The position numbers were made by a program, and so were the translations under genes. DNA of 58,614 nucleotides, counting the filler, from Dugesia japonica (taxonomy: Eukaryota), in assembly GCA_001938525.1 (NCBI GenBank). It is 6 parts of 6 records of this genome, joined end to end, with 100 filler letters (N's around TTAATTAATTAA, not from the genome) between each part and the next. Parts side by side here need not be neighbours in the genome. Positions count along the whole stretch, not along the records: positions 28,276 to 41,421 come from MQRL01647592.1; 5 more parts are not named here. One strand, written 5' to 3'. Within the stretch, counting starts at the first letter, position 1, and each line of letters begins with the position of its first letter. The notes under the pieces are model-generated. The model had not been told where the DNA came from. It saw only the letters and a list, made by a program, of their open reading frames with translations, and ran no database searches. This document shows positions 1 through 58,614 of this stretch, piece after piece.

Positions 1-1946
1 TTTACAACTCAAGTGTTAATTTTTATGGAACCAAATAACAAAATAAAAGATTCTGAGGAAACTACTTACAGAAACTATGACCATCATTACTTGGTTATTC
101 AAACAAATTAAAAACTCTATGCATTGTTGGAAATCTCAGTCGCTTTAATTTATTAAAATTTAAAATAAAATACTTATTTAATTATCCAAATATTTAAATT
201 TTTCAGTTATTATAAATATTTTTAAAAAATATCTACACTAAACATTTTCGAAAATTTAAAATTTGATTATACAATTATTTTAATTTATCAGTTTTTTAAA
301 AAAAAGTCTACAATAAATTATGTTTACAAATATTTTAACTGGTTCTTCATTTATTTCTAAAAATCTAATATTCCTTATTCATATTTTTAACAACTTCATT
401 TCTTAACAATTTCAAATTGTTTAATTTTAAAACAAATATTTTAAAAAAAGGATTTCAAACGAAAGCACAAAAATTAAAATTCGCTTTTCAAAACATACTC
501 ACATTTATTTTTACAACAACGCATCTGCAATCTTCAGAATTATTATAATTATACGCTTATCAAGTTTGTTACAGTTTGTACATGCTTTTAATCGGTGATG
601 ACTAATGTATTGATAAAATAGTCCAAGATATTAATATCAATCTAGTTATAGTTTTGGTAAGTGTAGAATCTGATATTTCTTATCATGACACAAATCCCAA
701 ATTTTGCCTTAATATTTGATGTTGCCACTTGTAATTCGTTTTTTGGCAATATTACTCATTCTTAACTATGGCTTGTAAATGTTGATTTGATTCGTCCATA
801 AAATATTAATTCAATAATTAAATATTAAGATATATAAATTATTAGTCCAAACAGCCAGCAATGAGTAAATAAATTATATAACTGAACTGTTGAATAAAGA
901 AGACAATTCATGTGGCGTTTTCTGTCCAAAGATTATGGAAATCTAATGTTTGAATGAAGGCTAGTCAACACTTTAGACCATCTTAAGATTCTTTGCTCAG
1001 CATAGTCCTAAACTAACTGAGACTATCAATAGAGACAGAAGAAAACACTGGAGGTTTACTGCTTACACAAAGAAGCTGAAAGCTGATATATAGCCCATAT
1101 ATGATAAACGGATGAGGATCTAATCTTGATAATATTATCAGCCAAGATTTATATTTCTACCTTACTGAAAGCCTGCTGTGAGCCGAATTAAAATAGGTAA
1201 AAGATTGAATGATACTTGTTATGAGAATTAAAATCACACAAATGATATAATTATGGATAAAATATACATAATGAATAATATATTACCATAAATTATATAA
1301 ATAAATTAAGATAAATCATTTGGCCTAATTTCATAAAAAATAAAGACGATAAATAAATAAATAAGAAATAAAAAATAGAAACATAAATAGACAAACAATG
1401 AAATGAGTAATTATTGATTATGTAATATTTATTTGAGTTATTGATATAAAATTGTATTTCCATAAAATCTTAACCTGTTAACCGGGATGGACGTATACAT
1501 ATTTTCAACGTAAACAATAGTTACTATGAAAAGAACGTATACAAACGTTCATAAATAATATGCGGTTTTGTCAAAACAAGCTTAACGTGTATTTAAATAG
1601 TTAGAAATTAAATGTTGCAAGCGTGACTTAATAAGATGTCCTTATGNNNNNNNNNNNNNNNNNNNNNNNNNNNNNNNNNNNNNNNNNNAGCACCTGAATC
1701 ACAACTTAATAAAACAGAGAAAAGTCAAAGTAATTGTAATTTTAGAAATTCTAATACAATACATACATATTTTGACATTCAAGCATAAATAAAAATTTTA
1801 AAAAACAAGCGACATAATTGTTAGGAAAATCGTCCGAAAACAATTTATTTTCAAATAGAACACAATTAGTCACACATAATTTATTAAACAAAATTTAAAA
1901 ACAAGTTTATAAAATAAAATAACATAAATAGTAGTATCTTTAACCA

Positions 1947-1953
1947 ATAATAA

Positions 1954-2016
<63 letters not shown>

Positions 2017-2075
2017 NNNNNNNNNNNNNNNNNNNNNNNNNNNNNNNNNNNNNNNNNNNNNNNNNNATAATAAAA
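1947..2075. repeat. (AAT)n microsatellite with internal N gap
   Basis: Visible directly; source of the poly-Y ORF. Confidence 0.95.
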
Positions 2076-2428
2076 AATAATAAAATACAATATAAATTTA
2101 GAATATGATTTAAATTAATAAAAATATTTCAATGGAAAGAATCAACAATAAATGAAATGTTTTTAGTTTTTTATAATTACAAATAAATTATATTACTCCG
2201 CCCTTTAATCTTTTTTAAAAAACACCAAAATTTGAAATGATTTAATTTTATTTATGAATTATAATTCTTTATTTTCATTAAAAAAATATTTATAATTTGA
2301 AATTTAAAATAAGTAATTTGATACTGATAATTTAATTCACAGGTAATATCGATCAATTAAAACAAAACCAAAAGATATATAATCATACAAAATTTCAATT
2401 AAAATTTTAAAAATAAAAATTAAATTAC

Positions 2429-5400
2429 GGATTTAAAGGACTAAAAATGAACAAAGCACTGTATGGTAGCACTGGTTTTCGTTGAATAGTTTCTGGTGCT
2501 ATTTTGTTTGGCGCTGGATCGCTTTCTAAGGAATTGAAGTTCGTATTGTCTATTAAATATTTTATTGAAATAATTAAGTTTCAATGGAACAAATACCATG
2601 TCCAATCATTCCCAATTTACCGTTGGGCTTATTTGAATTCAACAAACAACCTTTATCATTGATTTCGACTTGATTGTGATCACTTAAATATAAATTAAAA
2701 CAATTAAATGTNNNNNNNNNNNNNNNNNNNNNNAAAAAAACATTGAAAATCCAAACAGACGAATTAATTTTATTCTTTTCACTGAGTATGTAACCATACA
2801 AAAAGTTTACCGTTAACAGACAAGATTCATACGTTGAAACAACTAATAAAACAGAAAAATTAGGATTTAATAAACAAACTTAATGAGTAGTTGAGATGAA
2901 TGAATTGAAAAATTACTAGTGACATAATTAATATAAATTCTAAAAATGGAATAGTAATTGATTATATAACTTGAAAGGTAATAATAGGCTGTTACAAATA
3001 TTATAAACTGTGCTATTATTAAGCACCACCCAAGATATAAGTACACCATTTTATTTTTGCTGATTTTTAAATTTATTGTAAATCTTTTACGAACTGCCTT
3101 TATATTTCAATAATTTTGAAGACTTCATCTTCGCAATAATATAAGAGGTAAGTAAATGATTTTACCCGATAAATTAATAGGTTGACGGAAAAGATTTGTA
3201 AAGTAAAGTAAAAGAAAAATAATAATAAAAGTTTACTAATAATGATTTTCTTTTAATAGACAAATTATTAAATGAAGTAGTGACGTACGGTATCAATAAT
3301 ATTCAACCAGGTTTTAGGCAACATGAAGATTCCACGACGATAAAACTCTTTTGAATATTCTGTTTCACTATCTATTGTTTATCCTGTAGCAATTTTAGTG
3401 AATGTCTCAGATGTTTATCAGCATTCGCTTTTCGTTTCGTAAATCTTTGTGTGCAGTTGAAGATGGATATTGGTCTAGTTATTTCCATTTCTGTTTTCTA
3501 TGCGGATTACTGAAAGTCATTTTTTCACCACAAGTAATAATATTTTCNNNNNNNNNNNNNNNNNNNNNNNNNNNNNNNNNNNNNNNNNNNNNNNNNNNNN
3601 NNNNNNNNNNNNNNGACAAAACCTTTCCGCCAACATATTATGATAAATCCGTAGAATATATTTAATTCCAATTTAATCGATAAATAAAAAATTAACCTGA
3701 TTCAGATACAATAATTCAGCGCATAAGTCAAACCTTGACTATGAAATAAAATAATTGTTTTTTTTGTGGCCAATGAATGATTTTAAAGATCAACCTGTAT
3801 ACCATTTTAATTAACTACAATGTATTATATTTAAAATTCCATTAAAAAAAATTATTAAAAATGAGGTGTTTAACTTTATTTTTTGTTATGTTATTTTATG
3901 TTATGTTATGTTATGTTACATTTTAAATAATAAAGATTTTTACAAAAACAAAAAATGAAGAGATATATTCTTTATGAAGAAATGTATGCTTTATAATTCA
4001 ATAAGTCAAAAAAACAACTTTGATGAATCACATAAAATTTCAAAAATATCAAAGAAGAAGTCATAAAGTAGTTTTAACGAGCTATATGTATGCACATCAC
4101 GAACAATTGAATGTATGATCCTCGCATCGACCTACAGGCTTGATCTTTATACCTGACCATCTAGCTTAGTCTGAGTATTGCATGCATTTATATTCTCTGT
4201 TTACATGTTATTGCCTGTGTTGGTGTTGATTTTAAATTTGATTCCTAAAATTAGGTTATTACTGTTTTAAAAAGTAAGATAACTTATTACTTTCGCTAGT
4301 GCAAATTTTATGTAAAGAGCTTAAAAATACGATAAAACATATGAGCAATCCAAAATTATAGTACACATCTCAGAAAATCATATAAAATTTTAAAGGCATA
4401 TATTATTTGGACTTCGTGTTGGTCAATATATTAATACAACGAATTAAATTTTCTTTGAAGATCATAAATAATGAAATATTTAAACCCTTTAAATTAAAAC
4501 TATAAATATGCATAATAAATTAACTTTAAAAATCTCAAATAGAAATNNNNNNNNNNNNNNNNNNNNTGCTTTGAAACATATTATCTTGCGCAGTTTTCCT
4601 AATACATCGGTTGCAAATATTCAGTTTGAAAATAACTATAAAATCAGAGTTTTATTTATTCAATCTATTTAAAATAAAAATTAAAATAAAATAAAATAAA
4701 ATAATAGATTTATCTAAGTCCCAATAGCTATATTAGATGATAAACATTAGCTAAAACTATGACAGTTACATTCATGCTCAAAAGTGATACTAAATATAAT
4801 AAATAAATATTAAAAGTGCGAACTTACAAACTAAAATTTTTGGAAATAAGGCTGTTTGCAGTTTGAGGTGAAGGGGGGCAAACTTGAACCATGGGTGGAT
4901 CTATTGATAAAGGCAGTCGGCCAATGAAATTATCTGAGCTTTTCTATAATAAGAATAATAAATAATAATAATAATAATAATNNNNNNNNNNNNNNNNNNN
5001 NNNNNNNNNNNNNNNNNNNNNNNNNNNNNNNNNNNNNNNNNNNNNNNNNNNNTAATAATAATAATAAATAATAAAAAACAATAATAACAATAATTTTAAA
5101 TATTATTCTGATTACTTATGAATTTGATATAATAAACTTCATATTGTATAAACTTTATATAACTATAAAATCAAAGTTTTATTTATTCAATCTATTTAAA
5201 ATAAGAAATAAAATAAAAATAAACTTCAATATTTATTCCTTTAGCCAACTTTACGAAAATAATTGTTGGACGTAACCACTAATCGTTTTTCAGAATTTAT
5301 TTAAAATAAAAGCTTCGATCAAACTTTTTTTGCTTTTGATAATTATTCAAAGTCGAAAATTAGAATTATTATCAAAAAATATATATTTCTATCGTAGCTT

Positions 5401-6354
5401 TTATTTTAATGAATAATCAAACTATTTGATAAAGTTAATTATTTTATCACAAAACAGAATAATAATGTTTACTAAAAAGAAGCAAACAATTATATTTCCG
5501 TTTTTATTAAATAAAAATCTATTATTTTTTCTGAACACAAAACTATATAAAACATAATTCCCTGATCTTTCTTTTTATTAATTTTATTTTGACTTTTACG
5601 GTAAAAAATGATTTTCAATGAAATACAGAATTGTTTGCCATAAAATATATCAAACATTCAAGATTTGGAAATATCATTTCTCAATGAAAATTATTAAAAA
5701 CACAAAAAAAACTATAAATAAAAATGTTGTAGGAAAAATAATATATATTCTTCGACTATAAATTTACAAATATTAATCATGTTACTTCTTCACTTTGTTG
5801 CGCTGCAGCTTCAGCTGCTCTTTGAAGTTCAGCCGCTTTTTCTTCTTCAGCAGCTGTTAGTTCTTGAGCATTCGCCAAATTATCAACAGCAATAGCCAGA
5901 AAGACATTGAGGAGGGTGTCTGATTATTCGATAATGAGTTAAGGATGCAAATAAATAAGCTAATTATTTTGCTTAAATTAGTTATTGTTTCATTAAATAA
6001 AACTATTAATCAAATATTGAAATTTCATAACCATGAATTGATTGTTCCAAAATTCTTCAATTGTTGTAAATATATAAATCACATGACAAATATTTACAAA
6101 TATAAAAATATAAATAATGTTTTATAATATCAACGAGACAAAGCTATAATCACTGAAAGCATATATATGATACCAATGTACCAATAAAATTCGTGTTACC
6201 AAAGCGTAATTTTTAGTAAATGTTAATAACAAATTAATTTTTCACAAAATAAATAAGAATACCAAAATTGTTTGAATGATTTCAAATATCTAGACGATCA
6301 AAATATAAACAACCATTTTCAGAAATTTACACAAATAATTTCCAAATGTCATCA

Positions 6355-6422
<68 letters not shown>

Positions 6423-6755
6423 NNNNNNNNNNNNNNNNNNNNNNNNNNNNNNNNNNNNNNNNNNNNNNNNNNNNNNNNNNNNNNNNNNNNNNNNNNNNNN
6501 NNNNNNNNNNNNNNNNNNNNNNNNNNNNNNNNNNNNNNNNNNNNNNNNNNNNNNNNNNNNNNNNNNNNNNNNNNNNNNNNNNNNNNNNNNNNNNNNNNNN
6601 NNNNNNNNNNNNNNNNNNNNNNNNNNNNNNNNNNNNNNNNNNNNNNNNNNNNNNNNNNNNNNNNNNNNNNNNNNNNNNNNNNNNNNNNNNNNNNNNNNNN
6701 TTGATAATTATTATTATTAAAATAATTATCAAACATTAATAATAACAAGATGAAC

Positions 6756-6820
<65 letters not shown>

Positions 6821-6870
6821 NNNNNNNNNNNNNNNNNNNNNNNNNNNNNNNNNNNNNNNNNNNNNNNNNN

Positions 6871-6937
<67 letters not shown>

Positions 6938-8140
6938 CAAAAATGGCCAATGAAAATTAATTTTAATCAGATTAATGTAAATTTTGTTTCTATTTAAACG
7001 TTTGAAATCAGAATGAATTGAGCAATAATTCCTGAAGAAGGCATAGATGAAATATTGAACCATTTATAAAAATAAAAGAACATCATTTTGATCTTTGCAT
7101 TTAAAAATAAATTTTAAATAAAAATTTGTTTTTAAAAATATGTATTTATTGTGTTAACGCTTTAGTGTAGTTACGTGTGCTTGTAAGTAGACGTGTTTAT
7201 TCCTATTGAATGTAAATAAGTTTGTATCAGAATAATTGATTGGTTATATGGCTTTCAGCTTTTCTGGAACGTATTAGGGTTAAAATACAGGAATGAGTGT
7301 ATTATCAAGTAAATTTTTAAAATTAATTTAATCACTGTTTAAATTTAATATTAAAAAAACACAATGTCTAATAACATTCTACATTTAAATTGTGCTATGC
7401 TATACTCAACGTTGAAGCATTAAGCGTGAACACCATGCAAATCGCGATTACAGAAGTTAGAATATTTTTAGTATAGTGTGAATTTTGTCTACACCTCTAA
7501 TCTATAGTTAATCCTCTATTTAATTCTACACAAAGTCTACGCGAAAATGTTTATATAGAGTCAAGTTTGATAATATTTTCAAATTTCTGATTATTATTTT
7601 TCCCTTTCTGCATGGTTTTATTATCGTCTAATATCTCAAATAAATCAAAATAAAAAAGGATACAGTTTCCAAATACAACTAACAAAACAAAATAAATAGA
7701 AAATATTGTTCCACGATCTTTGACACCACCTTTTGATTGAATTCCGTTGTACATAACTGTATTCCAGTCTTCTCCGGTTAATATCTAAACGTGAAACAAA
7801 AAAAAACAATATAAATTTGTTGATAATAATAAAGTATTTTTAAAAGATTCTATTTTTCAATATTGATCAGCATGCAGATGTGTTTTCATAAACTTGCAAT
7901 AACATGCAGACAAAATAGAAAATTAAGAACACAATCAATATTCAATGTTGATAAATATTTCATTTTATCAGAATATAAATATTTAAATTCTATTATTATT
8001 GTTTTTATTAAAAAATGAAAACATAAAAGGATACAATTTCCAAATATCATTATCAATGCAAAATAAGCTGACGCCGCCATTGATTTTTTGGCTTTGATAC
8101 CACTATACATTGCAGTATTCCAATCCTCTCCTGTTAAAAT
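2429..8140 (-). CDS. Cav2: Voltage-gated calcium channel alpha1 subunit, Cav2 (cacophony-like) type, partial: domain II pore loop/S6 and II-III linker
   Basis: Phase-consistent exon chain: (8140-8035 OR 7784-7664) > 5919-5786 > 4943-4828 > 2682-2597 (alternative donor after 2621) > 2549-2429. It translates [78 protein letters not shown] and P.LPYS..FI.SP.NP are Cav2-like. Flanking exons lie outside the contig or window. Confidence 0.93.
3281..3700 (-). mobile_element. Decayed mariner transposase fragment (intronic)
   Basis: Minus strand reads [17 protein letters not shown] (cf. IVTGDEKW..NP.RK..W) and [20 protein letters not shown] (mariner C-terminus); stops and a large internal deletion. 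Confidence 0.7.
5160..5420 (-). mobile_element. Mariner-associated dispersed repeat fragment
   Basis: TTTAAAATAAAAGCTTCGATCAAA recurs as reverse complement at ~14378-14400 and ~49244-49267; 5160-5200 repeats at ~4635-4675. Confidence 0.55.
5786..5919 (-). CDS. Cav2 exon: second half of IIS6 and start of II-III linker
   Basis: (T)AC ACC CTC CTC AAT GTC gives [45 protein letters not shown]; GTAAC donor; absent from the ORF track. Confidence 0.95.
5938..5945 (-). promoter_or_regulatory. U12-type branch site
   Basis: TCCTTAAC ends 16 nt before the AG (5921-5920) with no polypyrimidine tract: gcaTCCTTAACtcattatcgaataatcAG. Confidence 0.9.
6355..6935. repeat. (ATT)n/(AAT)n microsatellite tracts with N gaps inside the U12-type intron
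   Basis: Visible directly; tracts in opposite orientation either side of the gap. Confidence 0.95.
7654..7663 (-). promoter_or_regulatory. U12-type 5' splice site after exon A
   Basis: GTATCCTTTT exactly at the exon boundary. Confidence 0.9.
7664..7784 (-). CDS. Cav2 alternative exon A (DII pore loop to first half of IIS6), 121 nt
   Basis: Poly-T tract then gtttAG acceptor; [40 protein letters not shown]+T; phase 0 to 1; donor GTATCCTTTT. Confidence 0.92.
8025..8034 (-). promoter_or_regulatory. U12-type (minor spliceosome) 5' splice site after exon B
   Basis: GTATCCTTTT matches the U12 consensus RTATCCTTT exactly at the exon boundary. Confidence 0.88.
8035..8140 (-). CDS. Cav2 alternative exon B (DII pore loop to first half of IIS6), 106 nt
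   Basis: cttgccatAG acceptor; [35 protein letters not shown]+T; phase 0 to 1; donor GTATCCTTTT. Confidence 0.88.
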
Positions 8141-8444
8141 CTATGGCAAGTTTAAAATATGGATTTCGATATTATTTTTTTTTAAAGAATTTATGAATTA
8201 TTTCATAATAATGAATTTAAATTTTTATTTTAATATTATTAAATTATTTCAATTAAAATATTTAATTATAATTTAAAAGATAAACACAAGAACATATATT
8301 TAAAAACAAATATTAAACAATACAACTATGGAAATCTATTTGTTAGTATTGTTTAGTTTGACTAGTTGATATGTATCAATTAATTAATAGTGAATGTGTG
8401 TATTAATAATTTTTAGATTGTGATTGATTGATTATTATTATTAC

Positions 8445-8492
<48 letters not shown>

Positions 8493-8504
8493 CATTATTA
8501 TTAT

Positions 8505-8604
8505 NNNNNNNNNNNNNNNNNNNNNNNNNNNNNNNNNNNNNNNNNNNNTTAATTAATTAANNNNNNNNNNNNNNNNNNNNNNNNNNNNNNNNNNNNNNNN
8601 NNNN
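8505..8604. other. Artificial contig spacer (44N-TTAATTAATTAA-44N)
   Basis: Exactly 100 bp; 12-mer has stops in all six frames; identical copies at four other sites. Confidence 0.97.
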
Positions 8605-10961
8605 CAACATATAGATAACTGATATATAACTATTTAAAAATATCAAATAAATATTTGGTTGAAAAATATATTATATATTCACAATAAAGTTTTACAAAAA
8701 CGTCAATGATAAATTAACTAGTTACAATTTTTATCTCAGTTAAGTTTCTACAAAAGGAGCAAACTATTGTATAGATTTTAAAAAGGACGAAAATCAACTG
8801 ATTAGCAAGCGTATTTATCTGTATTTGTGTACATTTACCATTAAATCACGAAAACTTCTTTAAAGTTTCAAAAGTTACATGTAGAATAAATAAAAATATT
8901 TACTTAATAAGAAAGAGTTCCTTTTTTCATAAACTCGTTTAAAATAAATCAATAAAACAGACTACAAAAAATAAAATAAAACGTAAAAATTAATTGTTCA
9001 ATAATGAAATTAATTGTCAAATATTGAACTGAACCGTTTGATTTTTGATTGTATTGAATTGATTTAGATTTGTTTATCAGTAGATTGAATCGGATGTTAT
9101 TATTGAATATTATTTTGTATATGTATATCTGGATATCTTTTTGATTTATGTTGTGTATATATGTGCATGTATATATCATTTGATGCTAGTTATTATTTTT
9201 CCCAACATATATTGTTGTCACTGCTCTACCTCTCGTTTTTTACTATCGATGTTAAAAGTCGTGTGTACCCTCCTGAGACATGCAAGAATTTGATTGGGTG
9301 TTTTAGTTCTCGGTTTTCCAAATCAAATGATTGCTGACTTATCTGCTTCGGGTTCGTTTGATCGTAGCTTATTGTTGGCATATTAACTATGGATACCCTT
9401 CAAAGAATTTCCTCCTGCATGCATTACTTTCCTAATATAGGAGCACATGATGCACTAAGACGAATCAATTTAAATCTAATATACATAATTTTCCTAATAA
9501 TTATTATTTTAATCAAATTTTCTTAATTAATTAGTTCAACATACTTTCAATTGATTTAACTGAAAGAAATAGCATTATTATAATTCAAGCATTTATTCCA
9601 AATCTATTGTCATCTCCTAAATATAATAAAATGATGAAGTATGAAAATGCTTCTAGATTTGATAACGAAAAATAGAAAAATTTGCAAACATGTCGCAAAT
9701 CAGTTTTCCATTAGAATATGTAAGGTTATCATAATGATAAAATACTTTATTTCAGACACTTTTATTTTTTTCTGTGATGTTTAATTCAGTTTGAATAGAG
9801 ACAATTAAATTTTATGAAATTATTCAGTGATTAAACCTTTTCCCTATTTCCAAAGGGAACGTATTATTTTACAGATATATTATTTGTATGGCACACTAAT
9901 TATATACCAAATTTCTAAGATCTCAGTTTCTGGACTTCCCTTGAAAACACTCACCATCCAAAATTAGAACTACAAATTTAACAGGAAACTGTTAAAACGT
10001 TTTAACAATATCAAGTGATTANNNNNNNNNNNNNNNNNNNNNNNNNNNNTTTTCTTTTTGTTTTCCATTAGTTTCACAGAGGATATACAAACGATAAGCA
10101 ATTTCGCCCATGATTTTCTTATCATGATGTCGTGAATGACGATTTTTACAGTTGTAGAAATCCTTTGTTTAAAATAATATATATCCTTACTAGCAAATTC
10201 ACAATAAAAAATACATTGGTATTATTTCGGGAGGGGGGCGATTATGACACAAAATCAAGCAATGTTTTAGTGTTTCGCTATTACATGGTTTCCAAAGAAA
10301 TTTCACACATGATTGACTTTTCAATTAAATAAATCATTGCGATCTACTTACATATATAATTTGTATTTCTTTACATAGAGGTACGAAAAATCAAACAATA
10401 TCAAATGGAATTTTATTTAATTTTCTGAGTATTTAAAATAAATTTGCAAATTTGATGTTCTTCACTGTTTTTCGTTAGAAAATGTAATTTCATGCATCAA
10501 CATTTTTTTTTAAAAAAAGTTAATGATCTACACAAAAGTAGTCCGCAATCGAATTTTGTGGACTCTCCTGATCTATTATTATGCAAATTTTGAATTTATA
10601 GGTTAATTATATATTATGCCAGTTGTTAACACTGATCTAACTTTGCCACCTTTGTGTTTTTGATCGATAATATGGTCGGTTGCAGCCTCTTTAATCGATC
10701 TTCCCTGCATACTAACAATTCGAATAAATCTTCGTTGGTTAACTTGTATATTTTATCAAATGATTTGCAGATAGAATATCTTCATAAATATTACTAACAA
10801 TTAATTTTATATGTTAAGTGAACAGTTGAAAATTGTATATTATCGATTGAGCACACACGTACACACAGACCGACCAATCAAATTTAAATAATTTTATTAT
10901 TAAAAAAACGGACAAATCAATAAAAAATTTCTGATTTATATTTATTTTCATTAAGAGAAAA

Positions 10962-11747
10962 TCAATTTCCACTGCAAAACATTCCTTGGCGCAATGTTTT
11001 AATCAATAATTTCAAATGAGAAGAATCCATATTATTGGACAATGAGATACAGTTAACCAATGTCACAAATTCACGACTCGATCGTGCTCCTAACCAAATC
11101 CATCCGTTCAACCCGATAACAATTTCATGCGGAAGAATTCCCTAATTTTCAATAAATTATTTCAATCAAATTTCACTAATCAATACTTACCNNNNNNNNN
11201 NNNNNNNNNNNNNNNNNNNNNNNNNNNNNNNNNNNNNNNNNNNNNNNNNNNNNNNNNNNNNNNNNNNNNNNNNNNNNNNNNNNNNNNNNNNNNNNNNNNN
11301 NNNNNNNNNNNNNNNNNNNNNNNNNNNNNNNNNNNNNNNNNNNNNNNNNNNNNNNATAACGTCTCCAATTTTTACATTTGGTCGATTATTTTTTGTAGCT
11401 TCTTGAAAATGCAAATAATTTAATTGGGCATAACAAGCACCACCAAAATCGATCAGATAATAATCTCCAGATTTCTTGACTACTTTACCGATAATTCTAT
11501 CGCCTTCGAGTGGAACATAAACATTTGTCATTGATTCAATCCATATTCGATTAGGTTTAGAAAATTTTAGAATTCCAGAATGAGTTACTACAATAGCAAC
11601 TTTATTAACGTCTTTAGAATAAAACTCTGAAACTTCTAAACCAAAACCAAGGCTAAATTGTTTATTTAATTCAATTAATGAATCATATTCCATGAGGTGG
11701 ACTCCAGGCATATAAAAATTATATAATTTTTCATTTAATTCTGTCAT
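10962..11747 (-). CDS. EXOSC3: Exosome complex component RRP40 (S1 + KH domains)
   Basis: YVPLEGDRIIGKVVKKSGDYYLIDFGG..LNYLHFQEATKNNRPNVKIGDV is the Rrp40 S1 signature. After an N gap and a 49-nt GTAAGT..AG intron (11190-11142), the last exon 11141-10962 gives GILPHEIVIGLNGWIWLGARS..GN* (KH region). Confidence 0.93.
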
Positions 11748-12328
11748 TTTAAAAATAAAATGATAAATATTTAAACAAAATTATTTTTTGAAAGTAAAAA
11801 TTTCAAAAGAATTTATTTGTTGCAATTCTTTAAAACTAATATGTTCAATTCATTCGGATCATGGTTATCCTTAATTTTTCTGATGGCAGCCAAAAATTAT
11901 ACAATATATTATATTTTAAGTTATTATAAATTATTGTTACAATTATTTTACATTTTATAGCTTATAAGTTCATTTAAAATTTAAATTAAGTTTTTTCAAT
12001 TAATTAACATTTACAAAGCCTGTTTAATTTTAAATTAAAAATAATATGTAAATATTAGAATAAATTTTACTCAATCTTTTACAAAAATTTTCGTTGGGTA
12101 TTAAACTATTTACCAAGGAAATTTGGAACACGGTCTAACCTTTCTAACGTGACAACCAAAATGGCCAATGAAAAGTGTCAGATAATAGAGGTTCAACTGG
12201 ATCTTTTTTATATTACTTATTGANGAAATATTTAAAGGGATTATATTTAATTTTTAGGAATTTTCTGGTATTTATTAAAATCGAAGTTCTTATTAAAAAA
12301 CAAATTGAAATTGATTAAAAGTTTAATT

Positions 12329-12452
12329 CAGAGGTCTCCAAACTTTTTCAACCTGAGGGTAGCATTAACTATCAAACAGCAGTTTGGAGGTTGACTACAG
12401 AAATTTTCCGTAGGTAAGAAGGTCTCCACAGACTGTAGTTTGCAGACCCTAG
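12329..12452 (+). mobile_element. Non-autonomous hAT (Charlie-like) MITE
   Basis: Imperfect TIRs CAGAGGTCTCCAAAC / GTTTGCAGACCCTAG flanked by 8-bp near-duplicates GTTTAATT / CTTTAATT. Confidence 0.7.
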
Positions 12453-12880
12453 CTTTAATTTATTAATAAATGTTAGAAGGTACCTTAAACAAAATAATAA
12501 AAATAAAATTTTAAAAATAATACATTTGGACTACTTTACTTTTATTTTCAATTTTTAAAAGCCTTATAACGTCTAGATTTTTTGTACGCTTAAAAATGTT
12601 GTTTCTGTTGTAAATTTTTAAATATTTTGCTTAGTAACATATTTTTTATTGTAAATAATTCTTTATTGTAGATATTATAGAGTTGACCAATTTCTCACCA
12701 TTTGAAANGTCTTAAAATTTTGAATTTCATCGTATTCGACTTCAATAATTTTTAAAAAAAATTTAATGTGAGAAAATTTTTAAAATAAACTTTTTCTAAA
12801 ATAAAATAATAAATACAAAAATAAATAGTTAAGCAAAATTCAAATCGAAATATAAAAGAAACAAATTAATATCATAATAT

Positions 12881-13950
12881 TGTTGGGGTTCCACCTAAGT
12901 TGAGTGTAGGAAAATACGGCCGGGGAAAAGACAGCCCTCAGGGGACCCTTCGAAGAATTTACCTACAGTCCCTATTTAGGTTTTCAGTGAAAAGTGGTTG
13001 ACTTCCAAAACTTACTTGAAGTTCACAAATGTACACCTTTGGTTCGGGTTCAATGTTTCCCAATTAAATTAAACTGATTAAGATATTAACAATAAATTAG
13101 TAAGAAATATTTTTTATATAAACACTTTTGATCACATAAGATTTAGAGCTTCAGGGTCAAGCCGCTGGGCTGGCTCGTCATTCAAAAAGTCGAATGCGAC
13201 CTCGTCATCATCACTATACCATCGGACCCATGTTTTGAGTTCTAGGTGAGTGGACAGATTCACGATATATCTTTTTATAAATTGAATTTTTGCATAAGGA
13301 TTTATTTTACCAGATTCGCGATTTCGTCCAGTTTTTTATTTACTATTTCTAACTTTTTTTAGTCGTTTTTGCTGTGTTAAGTGGCATAATAGCAACCGCT
13401 CGCCTTTTTTGGAGAAATGCCGCTCCAATAACGACTTCTGTATTAACTTGTGACAACGGCGAAAAATGGTTGGAAGTCTCATTCTTGGTACTGAAAAACA
13501 GAAAGATTATTATATTTATCAAACACAGCCATTTTAGAAAAAGAAGAAGTTCAACAGTTAAATCGTAAATCGTGGATAAGATTTAATTTTCTATAAATAT
13601 TTATTTTACAGCACATGAATTCACTATCAATTACGCATCTGGAGAGTTTGTGTCGATTTATCGATGAAAAGAGATTCCACGGGGATTTTCTTACGTAGGG
13701 ACAAAATATCAGATAATAATTAACCTTCTCTCTCATGGAGCGACTTTTTCATGCTGTCGAAATTTTCCAGTTGATTTTTCTTGGCTCTCTCCTGTATATG
13801 AGAGGCCTCTGTTTCTAAGCGGCCACGTGAGCCTCTATTGGCGAGTCTATAGACCTCCCAGGTCATCTCAGTTTCGTCATTCTCATCTCATACCTTTTTA
13901 ATAGAAGCAACGGATTGATTACGCGAGGAATTCACTAAAATTAAATAAAT
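12881..13950 (-). mobile_element. Heavily decayed LTR-retroelement-like segment
   Basis: GC-richer block starting TGTTGG; minus strand has EVVIGAAFLQK, resembling the retropepsin C-terminal motif; otherwise unreadable. Confidence 0.35.
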
Positions 13951-14334
13951 AAATTAATCAATTTCAAGGCTTAAGGCATTTTAGAGTCTAGTGAAAGCCA
14001 AAAACCACAGTTGCTTAAATAACCTTACGACAATACTGAGGTCGCAGAAGCTCAATTCCTTACTAATTTAAGACCAAAAACAAGTCGTAATAAAAATTTA
14101 TTATTATTAAAGGTCAGTCATCAGAAATTAACTATTTAAGTTCCGTATCACCCACAAATAATCGTCAACCATTTTGCTTTCGGAAAATGTCATCGGTGGG
14201 GAGTTCATGAATCACACTTGAACTCACCTAATTCAACAATAATCAACAAATTGAACCTGTCTTTCTCAATAGACCATATCAAAAGTGGTTTTTATAGAAA
14301 TTTGTAGCGGAAGATAAAAAATAAATGCAAAATG

Positions 14335-14800
14335 ATATTGTTATCAAATTTCAATAAAAAAAATAAAAAAACATTTTTTGATCGAAGCTTTTATTTTAAA
14401 TGAATTCTATAAACCGATCAATGGTTATGTCCAACAGTTATTATCGAAACAATTGCATTAGTAAATAACATAGAACCACCAAAATTGGCCGCAAAAACCA
14501 ATTGTTTCGGAAAAGGTAATTCTCTAGATCTGGTGAGATATTAAGGACGTGCTATATTATGAGCTATCGAAACCAGATGAAACAGTTACTGCCAAATGCT
14601 AATAAGACCAATTAATCCAATTGAATCAACACTTGAAGATGAAATTCCCGTTTAGTGGAAAAGAAAAACGATCGTTGAAATTGTTGCTTGACAACGCTAA
14701 ACATTGCTTCGAATACTTCGAATAATCAAAAGATTCTTGATGATGTTGATTTGTATAATATGGTTGTGTGTTTACAGAATGAAGTGGATATGTAGAAAAT
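14335..14800 (+). mobile_element. Decayed mariner transposase fragment (second copy 15436-15740)
   Basis: KVIL*IW*DIKDVLYYELSKPDETVTAKC..QLIQLNQHLKMK..LLLDNAKH matches the mariner DD34D core (KVMLCVWWD..GVIYYELL.PGETV..HDNARPH). Confidence 0.85.
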
Positions 14801-16345
14801 TAATAAAAATAACAATTTTCAAGAATTTTTTGAAACAGATATAAAATTAGATTTTCTTACAAATCTTTTAATAATAAATATCTTAATCAAAATGTTTCGT
14901 TTAAATATAAAACTTTTTATAGTGATTCAATAGTAAAAAATTAAAACAAATCATGANAATNTTTTTTAATAAGTCTTATAAGAATTATAGCAATATTAAT
15001 AATAAGTACTACACGTTTTAGAACGNNAATATTNAAAAAAGCCATTTTGAGCCAGAAAATCCCCTCAAAGATTGTTACTCTTTGTGTGCCAGCTAAATGC
15101 TGTAACAAGAATAATAAAGGAAGAAGCTGTAAGATTAAGCATGAGGCTCAAAGCATCAGAATTCACATGGAATAAGAGTAAAGATACTCCTCTCAACCTG
15201 ATATTATCTTGCAAACTGGGAATTGAGAACAATAGTTTTATACAATTTGATGCATTTGAAACCAATGACTAAGTAAAAGTTAATAAAAATTTAGAAATAA
15301 ATGACCGAAACTTTAATACATTTAGTAATTATAATGATAAATAAAAAAATATCAGATTATTCAGTCTGTATTATTCAAACCAAGANNNNNNNNNNNNNNN
15401 NNNNNNNNNNNNNNNNNNNNNNNNNNNNNNNNNNNCAAAATTGGCCGCAAAAACCAATTGTTTCGGAAAAGGTAATTCTCTAGATCTGGTGAGATATTAA
15501 GGACGTGCTATATTATGAGCTATCGAAACCAGATGAAACAGTTACTGCCAAATGCTAATAAGACCAATTAATCCAATTGAATCAACACTTGAAGATGAAA
15601 TTCCCGTTTAGTGGAAAAGAAAAACGATCGTTGAAATTGTTGCTTGACAACGCTAAACATTGCTTCGAATACTTCGAATAATCAAAAGATTCTTGATGAT
15701 GTTGATTTGTATAATATGGTTGTGTGTTTACAGAATGAAGNNNNNNNNNNNNNNNNNNNNNNNNNNNNNNNNNNNNNNNNNNNNNNNNNNNNNNNTATAA
15801 AATTAGATTTTCTTACAAATCTTTTAATAATAAATATCTTAATCAAAATGTTTCGTTTAAATATAAAACTTTTTATAGTGATTCAATAGTAAAAATTAAA
15901 ACAAATCATGAAAATTTTTTTTAATAAGTCTTATAAGAATTATAGCAATATTAATAATAAGTACTACACGTTTTAGATTAATATTTAAAAAAGCCATTTT
16001 GAGCCAGAAAATCCCCTCAAAGATTGTTACTCTTTGTGTGCCAGCTAAATGCTGTAACAAGAATAATAAAGGAAGAAGCTGTAAGATTAAGCATGAGGCT
16101 CAAAGCATCAGAATTCACATGGAATAAGAGTAAAGATACTCCTCTCAACCTGATATTATCTTGCAAACTGGGAATTGAGAACAATAGTTTTATACAATTT
16201 GATGCATTTGAAACCAATGACTAAGTAAAAGTTAATAAAAATTTAGAAATAAATGACCGAAACTTTAATACATTTAGTAATTATAATGATAAATAAAAAA
16301 ATATCAGATTATTCAGTCTGTATTATTCAAACCAAGATCTAAGCA
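14480..16345 (+). repeat. ~955-bp near-identical tandem duplication spanning an N gap
   Basis: 14480-15385 is repeated at 15436-16337; identical 66-aa ORFs at 15065/16017 and 15072/16024. Confidence 0.95.
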
Positions 16346-16399
16346 ATTATACCGAATATTAGATGGTTATAACGAAATTCAATTTGTTTATAATTCCTA

Positions 16400-17162
16400 C
16401 AGGTATATATTATTTGTAAAATGATATTAAGATTTAAATTTGTTAATATTAAATGATATAATTTGTTTAAATAATTCATTATTAATAAATAGTTTTAGTT
16501 TTCATAAATACTTGTGGAAATTTCAAGTCTTTTAACTGGCGATCACATCAAAATAAGCGTACTGACGAAAAAAGAAAAAGATGATCACCAAAAAAGTTTT
16601 GCAAAGCTGCCATCTTCAACACAATAATAATAATTGAAAGAATCAGAGATGAAAAATTAATGTTTGATGATAAGATGTTTCAGAAGAGAGATGTAAAAGA
16701 ATGGAGTCTAATGCGTTGCAATGAATATTACATAGAGATATTGTGGGATTCAGGAGCAGCAATATCAGTCATGATGGTGGATGTGTGGAGAAGAATGGGA
16801 TCACCTGATCTATCGTCGTCAAACATTGTTTTAGCAGGATTGTTTTCTGAAAAATGAGAAAAATGTATCGGGAAAACTAAACTGATATTACAATGCAATG
16901 TGAAGCTAAGAGAGAAAGAAGTAGTAATTCTTAGAAATATTTGTCCAAAATTTATCGGGGGTATTGATATAATAAAGCTCTTCGAAATGAAAATCACTGA
17001 AGTTGATTTTATTAACTCAAACAATGAAAATCTATTTACCGATAATACAGAAAAAGTGAAAAATTACTTTAATAATTCAAATAATGTTAGCCAAGAAGTA
17101 AGAGAAATGATAGAAACTTACAAAAATATATTTATGCCATCAAAATTTGATCTTGGATATAC
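16400..17162 (+). mobile_element. Ty3/Gypsy 5' fragment: short LTR, PBS, aspartic protease
   Basis: LTR ~16400-16536 matches ~39650-39790; followed by TGGCGA (PBS-like) and ILWDSGAAIS..FIGGIDII protease motifs with a stop; cut by spacer. Confidence 0.85.
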
Positions 17163-17262
17163 NNNNNNNNNNNNNNNNNNNNNNNNNNNNNNNNNNNNNN
17201 NNNNNNTTAATTAATTAANNNNNNNNNNNNNNNNNNNNNNNNNNNNNNNNNNNNNNNNNNNN
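17163..17262. other. Artificial contig spacer
   Basis: 44N-TTAATTAATTAA-44N. Confidence 0.97.
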
Positions 17263-18655
17263 GTAAATATTAAAATAATAACAACTCAACTTATATTTCA
17301 TGTATAGAACAAAATAGTTTTGAGAATAATATTACAAATGAGTGCATTGTATTTTTAGAATTATAAATAAAGTCAATAAATCGATAAATTAATAGTCATT
17401 TCACGTTTCATTGAATTATGCTGTCATCTAAAATTAAAATCAATATAACATTGTATGTTTACTTATGGATAAAGAATATTTCTATCATTAACTTGTAATA
17501 ATCAATTAGAATCAATCAGTGATACTTGTAATGTTATTGTTGTTTTTATGTTGTAACGCTTTATTATCAATGCGTCACATATAACTCTTGTTAATTTATA
17601 AATTACCAATCCTAATTCCGTAATTACAAGCCTATAATTTGTTCGCCTATACACTGTGTTCCTTCTCTCGTATTAAGATAAGATAAGTGGTCTCTCACCA
17701 ATATATCTGATGATAAATTTATTATAATTTCTTAGACAATATGAAAACAAAATTTTATTTGAGATTTTTTCAAGAAAAAAGCTTATAATTTTATTAATAA
17801 AAGAATTGTCTTGTTTAGAATTGTTTTAACCAGCGAAATTATTAGTTTCTGTAGAAAATATCGAAATTCCCGATTTATAATTCAACAAAATCTTATCAAT
17901 AGTTTCTTTCATAAAGATAATTACAGAGAAATTTTGTTAAATTTCCAATAGAATGATTTCTTAGAAGAATTTTGATTGATTAGTATTTGACTGATGATAA
18001 AATTAAGTTTGTCTATAAATAGTATTATTTTCATAATTAATTCAAAATATTTTAAACGAAATCCTCATTAAATTATAGAAAANNNNNAAAAAAAATAAGT
18101 TAAATTTAAGGCATTCATAAAACAATGTGTGTCGGAAGAATTCTAAAATGTCGATTTTATTTACTATGATGGAGATGACACATTTGCGTTTTCGTTTTTA
18201 TGATATCATCTTCATTTGTGTCAAATAAATAAGAATACTTACAGTTCAATCTGTAAAGAAACTAGCCAACAACAAATATGACATAAATCTTTGATGACTA
18301 AGTTGTCTATTAATCGATTATTAAAATGATTTTCTAATTTTTTCTAATCAATTTATTTGTAATAGTTATTTTTCAATTTGGAATTAAAATTCAATATACT
18401 GATATGTTAATAGAAAATCTAGAAAAGAAAATTTTCATTGACATTGTTTGGCACATCTTCTAACGATAATTGATTTTCCAAATCACAACAGTTAATTTCA
18501 GACATTTTTATTTCATATTACAACTATTAAAATATATTATAAACTTTTCTGAAATAGAAACTAAAAATTTATTTAACACAATTTCTTTTGGTTGGAGTTT
18601 TTCTAATTATTATTTATTTCTTTAATATTGAAATATACCCAACTATATTTTACAC

Positions 18656-19085
18656 CAAGGGTGTCAAACTCGCGGCCCATCCAATATATCGGTACACAAT
18701 AATACATAATAAAATAACAAACTGACGCGGAATAAAAATAAGATAGGTAGAATTCGCTTAACATTTTTTTAAAAATTTTACTCTATTTTTGCTATTATTA
18801 AACAAAATACCACCAATAGGTAGCTGTGGTAGTTAAGCATGAATAATATCTAAAATATATCAAATGTAGATTACTGATTTTTTGACAGAAGAAAAATGTT
18901 GAAATAATTTTAAAAAAATACAAACAAAATTCTTCAAGAAAAGTTAATTAAATGTTCAACTGTTAAATAATTTACAGGTTTTTGTTAGTGAACGAAAAAC
19001 TGAAAATATAGATTATAGGGCCTAGAGTTACTGTATTAGTGCGGCTTGCTGACTAACGAATTTGGTCTAATTCGGCCCGAGAGAT
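18656..19085 (+). mobile_element. hAT/Charlie-like non-autonomous remnant
   Basis: Begins CAAGGGTGTCAAACTCGCGGCCC, with further CGGCCCG motifs near 19040-19080. Confidence 0.45.
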
Positions 19086-22000
19086 CATCAAAAAATTCAC
19101 ATTTCTATCACACTTTAAAAATTATTCAGCATTACTCACTGCTATAATGTATTAGTTATTGATTAATAACCTTATTCGATAATTTTTACCTACAAATTTC
19201 GTAGGACATTTACGTAACATATTGCATCATTAAATTTTTCAAATTTAATGTTATCACTTATTCGCAATTCTATTAATAATATTCAAGGACAGATCGACGG
19301 GGAGCGGGAATTCAAAATTCTTACATTTTCAAAAATATTAATCACTTTTACCATAATCTAATTAACGATATGAAACGGTTACTCACATGAATACAAAGAC
19401 TGGAAACCAGAAATTGTTAAAAACATATACACATACCATATGCAGCTGTCCAATACTTTGCGTAATGCGTTATTTATTGTAAGGTTTTGTTACGTGTATA
19501 ATTGTAATATTTCTTTAGAATTTAAACGTGTTTCTCGTAAATAAACATTTAAGATGTATTAATTAAATTTTCTACTAAAATAGAAATATTGTTGCATGTT
19601 TTATAAAATTTCTGGATCTGTTAGACATTTTTTTACCTCAAATAGGTGAAAACAATATATTTTAATCTCAGAATTTTCAGTTTGGTTTTATATAAATAAC
19701 CAAATATTTACCCAAGATAACATTTAACAAAATATTATTCGTATTTATATCATAATTTTAAACTAATTTCAGTATGTTTTACACGGATTTTGGATAACAT
19801 AGAACCTATCCATAATTTTAACGTTTAGGAAAATTATCTTTCTCTACACGAATTTCTGAGGAACGTATCCACTTTGTAAAAAAAAAAGAGTCAAGTCCGA
19901 TTTTGTTGAATTCATATGTAACAATTTTAAACTATTTTTTCGGAATATTTGATCGAATTAAAGCTATTTTGCATTTTAGATAGAGAGAAATAATATCTAC
20001 TATTCTTCATCTTGGTGTCCCGTATTAATTTAATTCGAAATTATGAACACTAATTAACCGCAGAATGAACTTTTTTTTAAATCAAAATTAAACAAAACTT
20101 TAATTAAGATGGAAAATAAGGTTTCTTTTGAATACTTTCGTTATATTTATATTTGAAAATTTCTGATTAGAATATGAAGAAACTGATCTAATGTAACAAA
20201 TATGTTTCTATAGAGATAACGCATAACTGTTAAGACTGGATATTTAATATGCTTTAACTGAAAAAGGCACTCTCAATATTGCTTTCTATAAAGGTTTTAT
20301 AAAGCTCATGAATTCATATTATTTTTCAATAAACTTATAATAAAGCGGTTTAATTTTCCGCTGGATATGCATCAATCGGATGTTGACAGAACCTAGAAGA
20401 TCTTTCAATAATAGTAGATAATAAAGTTTACTACTAGTATAACATCGGTATTACATATTAAATGGTCTATTTTAGTGTGGATAATCACTATGTTTACAAG
20501 CAATCCAATAAACCACGTTATTAATCACAAATTCTATGTTAAGTTGTAATTACTTGACTTTTTTACGCAGAATAATTTCCTCATCATTACTAAAATTCAT
20601 TAAACATTTATTTTTAGCAATATTTTCAACTCCAAAATGCATTGAATCATCATTGTTAGTAAATAATTTACAGGCAACAAGAAACCAGTAATGAGAAATG
20701 TGCTAGATGAACTCTTTCGTAACACCTCAATGATATGATCAATGTAGTATTTACCGTATTTGGTTTTGACTCGGATTTGCTGTATAATGTTGTGGAAAAC
20801 AATCCGCTTTGTACTTTCGGATTCTTAATTCCAAACCTTCTATGATCTACTTTTTATTGTTTTCGCTTTAGTGTTTTTTATTTTGGTTTTCCGAGTCTAT
20901 AAAACACTACTTAAACACTTGCTTATTTTACTTTACAGTTAACAAATCACTGCATTCGTAGTAAATCACAATTTTTTTAACCTAGTTCCTAGCGTTCATA
21001 ATCAAATCGTTTTGGTATTTTTAGGTTGATGATGAATAATTTGAACTGAATATTTATTCCTAAACATTGATATAGCTTATTTATATTCTTAATTATTTTT
21101 ATTACTTTGATTAGAAAATTGCTTTATTGTAGGTTAAGATTTAGTTTTTTTATAAAATACTAATTGTGTAATTTAGCGGTGATTTAAAAATGTATAATAA
21201 AAACCAATTCTATTATAAATCAATTAAAAGAAATCCAGTGAAAATGAGCTGTTTATTAACAGATTCGTTTTGAGTTCATATTTTTTCTTATCGGATATAA
21301 TATGAAAATCTCAAATCTCCTTTGAAATAATGAATTATTAANAATATGAATTACAACCTACCACCGAGTTAATTATTTGTCAAATTATTATAATTCAACT
21401 AGAATCGATTACTTTATTGATAAAATTTTAATTAACTTACAAGATAATTTATCGATTTTACGATAAACCGTCTCAAATGTGATAATAGTATTCAATTTTC
21501 ATTACGAATTTTTTTTTTCAGATTCTCGTAAAATTATCAAATGTAATAAATAAATAAAATTTTTACATCAACACGTTGTAATGAGTGGAATTTATTAAAA
21601 TTATTTCATCAAAATAATTCAAATTTGGTTCATAGTTCAACAACTATTAAAAAATCAAAAAAAAAATTTTTCTACCATGCCAAATCTAATCATTAATCAC
21701 AAGACAACAAAGACAATAAAATTTCAAAACAAAGAGCAAAACGTAACATAAAAAATAATTACAAATTTGAATTCCAAAAAAAAAAAAGAATTTCAAAATT
21801 AAAGAGTAAATAGAAATTAGTATTTTTTAATTAGAAAATTATCAAAAGAAATTGCTGAAGAAAAAGAAATAAAAAACAATCAATCAAAATAAAATTATAG
21901 CAGGAGGCATCGTAATTATATATTTCTACAAATATTTTTTTTTTACAGGAATTTAATTAATAGCGGTTCTGAGAATTAATCTATTTTTATATTATGTTAA

Positions 22001-23927
22001 TGGGCATAGTTTTTTTTTTATTGATTTTTCAAAAAATTTATTTTCTTCGATTATTTTTCCAAATAACTTTAACAATTTGGCGAAAATACCAAATTATTCA
22101 TTATCGATTATATAATTAATACTTGAATTAATTTTGCAGTTTTACATTAATACACACAACTCAGAAATACACACACACACATACATACAAATATACGTAA
22201 AAACACAAAGTCCTCAATATTGATAAAAAATAATTATCTAAAATTTTTTTTCTAATTCGATTAAAAAAAAATCTAAAATCAATTTGAAAAAATTAATATT
22301 TTTTATCAATAAAAATTCCACCAATCAATTAAAATCGATTAGTCAGTTTTTATTGTCAATTTTTGTCAATTAATGATAAATGGTTAAAATTTTTAATTAC
22401 TTTTTTTTTCTAGTTTTATTTTTGAAATATAAAAGAACGTATTATAAGCTAAAATTATTTCAAAAAAAAAATATATTGATTATTAATTAATCCAGTAATT
22501 TATCAATAACATAATCGATTGGAAACGACATAAGAAACAGATAATGAAAAAATAAATGTGGGGGAAAATTTTTCTCAAAAAACAAAAAGAAAAATTTCAA
22601 AATCAATTTATCAAAGTATAGTACTAGAATTTTTTTTTTCATTTTGTTTAAGTTCTAATTTGGGTAGAACTTTTAATGCACACTCTTTAGCAAATAAAGA
22701 GAAAAAAAAATAGGATAAAGTAGAAATGGGTGGTAACATATTTGTATAAATGAGTTGATGTGTGTAAGCAAGTATGTATTTGTAAAAGTATGTGTGTGTT
22801 GATTTATTATGAATTTAGACCGAAGTGTTAACATTGTCTAAATGGATAATATGCGTCCAACAGCAGCAGCAGGCCAACTTGAATGCTTAGATAGGCCTTT
22901 TTCGAGAATGATTTTGTTATTTTATTTAATTGACTTTGAATCTTATCTAGAGAATTGTTAATAGAATAAAATCAATATAGAAAAATTATTTCATTGTATT
23001 TATTTCATGAATCAACTGTTTTATTTATAAATCAATACACAAAATTATTTTGAATATTTTGAAAAAATTAAAATCAATAAATTGAAATAATAATAATAAC
23101 TTAGTTTTTTCAAAATTCCCAGTTAAAAAATAAATTTTAGGATGTATTAATATCAATATTGATAATCCCTTAACAGGCTGATTATAAATAAATAAACGCT
23201 TAGATATTATTATCAATCAATATATTACATAATATTAATTTAATAGCTCATTTATCGGTATTTCATAAATAGCCTCAAATAGATTATGTAATTAGTTAGA
23301 TTTTTAATTCTACTATATTAAGAGGTGTTTGTAAACAAATAATTATTGTTATTTTATGTAAGTTATAAATTTTACGTGTAATTTTTAAATTTCGGTAAAT
23401 TTTTTTTTATTTTTTATTCATTTTGAAATTGGTTTTGAAATTTGGTAAATTTTCAAGAGAGAAACAATCCATTAATCTAGTTATTAAGATGATAATATTT
23501 ACTAATATGCTATCTCGATAAAGACTTATTTTCAATGGATTTGTCCATACGTGTTTAAAATTTAGTAACACACAATCTCGTATGATATTAGCTTTGCAAG
23601 CTACACTGGATTGTGCATACACACACTAACGTATAATCATTGATCGAAAGTATATTTAACCAATGAAATTCAAGTTGCGAAGATTAGCATACAGGCTGGC
23701 TAAGTTGCTTTGTCTAATTTATTTATTTTAGATTCAACTTGTTAATAATGTTGAAAACGATTTTTTTATATGAAAAAATATTTTTATTTTATTATATATA
23801 AATAGTTAGAGCAAAATTTTCAATTTTTTTACAAACTGGAATTTTTAATTACAATTACTTTAGAACCTATATCNNNNNNNNNNNNNNNNNTTTTTTTCAT
23901 AATCTCTGCAATTTGTCCTTGAAAAAA

Positions 23928-26387
23928 ATGCTGATGCAAAAACATTCGCCAAACAATAATAATAACAATAATACAAAAATTACGGAAAATGAAGACGTGA
24001 ATTCCAATTCATCTCATTCTAATGGTAATTTCTTTGCCGGGAGAAATACTTCTATAGCTGGTTCTGAATGCAATGATGATAAGTCAAATGATGCCTGCAG
24101 TAGTGGGGACGAGTCTCACGAACAAGATAACGCAGAGCAAGAGAATCAGACTTCTTTTATTGATAGTACAAATAGAGATCAGTATAAACTATCAGCAAAG
24201 AAGAAAAAAAAGAAAACTGTTAAAGTGAAATTTTCTGGCAGTCAAGATGATAAAGCTGGAATTAAGTTGAAAATTAGAAGAACAAATAATTTCAATCAAG
24301 ATGAAAATCATGTCATTGTTGATTCTGCAGATCAACAACAAAAAAGGCATTTAAAAAATAAGCGTAATAAACCCGATTCTCAGGATATTAGTGGATTTAA
24401 AACAAAATCTCAATTGGAAGAAGTATCAAATACTGTTACTAGTGATGATAGTCTTCCACATAAACGAAGTCGTGCCGATTCTGAAGAAGAAATGGTGAGC
24501 CTGACTACTTTTTTTGTTGGATAAATCCAGTTTATTGATTAACTTAGATATCAAAAATGTCAATTGGCGTAAATACATTATCAAAAGGCACAGAAATAGA
24601 TGAGTCTATGTTGGGACCATGTCAAGTTGGGTCAAAATTAACTTTAGAAAGTGTTGTTTTAATGGAAACCCAATCAGGTTGGTTTGAATAGAGAATGATT
24701 CAATAAGTGTTAATATTGATTTTTAAAGGAATACTAATAGTTAGCGTACAATGGAGAGGAAAAACTTTAATGGGAGCTTTAATGGAATCAGAAAGATTTC
24801 AAATTGGAACTTTGTAATAATAATAATTAATTAATAAAATATTTAATTCATTTTTATAAAAATTTTATTTGTTTTAGAGAAAAAGATAGCATTTATAGAC
24901 GAGAGAAATTTATGGGAATGAATCGTAGAAATACAAGAAGAAAATCAAAGAATTTATTTGGTAAAAAGAAACGTAAAACCGCTACACCCCCTGATCCGAA
25001 TGATATTGGCGGCACAGAAAACGAAGCAGGAAATAGTGATGTTGATAATCCATTTATTTGTGATAAAGAGAATTGTCACATGAAATTTTCGGATTTTCAA
25101 ACGTTACGTATTCATATTTATCAGAATCATCGAACGAAAGAAACGAGTAGTAATAATAACAGTAATTTGAGTGTTAAAGAAGAACCTAATGTAAAAGTCG
25201 AATCGTCTGTTGTGATAAAATCTGAATCGAATTCAATTGGAAATGCTTACATCTCTTCAGAATCACTCTATCCGATTTTCAAACATCTCAAATCTGGTGA
25301 TGTGTTACGATCAGATGGCCTACAAACCGGGTCCGTCAGAAATCGACCTAGTCCTCTTCCTGAAGTTATTAATACGAACCATCAAACAGAAGAGAGAAAT
25401 AGTTTCAGTCCTGCCTATTCCGATATTAGCGATGCCAATGAAGCTCCGGTATTGGAAAATGAAGCCGAATTGAAACCTCCATCGTCTGCGTCTCAGCCTC
25501 CTCTCAACCTCTCCCTTTGTCATAATCCGTCTATTCATGCAGCAAATCGATTGTTTTCACCAACTGCACCAGCTCTCCAACCAGAAGGTTTATGTTCAGG
25601 ACCGCCTTTATCAAATCTTCGTGTATCGCATGACACCAAATTGTACGGCAATCGCTATCCTCCCATATCTTCTAAATATGATTCTGAATCTTCCATTTTT
25701 CCCAATGGATATCTTCAGTTATCAAACAATAATACTAATCACAAGCCACAAAATGGGGTTCATACACTCCATCAATCTTCAGGGCCTCCTTCTCATTTAG
25801 ATAATAATAATATAATTCACAATTCCGTAAATGCTATCCAAGATCTCTCTATGAACAGCCCGTTAAATTTGTTCTCAAACAAGACCAACGCAAACAGCAA
25901 TAATAATAATAACAACAACAACAGTAGTAGTCATAATTCAGGGGCGGCAACAACAACACCTCTTAAATATTCTCTCCACAATCACTCCAATCACAAAACT
26001 CCACCAAACATCAGTAAACCTACAACAGTTCATCAGTCTCGTCATCATATTCACTCTTCACAGCATGCCGCTTCTCATCCGCCGCATTCTCATNNNCATT
26101 CTCATCATTCCATCACTAATGGGTATCCGCCACAATCAAATCAAAATTCCAAATATCCGAATGTATTATCTATAAACCAGTCAGACAACAATAGCATCAG
26201 TTCCAATCAGTTACCTCCAAATGGGGTCAGCATAACTCAATTACCCTTTCCATTGTCTTTCAATTCAACTGTGAACAGTCCCCCTCCTAAATTTAGTAAG
26301 TTGTATTTTTCTCTATTTATTCATAAATTAATTAATATTTTATTTTTAGATCCTCCTATGTCCTTGTATCATCAACAGAAATATTGA
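23928..26387 (+). CDS. ZNF608: Scribbler/brakeless (ZNF608/ZNF609 family) nuclear corepressor
   Basis: Exons 23928-24494, 24548-24677, 24729-24813, 24878-26295, 26350-26387, phase-consistent, GT-AG introns of 53/51/64/54 nt. Motifs: IKLKIRRT; LGPCQVGSKLTLESVVLMETQSGILIVSVQWRGKTLMGALM (cf. [40 protein letters not shown]); one C2H2 finger CDKENC..H....H; SPAYSDISD. True start codon uncertain. Confidence 0.9.
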
Positions 26388-26416
26388 TTTTAGCTCTAAT
26401 TTACTGTAATCTTGGT

Positions 26417-26480
26417 CTCTCTCTCNNNNNNNNNNNNNNNNNNNNNNNNNNTCTCTCTCTCTCTCTCTATCTGTCTCTCT
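26417..26480. repeat. (CT)n microsatellite in presumed 3' UTR
   Basis: Visible directly. Confidence 0.9.
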
Positions 26481-28175
26481 AATGTAGTCAAACATAGAAA
26501 CGAAACGTGTTGTGAAAACCCACAAAAATTTTCAGTCGTCTTGTACAAAATTGCTTTATTCGTCAAAAAAAATTGAGTTGTGTTACTTTTCGAAAAAAAT
26601 AAATAAAAATAAAATGATATAATGTTCGATTTTAACATTGATTTATTCACTTACACCACAACACAAGCACGAAATTCGTTTTTTTTNNNNNNNNNNNNNN
26701 NNNNNTTTTTTTTTGAAATGGAGAAAAATCGATATTTTCATGTTGAAATTTTCTTTGAATAAATTTAATCCTTGTGTTGCGTAATCGTGTCAATTTTATT
26801 GATTTATTACATAATGTTCAACTTGATAGTTTATTATTACTCATTTAATTTTTTATTAATGTCAATTTTCTTTACTGAGTGTTTTGATATTATTATAATA
26901 TTTGGTCTTCGCGGTTTATGAAACAAATTATTTTGGTGAAAAATTATTAATATTCATTGATTTCACCCAATTTGTTTTTCATTGAAGATCAAATTCCATA
27001 GTTATTGAATAAAATAATTATCATTGAGTTGCATCAATTTTACCCAATTAACAAGTAACCAATTAATTCGGGTCAATGAGCGGTAATCTTATGAAACTCG
27101 ATTAATTAAATACTTTATTCTCACCTATCCATAATAATAATTAAGAATTTAACAATTTGAAATAAGAAATAAAATTAGTAATGACCCAACAGTTGTTATG
27201 CAACACAATGATTAAATGAAGTTGTAATCTTAACGATTATTAATTGATAAATGTCCATTATCTGATNGTAAACATTGGTTTTAGAAACCGAGCCTTTTAC
27301 TAACTTATTATTCCTTCAGAAAATTAACTGTTTTAGTTCTAAAATTAAGAGAGAAAGTAAATCGGTTAAAATTCATTTATTATAAGTGTTTAAAAACGTG
27401 TTTTAATAAACCTTGACTAAGAATTATATAAACTGGGAATTTCTCAAATTATTACAATAGTCATTTTCGGTTTTAGCTTTAATGAATCAGAATATATTAT
27501 AAATTTAAGGTTTTTTNNNNNNNNNNNNNNNNNNNNNNNNNNNNNNNNNNNNNNNNNNNNNNNNNNNNNNNNNNNNNNNNNNNNNNNNNNNNNNNNNNNN
27601 NNNNNNNNNNNTTTTTTTTATCAAAGATCGACTTTTTAAATTCAACTTCCTCGAGATCTGCTCATATACAAAGGATTTAGATCTTTACTTAGTTTAATTT
27701 CATTTTAAAATAAAAAGCAAAATTAATTATTATTTTCAAAAAGAAATGTATGAAAACCAAGATAATCTTAAACATTGATCGAGGTGAATATCAATTAAAG
27801 AATTTCTGATTTCCGATATAATAATATTCATGTCTGAAAAAGCGGATTCCGCCAAATATGTGGAACCGAAACAAGAAGTCGTTTTTTCTAGAAGTTTACA
27901 TTTTCAGTTTGTAGTAGAAGATCGACCAAAACTCGTGTCGCGATTTCCTGGTTGGGCAGCACTGCAATAGATCATTTTCGAAAATTTAGATGAATTTCCA
28001 TAATTAAAGTGAAGTTTTATTAGTTTGATGAAAATGAATAGATTTTTTTAAAAATTTTATTTTGACAGGTAAATTCATAAATTTGAGATTTTCTATTTTA
28101 AAAAAAGGTAAAATTGCAATTATTTCTCCAATTGAACAGAGATCCACTAGACTAAAAACTCTTAATTCGTGATTA

Positions 28176-28275
28176 NNNNNNNNNNNNNNNNNNNNNNNNN
28201 NNNNNNNNNNNNNNNNNNNTTAATTAATTAANNNNNNNNNNNNNNNNNNNNNNNNNNNNNNNNNNNNNNNNNNNN
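28176..28275. other. Artificial contig spacer
   Basis: 44N-TTAATTAATTAA-44N. Confidence 0.97.
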
Positions 28276-29100
28276 ATCATCCTATTGCGGTTCAAAAATA
28301 GCTAATTTAACTTTTAAAAATAAAACTTAAAGAGATTTCATGATTTTGAATGGTAAGAATACATTAAAAAGTTACGTAAACATGTTAGAAATGTCCAATC
28401 TTTTATTGTGGTTTGAAAATACCTAATTCGTCATAAATTTAAAGGGTTTCTAGGGTTTGGAATGGTTCACCATAAGGTTATGAAGTCATTCTAGAAATGT
28501 CTACCAACTCATTGAGGTTTGAATAATGTCCAATTTGTTATGTAAAAATTAAACTGAAGTGTTTCCATTCTTTCAATGGTCCGCCATAATTTTGTGAAAA
28601 CATTGTAACATTGGCTATCAACTCAGTTTGTTTCAAATGATACCTAATTTGTTATATAAAAAATAAATTTTGAAGGGTTTTCCAGTTTTCAATCGTTTTG
28701 AATCGCCTGCTGTAAGGTTACGTTATCATGATGAAACTTTCCACCATCATATTTCAATTCAAACGATATCTAATAATAAAATTTAAAGGGTTTCCATGGC
28801 TTGGAATGGTCCGTCATAAGGTTGGGAAATAGAATAGAAATGAACATTATTATATTACGGTTTAAAATATGCCTAATTGAACATGAAAATTTAAAAATTA
28901 AAGGGTTTTCATAGTTTCGAATTGTCCAATAGAAAGATTAAAGTAAAATGATATAAAAATTCATCAACTCATTGCAAATCAAACGATACCCATATTGATG
29001 TATAAAATAAAATTTTAAAGGGTCTTGAATGGTTCACCATAACATTTTGTAATGCTAGAAATAATAATCAACTCATTGCAAATCCGATGATATTCATATT
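28276..29100 (+). repeat. Diverged ~115-bp tandem repeat, about 7 units
   Basis: AAAGGGTTT..GAATGGT.C.CCATAAG anchor recurs at ~28329, 28441, 28557, 28672, 28785, 28900, 29017. Confidence 0.8.
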
Positions 29101-30459
29101 GACTAGTTAAATGATAACAGCAAAGCTGTAATAACAAGTAAAATTATGCACAGCAAATCTGTATCATCTAGTTCAAACTTACAACAGCAAAGCTATGGTG
29201 GCGACGGCTCAATCTTACCACAGCAAAACTGTGGTTACCATTTAGTTCATAGATACTTTACCAAAGCCGCAGTCATAAGTCAAAATTGTACAGCAGTCAA
29301 AATAAGCAGTCAAACATAGTACACCACCAGTCAAAACAAGCAGTCAAAAACAGTACACTATTAGTCAAAAATCAAAAAATATGTACGAAAACAGTAAACA
29401 AATAGTACACCAAACAGTCAGCCAAAAGTGGCTGACCGCGAGGGAGGTATGGTGTTATGCTCTACTATCTACCTACCATACAATAAATCAAATGAACACA
29501 TTAACCCTAATATGTTCATTAAAATAATAAACCAACTTTTGAAAATCCTTTAATGATTCACTAGTTTTGACTCTAAAGTCTCCCGAAAACATTATGATTT
29601 TCTAGTTTACTAATAAATTTAATTCAGTTAATTTATTATTTATTTTTTAAGTTAATTTACTAGTTTTGTCTGTTTTCAACCTGGCGATGTGCAGATGATT
29701 ATTTTCTACGAAGTTGATTCTGAAAATAAAAATGATAAGCAAAACAAATCATTCATTAAAAAATGCAAAAAACGAAAGTAAATAAACTTATTTGGCGCAC
29801 AGAAATATAAATGAATTTAATAATGCAAATTCAACCGATGAAGAAATGAAAGCTTCAGCTTTTACCAAGTAAAAATAGATGACACATTGAATAGAATAGC
29901 AAAAAACAGTGAGTTTTTAAGATAGGTGAGAAGAGAATTTCAGAAATGTTAAAAATGTAACTTTAAAAGAAAAATTATTAAAAAATTTATCCAAGACATA
30001 AACAATATGAAGAAGCAATTTATTTTAATTTATTTATTTAAGAAGCTGGAGAAACAATTAAAGATTTAATAATAAAAAATTACTTCAATAATTAAATGAA
30101 GAAAATGTGGCTGTATTAATGAATGAAAAAAGACTTAATACGACAGATGAAAAAGGGAACGCGAAACTATTAAATCATTTAAATAATACAAAGGAAAGAA
30201 TACAGAAAATTCGAAATTAAAAATGGAGATAAAAAGTGAATTATAAATAACATTTATATCGTAAGTTAATTATTTATTTAGCCTAATGGTAGAAAATTTA
30301 AAACGAAATTATGAATCGCAATATAAATATGAAGAAAAATAATAGTATTTATTCGTATTTTCTAAAAAATAATTAATGTATTAGTAATTGTTTACCTTAT
30401 TGTAAAATGTCTAAACTTGATTAAGATCATAATTTAGAATTATATCATACAATATTTAA

Positions 30460-31800
30460 AATGATTTATTAAAAATCTCGTCATCATCAGGAACAATTTC
30501 AAATTTAATGAAATAAAATTCGTTAGATATTTGTAATGCAAAATTATATTATAGAATAGAAATAGAGCCAAGAGAAAGATGAAACAACATTAGAAAATAA
30601 ATAGTTTCCTTCATTTAAATCATTAAAATTAACATTTGGATGAATAGAATTAATAAATAATCCAGGTCAAATTTCAACAAAATTAAATTTTGCATTAACA
30701 TCAGAAACATCTAAAAAAGAATATGGTCAATTAATAGGTTGGATTCCTGATGGAAATAAAGGTGACACAGATAAAGCCGGGAATATTATAATGTTTGTTA
30801 TTATAAAAGAAAAGAAATATATAATACAATAAATAAATTTGAGGGTTATTTCGAATAAAATTGATTTGGATTTATGCAAAATTATAATACATTATTATAT
30901 ATTTTTATTGAATTAATATGTAACAGACAAATGGATGATAAATTATTATTTTATGGTAAACTTGCAACAATGGAAAATTACAATTATTAGCTTTAGAATT
31001 AAACATTTCAGAATGGTTGTTAAATCCTAGAATGGAATTAATTTATTTAGAAAGAATGTAGTTTGATATACCAATAGGATAAGTTTTTCAAATAGAATAA
31101 CATCAGTAACAATAATGGAAGCAGGAACTCATTATTCTTTAAAAATAGATAATTTAGCATATAAACCGCGATATATTTTTATGAGGAAATAATTATTATT
31201 TAATAGTTTTGAGGCAATAGAAATTGAGTTAATTCTGGATAAAGATTTTTAAAATACTATTCAATAATCATTTTTTATATTAAATATAGTTTGTAGTAGT
31301 AAAATAAAAAATGTCTAACAATGATTCATTCTGATTTTCAAAATGAATCAACAATTGAAGATTTATTTAACAATTTTAACAGTAATAGAAGATCCAGAAA
31401 TTTTATTTACAAAAAACAATAATTTATTTATTCAAAAAGTTGGTGATAAGAATTGAAAAAGATTCAAATCTAATTAAATAATACATATTACCCAATAAAT
31501 AGAATGAAATTTGATATTGAAACAATTGAAATGATATTTCCATATTTAACATATATTAATTGTAAAGAATTTAATCAATCGCCCAAATTATCCTTAAATG
31601 ATTTTGTAAATTTATATCCTGTATTTTGTATGGATGTTAGCGCACAAGATGATAAATTAAATACTAATAATGTAGATATAACTTTACATATAACAAAAAT
31701 AGGGATTTTAAGGGAATAAAAATATATTGAAATGAGAATTGCAGATTGTAAAATCAATTTGATAGAAACTATCAGAGGACAGAATATTCAATAACTTAGT
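30460..31800 (+). mobile_element. Decayed Polinton/Maverick (adintovirus-like) double-jelly-roll major capsid gene
   Basis: Collinear fragments TTLENK*FPSFKSLKLTFG*IELINNPGQISTKL..GWIPD, KIDNLAYKPRYIF, YYPINRMKFD and FVNLYPVFCMDVSAQDDKL...VDITLHI resemble conserved Polinton MCP blocks; no introns, many stops and frameshifts. Confidence 0.62.
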
Positions 31801-33109
31801 AAACTTTGCATTACAATAAATAAAACAAATAAAAATAATTATCCATATTTCTACTTTTTCTATCTTGATCCACTTGTGACACCAAGTTTGGATATCACTG
31901 ATGAAGACCGAAGCAAAATCTTCCTAAGCGAGTATATTTAATTACGTAAAAGCCTTTTGTGACCTTCTAAGAATGAACGTCAAGTGAATTTTCTTAGGAT
32001 TAGAATCATTTTTATTCCACGTTTGTTTTATTTAATAATTAATCGTTGAACAGTTTTCATATTACAGTTATTTATTTATTACTTTACTTTCACAATTGTC
32101 TTATAACAGAATGATAACAAATACAGTATTTCCTCTTCACACTTAAACCATCTCGAATTTGGTATACTCTTACACAAAAATTAAGCTTCATTAGATTTAC
32201 TTGCCCATGAAGATTGTTCGATGATAAAACAAGATAACTTGACAGGACTATAAAAATCGGATCTACCATCATCAGTGTCAAATAGACAGATTCTAGGGCT
32301 AATTGTCNAAATATTCTCGTATTTTTAATGTAGAAGAAAAAAAAGAAATATTTCTATTAAAATAAAGTTTAATATTAAGATCGACAATATTATTATTACT
32401 ATAAATAATAAACAATATTGTTTCTCAAAAATTCAATAACATCGTGATTCAAAAACAATTAAAAATAAGTAAATTACAACATCAAAAAATTCTTAAGGGT
32501 ACCTACACAAAAATTGATATTATCATATAGAAATCACGACATCATTATTACATTTCTAACATGTTGAGTTTATAACGTCTGATTGTTGTCTACTGACTTG
32601 AAGCAATTGCACGGTTTTTAATCTTTAAAAAAATTAGAAAAGTTGAATATACACACATAGAAATATCTACTTATAATATGTAGCAATGATGCCTCAAGAA
32701 AAACTTTCACTTGACACAACACAAAACAATACTATTGTAGTCTAATATGAAGCAATTTTTCAGGATAAAAGTTCAAAACATTATTTTAAAAACTTAATGA
32801 ATTCTGTAAAACACAACTGTAGGTAAACAATTAGAATAATTAACTTTACATTGAAAATATGAAAGATAAAATCGCTTTAATAAATGATTTTTCGTTTTGT
32901 ATAAAAATAAACTATAATTAATATATCATTTAGTTTAAATAATCACTTTAAAGGCAAATTACAAATTTCAGATTTATTTAATAATCATTAAATATTTTAA
33001 AAAATTGAAATACTTTTTTATATCTAATTTTAATTACTTTTTTTGAATTTCAAAGCATTTTTTTAAAATTTGTTCATATTAATAAAGTGTATAAGCAATA
33101 TTTTAAATA

Positions 33110-35477
33110 ATGAATGAAATATTTGAATTTCAATTTGAAGATGATATTTTTGATAATGTAGTGAATGAAAAGATTATTTGTAAAACTAAAAGTGATTTGA
33201 ATATTAAAAATGAATTAGTAATCAGTGGTTTTGTTTATTAATTATTATTGAGATTAGTGGTTTCTAGATAAATCTTCAAGCTGTGATGATTACGAAAATA
33301 TTTTAAAATATCAGATGAATTATTTCTATTTTACTAAATCATATGAAAATTGTTATTCTAAAGCAAAAGAATTGTTTAGTAATAATTTTTATAAAACTTT
33401 TATTTAATTCATTGAAATAAGATTTTTTAACGGGTAATAATTCGGTGGAGAAAAGAAATTCTTTAGAATTCATGTTGTATAGTGGAATAAAGATTGGAAA
33501 TTTCGATGATTGTTTCGAATTGCTTGCAAATTTGGTTGGAGTTTTTTTTTTAATTGAAATCTTAGTTTTATTGAGCAATATAGCAACAATACATTTCGAT
33601 CTCGGACAATTTGGTGTCGTACCTGGTGATATGCGAGCAACTCTATTTGGCGATGAATGATTTCTGCAGTAAATTATTATTTGTTTACATTTGAAATAAA
33701 TTTTAATAATAAAATTAAATAATCAATAAAAAGTTTATCGTCTCAATCGATTAATGTGACGTAATAAAATATCTTCTGACATTTGTAGAGAGTCAAAAAA
33801 TGCAAGGAGAAAAATTTAACCGAATTTAGACAAAGTTTTGTCGAGCTAATCTAGGGGGAACCGAGAGGGTGATGAAACCAAGGCAAACTAGTAAATCATT
33901 TCCATTTTCGCTATTTTGGGGGAATTTTGGATTTTGTAAATAAATAAAATCACAAACAAACACTTTTTTTGATTTTTCAGATTTTTTAAAAAATATTTCT
34001 TAAGAATCTTTTAAATATTTTTTCAAACCTTGAAAAAATTAATTTATTATTTTTTTCTAAATTTTTTAGAATTTTTTTCAAGATTTTTCTAAATTTTCCT
34101 AGAATTTTTAATGTTTTTTAGATAATATAAGATTTTAAAAAATTTTTTCAAACAATTTTTTTAACTTTTTTGAAATTTTTAAAGGTTTTTTTAGATTTTT
34201 TAAAAATTTTTTTTCAAGTATTTTATTCTTGTTAATTAATTTTTCTTTAGTGAAGTAGTTGATTTTTCCTTCTTAATTGCTCTGCGTTGCTTCTTTTTCA
34301 AATTTTCTTTTCTCTTCAAATTTTTTCATTTACAGAAAAGATTATTTCAATCGAAACCTAAAATTACAAGAAATTATCGTAATTTTAAAAAAAGTGAAAT
34401 TTTTTTCAGAATAAGTATGAAAAAAATATTTTAAATAGTGAAAACAAAAGTAAGAAAATTAAGCAAAAAAAAAATTTTTATAAAGTAAAAATTTTAAAAT
34501 TACAAAAATATCATATTTTTCTGTCAAATCTGTCGTTAAAATTGATTATTTATCGATTTATTATTTATCGATTTATTATTTATCGATTTATTATTTATCG
34601 ATTTATTATTTATCGATTNNNNNNNNNNNNNNNNNNNNNNNNNNNNNNNNNNNNNNNNNNNNNNNNNNGATTTATTATTTATCGATTTATTATTTATCGA
34701 TTTATTATTTATCGATTTATTAATTATGGATTTATTATTTATCGATTTATTATTTATCGATTTATTATTTATCGATTTATTATTTATCGATTTATTATTT
34801 ATCGATTTATTATTTATCGATTTATTATTTATCTATTTATTAATTATGGATTTATTATTTATCGATTTATTATTTATCGATTTATTATTTATCGATTTAT
34901 TATTTATCGATTTTATTGATTTATTATTTATTGATTTATTATGGCGCATCTTTATCCACATTATATATTTATTGTAACATGGAGTATATTTTCTATAATG
35001 TTTTGTTACCAGAATTAGTGGCCATTTACAAGCGTCTTCTCTTATTAATTCCGTCTAGCGGGCGCTATTGGAACGCATTAAAAGGTCTGCTTGACAACCC
35101 CTCCCTGGAAGGAGTATTTAATGACGATTGTCGATTAGTTATACCTCTGCTGACCAATGTTGCGATGTTGACAATTGAAGGATCAGTAAGGAAACATTAA
35201 TAATAATTACTTATTTCTTCATTTCTCCTCTCAACCATTTCCAGAAAACCAATGAGCATTTCATCACCGCAGTAATTTCTCATTTTGCATCTCTCTGATA
35301 ACATCATCTTATTATTTGTCTCGCTAGATCTTCGCAGATATCACCAAGATCATTTCACAATCGATTATCGATGATGTACGCAACCCAAGATTTGTTGGAC
35401 TCGAGGACTTCAGCGAGTCGGATCAATTATTCCAACAACTCTTCGTTGATTGTGCCAAATTTTGTTATAATAAATAA
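33110..35477 (+). CDS. C8orf76: C8orf76-like TPR-fold protein, 7 exons, 258 aa
   Basis: Exons 33110-33217, 33258-33378, 33422-33534, 33584-33668, 35013-35185, 35245-35271, 35328-35477 total 777 nt, all GT-AG and in phase. FEDDIFD..WFLDKSSSCDD..NSVEKRNSLE..G..DCFELLANL..DNLVSYL..KRLLLLIPSSGRYWNAL aligns by eye with C8orf76 (FEDSVFE..WFYEETESSDD..NFAMKRDVQE..EIAANL..DHLTTVL..QKLISLHPFNPWNW). Confidence 0.78.
34545..34942 (+). repeat. 15-bp minisatellite (GATTTATTATTTATC)n in intron 4 of the C8orf76-like gene
   Basis: Visible directly; explains the FIIYR and DLLFI ORFs. Confidence 0.95.
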
Positions 35478-36074
35478 ATAATTTTTATCGGGAATTTACT
35501 TTTCCCTTTGATGTTATCTTTCTAGTGAAAATTTAATTGATTTCAACCATTCGTGTGCGTGTGTGTGCAAGTGCGATCTTAGATGACTAACAAGCAGCTA
35601 AACAAATGTGGCCTGTGATGTCTTGTAAAAATTATTTTGTCTAATTTTTCTTGAGGATATAAATAAAACACAATTAACAAGATTTATTTGATAATTTATT
35701 TTGTGTTGTTTTCATAATTTAGGATCTGGTTAAACTAAAAAGATGTCAATTCAATATGCAAATATTGGAAATCAGTCCAGAGGACAAGACAATCTTTTGT
35801 CAAGAATTGATAATATGTTGAAAATAGATATACGAGTGATAAAAAGTACTTGATAAATGTAATATTCAAAGGATTAAAAAGATATAACAATACAATTAGC
35901 TCTATTTTGAAAATAAAAACTGTTCAAGATTTTAATTAATAAATGTTTTAAACCCTATTTTGTTTATTTCTTTTCATTAGTTATATACTACTTGGTTAAA
36001 TTTTATTAATGAGATAAATAAAATACACAATTCAAACTAACAAGATTTATTAAATATCGCATTATTTGTAGTTT

Positions 36075-36482
36075 TCATGCATATGTATTGCACTGTTCAA
36101 ATCTGACAATACTATAAACTTGATTTTGATAATATAAACTCTTGAGACCAAGTATTACAACTTTTCCACTAGCAAATACATTAACACATGTAGGATTGTA
36201 TTTAGTAAATCTCAATGCTGGAAATAATTCGGGTTCATTCATACACTTGGTTATTTTTGATAATGTTTACAAATTAACGGATTGTTAAAAAATTAACTAC
36301 AATAGTTAACGATTGTAATTGAATGTTTTAATATCATTCTATAAATGTTTCATTGCTATTGGTTTCTTGCACTTTCCATTTTTATCAATGATTTGTGATG
36401 GTTTACCGATAGGAAAATTCATTTTACTGGTGATTTCTTGAGATAACTGTCCTTTATAATTAATATTAGTAATTATTTGTAT
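36075..36482 (-). pseudogene. Compact intronless TBP-like pseudogene, probably virus/Polinton-derived
   Basis: ITNINYKG..KPSQIIDKNG..CKKPI..IQLQSLTIVVNF..VNL*TLSK..CMNEPELFPALRFTKYNPTCVNVFASGKVVILGLKS. The last block matches TBP repeat 2 (YEPELFPGL..IF.SGKVVL.GAK). Stops and two frameshifts. Confidence 0.75.
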
Positions 36483-36566
36483 TATTAATAGCTTTGAAAT
36501 ATGTACCTTATTGTAAATAATTCGTTTAAACAATATAAACAAGGTTCTAAATTATTAATTTTTAAA

Positions 36567-36683
36567 ATGAATAAATTAAGAAATGATGCTTTATATCAAA
36601 TTTTTGGTCCTAAGTGTAGTAGAAAAGCACTGTTTATATGCGAATTATTGAAATCCAATTTATTTAAATCAAAATTCAAAAAA
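36567..36683 (+). pseudogene. N-terminal fragment of an A32/FtsK-like packaging ATPase (Polinton-like)
   Basis: MNKLRNDALYQIFGPKCSRKALFICELLKSNLFKSKF: hydrophobic strand plus degenerate Walker A (GP..S[G>R]K) near the N-terminus; truncated by Gypsy sequence. Confidence 0.45.
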
Positions 36684-39600
36684 TGGACAAAAAAATGTGA
36701 GTATAGTTTTCAATTTTTGAAGATAAAATTGTGTAGTGCTCCGATTTTGACTTTCCCAAATAATTGGGGCGAAATGATATTGGGTACTGATGCTAGTTTT
36801 TGAGCAATTGGATAAGTTTTGAGTCAAATAACGGATAAGGGATTGGAACAGACCATAGCATATGGTTCTCAAAATTTAAACAACTACGAAAAAGGATATT
36901 GCGTTACTTGTATTGCATATATGTTTTCGTTGTGGTTCAATAAGATATTTATGCAGTAATTGTCCTCTAAAAGATTGCTGTTTAATTTGTGGAAAATCCT
37001 GACATAATTTTAGAAGTTGTAGAATGCTTAGGAAATATCACCACAGAAACGATGTTAGATGTATTGCAGATAAAACTAATGAAAAAAATGCAATAGATGT
37101 AATTTGCGATGAATTAGATGAAATAGCACACGATGTAAACATTTAAACGATAAGGACTTCACTGTTCCAACTTTGTCTGTAAGAAAAAATCAAAATCAAA
37201 ATTTAAACGTAGATGATGAGATATATGTGAAAAGCGATGGAAGAATATGGAGCGTGGTTAAAGTAAATTGTAGAGGTGTGGATATATTATAGGACACAGG
37301 AGCATCGATTTCAGTAATGGATGTGAATTCTTGGAAAATATGTGGTTCGTTTCCATTGAAAAATTCGGAAATAAAATTGAGTGGAGTCTTTTTTAACAAA
37401 GTCAGTAAATGTTTAGGCTTTGAAAAAGTGAAAATTGAGGGCAATAATATGAACGAAACTGTCAACTTGGTAGTTGTTTAAACCCAGAGTTCATTGGGAC
37501 AATGGACATGTTCAAAGTCTTTAATATTCAATTAAATATGATTAGATTAATTGAGTCAGATAATGTAATGTGTGATGTTTCTGCTGAGAATCGTTTACGA
37601 GTCACAATGGACATTTTCAGACCAAGAGGTGACACTTTAAAAAAAATTGTTAAAGCGTTTATCCTCGATATTCATGGCGCATATGTTTGACCTGGGAAAA
37701 GCCTATCTAGTTAAATTTCCAATAAAAACAACGGGAAATCCTATCTTACAGCAGTCAAAACGGCAACTGATGTATCTAGAATGTAAGATTGATGAGATGA
37801 TTGAAACATTTGTCAAAATCAGCATTATAAAATCATGCAATGGCCCGCGGAACTCACCTATGGTGATTGTTAACAAAACAATGGAGTTATTCGTATGTAT
37901 TAGAATTTTAGATAATTGAATGAAGCAACTGATAAATTTTCGTTTCCTATGCTATATCCTTTAATGTTATTTGACCATCTTAGTGAGTGTACCATATTCT
38001 CAACATTAGATTTAGGTCAAACATATTATCAAGTCGAACTAGAAAACGATGATAAAATTAAAATCGCTTTTTTTACAAAGAAAGGCCAGTACTATTATAA
38101 TCGCATGTCATTCAGCCTATCAACCGCTCTACATGAGTTTATTATGTATTTTAAGCGCTATTTGTATGGCATGAAATTTAGAGCAAGAACGGATCATAAA
38201 GCATTGACTTTTATGACGAAGACTAGTAAGCCTATTAGTTCTCAGTTTCAAACATGGATAACAAACCTAGCAGAATTTAATTTTGAACTAGAATTCCAAA
38301 AAGGAGCAGGTCATGGAAATGCTAATAGACTTTCAAGGATAGGAGAGAGTCTTTGTTCGCAATATCAGACTATACACCAAGATGCCAAAGGGGAACGATC
38401 TCGAGTTAAAAGAATCAACACTTTAGACAAAGCAAACTTTGATAGAAGCCATTTTAAAGAAGTACAGAGAAATGATCCAATAGCGAGAGAAATCATTGAA
38501 TATATTGAAAGTGGAATGATAAATAATAAGCTGAGCGCAATTGAGACCAAAAGTAAATATTTTTCTAAACTGGAAAAGTTTAAGTTGGATGATGAGATAC
38601 TGATTATCGATGAAGGATACAAGAAAAGAATTGTATTGGCAAGAAAATCGATATCTGACCTTATAAATTTTATACATTATGAATTATGTCATGTGGAAGA
38701 CCAAAAACTGATGGAGTAGTTGAGTGTAAGTTTATTTTGGCCAAATATTCAAAAAATATAGAACATCAACTAAAAAAATGTATGATATGTAACATGCGTA
38801 AAACATACACTGGGTGAACAAAGGAATTTCATATTTCAAGAACAGAATTTGGACTACTAGAAGAGGTTATCATAAATATCGCTTACTTTCCAGAAGTGAA
38901 AACCAAAAAGAAATATGTTCTCGTCATGGTTGACAGGTATAGTAAGTTAGTGTCATTCGTAGCGTTAAGTAAACAGAATTAAACTTCGGTAATTGAGGCA
39001 ATAAAGGAAAATTGGATATATCGTTTTGGTAAGCCAAAATCATTTTTGATCGACAGAGCAAAAATATTTGAAGGAAAGTTAATGCGGTCACTTCCAGAGA
39101 AGTTTGAGATTCAACAAGAATTTTCGTCCCTATATCAACATCAATCAAATGGTTTAGCAGAAAGAAATATTAAAACACTTCGAGATATGATGCTAACAAC
39201 GAGAAAGAACAGCTGCACAAAATCAGGTTGAGACAAATTACTTCCACGAATTTAGTTTGTAATAAATGAAACACAACAAAAATCGACAGGTCTATCACCT
39301 TTTGAAATTATTTTAGGAAGAAGAATAGTCTTACACTAATTACCACAAGAAAGAAATCCGAAACACGAAGAAATGAAAAACTGGCAGATGAAAATTTACA
39401 GAAATCAACTCAAAACTTAAGCAAATACGAATGTGAAAAACGAACGTCCAGACATTTTGAAGAAGGGGAAAAATATTAGTGAAATTAGAACCACTTAAGT
39501 TAAAGAAAGAAGGTTTCAGGTATGAAGGTCCTGGCAAAATTAGTAAATTTATAAGCCCGCGNNNNNNNNNNNNNNNNNNNNNNNGACAGCTTAAACCGAG

Positions 39601-39790
39601 AAGACTTAAATGGCTAAAGAAAATTGAAAATAAAAATTAAAGAGAGAAATAAAGCAGTTAAATATCATTTATAAAATGATATTAAGATTTAAATTTGTTA
39701 ATATTAAATGATATTATTTGCTTAAATAATTCATTATTAATAAATAGTTTTTGTTTTAATAAATAATTATGGAAAGTTCAAGTCTTTTAC
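36675..39790 (+). mobile_element. Decayed composite Ty3/Gypsy element (RNase H fragment, PR, partial RT, RNase H end, integrase, 3' LTR)
   Basis: LCSAPILTFP..TDAS..IAYGSQ; IL*DTGASIS; FSTLDLGQTYYQV; TDHKAL; HQSNGLAERNIKTLR; purine tract AAAAGAGAGAAA then LTR ~39650-39790. Confidence 0.92.
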
Positions 39791-40859
39791 TTATAGAAAG
39801 GAACATTTTAGCGATACAAGTTTATGAGATATTTCTATTTTACTTTTCTAATTTTCTATTCTGTAGTACCAGTTTTGATTCGAAAACTATAACCCTTGAG
39901 GTGGAAGTGGCCTACTGTGCTACTATCTAAACTGAACAAAAAGCCGCTTTTTACCATGAAGAAAACGTTTATTTGATAGTTTTTTAGACAATTAGTAGGC
40001 AGCTTTTAATTCTTTATCAAATGATATTAGTGTAAAAATTAAAAAATAGTAATTGTGTAATTTTTAAATTTTAAATCTTTAATAACTTTTTACTTACTTA
40101 TCCGATTGAAAATTTAATTACATCATAAATTTTCCATCTTTATTATTCATCCAATGATACTACGGTTGTTGTAGTAGCAAGAAAAAAAATTCTAAAAAAA
40201 ATTTTAAAATAAATATTTTTAAAGTTAAAAATTTGAAAATTTAAAACCAATTTTAAACATTAAAACAAAATTTTAAAATGTTTTTTTTAAAAATTAAGAC
40301 AATGAATTCAAAGTTTTACAAATTAAAACCTTTTTAAAACCTGATAAATGACAATGACCTACTAATAGTTGCGACTTAAATTTCATTTGACCTTGGGATT
40401 TGAATTNNNNNNNNNNNNNNNNNNNNNNNNNNNNNNNNNNNNNNNNNNNNNNNNNNNNNNATTTGTTCATGTGCGCCAGTATCTATTTACTGCTATAACC
40501 ACCACTCACAAATAAAAACACGCAAGTAAAAGATATCTGGTAAAATTAATAATGAAGTCAAAATTATAATATAGCAGACACATTTAGTAACACATTTTTA
40601 CAGTCAAAAGTGGCTAACCTGTCATTTGTGCTAATGTGCCACGATCTCACTACTATTAGGTATTGTTTTAATATTGTCCATTCGTTTCCTAATTTTCCAT
40701 TGCTATTCCTCAATTAATTCCTTTAGATATAGCTTATATGACTATCATAAGTTAATTGAATTGTAATCGTATTATTATTGGTCATCTTTGACAAATTAAT
40801 AATATATTTACAATTATTTTCATAAATAATTTTCATTTATTAAACCAGTTTTCTAAATT

Positions 40860-41421
40860 ATGAAATTAATATTTTTAGTTGATATTTTTGTTTTAATATT
40901 GAATTTATCAGTTTTGTATGCATATAATTATCAACAATGTCAACAACTTTCGGTATTTATTGGTTCTGCCAATAATTATTGTGATGCTTGGAATCAATGC
41001 TACTCAATGAATGGCAGATTGATGCTGGAAAATGACTTTTCAATTGTAATAAGTTGCAATATAATGTTACTCAATGTCGATTATTACACTGGATTATCTG
41101 ATCTAGTTTATGAGAGATATAGCAGCAAAACTGGATGGAAATTCTTTGATGGATCAGAAAAACAGAATATCAATTTATGGAGACCTGGTGAACCTAATAG
41201 TTGGAGTAATATTGAAGATTGTGTAGCAATAAGTAANGGAGAACTGAACGATTCTCCTTGTTACTTGGCATATTCTTTCATTTGTGTATCAAATGAGAGC
41301 AGTAAATATCTATCAAAAATATTCACAAATAATTCAACAGAACCAATTTTTAATCTTAAAGGTGAAGCAAAATGTTACGATTCAATGACAACAAGAAATA
41401 TATTGGAATGTGGAACAGAGT
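40860..41421 (+). CDS. Secreted C-type lectin domain protein (3' truncated)
   Basis: Hydrophobic signal peptide; AWNQC...GRL; YYTGLSD; W.FFDG; WRPGEPN..EDCVAI..LNDSPC...SFIC. ORF continues into a second Cys-containing region until the spacer. Confidence 0.9.
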
Positions 41422-41521
41422 NNNNNNNNNNNNNNNNNNNNNNNNNNNNNNNNNNNNNNNNNNNNTTAATTAATTAANNNNNNNNNNNNNNNNNNNNNNN
41501 NNNNNNNNNNNNNNNNNNNNN
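41422..41521. other. Artificial contig spacer
   Basis: 44N-TTAATTAATTAA-44N. Confidence 0.97.
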
Positions 41522-41960
41522 GACCCCATTCTATTTATCTTCTTATTTCAACCATTTTTGTGTATTTTCCATTTGTAATGATGATAATTTGTGGCGGCTT
41601 TGCCTTCTTTTTAGTGGTATGTTTCATCCCAACAAAAGAATAACAAGAAATATTCATGAAGTAAAACGGTTCAAGAGAGAGATTCACCAAACTAGTTACA
41701 AATCTGAATCTATCACCAGTGGAACAATGAGACCTAGTACATTAGATTGGGAGAAAACCGAAAATGAAGACAGGCGCCACCCAATTAGAGAGCGAAAAGT
41801 AAATCATAAATACCAACAATAAATCCGAGAGGGGAATGTAGAAATAGATTTTGTTTAGTTGAACTAATATTGTAATTGGCAGTTTTTTAAAATATATTTT
41901 GTGTATCTAGTTCCTTTTAGTTATCAAAACAACAGTGACAAATTGGTTCGTGGGTCTTGT
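41522..41960 (+). mobile_element. 3' end of an LTR retrotransposon (pol tail, PPT, LTR start)
   Basis: ORF tail RRHPIRERKVNHKY, then purine tract GAGAGGGGAA (41827-41836) followed directly by TGTA. Confidence 0.6.
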
Positions 41961-42004
41961 TTTCAATGTTGTTCTTGAGACATTTGAGACATCAGATTAA
42001 TTGA

Positions 42005-42420
42005 ATTCGTACACAATCCTTTTTTATGTCTTTATTGATTAATCTATTTGAATTCATCACTTCTGTATAATGAAACTTTTCACTATCTTTTAGTTGTCAA
42101 TTACTTAAGAACTAAGTATAATGTCTAAATTCCAATGTTTCATTATAACATTTTCATCTTCCATAATAAGATATTGATTGAAAATCGAGGATATTTTCAA
42201 GCTTCATCGACAATCTGTCTCTTTATATACAAGTTTGGACATGTATTCTTTATATTTTGCCAATCGATTTTTATTTTCACCTATTTTATGCTGTTTGAGA
42301 ATTGCAAGAAAACTATATATGAAGCACGTACTTTTGATATTCTTGATATTAACAATAATATTTTTTAACAAACTTTTTCGGGGTTGGAAAATAGTTTCTA
42401 CCACAAAGCTTATTGGTATT
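42005..42420 (-). mobile_element. Decayed N-terminal region of a Polinton/adintovirus protein-primed DNA polymerase B
   Basis: GRNYFPTP/KSLLKNIIVNIKNIKSTCFIYSFLAIL..NKNRLAKYKEYMSKLVYKE..MKLENI..SINIL..FHYTEVMNSNRLI parallels GSSYIPLP..IINVKN.D..CF.WAIL..RVSKYK.Y...L.F....FP..L..I..SINV..HY..IKNL.RL. Confidence 0.65.
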
Positions 42421-45400
42421 ATTAACCTTGGTTATTTTGAAATTTTTCTCCAGAAGGCAAATGAGTGTCCAACTGCTTCCTATCTCGTTTATCTATTGCA
42501 ATCTTTTCATTTAGTAATATTATTTCACCTTCGTAAAATGTTTTGCTTAAGGGGACAGGACTATCGAATATTCTAGAAGTTTTTATTTTATCTTTTCTTA
42601 TAAATTTCCCATTGGCTCCAAATTATCTCTTAAATAATTTGGAATAATTTTTAAATTAATAAATCATGGATGATATTTATATATTAAAGTTCCAGTTAGA
42701 GATAAAGAGAAAGAAATAACTGTTAAGTATTTCTACATAAACAAAAACTTTTATGTTTCGTATTTTAAAACTAGTAGATACCGGTTAAAATATATGGTAT
42801 CTATTGACTTAGAATATTGAAATTGTGTTACGGGTGTTTGATATTATTTTGTCGATATTCTGTACATTTTTTTAGAAACATGTATTATATAGGGAATATA
42901 TTTATCAAAACTATAAATATGGTAATATAGTATAGAAATGATATTATATAAATTAATAAATCACACCTTGTACAAATATTTATTTTTTATGTATAAAGAT
43001 ATAAACGTAACTTAGAACCTTATAAGCAAATTTTATTTCAAACTAGAACTGTCCTGAAAGGTTAGAGTTTAGATGAATAAGTTTATTCAAACGATAACTC
43101 AAACAGATCAGTATTTATACTGAATCTGTTCAGGATTTACATACCGTATTCATACGCCATTAAATTGTAAATATTTATAAAATAAAGTAAATTTTATGTA
43201 AAATAAAAATAGATTTAACAAGCATTTTCAAATAAAACTTAAATATTCACATAAGTTTTAAAAATAAAATACTATAATAAAAATTTGCTTGTTTATATTT
43301 ACATCTGCAAATTAACAATAAAGACTGTTAATCACTATAACCATATCAAGGAATAGATCAAATATCAAAATGTAAATAACAAAAGTCTGTAAATTATTGA
43401 TTTGATGCTAAAATTGCAACTCAGGATACTAATCTGATATCGAATGTTTGAGGATTGATTAATTAAATAATTACCTCATTTTCATTCTGGATTGATTATT
43501 TGTACCTGAATGTTTGTGTATGTATTGCATGTGCCTGTAATTATAATCTCAACATAACAATGAAGCGAGAACAAATAAAACTACCGAATTGAATAAGTCC
43601 TGTATGAGGCCGCCATCCCGCTACAACAGTCAAATAGCTGCACCTTGACTATCCGAACTGCGGCAAGAACTTTCAAATTATTTGAAACGGTAAGATGGAT
43701 TTGAAGAAATATAATTTGTCGTTAGACTGATATTCAATTTTTAATTGATATTCATGTCACTTTAGTTAAAATATTTACAGAGGTAGATACTGCGTTTAAA
43801 GCGGATTTTCGGCAGACAATTGTTAAACTCATATTGTAACTACGTTGTTGAAATTTTTCATGGTGTTACGATAGTGCATAAATTTAAGAATTTATAATTC
43901 TTAAAAGATTCGTATAAAAATTTTCACTTTTTGTGATTGAAACTATAAAATTGAACCTGATTAAATGTATGCTAATATAGTGACAAATAACATGTATTAT
44001 TGATGCCGCAAAAATGAAAATAAGAGCGGAGAACATTACGTGAGTACGTGGTATTACGCATAAAAAGGATGAACACCAGATCTGAAATAAGACGACCACA
44101 GCATTTGGAGCGTGAGTTAGCTCCCTAATAAACCCACCGGATAATAGGAGACGTATGCTGAGAGGAAAGTTGCGCTGTTCGCCATCCTCCGCACTCTCTG
44201 GCAATCGAATGAGGTAAAAAATGAAGTATCAGAAGATAAGAAATTTCAAGTTGATTTGGATCACGCATGTCACCGAGGAAGTGATTTTTGGCAAATAAAA
44301 ATAAGAGTAGTCGTCATGGTTGTCAAAGTACGGCCATTAAAACAATGAATGATAATGAGAGCCAAAGAGAGGCGATTGATTCATGAGGTGTCAAAAAATG
44401 ATTGCGGATTCTATTTATGCCCCTCAGTCAAGTGTATTGATACATGATAAAAAATTTGTGAAATAAAGCTGATGATGTTACAATGAAAAAGTAACATAAA
44501 AAAGCCTGTAATCCCATAAATGCTATTTTCGTATAAGTTATTAATGAATTACGCATTTCTTTTTAGCTAATGCCTATTGAACTTTAGAACAATAAGTTGT
44601 AAGATTCAAAATGCATCGATACTGTCCAATAATAAATTCCGAAGATATTTGAACACATTCACAACATACTTTTAAAATATCGGGGTTAACTATAAAAATT
44701 ATTTTTTTACTAGGTTTTCATAATTACATGCGGTTTTATATAGAATAAACTCGTAAAAGAAACAGCAAAAAACAATGATTACTGTTATTTGAAAGTTTGT
44801 TAATCGAACTAAAGGATTTCTATTGATTGCCTTAGTTAGATAACAAAATTTAACATTTAATCTAAATAAAAATAAATTTTTTGGTTTTATTTTAAAATAC
44901 GGTTATTTCGCTCTAATTTCTTACCATTTACCTTATTGATAATTTAATACAAGATCTATCAACTATTTCCAATAATAAATTCCTTGGTTATTTGAAACTT
45001 TAAAAATTTCATCAAAACCGTAAAAATTAATTATTTAAAAATCACATGTATTTTCATCTAGAATATACTCGTAACCCGCAAAAACATAAATAGCTTTTAA
45101 TAATTCATAAGATACCTGAAAAAACTTTGTTTAATTCAGCTAGATAATTATGGACAATGCTCTCACGTAAGCTCTTTTAACAAATAATTTTCATTAATAT
45201 TTATCAACATTGTATTTAAATTACAAATATTGGCTTATTGCTTTTAACTTAATAATGATAATTAGCAAATAATTAAATCATTTCATATATATAAATTTAT
45301 ATATAATAGAAACATAAGATTAATTCAATTAATAACTGAAAAATATTAACAATCAGTTACAAGAACTATGGATTACAATCAATTATAGTGAAGATTAAAA

Positions 45401-45718
45401 ATAAAGCAAAAACGTTTAAATAACCCAGAATTTCCATGTAATTATATTAATCAATTTAATAGACACATAATTACAATCTTATGACTAAATTAATAAACGT
45501 ATTACTAAAATCTGCAAATCTTGATCCATTTATTTAAACTGATTAATGAAAAACGAAGCATCTCGAATAAACACCATATAAATAAATTTAACCAATAACT
45601 TCAGAACAAGTAAAATGATTTGCATTCAGTCTCTAAATTTCTTTTTCAAATGAAGAGCGTAAAATTTTAATAAGATTTAATTTAAATAATTTAACTCCAA
45701 TTTACAACCAATTCTTGT

Positions 45719-45734
45719 GGTCCTGAAGAGGACC
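45719..45734 (-). promoter_or_regulatory. Histone 3' UTR stem-loop
   Basis: aacaac-GGTCCT-CTTC-AGGACC-acaa, 26 nt after the stop: 6-bp stem, 4-nt loop, A/C-rich flanks. Confidence 0.95.
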
Positions 45735-45760
45735 GTTGTTCGTTCTCTAATTAATAAAAT

Positions 45761-46135
45761 TTATTTCGATCCAGTGTATTTTGTAACAGCCTTCGTTCCT
45801 TCACTAACAGCATGTTTGGATAACTCACCGGGCAAAATCAGACGGACGGATGTTTGAATTTCTCTACTAGAAATTGTTGACCTCTTATTATAAGCGGCCA
45901 ACTTACTAGCTTCACTTGCAATTCTTTCGAAAACATCATTGACAAAACTATTCATGATGGACATAGCTTTACCAGAAATTCCAGTATCCGGATGTACTTG
46001 CCTCAAAACTTTATAAATATAAATACCGTAACTTTCTTTTCGCTTGTGTGACCTTTTCTTCTTTTCATTTTTCAAAACAGAATCCTTGGTTATCTTTTTA
46101 GCTGATTTAGCTGCAACTTTACCTTTAGGAGCCAT
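45761..46135 (-). CDS. H2B: Histone H2B, replication-dependent type
   Basis: Intact intronless 124-aa ORF with [42 protein letters not shown]. Confidence 0.99.
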
Positions 46136-47779
46136 TAATTAATTTTTTGTAATAAATTATTATTTCGATTAAATAACTTTATTGTGTAACTTAGATATAA
46201 AAAAATTAATATATTACGTTGTGGTAGTTTATTGTTAAAATTTACGATTTTGTGATTAAATTAAATTTTTATTAAGTTTTATTTCATTATTAATTATAAA
46301 TAAACGTTTATTAAAATTAGAGTTATGTCATTTTACTGATAATTAATATAAGTTTATGTTTTATTATAAAAGAATTTTTACATTAAAGATTATCAGTTTT
46401 GATGTATCATCATTTATGCTTCAATATACTTAAAAATTTATTCATTTTTATAATTTCAAATAAAAATGTAAAGCAAAAAATAATTCAAAATATTAGCAAC
46501 TTGTCTAGACGTTATCAACTTGAAATGATTCTCAAATGGAAATTATTATTTAAAATATTTAAATAACTATTATTTTGGTAAGTTATTTTTTTTTAATTTT
46601 CACATGTAAACATTTAGATGTGTTTATTTAATTTACGATGATTTCTTATTGTTTTCATATGAATTTTCGTTTTTTATTGTTTTCTGATGGAAATTGAATT
46701 GAATTATTTACTTGATGCTTACTATCTTTTACTACAAAAGCCACCAAGCACTCGGAAAATATTTATAATGGAACTACAGATACGCTTGAATTAAGCTGAT
46801 ATTGAAATAAAAATAAATTAAGAATAATTACGAAAATTTTAAAATTTTGAATCAATTTGGTGAACAAGCTTATTATGATAAAGCAGACAATTTTAAGAAA
46901 CCATTTTATTGATTAAAATTATGGTAATTAGATCAATACAAAGAAGTAATTATATTTTCATCAGGTGTTATGGCATTGAGCTCTCCGGAAAATAAAACTG
47001 TTATTAAAATGATAATGCTCGTATTATAAAAGTTTTTGTTATAGTTTTGTTGCTTTGGAATTTGTTCTCGCTAACTAATAAGATTATGTATTACTATTTA
47101 AATTAATTAATTATTTATATAAAGCATTTTTATGTTAACTTGGGATCCATCTATGCAGCTCAAATTTTAATTTATATTTAGGGTAATACGCGTAATAAAA
47201 CTCTGTCAAGAATTAGATTTAGTGCCCGTGTTCTAGATTTTCCGAATATAGTCGGTGATATGTGATTCGTTTGAGTTTAGCAATGGGTTTATTGATAGAT
47301 TACTCCGGAACTCGAATAACTCGCTGCTCCTGTTGCGTTCTTTGATCTAGATAGTTGATTCTTGGGTAATTGACCTGGGTGATGCAGTCCACGTATATAG
47401 CGGCTGGTTTCTGATTAATTTATTAACTTGTCATACAGGTAACACCACTGGGATGTATATTTTTCTGAATTTTGGTTCGATGTCTCGGTATAATTTTTAT
47501 CCCTTTCATCCAAATCGACGTTGTTTGTCTCCTCTGCTTCCTTTGACTGTTCAGACTCCATACATTTAACAATTCATTTATTTCGATTTGTGATCTACTC
47601 ATTTTATTTTCTAATTTTTTAATAAACAACACTACTATTACATTTCGAGTTTAAGCTATATACACTTTATCTTCACTTTTCCTTTCTACGAAACATCCCC
47701 AGTCTATCTGTTAAAAACACTGACTCTGTTCATCACCCTAGGTGAATGTAAATATTTATCACTCCTAACAAATCTATCG

Positions 47780-49112
47780 GAATTCACATTTTCGAATATT
47801 GTCCCGCTTTTGCTATAATTATCAATATTATCACTAACATTAATGTACATGCTGATACTATCCCTGTTACTTCACCAGTGCTCTTTCCGACCAACTTCCA
47901 ACTGGTTCCATCGTAGTTGTCTCGAAAGTTGCCTTCTACACCCACCATAGTTATATTCGATTCATCTTCGTTGAGTTTATTTTTGCCAATCTTTCATCAA
48001 TTTATCGATAAAATCTTCCTGTTTCCGATTATATACGTTCGGGTGTATTCTCGTTTTCAATTTTGTTTTTTGGTGAATTCTTGTCCACGTATTGCATATA
48101 ATCGTCACCCTTGTACGGTTTGTTTTTGTCGTCGCCAACGCTGTCATTACCCGTTGCTTTCTCCTTTTGGTTTTTAACCTCTTGTTTTATCGTCGTTTTC
48201 CAACTAGTCGCTAATTCCCATACCATTTTATGTTCTGTTTTAATCCTTTGTTCGTTTTTCTGATTAAACCTTGGTACTGATTCTTATTGATTTTCCACCA
48301 TTTAAACTCGCTTGATACTGCGTCCTTTGTCCAATCTTCAAAATCTTTATAATGTTTAACTATCAAATTCTGTTGTTCCTTTCTATCGACTCTCATTGTT
48401 ATTAACGATTCTTCTCTTTGTCTCTATTCTCTCTGATTATTAATTTGAATTCCTGAGCTGTCCGATTCTCCAACTTGCAATGTTTTTCTTCGTTCGCCAA
48501 TGGTTTATGCGTATCGCACGCATGTAAATCCGATTGTTTCATGAGACTCTATCTTCCAAAATTTTTGTGATTTATGCTGCATTTTTTTTACAAACGCCCT
48601 TATTTCCTGGCCATATGGGCTTATTCCAATCTCTTGTTGCATATAGGATGTGAATGTTTTATTATAGTGGTATAAACTATTACCATCATTATCTCGAATT
48701 TCTTGCTTATCTCGGTATGTTTTCCAATTTGTCTGATCGTATTGACTCATTATTACTTGTTGATCCTTGCTCCCTTCAACAATTGCGGTTAATCTTCACA
48801 TGATCATTATTATCAAGACACTGCAATTGATTGAAACGTTGTTTGTATTGTAGGTTCTAACGATTAATATTGTCCATTCGTAAATAATCGTCATCGCCTA
48901 TTTAACTCCGTTACTCTTTGTAATCTTTTTTCTCGATATCGCTTAAATTTTAGTTTGTAAGTATCCCATGTATCGTATGAATATTCTTGTGATGATAACA
49001 CTCTTCTCCACCGATTATTTGCAATATCGTGTTGGGGTAAAACACCATGATGAAAAACTATGAAACCCAAAAGCCACCATAAACAATCAATTACCAAAGA
49101 AATAATTTTCAT
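47780..49112 (-). pseudogene. Frameshifted intronless ORF for a putative type-I membrane protein (env-like?)
   Basis: Five collinear ORF pieces. The first starts with a signal-like MKIISLVIDCLWWLLGFIVF; the last ends VTGIVSACTLMLVIILIIIAK (TM-like). No recognisable domain. Confidence 0.4.
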
Positions 49113-49761
49113 TTATTGTTACTTATAATTAGAAATACAAAATATGATTAGAAATGAACTAGTTAAAATTAAAAAATCAATTACTGACAAAGACAATGTC
49201 GAAATTTTGAATTGTTAGCAAATATCAATAAAAAAACAAAATTTTTGATCGAAGCTTTTATTTTAAATGAATAGTTAGAACTAATTAGCAAATAAATAAA
49301 AGAAAATACAAAACGTAAAATAGTAATAAATGAAAGAATAAATTATTAATAATAAAATAAATTAAATTAAATAACAAAAAAAGGCTAACTTTGGAGTTAG
49401 GCTACCGAAAACGATACAGTTGTTGAGAATGGCATGAACATATACACACATAAATGACACATCCAAAGAACTAATACTCGAAAAAGGTAATATTCGATTC
49501 GACCCATCAATATATTAATTCAATCCAGATGGAGACGTTCAATCAGACGTCTATTAATTATTTTGTGATTATTGCGTTTAACCAAACTTATGTTAATTAG
49601 ACTTTTATTTTGTAGTGGGAAAAGAGGACACGAGGACAAAGGACAGAAGGGAAGCAGTGGGGTAACCATACCCATTGCCAACGGTTCCGCGACCGTGATC
49701 ATATTTAATCATAGAAAATTCATCATCAGGCAACTAAAAATCATTAAAATACACTATTCAA

Positions 49762-49861
49762 NNNNNNNNNNNNNNNNNNNNNNNNNNNNNNNNNNNNNNN
49801 NNNNNTTAATTAATTAANNNNNNNNNNNNNNNNNNNNNNNNNNNNNNNNNNNNNNNNNNNN
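49762..49861. other. Artificial contig spacer
   Basis: 44N-TTAATTAATTAA-44N. Confidence 0.97.
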
Positions 49862-50954
49862 AGATGGTTTAATATTTCGACTATGCCTTCAGGAACTATT
49901 GCTTTTTTTACTTATGGCTTTTTCTTATTGAAAATTTCTCTTTGTTTTTCAAAATATATGTTTAATATACAGATCAATGAAAAAGTTAATTTTTGGAAAA
50001 TAAACTTTGAAATGAAAATTTTAATTTTTTAAAATGAATTTTATTTATAAGTTTTATACTTTATTTATTAGTAATTTTCAATTTTTATTATTTAATAGAT
50101 TTTGAAAAATTTTAATATAATTTAAAATTAAAAATTTTATATATTTTTGAAAAACGTCTTCTATTTTTATAGGTGGAAAATAGTAGTTTTAATAAAATAT
50201 TATTATAGAAAATAAAAATTTATGAGAATATTAGTTAATTTTTGTTTGAAAAATTGTTAAAAAATATGAAGAATTATAGCCATTTTATATTCAGTATAAT
50301 TGCTTGAATCTTTTTTTAAATAATATAGACTAATGATAACGGTTGATCCGTTGTAATATATAACAGTAAATTTTTTTTAAATGGTGTTATTTATCTTTAT
50401 TTAATTAATCCTTTTTGACCTATACTAAATAAACACAGTTAAACCATAAAAAGACCAATTTTTATTGGGGATACTTTATTTACCTATACATACTCAAAAC
50501 ATCATCTCAGAAAACACCAAAAGTAAACCAAACAAATTGAGACATGGGCACTCCATGACAATTGAGCTCCCCATGATAATTACGAGCGTTTTAGTCTAAA
50601 ACAACTTTACGTTTCGACGTGATAGTCCTCTATGATAATTTTACATAGTCGAATCGTTCCCTCTGCGATAGCTCATTTCACGATAGACTATTTAACAATT
50701 TATATCGCTGTAACATTTCATTTCTCAATAGATTATTCAACAATTTCTAACGCTGTGAATATTAGATAACAAATATTAGAACAAAAGAATTTGTTAAAAT
50801 TTACTGTATTTTATAAAATATTTTATTATATTGGAATTACTGAGAAAAAAATTAATAATTATGAAATAAAAATAAAATTATATTTCAATTAGAGGATGTA
50901 ATTATTTACAATCAATGTAAAGCTTTATTTGTTGATAAGTAATTTTTGCTAGTC

Positions 50955-51014
50955 CAAGTAAAGCATCGCGGGCTACATTGAAGTACCTTGCGGGCCGGAT
51001 GTTTGAGACCCCTG
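50955..51014 (+). mobile_element. hAT/Charlie-like right end
   Basis: GCGGGCCGGATGTTTGAGACCCCTG, same TIR class as 12329 and 18656. Confidence 0.55.
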
Positions 51015-51024
51015 ATGTAGACGT

Positions 51025-51200
51025 TCCCGCCACATGTATTTACATAAGAATCAATCATGGCTCTGCTTGTTCCACAGTGTCACTTATTTTTTCCGGAACA
51101 CTTCGCCACATCCTCTCTACATTATGCGTGTGAGCACCTGTATTGAAATCAACAAAATTAAGTGAGTGATTATCTGAACGATGATTGAACCATTGGATAA
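51025..51200 (-). mobile_element. Merlin (IS1595/ISXO2-like) transposase fragment
   Basis: NHSLNFVDFNTGAHTHNVERMWRS matches the Merlin motif NHS.NFVDP.TGAHTQ.IE..W. Confidence 0.8.
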
Positions 51201-51466
51201 GCATTTGAAATAATTGTAGTTCCAGGTAAAATATATTGAGTGATTTTCAGGATTTATTCACGTATTTATAATTCATTTATCTTTCATTCGTTTATATTAA
51301 TCCTTTAGAAAATGTATAGGTATTTTTTAATTGCTTACCTGATAGTATCAAATTCAAGTCTAGATGATAGAAATCATAGTCTGCGTGGGCTTTTTAAACT
51401 TTTAAATCCTTAATAACTCCCCACCAATAAATTCCAAGATAGCAGTTATGTTTCCCAATAAAGATA

Positions 51467-51830
51467 ATGGGTCGTAGAGACCCTTCTTATATATTATTAT
51501 AGTAGCTTATATTATTTTTATTATTTAACTTATTATTTCCTTCCCAATTCATTCCCATACCTCCAAATTTGGGTCCTCTACGCCCAATTTTTTTGTCTCG
51601 ATTTCTATAACAATATAATAATAATAATAATTACGCAATAATAATGATAAAAGATAGTCAAATTTCTGGCCCAGCACTGGTTTTTACTTATTTTCTGCTC
51701 ATTTTCGTTTTAATGCTCTTTATTATTAATCCGACAAATTTGGTCATTCCTTTTCACTAAAATTTTGGCGTTCCAGCTTAACAAAATACTGGGGGCCCGA
51801 AAAAATTCCGTCCCAGAATTTCTTTCAAAT
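51467..51830 (+). repeat. Unclassified dispersed repeat (other copies ~54400-54730 and ~55040-55190)
   Basis: Shared blocks ATGGGTYGTAGAGACCCTTCT, AAATTTTGGTCYTCTAYGCCC, TTTCTGGCCCA and GGCGTTC in the same order. Confidence 0.7.
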
Positions 51831-52729
51831 ATTCCTTCATTAGCTATTTATTTACGTATCCTCTTGACTTTTACCCACTTTAATTCATACTCCTAATTTT
51901 TGGAAAGCTCGGTCGTCATTCACACTGGTCAAAAGATCCCTCAAGCAAGAATCTAATAAGTCATAAAAATAAGGAAAGTAAAGAAAACAAGGTGAAAAAA
52001 TAAATATACATTATTCCATTAAAATATGACATAACATTTGCATAAAAACCGCAACAATACGCCTTCATAAATCATAAACAAAAACACATTGTCGATAAAA
52101 ATCATTAATCAAATGTCTAAACCTCTCAACAATAAAATGTTTATGCTGCTGGATCTCTAATTGATGACTGACTGGAATTCAGAGGAATCTTTCTTCACAT
52201 TCTCGATATCACTTGTGTCACTGATTACTAACTTTTGTCATTCAGCACAGTATAGAACTGTAATTTTCGCGACAGAAATAACCTGAATGGGGGACATAGA
52301 ACCACCGAGAACATTCAGGGATAGTCAACTTGAAACGTTTATCATATTGTTAAACACAGTTGTAGATACACAATTATAGATATTATTTACAGAATTGTTT
52401 GCAGCCTAGAACTGCTGGAATTGACAATGATTACTGGCCCCAGAACAAGTCCTCCTCGGACGCTGAAAAGGCCATTGGGATGATTGTTCCGGATTGTGAC
52501 GAGTACTGGAAGATTGAGAATTTGAGTTATCGGTTCTCTGAGCAGCATATTGATCTAGTAAGCTGACCTGGAGAGCGACTGATTGCCCATTCGTTTTTTA
52601 ACTGTAAAATGTTTGCTCCACTTTAGTAAGATTTATTTGTCGGGGAGGAACGACCACTCGAATCGGGGTTTCCTTGAGTGTCGATTATGGAAATCACTCT
52701 CCTCTCTTTCGTTTTTCCAACACTGATTC

Positions 52730-53830
52730 TCTTGTAACTTTATTGCCCATCTGGCTATTCGATTTGCTTGTAATTGCTTTTACCAAATCATTGTTATGGG
52801 CTGGTGATCTGTGTAAATTACTAATGGATGTCCAAGTATTAATTGATTAAAATGTTTAACAGCCTTTTATGTTTTACAGCCAATATTTCTCGTTCAGTGG
52901 TACTATAATTCTTTATAAAATATCCGATCACTCTTTCTCGCCTTTACTAATCTAATTGACTCAACACTGTTCCCATTGCATAACCGTTTGCATCCGTTGC
53001 AAGTATAAATGGTTTCTTAAAATCTGGTTGTACTAATATGGGTACCGTCATTAACTTTTCTCTAATTGTTTCAAATGCTTTCTGATGATCCTCTTTCCAA
53101 ATAAATTTTATGTCTTGCTTTTCTAGGGATTGAATCGGTCTCACTATTGTCGCAAATCCTTTGATAAATTTTCGATAATAATTTGCCATTCTTAACATGA
53201 CTTGAATGTCGTTTACATTCTTCGGCACTGGTAGATTCTTGAGTTTCTCAATACTCGTCGGATCTGGTTGTTTTCCTTTGTCTGATGTCCCAAATAAGTC
53301 ACTTGATTTTTAGCCCATTCGCACTTTGTAGGTTTCACTCGTAATTTCCATTCTCTGATTCGTACAAATACTTTTCTCAAATCTTTTAAATGTTCCTCAA
53401 ATGTGACCGAAAATATCAATAAATCGTCTATATATACCATACACTGAGGTATCCCATGTGTCACAAAATTCATGAATCTTTGAAATGATGCAGTCGCGTT
53501 TGTCAACCCAAACGGGATTCGCACAAATTGATATAAATCTTTTCCTGCTGAAATTGCAGTTTTTTCTTTATCTGCTTCCTCGATTTCGATTTGCCAATAT
53601 CCACTCCACAAATCGAATGTCGCAAATATTTTTGCATTGTACAGTATCGTTAACATGTCGTTGATATCTGGTATTAGATAAGTATCCTTTTTCGTTTTCG
53701 CATTTAGTTGTCTGTATTCGATACAGAATCTCATTTTTCCATCTTTCTTCTTCACCAATACTACTGGAAATTGCCACGGTTAACAACTTGGTTCAATTAC
53801 TTTGCATTTTAACATCTCGTCGATTTTCTG
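52730..53830 (-). mobile_element. Decayed Ty3/Gypsy pol (RT + RNase H)
   Basis: PVVLVKKKDGKMRFCIEYRQLN, FDLWSGYWQI, PFGLTNA, YIDDLLIFS, then after a frameshift PILVQPDFKKPFILATDANGYAMGTVLSQ. Confidence 0.95.
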
Positions 53831-56800
53831 ATAGTCACTGAACGATACAGCAATTGTTACTATTTCACTACGGATAATAATTAATTCTTAAAATAAGTCT
53901 AGAAATTTTTTGTTAAACTTTTTCTATCAAAAATCGAGTTTATTTTATTTTTAAAATTGAAAAAAAATAATGATAATAATCTGCCTTGTTTATTATTTTT
54001 ATTCAACTGAAAGATAGGAAAGTTTGATTCCCGATTAGCCATCTAATTGCAACGGCGTATTCCCAATTTACGACCGCTGATTGCAGACCATTTGTTCTTC
54101 ACCCGGTGTGCACACATCTCGCAGTTGTGTATCAGTATTTTTTGCACACCAACTTGGACTAGTTCTTTTTTCCGTCATCAGTCACCGTGTGACCTCTAAC
54201 TAAGCCTGTAATTACTGTGGAAAGTCCTTGTCTTAATTAGGGGGAGTAAGTAGTTTTCGTTGTTCATTTTAGATTTTTATCACCCGATTCAGACAAGGCA
54301 CGTTCACTGGTCCAAATTTCACTGGTCCAAGTTTCACTAATTAATATTAGTGAAAATTGTAATAATATCAAACGCTAATGCGTTAGTATAATTAATAAAA
54401 TGGGTTGTAGAGACCCTTCTAATATAATATTATATTATAGTATATTATTTTTATTATTTAATTTTTCATTTTCTTTCCACCCATGTTATCTTTCTTTCTG
54501 TGTCACGAAATTTTGGTCTTCTATGCCCGATTTTCATTTTTCGATATTTTATAATAATTCTAATAATTATAATAATAATAATATAATAATAATTATGATA
54601 CTCCTAATCATAATAATTAATTTTCTGGCCCAGTCTATTAAGTTCATTCATTACTGCTCGTGTTTTATTTATTTATTTCAAACATTTTTTAACGTTTTCT
54701 TGCTCATTTATTGGGGCGTTCTAGCCCAACAAAATTATTTGTTTTTAGAAATAAAGTTTATTCAGTTTCAATCACAGTAATTATTATTTATTTTGGAAGA
54801 ATTAATTAACAGACGCACCTGATCTGAATACAGTCAGATTTTAGATAGTGATAATTTGATAAAAGAGCTCAAGTGTCGTGTATTGAAAACGTTAATAAGA
54901 ATTAGAAGTTTGATTAGAAATAAAATAATCAATACAATTGGTAAATTGTCAAAACAATAATTTGATAAGAATGTCTGAAATTAGAAGTCCGATTAAATAT
55001 TGAATTGACATATTGCATGGGTTATTAATAATAATTACAGAAGAATAATGATAATAATAATAGCGTTTCTGGCCCAACCCTAATTTTTTTTCTTAATTCT
55101 CTACTCATTTTTCTTTCCTTTTCGTCATTATTTTCCAGTGATAGTCTCGTATATTTTATTTATGGGCGCTCGCGTTATAGCCAAACAAATATACTATATA
55201 GTAACCCTATTCAATAATGATCAAAAATTACTTTTTAAGAACCTTTATTTAATATACAATTATTACAGCGTTATTATTTTGTTCTCAGGATCTGCTGCTA
55301 TAGAAGCTTTAGACCTCAATTTGACAATTAAAAATGTGTAAAAGTATATGAAAAGCGATCGTATTTATACTATCGTTAACCAGGTATATGCATGTTTTTA
55401 TAAATCAAAATTTGTTTCCATATTTATAAAATCATTTAATTATTTACAAAAATTACGTAAAAATCAATAAATCTTACAGCAATTATTTTTCACGAATATA
55501 AAAATCCACTGAAAATCCAATAAAAATCCAATATGTTATATTTCAATGGAATAATAGAATTAAAAACACATAATAAATAAAAATTGTTCAAAACCAGATC
55601 AGATAATAATTGTCATTAATAATAAAATCACAAAAATAAGTAGTCAGATTACGAATTAATCAAACTTACACAGGAATTAAATAATAAAAGTTTGATCAAA
55701 AGTGTAAATTGCAGAGCTCTTTTCACTTGATTGGATCTTGTACATCTGAAGTTTAGATTGATTGAAAAATTCGAACTCGTTGCTTCTAAATTGTTTTACA
55801 TATCTTGAGTGTTTTGTGTATTATTTGCTGTTCATGATTGTTTAATTGTTATTTATGTTTTTTGTGCATGAGTATTTGTGAATGTTACTTATGCTATCTG
55901 CTTTCCCCAACAGTAAAAAATAATTGACTTCCCCACAGAATATGAGACTTCGTACAATACGTGCAGAAATATGCTTTATTTCATATTCTATGTGTGCTAT
56001 ATGCAACGCAACCATATTTCAATAAAATCAAAATCGACTATTAAGGTTATTTAATACTTTTACGTGCCTATGTACCGACTCAAGAAAGTTAATAAGTCAC
56101 AATTAGGTCTAAATTTGACGTAAGGTCAAATAATGTTTATATCGTCAAAATTTAATGACTGCTAGCTCATTTTTGTACAAACATACATATTATTTTCACA
56201 ACAGTTACGACCAATTATAGAACGTTAATAGAGTGCATAGCAGACGCCATAATTGACCAAATTGAGAGAAATGGAGAGTCAACAGGGCACACAAATATAT
56301 TCATAAACAAATCCAGGCCACAGTTTCACCATATATGTATATATAGATATTCTATCGGTGTTATTTGCAAAGCAAACATAGATCGATAAAATTAAAATTG
56401 ACAAGTAAGGTTAGTTTTGCCATGATATGCATAAATTTAATACTTTTACGTGCCTACATACCCATCTATTTAAGAAAGTTAATCCTTTCAGACCTGACTT
56501 TTTTTCTTTGGATGAAAAAAACTATGGTTTATAGAATTCTGTTAAGTGGGACAACACGAATGAGAAAAAATAATGTGAAATTAATGTCAGTAGATGAATA
56601 AATAATATGTGCACTACGATGTGCTAAACAATAAAAAATTCAATTAAAAACAGTTTGTTTTAGAACAAATATATCTTTAAATCTATTCGAATTTAATATC
56701 GCAAAAATATTTTAAAATTTTGGAAAAACCAAAATAATGCAAGCCTGTACTAGAATTGAAACGTTTACCCTGGCGACATAAATTTACGCAGAAAAATAAT

Positions 56801-58614
56801 TGTTGGAAGTGCAAATTTGCACATGTATTTCAAATTTAATATAATTAACAACTTGTGTATTACAATGTATTACAACGGCACAACAATAACTTATTTCAAA
56901 ATTGAATAATGAAACGAGCTACAACTGGTTTTTATAACTATGTTGAGTCTCTTGGTTAAGATCTAACAATAATTTTTTAAAATTTTGACTCCAAATAAAT
57001 GAACCTAAAAACGCGTGTATGTGATTTTAGATATAAATAAATAATAATAAATAAATAAAATAAAGAATTTTTATGATTAAACTTTATTTATAATGAAATT
57101 TACAAATTTATTAAAATAAAATTACAATAAAAATTAGCTTGCTAATATTTTAGGGTAACCACTTCTTTATAATTTAGTGACACAACCGGCAATACAGTTT
57201 CGTCCTCAAATTTTTCGTATGGAGGGCCTAAAAGCTTCACACCACGTATAATCAAGATGTTTAAATGATTTTATGCATTAGATTTTTAAACACTTTTAAC
57301 AAGCAAATTAATAACCGATTTTTACAGTTATAATTTACTTTGAAACAAAAATTTGATAATGTTGATTTAAATTAACGATATGTCAATAGAAAAGAAAGTA
57401 TACAATATCGAATTTAAATAAAATCGCTTAAACGACTTAATCAAATAGAACTATTGGTAGTCGCAAGTAAAACTAAATTTGATTTAAACTACAAGGATTT
57501 AACAATTGTAACAATTGTAAATCGTTAGAAAATTTATGTAAAAATAAAATTCCTATAATAATAAAATTAATGAGAACAATAATTAATAAAATACAAATAA
57601 GCTTACGAAAACTTGAACAAATATTTTTTATGGGTATGTTAGGATAGCAGAAGCTAAAGGAATATAAAGTATTCCTACATTCTAAAGCATTCCGAACGCG
57701 CGAAATCAAAATTAGCGCCATAAGCTTTCCTAAGAATAATACAAATGTCAAACACAACAAAACCAGTAAGTTTCTTTACCAACTTAGACATATATTAAAT
57801 TTTCCGAAACGATCTGAAACTATACTTCTACAATTCAACTGAAAATGGAGGAGCTGTTGGCGTTGATCTACTAAAGAAATATTAAACTCAATGCGTTATG
57901 CAAAATTTTCAATTCTTACCTCAAGATGGTTTGATAAACTGAAACTAGGTGATTAACAATAGGTCTTTATTTTAGAGTGTTTGATTTTATTGTTGTTGCT
58001 CTGTATGTTAATACAATAATATATAACTGCAATATGATTAATCAAATGTTATAATATAGTGTCACAGTTTCCTTATATAAGTAACGGAAATAATACCTTT
58101 GATAATATATTTGGATGTTTAATAATAAGTCTAGACTTATACCTTATTAGCTAATTTTAGATCAAACTGGAACTGCTGCCCTTAGAGGTTAGAGTCCAGA
58201 TGACAAAATTTGAATGAGAAACAACTGAAACATATCAGCATATATACTAATTCTGTTCAGCACACATACATGGTTAAAGTGTTGGGTTTCTAGGTTTTCG
58301 ATGTTACTTTTCACTCTCAATTTCCTGACCATTTTCTCGAATCTCTTTGCTAGAAGTAGATACCTAGAAACCGCCAGAAATTTGATCAACATCGCCTGTG
58401 TTGAGACCATCTTCCTCGTTGTTCATGCGGGACTTCGCGGTATCTCGTCTATAGAAATTCAGATGTTAGACCTTCAGTTTAATTAATTTCAACTTTAACT
58501 TACGAAATTTTATTCATCTATACATTCATGTTTACAAGGATCACGGAGATTCAAAAATAGTTTCTTCCGTCATTACACACTAGTCTTCGTACTCTTTCTA
58601 GTGTTCTGATGTTC

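Follow-up and report, generated by a model that had tools for sequence, protein, structure and literature searches.

Exon choice imposed by incompatibility of the two spliceosomes is found in textbooks but has very few examples in nature. In the JNK genes (MAPK8/9/10), exons 6a and 6b are tandem homologues, each flanked by its own U2 acceptor and U12 donor, and both are followed by one downstream U12 acceptor (PMC1874599; PMC5740500, Appendix Fig. S18). Splicing cannot remove the intron that separates them. Of the two copies, the downstream one is used by default and is preceded by the stronger pyrimidine tract; use of the upstream one is restricted. JNK2 6a/6b has this hybrid layout, and its downstream exon owes its default status to the pyrimidine tract (PMC1874599). 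A genome-wide survey in human identified five clusters of exons made exclusive by U2/U12 incompatibility, three of which are the JNK paralogues (PMC5740500).

Duplicated exons in the pore of domain II have been described in invertebrate channels. NALCN, also in the planarian Schmidtea, carries mutually exclusive exons 15a and 15b that duplicate the stretch from the selectivity filter to P2 and S6, the copies differing between pore helix 2 and S6 (PMC3557258; PMC4436565). NALCN lacks the U12 introns that are common to Cav and Nav genes (PMC6259924), and no U12 mechanism is described for the NALCN pair. Exons 12a and 12b of invertebrate Cav3 are likewise mutually exclusive domain-II pore-module exons of a calcium channel; they encode the S5-P1 turret upstream of the filter and alter Na/Ca preference, and no U12 role is reported for them (PMC9694082). 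Minor introns themselves are known in voltage-gated calcium-channel alpha-1 genes: introns 2 and 13 of rat Cacna1c are conserved minor introns (PMC8767276), and Wu and Krainer (1999) dealt with Cav minor introns, as relayed in PMC6865273.

The exon pair described here, from a Cav2-type gene of Dugesia japonica, is best read as an addition to the known, rare class of JNK-type hybrid-intron exon pairs; productive use of its upstream exon, A, is our inference. It differs from JNK in gene family and phylum, and in that both productive junctions are documented in JNK whereas the junction of exon A to the common downstream exon C is unseen here; on the other hand, a composite RNA that retains the hybrid intron is directly seen in the Cav2 pair. 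In NALCN the two copies carry different filter residues (E versus K), whereas both Cav2 copies keep TGEDWN, so that the EEEE filter is unchanged and the loop and S6 differ. Cav3 12a/12b belong to a different channel class and to a different part of the pore module. The likeness to Cacna1c, where a Cav alpha-1 gene likewise holds a GT-AG intron of U12 type, is one of class and not of established position, and the Cacna1c minor introns are constitutive single introns.

Architecture of the locus

The window, by which we mean the whole stretch of DNA analysed (58,614 nucleotides, filler included; assembly GCA_001938525.1), covers three to four exons of the gene. The GC content of the sequence is 22.6%. 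Positions below are those of the window.

8035-8140, minus strand: exon A, 106 nt, phase 0 to 1, the more diverged and upstream one of two copies of the Cav2 domain-II selectivity-filter/P2/S6 exon
7664-7784, minus strand: exon B, 121 nt, phase 0 to 1, the downstream, canonical Cav2-like copy
5786-5919, minus strand: exon C, 134 nt, which completes IIS6 and opens the II-III linker, then GTAACA
4828-4943, minus strand: exon D, the next exon, with a U2-type acceptor; 3' end predicted from GTAAGT alone
8141-8180, minus strand: acceptor region of exon A, with AG, U2-type by default, a weak pyrimidine tract and no U12 branch box
8025-8034, minus strand: donor of exon A, U12-type, GTATCCTTTT
7654-7663, minus strand: donor of exon B, U12-type, GTATCCTTTT
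7785-8034, minus strand: hybrid intron between A and B, 250 nt, U12 donor and U2 acceptor (T9 tract, no branch box)
5920-7663, minus strand: intron between B and C, U12-type, 1,744 nt as written, holding both assembly gaps
5920-8034, minus strand: putative intron between A and C, of which the B-C intron is the 3' part
5938-5945, minus strand: U12 branch-site box, TCCTTAAC, 18 nt upstream of the AG at 5921-5920

An earlier note, made from the sequence alone, had described exons A (8140-8035) and B (7784-7664) as tandem paralogues, and all its coordinates and sequence claims for them hold. Both lie on the minus strand, run from phase 0 to phase 1 and end in FGN plus T; exon A translates to 35 residues and one T, exon B to 40 residues and one T. 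Exon C is the single downstream exon common to the two. A+C and B+C give a common protein reading, and inclusion of both copies (A+B+C, with 227 nt in A and B together) shifts the frame into stop codons, as the note had foreseen. The locus thus shows one feature of a JNK-type pair, in that its tandem homologues share their phases and cannot be included together without loss of the frame, and the JNK-like arrangement claimed for it is recognisable in a layout that matches JNK2 exons 6a/6b (PMC1874599).

The proposed identity as a Cav2 domain-II pore is borne out by the PDB matches. Exons A and B both match best to Cav2.1, Cav2.2 and Cav2.3 at the domain II P-loop/S6, and these rank above Cav1 and Cav3. 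The E value is 1.6e-11 for exon B against Cav2.1 and 1e-4 for exon A against residues 659-697 of Cav2.2. Both copies keep TGEDWN with the filter Glu, and the Cav2 P-loop and S6/II-III linker are recognisable. Exon A has a P2-S6 loop that is 4-5 residues shorter and more basic, and its S6 face is different. The nearest relatives that have a name, from flatworms, bear N- or P/Q-type annotations. Judged by its sequence, the gene is a Cav2-type calcium-channel alpha-1 gene whose predicted four-domain layout extends beyond the window.

Splice signals

A U12 donor was defined as a 5' splice site matching /RTATCCTT, and a U12 acceptor as a branch box TCCTTRAY near the 3' splice site without a long pyrimidine tract. 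Both exons are followed by such a donor, and the perfect GTATCCTTTT that the earlier note had given was confirmed at each. GTATCCTT occurs twice in the window, at the donors of A and B only, against 0.15 expected from shuffles. The two donors are identical (10/10) although the synonymous sites of the exons are saturated.

U12 branch boxes usually lie about 10-26 nt from the 3' splice site. The branch site noted ahead of exon C is present as TCCTTAAC at 5945-5938, its only exact occurrence, at a distance of 18 nt. The accompanying statement that no pyrimidine tract precedes exon C is roughly right, in that the longest run is 5, though not exact, as the tract ahead of exon C is 62% pyrimidine. 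The acceptor of exon B is the plain U2-type site it was said to be, with a T9 run; a search of the minus strand for a U12 branch box with at most one mismatch found none ahead of exon A and none within the A-B intron. Pyrimidines are sparse at the exon A acceptor, where no run exceeds 4. An Rfam search of the window returned no RNA family; schistosome flatworms possess the full complement of minor-spliceosome snRNAs (PMC2770079). With its U12 donor and U2 acceptor, the A-B intron would be removable by neither spliceosome, and a productive message must therefore skip A or skip B.

Transcript evidence

The RNA data comprise contig sets X3, X4 and X7, from three studies, and one raw run, X22. The raw run gave 13 reads, none on exon A or B, and junction counts were not obtainable from it. 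Power to detect a junction of A to C is low, since contigs drop rare variants.

The predicted junction of exon B to exon C (7664>5919) is present in contigs of X3, X4 and X7, with GT..AG ends on the minus strand; for exon B only, the U12-type B-C intron is seen to be accurately removed at the predicted sites. The upstream exon (...LTVFQ) is joined to exon B at 7784 in X7 contig 18. Exon A is joined to the upstream exon at 8140 in X4 contig 12 (one run), where the loose end at 8142 bears the same 26 upstream-exon letters as precede exon B in X7. Both flanking junctions are thus seen for exon B, and the upstream junction only for exon A. Exon C is covered exactly from 5786 to 5919 by contigs in X3, X4 and X7 and by raw reads in X22. 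The first 30 nt of exon D were taken from the loose end at 5786 (four runs) and placed at 4943-4921; a long transcript, X4 contig 5 (4,601 nt), extends downstream.

X4 contig 12 runs unbroken from 8142 to 7757, through the upstream exon, exon A and the whole A-B intron into exon B. Its depth is 5.2 against 31 for exon B (about one sixth). An origin in genomic DNA or raw pre-mRNA was considered and rejected: the upstream intron is gone, and depth in X4 is zero over 7164-7623 in the B-C intron and over 8176-8330 in the upstream intron, from which it follows that contig 12 is processed RNA. This 477-nt composite of exon A, retained intron and exon B is the sole exon-A RNA found. It carries a premature stop, since the frame of exon A closes at 7888-7886, within the intron (ORF 7886..8110).

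No 8035>7784 junction (A to B) was found in the four runs, within their limited power; its absence had been predicted, and the A-B intron is retained in X4. It might be argued that A and B are true alternatives whose exclusivity is achieved mainly by other means, frameshift with decay or competing RNA structures, the U12 donors being merely inherited from the parent exon. Double inclusion does shift the frame (227 nt), frame-based exclusion is far commoner in human than U2/U12 incompatibility (PMC5740500), and duplication of an exon beside a U12 intron gives each copy a U12 donor automatically. The RNA that holds both exons nevertheless retains the A-B intron, with the A-to-B junction unseen, and this is the mark of an unspliceable intron rather than of a double inclusion that is spliced and then degraded. 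We therefore give this explanation very little credence.

The remaining predicted junction, 8035>5919 (A to C), was not found in the three contig sets and one raw run, where power is low. In X4 the exon-C contig leads unbranched into exon B and contig 12 continues unbranched past 8035, so that A-to-C splicing is rarer there than the retention product, or absent. No fragment with exon A joined to C was found in the searched length ranges of a 5.8-billion-protein collection, exon A plus 5 residues as a protein query gave no match, and a region search for a spliced protein containing exon A returned only P0001 itself, a relative's protein considered below. In JGI metagenomes the exact A-to-C junction pattern and a degenerate exon-A pattern were both without match. 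Of the two messages expected under the mutual exclusivity claimed in the earlier note, both junctions were thus recovered for exon B, and exon A was not recovered in a finished, in-frame message. With the A-to-C junction unseen, exclusivity as two productive isoforms rests on evolutionary inference and not on transcripts.

The composite could itself be the function of exon A. Under such a scheme, exon A would serve mainly as the entry to an unproductive, poison composite whose premature stop reduces the amount of functional Cav2, either because the RNA undergoes nonsense-mediated decay or because a truncated protein of two domains is made; this would be dosage control and not isoform choice, although the U12/U2 clash itself would be real. 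In X4 the composite, the only exon-A RNA found, reaches about one sixth of the depth of exon B and has lost the B-C intron; reading from exon A meets the stop within the intron, the A-to-C junction is missing from all four runs, and minor-intron retention lowers channel protein elsewhere (PMC8767276). Yet the composite is present in one of the three contig runs only, and the conservation of exon A, to which we now turn, makes such a role unlikely.

Apparent selection on exon A and conservation in relatives

Between A and B, pS is 0.77, which is saturated, and pN is 0.09 over the first 18 codons (the pore half). TGEDWN, MY, GI, YF and FGN are kept in both. The chance of 35 open codons at 22.6% GC is about 0.04. 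On these measures A and B are old paralogues and exon A looks to be under selection.

The search for the duplication in relatives, which the earlier note had called for, was successful in one of them. P0001 has both copies, with exon A identical at 35/35 residues and exon B at 38/40, and Cys-Ile-Leu after each copy is consistent with tGTATCCTT. Its A-B intron is shorter than that of Dugesia japonica and has diverged from it. The residue ahead of exon A is Asp (GAY), which means that an AG flush with the Ile codon is not encoded and that the exon A acceptor there is putative. The duplication was not found in the other relatives examined, which have one pore exon each.

In Hymenolepis and four relatives (L002, L003, L006, L007, L009), a GTATCCT donor occupies the same phase-1 site, and the intron position after FGN is kept in five to six related loci. 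Branch-like boxes precede exon C in L002, L003 and L009; that of Hymenolepis, TTCCTTAAT, has an 18-nt spacing, as here. In Cichlidogyrus the intron at the same site has been converted to U2 type. The comparison indicates that the U12 intron at this site is old, and that the ancestral state would be a single pore exon with a U12 donor.

These data bear on the poison scheme, which has no need of coding sequence. Exon A nonetheless keeps its pore signature at saturated synonymous divergence, is unchanged in P0001, and has a perfectly kept U12 donor that the scheme would never use. They bear also on the suggestion that an old duplication left exon A behind as a relic without present productive use, its acceptor hit by splicing noise and its conservation due to gene conversion or chance. 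Exon A is indeed the more divergent copy (PDB E 1e-4 versus 1.6e-11) and has a weak acceptor, its productive junction was not seen in four runs, the duplication is missing from all other relatives examined, and the Asp ahead of exon A in P0001 hints at an absent acceptor there. Such a relic would, however, have to account for the open codons, for the low pN beside a saturated pS in the pore half and for a donor identical at 10/10 positions. Gene conversion would homogenise synonymous sites, which is not so here, and P0001 has the same exon A residues beside an intron of another length and sequence. We regard a relic as improbable, more so than a poison exon.

Model for exon choice

On balance, we favour a JNK-type hybrid-intron exon pair in which each productive message would carry A or B. 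The exon whose product spans the selectivity filter and P2 helix of domain II and the outer half of S6, immediately ahead of an ancient U12 intron, would have been duplicated in tandem, and the duplication would have taken along its U2 acceptor and U12 donor. The resulting layout would be an upstream exon with a presumed U2 donor, exon A between a U2 acceptor and a U12 donor, exon B likewise, and exon C behind a U12 branch site and acceptor. Where A is skipped, the major spliceosome would join the upstream exon to B and the minor spliceosome B to C; where B is skipped, they would join the upstream exon to A and A to C, respectively. Exon B, with its strong pyrimidine tract, would be the default choice, and exon A, with its weak acceptor, a minor alternative that is probably cell-type-restricted. 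If the A acceptor is used and the minor spliceosome takes the nearer B donor, the hybrid intron would be retained and a premature stop encountered.

Splicing of A to C and a translated exon-A isoform would be expected from this arrangement. We suggest, more tentatively and with rather less than even confidence, that the translated isoform is found in a subset of neurons, and that the balance of A, B and composite is set by two U12 donors competing for one branch site.

An invertebrate case of independent origin would show that duplication of an exon beside a minor intron gives rise to this arrangement whenever it occurs, and a pore-lining exon of presynaptic Cav2 would link minor-spliceosome activity to channel isoform and dose. 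The composite RNA is direct evidence from a natural transcript, without a minigene, that a hybrid intron stays unremoved. Translation of exon A, if it occurs, could affect gating, permeation or sensitivity to drugs and toxins through its changed S6 and its P2-S6 loop, which is shorter and more basic. This bears on work in which flatworm calcium channels are investigated as targets of anthelmintics. An A isoform in a subset of neurons, if true, would mean that minor-spliceosome activity tunes which presynaptic calcium channel is made as well as how much of it. Among U12-based exon switches it would then be the first in the pore of an ion channel, and the first in anything other than vertebrate kinases.

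Assembly gaps and content of intron B-C

Two assembly gaps, 6423-6700 and 6821-6870, lie within intron B-C and are bordered by (ATT)n arrays. Contigs of three runs carry the RNA joint 7664>5919 across both gaps, so the order and orientation are right, and no reading frame crosses a gap. The length of the B-C intron is the sole quantity that the gaps leave uncertain. A third exon copy could in principle be hidden in the 278-nt gap, but that gap is flanked by (ATT)n on both sides and is spanned by a direct joint of B to C. Intron B-C also contains an expressed repeat-like segment.

Architecture of the tandem pore exons

The earlier note placed two paralogous Cav2 domain-II pore/S6 exons in tandem, with the same phase and the same FGN+T ends, ahead of a single downstream exon. 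Coordinates and translations agree with this description; the feature is real, its architecture is confirmed, and the original observation is correct in every substantive point.

8140-8035, minus strand: exon A, 106 nt, starting in phase 0 with ILTGEDWNT and ending FGN plus one T
7784-7664, minus strand: exon B, 121 nt, starting in phase 0 with ILTGEDWNT and ending FGN plus one T
5919-5786, minus strand: exon C, the common downstream exon, completing the split codon to Tyr
4828-4943, minus strand: exon D, next after C, with a U2-type acceptor; first 30 nt RNA-confirmed in four runs, 3' end predicted

The proposed U12 donors are present as GTATCCTTTT directly 3' of both exon A and exon B, and the two occurrences of GTATCCTT in the 8.5-kb part of the window that carries the gene (0.15 expected by shuffling) are both at these ends. 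The branch site proposed for exon C is found as TCCTTAAC, the sole exact match in this part, 18 nt ahead of the AG. On the minus strand, neither the 250-nt intron between A and B nor the sequence upstream of A contains a U12-like box; the exon B acceptor carries a T9 run, and the exon A acceptor is pyrimidine-poor. Translation of A, B and C joined together gives a frame shift and stops, so double inclusion does break the frame. Immediately ahead of the exon D acceptor come an (ATT)n array and the assembly gap 4982-5052 (region 4944-5052).

The best matches for both copies are domain II P-loop/S6 of the solved Cav2.1, Cav2.3 and Cav2.2 channels, with Cav1 and Cav3 behind. Of the two, exon B is canonical (E 1.6e-11) and exon A divergent (E 1e-4): its P2-S6 loop is 4-5 residues shorter and more basic, and its S6 face differs. 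Among named sequences, the closest are Cav2 fragments of the flatworms Cichlidogyrus, Hymenolepis, Paragonimus and Taenia.

Transcript evidence

The predicted 7664>5919 (B>C) junction, GT..AG on the minus strand, occurs in contigs of three RNA studies (X3, X4 and X7), and a 1,508-nt X7 contig joins the upstream channel exon (...TTAACTGTGTTTCAG, LTVFQ) to exon B. Exon B is constitutive. A 413-nt X4 contig opens with 26 upstream-exon letters, the ones that precede exon B in X7, joined here to exon A at 8140, and continues without a break from exon A through all of the A-B intron and on to exon B. Its depth of 5.2 compares with 31 over exon B and 35 over exon C. X4 has zero depth over the intron upstream of A (8176-8330) and over the B-C intron (7164-7623), so the contig represents processed RNA and not genomic DNA or raw pre-mRNA. 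The major spliceosome would have taken the A acceptor and the minor spliceosome the B donor, leaving the hybrid intron (U12 donor, U2 acceptor) in place. A reading frame that enters this intron from exon A ends at a stop codon, 7888-7886.

The 8035>7784 (A>B) junction, predicted to be lacking, appears in none of the three contig sets or the raw run, at low power. An unspliceable hybrid intron is supported by natural transcripts, among them the X4 contig that retains it. Productive use of exon B is seen in its B>C and upstream>B junctions; for exon A, 8035>5919 (A>C) was found in no run, so that half of the predicted transcript evidence is missing. Power is low here too: rare variants are lost from contigs, and the raw run holds 13 reads, 0 on A/B. 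The unbranched contigs indicate that A>C in X4 is rarer than the retention product.

The X4 exon-A contig differs from the window at 10/386 positions. At 8174-8242, within the intron that precedes exon A, an X7 contig (depth 2.2) skips 59 nt and has 12 other letters in their place, inside a 26-nt tandem repeat; this reflects an indel polymorphism or a difference between strains.

Intron B-C contains two assembly gaps (6423-6700 and 6821-6870), with (ATT)n or (TAA)n arrays on the borders of each. Since the 7664>5919 RNA junction of three runs bridges both, the scaffold is correctly ordered and oriented, and the gaps interrupt no reading frame. The uncertainty is confined to intron length, and the larger gap could in principle hide a small exon. 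Also inside this intron, 6947-7131 has high RNA contig depth (X4 up to 89, X7 up to 30), raw reads on both strands, and many different continuations, with loose ends at 6979, 6989, 6992, 7072, 7121 and 7131. In this it resembles an expressed, dispersed repeat or a piece of some other transcript, and not part of the channel mRNA.

Probable selection on exon A

Synonymous differences between A and B are saturated (pS 0.77); the pore half shows few nonsynonymous ones (pN 0.09 across 18 codons), and all signature residues are kept. The ten donor bases are identical in both copies despite this saturation, and 35 open codons would arise by chance at this composition (local GC 22.6%) with a probability of about 0.04. 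Both copies occur in just one further sequence, a UniParc read-through ORF (P0001), which matches exon A at 35/35 and exon B at 38/40 residues; exon A is unchanged although the A-B intron is diverged and shorter (about 113 nt). Cys-Ile-Leu follows each of its exons, consistent with tGTATCCTT. These data argue for selection on exon A as well as on the U12 donor it carries, which would imply A>C splicing and translation somewhere.

Counted against exon A function are the missing A>C junction, protein searches for an A-C fragment, which were blank, and the Asp (GAY) preceding exon A in P0001 (residues 15-19), because of which an AG acceptor flush with the exon A Ile codon is not encoded there. 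On evolutionary grounds, productive and mutually exclusive use of exon A is nonetheless likely. In P0001, an RNA of exon A, the 113-nt intron and exon B would keep the frame of exon C, which it does not in the window.

Relation to known systems

JNK2 exons 6a/6b have this same layout: a hybrid intron with U12 donor and U2 acceptor cannot be spliced, and the downstream exon is the default owing to a strong pyrimidine tract (PMC1874599). Across the human genome, a survey identified no more than five clusters of this type, with none reported for CACNA1 genes (PMC5740500 and appendix). Minor introns are conserved in Cav alpha-1 genes (PMC8767276, PMC6865273), and the minor spliceosome is present in flatworms (PMC2770079, PMC10639083). 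Mutually exclusive domain-II pore exons occur in invertebrate NALCN, planarians included, and in Cav3 (PMC3557258, PMC4436565, PMC9694082); in those pairs selectivity determinants change and no U12 basis is described, whereas both Cav2 copies retain TGEDWN and carry U12 donors. Open-access literature searches turned up no account of this Cav2 duplication. The mechanism itself is not new; the Cav2 case joins a known, rare kind.

Age of the minor intron and range of the duplication

Hymenolepis weldensis (L002) and four relatives (L003-5, L006, L007/8, L009) all have a single pore exon ending ...GN+T, with GTATCCT right behind it. In three of these loci exon C has a branch-like box ahead of it: L002 (TTCCTTAAT, likewise at 18 nt), L003 (TCCTTGAC) and L009 (TCTTTAAC). 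In the monogenean Cav2 fragment of Cichlidogyrus (L001; 3797-4129, GCA_045687925.1) the intron after FGN is of U2 type, with a GTGAGT donor and pyrimidine tract, and is a case of U12-to-U2 conversion at this site. Its native pore exon has 35 residues and a short loop, like exon A. No second pore-exon copy was found in any of these loci, L001 included. By this comparison the minor intron is ancestral and the duplication local.

The Cichlidogyrus pore exon is fused with the upstream exon. A predicted stick-insect Cav2 (P0002, Timema bartmani CAD7447876.1) has four near-identical tandem pore-exon segments in residues 1-150 (LTGEDWNEVMYQGIRSQGG...YFIIL). These are either an artefact of assembly or annotation, or evidence that this exon was recently duplicated in tandem in an insect as well.

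Follow-up and report, generated by a model that had tools for sequence, protein, structure and literature searches.

How Polintons time the expression of their capsid genes, and if those of animals are viruses in their own right, are open questions, and we know of no Polinton that encodes an RNA polymerase. Viral relatives of the TATA-binding protein (TBP) are described elsewhere. KSHV ORF24 reads TATTWAA late promoters, according to the available part of PMC12529657. In cellular TBP, a pair of glutamates in the C-lobe binds TFIIB and Brf, the same residues contacting Brf1/Brf2, and a basic patch on helix H2 of the N-lobe serves TFIIA, TAF1, Mot1 and NC2; in viral TBPs the glutamate pair is mostly lost, and TFIIB is supplied by the virus itself (Ravarani et al. 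2020, PMC7221094). A TBP-like gene is also labelled in a MELD virus (Fig. 5 legend of Starrett et al. 2021, PMC8502044); the accessible passages describe neither its family and range nor its structure or promoter, and one supplement file of that paper holds 0 matches to TBP. The terms TBP and TATA are absent from the text of PMC11161782, PMC10748475 and 10.64898/2026.06.19.733378, and our literature search, outside which lay subscription papers, figures and bioRxiv supplements, returned no description of a TBP family in Polintons or of a TATAAAC promoter in these elements.

Here we describe a broken gene for a miniature TBP (mini-TBP) in a 58.6-kb stretch of Dugesia japonica DNA, the whole of which is called the window. 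The DNA of the window is rich in AT (GC mostly 20–35%) and of animal type, with histone and C-type lectin matches along it, and it contains a 1-kb fragment of an adintovirus-type Polinton, a broken leftover rather than an element (Table 1). An earlier, sequence-only reading had placed a mid-size endogenous DNA virus here; of this, the Polinton affiliation stands, and the window holds the fragment and not the element. The same reading had seen a disrupted minus-strand TBP-like frame of about 135 codons, which is borne out: the gene reads from 36476 to 36075 and comprises 134 codons including the final stop. Its part at 36075–36266 (minus strand) matches Pfam TBP (PF00352) above the cut-off (E 3.6e-7, 30.4 bits, cut-off 22.9) as well as solved TBPs (best E 1.5e-7). 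The window copy is dead and likely functionless: it has five in-frame internal stops and no start, lacks ~15 codons of lobe 1 and is briefly out of frame between the two lobes. Over residues 1–139 of an intact relative of 151 residues, P0002, it is 66% identical (E 6e-59).

Table 1. Coordinates of the Polinton-derived fragment and of the features that border it in the window.
Feature	Position	Strand	Basis or remark
Spliced single-copy host gene, 3' end	35100–35494	+	Two GT..AG joints, introns of 59 and 56 bases, poly-A at 35494
Polinton-derived repeated block	35710–36683		Contig depth
Broken mini-TBP gene, two lobes	36075–36476	-	Pfam TBP, alignment to P0002, tree
Gap between divergent genes, 90 bases	36477–36566		
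TATAAAC box	36534–36540	+	33 bases before the ATG of the window ATPase
A32-type packaging ATPase, 5' stub of 39 codons, eroded Walker A	36567–36683	+	Profile score, alignment to L014
Decayed Gypsy-type retroelement (RNase H-like, RT and integrase pieces)	36684–39231	+	Pfam; boundary of the block, outside the system

The divergent gene starts with an ATG at 36567, 90 bases from the first TBP codon. Its product shares 20 of 37 residues with the ATPase of locus L014 (E 6e-10), and an ATPase profile scores it at 25.6 bits, where 300 shuffled versions of that kilobase reach 6.7 at most; with Pfam by itself the 39-residue stub goes unrecognised. An A32-like ATPase frame some 85 bp from the TBP gene had been proposed, and it is indeed an ATPase; the distance is 90 bases, and beyond the 39 ATPase codons the frame is Gypsy. 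The frame 36498–36803, taken as one ATPase ORF, was accordingly rejected as a chimera, being Gypsy RNase H-like from 36684 (RT_RNaseH_2, E 4.7e-7). At that position the ATPase frame passes directly into an internal piece of the retroelement, and because no LTR is seen at the joint, deletion or recombination would be more likely than a clean insertion. The direct head-to-head layout recurs in none of the eight relative loci that hold both genes: in seven they share a strand, and in L008 they are divergent and 1.7 kb apart.

Summed contig depth in DNA run X1, which is not a copy number, is 3,343–63,821 per bin over 35710–36685 and 7–62 per bin over 35100–35709. The mini-TBP gene and the ATPase stub both lie inside the high-depth region and therefore belong to one repeated block of ~1 kb, in which a decayed plus-strand frame near 35744 is also found. 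Since related sequences depart from the window sequence at 36683 (69 reads in X23, six contigs in X8), other copies of the block continue differently past this point. RNA reads over the block (351 in X23 and 11 in X22, on both strands; 0 of the 351 at an identity of at least 99%) come from relatives, so they say nothing of the window copy's expression. With the host gene as strand reference, these reads lean to sense over the TBP gene (36 vs 15 in the best bin) and to antisense over the ATPase stub (59 vs 15). The ORF upstream in the host gene left of the block (35100–35494) has no Pfam match. Of the window's 194 inverted pairs, none of the 25 longest proved to be a terminal inverted repeat, and the rest of the ATPase and the TBP-clade capsid, protease and exonuclease-like genes did not rise above noise in it.

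The window holds further remnants. A decayed, near full-length double-jelly-roll capsid gene at 30460–31779 (plus strand; PF21738, covering residues 29–428 of P0317) is a second, independent endogenous DNA virus remnant. We rejected it as part of the TBP element: it belongs to another clade (BLASTP E 0.9 against the TBP-clade capsid), and the spliced single-copy host gene separates it from the TBP block. At 42037–42398 (minus strand), a faint resemblance (E 2e-4) to the N-terminus of the polymerase-like protein of locus L028 is possibly a further Polinton scrap. A long host exon at 24831–26387 (plus strand), with a C2H2-like finger, an SPAYSDISD motif and no Pfam match, is presumably ZNF608/609 (scribbler)-like, and a near-identical duplication of ~950 bases at 14480–16279, beside an N gap, is probably an assembly artefact.

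A search with the window fragment returned 46 proteins out of 49 candidates, mostly of 144–176 residues and all with Pfam TBP. That the frame is not a processed copy of host TBP, as the sequence-only reading held, agrees with these best matches, which are intronless proteins of ~150 residues and not host TBP or TRF. A 45-protein profile run against a 50%-identity library gave 62 representatives at E 1e-30 and 745 at 1e-10, the lower ranks of the latter including more divergent forms and cellular TBPs. Some of the proteins P0109–P0195 make up a larger group of short TBP-like proteins that have diverged further and whose first lobe is longer. P0002 scores 55.7 bits against PF00352 (cut-off 22.9), and its AlphaFold2 model (pLDDT 95.1) superposes on yeast TBP with Z 13.5 and an rmsd of 2.5 over 147 aligned residues, at ~20–27% identity to solved TBPs. 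Foldseek likewise matches the model to TBP over its whole length, which upholds the TBP fold. As judged from the model and the alignment, mini-TBP is a two-lobed member of the TBP family and not a canonical TBP. Phylogeny agrees with the proposed separation from host proteins: of the 61 rows of a tree, 30 form a clade (98/97) that takes in the window copy and each of the 10 hallmark-linked mini-TBPs, and four cellular-type TBPs are separate (100/99). This tree is midpoint-rooted with a bootstrap that is not fully settled, its rows are hand-picked with giant-virus TBPs left out, and it gives no donor.

No relative turned up in IMG/VR when the fragment and the TBP, ATPase and two capsid alignments served as queries, or in phage records. 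A pattern search of GTDB genomes likewise gave no mini-TBP, yet L028 holds one that the pattern misses. The Polinton contigs L028–L030 occur in GTDB bacterial MAGs, presumably by binning contamination.

Searching JGI metagenomes with a TBP alignment, we obtained 27 loci among 38 pattern matches, and 109 of their 158 ORFs, those of at least 100 residues, were scanned with Pfam. A Pfam-backed hallmark gene is present in 11 of the 27 loci (Pox_A32 in seven, rve in two and Peptidase_C5 in five, one of them below cut-off). A twelfth locus, L026, has a minor-capsid-type gene only, and the other 15 are short or carry accessory genes, many of which are common to the hallmark loci. The gene order in L025 is ATPase, core-type, integrase, minor capsid-type, core-type, major capsid-type, protease, exonuclease-like and TBP. 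L028, a 12.7-kb contig found independently via its capsid gene, encodes a polymerase-like protein, ATPase, integrase, capsid-type genes, protease and mini-TBP, so that Pox_A32 is found in L028 in addition to the seven loci. The rve integrase and the adenain-type protease occur together in both L025 and L028, and neither is in the window fragment. Capsid-type genes of 413 and 350–400 residues stand at the expected places and have 269 homologues, with no Pfam match; the capsid, core and exonuclease names are our assumption, resting on position and motifs and not on a family match. The 1073-residue polymerase-like ORF of L028 has no PF03175, PHROG polymerase or PDB match, and we take motifs seen in it by eye to be those of PolB; PolB is absent from the 27 short loci. 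Mini-TBP genes thus lie within Polinton gene clusters. The expectation that intact copies would adjoin Polinton genes held for ATPase, integrase, protease and capsid-type genes, while terminal inverted repeats and target-site duplications were not found in L028 and L030, both partial contigs.

Other small genes recur in these clusters. A protein of 105–128 residues encoded next to mini-TBP in 11 loci (e.g. L001:1696–2064) resembles the fold of the T7 gp2.5/ASFV CP312R single-stranded DNA-binding proteins (SSB; Z 6.3–7.1), and we assign it as SSB-like with moderate confidence. A gene of ~160 residues adjoins mini-TBP in nine loci (L018:3360–3860, L025:5870–6355 and L028:10736–11215 among them); it has no Pfam match and, by eye, presumably encodes a DEDD-type exonuclease. 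An ORF of 34–56 residues with a Met-Gly start and a Cys-rich motif precedes the integrase (L001:5299, L014:3021, L025:1531, L028:6131); it is, by its sequence, a candidate small myristoylated virion protein. It begins 35–48 bases after a TATAAAC and accounts for the boxes counted for integrase genes.

This heptamer is the second feature of the family. TATAAAC precedes packaging, capsid-type, protease and core-type genes and does not precede TBP or SSB-like genes. Within 130 bases upstream of each gene, it occurs before 24 of 29 virion-module ('late') genes (1.08 expected) and before 0 of 26 TBP and SSB-like ('early') genes (0.89 expected), 'early' and 'late' being labels by gene function and not by timing. 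Left out of the count were the near-duplicates L002, L003, L006, L009, L012 and L021, the partial L027, the L018 TBP, whose ATG is unclear, and three exonuclease-like genes lying at the edge of a contig. Among the five late genes without the box, three have TATAAAT. An ordinary TATA box stands before 13 of 19 TBP genes, and canonical TATA is marginally more frequent in the early than in the late set (17/26 vs 11/29, p 0.06). CCAAT boxes were rejected as an early-gene mark: they precede 7 of 19 TBP genes, with no significant early over late excess (p 0.77).

TATAAAC was picked by eye while reading upstream regions and counted on the same data, and the loci are kin; for this reason the association was put to four more tests. 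In L028, which lay outside the original sample, 11 copies are sense and 0 antisense, and they precede 8 of its 11 main ORFs and not the TBP, polymerase or exonuclease-like gene; in L029, a partial contig where no TBP was found, the box precedes three genes. Over 53.9 kb of 11 loci, sense copies outnumber antisense ones by 55 to 1. When gene labels are ignored, 54 of the 65 sites present in 23 loci lie 20–130 bases before an ORF start (8–40% for seven control heptamers), and the spacing from box to ATG peaks at 32–39 bases. Finally, the codons used for x-Ile-Asn yield the box 14 times out of 23 towards gene ends and once out of 27 elsewhere (4.8% expected); since they do so where the box overlaps the upstream gene, the constraint acts on the DNA. 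The TBP-less Polinton L030 (PF03175 polymerase), in which, as in its MAG, no mini-TBP was found, has 0 sense TATAAAC and instead TATAAAA (8 sense, 0 antisense) in the 12.6 kb of its contig that belong to the element. L030 is the sole TBP-less control, and with 31% capsid identity its clade is distant; the co-occurrence of TBP and box therefore counts as one contrast. In the window the box stands before the ATPase stub, and the ATPases of intact relatives have the same box at a spacing of 32–48 in six of six tested; with 15 plus-strand TATAAAC in 58.6 kb, the chance of one in any given 130 bases is ~3%. Two further plus-strand copies, at 36113 and 36133, lie antisense in the 3' end of the broken TBP gene and may be due to chance.

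The residues that face DNA and partner proteins were mapped from the 45-row family on a cellular TBP from the matches, using what we take to be yeast TBP numbering. The family keeps F116, F190, F207, K211 and G216. F99 is replaced by Pro in 43 of 45 proteins, which leaves three of the four intercalating Phe and, judging from the substitution, could weaken DNA binding. The DNA face carries Arg at V122 (44/45), Arg at I194 (45/45) and Asn at L205 (45/45), with Met at T124 (45/45) and Ser at N159 (43/45) as further changes; the C-lobe counts are partly circular, as the search used that region and L205 lies inside the driving motif region. In the 27 locus proteins, which were selected without the glutamate loop, both TFIIB positions are acidic in all 27 (E/D and E), R194 is present in 27 and R122 in 26. 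The long second helix of the N-lobe (H2) is absent from both the alignment and the P0002 model.

On this sequence evidence we consider it probable (roughly 0.65) that mini-TBP is a viral late-promoter factor that would read TATAAAC and recruit host TFIIB and Pol II. Host TBP would transcribe mini-TBP and the replication genes early; mini-TBP, with its re-lined DNA face, would then prefer TATAAAC, its conserved C-lobe glutamate pair would bind host TFIIB, and loss of the N-lobe helix would free it from control of the TFIIA/TAF1/Mot1/NC2 type. The outcome would be an early-to-late switch without a viral polymerase, and the element likely brings its own switch for late viral genes. Several observations weigh against this reading: the single TBP-less control, the kinship of the loci, the choice of the motif by eye, the five late genes that lack TATAAAC, the box before three genes of L029 where no TBP was found, the Phe lost to Pro, the chance that host TBP reads the box, and the antisense lean of RNA over the ATPase stub. 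The broader proposal we rate at even odds: in a widespread clade of animal Polintons, one minimal TBP of 150 residues would read TATAAAC, engage host TFIIB/Pol II, escape host TBP regulators and so drive an autonomous early-to-late transcription cascade. A TBP mimic redirecting or inhibiting host transcription had been suggested from the sequence; the TBP gene in a virus lineage holds, and the evidence favours activation of the virus's own late promoters over inhibition.

Inhibition would be the role of mini-TBP if host TBP itself read TATAAAC and the viral protein acted as a decoy, tying up TFIIB/Brf or blocking TATA promoters to shut the host down. Host TBP may indeed read this box, since a crystal structure (PDB 1qn3) shows cellular TBP on the adenovirus TATA box in its C(-25) variant, which we take to spell TATAAAC. 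Retained TFIIB glutamates together with a lost N-lobe regulatory helix would suit a dominant-negative protein, as would the loss of one intercalating Phe. A pure decoy, however, leaves unexplained why new DNA-face residues (Arg V122, Arg I194, Asn L205) are invariant and why TATAAAA in the TBP-less L030 is switched to TATAAAC, and we regard it as unlikely.

Slightly less likely again is that mini-TBP marks TATAAAC and depends on a further factor from the element or a helper virus, or recruits Pol III via Brf. Long protein-coding targets are ill-suited to Pol III, and the box-to-ATG peak of 32–39 bases, a spacing as for Pol II TATA boxes, also argues against it. The shared Brf1/Brf2 contacts of the glutamates and the pairing of most viral TBPs with a viral TFIIB (PMC7221094, available sections) speak for such a dependence, as do the six viral factors that KSHV needs (PMC12529657, available part) and several neighbouring gene families without identity; however, none of the 135 ORFs scanned matches a TFIIB or cyclin family. 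The chance that the window gene is a decayed processed copy of host TBP or TRF lying beside Polinton debris by accident is close to nil. In the window no intact element and no terminal repeats were found, and host genes and Gypsy pieces surround the fragment, as they might such a copy; its kinship is, however, with P0002, itself only ~20–27% identical to solved TBPs, its tree position is with the mini-TBPs, and TBP and ATPase are neighbours within a single high-copy block. Given the intact relatives and their linkage to Polinton genes, a processed pseudogene of the host is excluded.

Should the broader proposal of an autonomous cascade be correct, no viral system known to switch promoters would be smaller, and mini-TBP would be a TBP whose specificity had changed in nature. 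With a dedicated TBP and a matching box, TATAAAC becomes a marker by which late genes, even very short ones, can be annotated in sequence. Because its DNA face is altered and the regulatory helix of the N-lobe is gone, such a natural TBP would also inform on how TATA specificity is set and could serve as an orthogonal promoter tool.

In comparison with known systems, the relatives share with adintoviruses and Polintons the rve integrase, the packaging ATPase and the adenain-type protease; L028 adds a candidate PolB, which misses PF03175 as does the polymerase of the adintovirus Beta class (PMC8502044). With cellular TBP, mini-TBP shares the full-length two-lobed saddle, three intercalating Phe and the C-lobe glutamate pair; it differs in being ~30 residues shorter, in missing the long second helix of the N-lobe, in having one Phe replaced by Pro, in its polar or basic inward-facing residues, in its lack of introns and in an identity of ~20–27%. 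Giant-virus (Nucleocytoviricota) TBPs are Foldseek matches to it in BFVD (E down to 2e-8), yet they mostly lose the glutamate pair (~40% conserved) and use a viral TFIIB (PMC7221094), whereas mini-TBP keeps the pair and no TFIIB was detected. KSHV ORF24, a TBP mimic of the beta/gammaherpesvirus type, likewise combines a viral TBP fold and a polar DNA face with a variant TATA box at late promoters and host-like early promoters, and its architecture is different (PMC12529657, in the part available). The probable late-promoter factor described here would place such a viral TBP mimic with a variant late box in Polintons.
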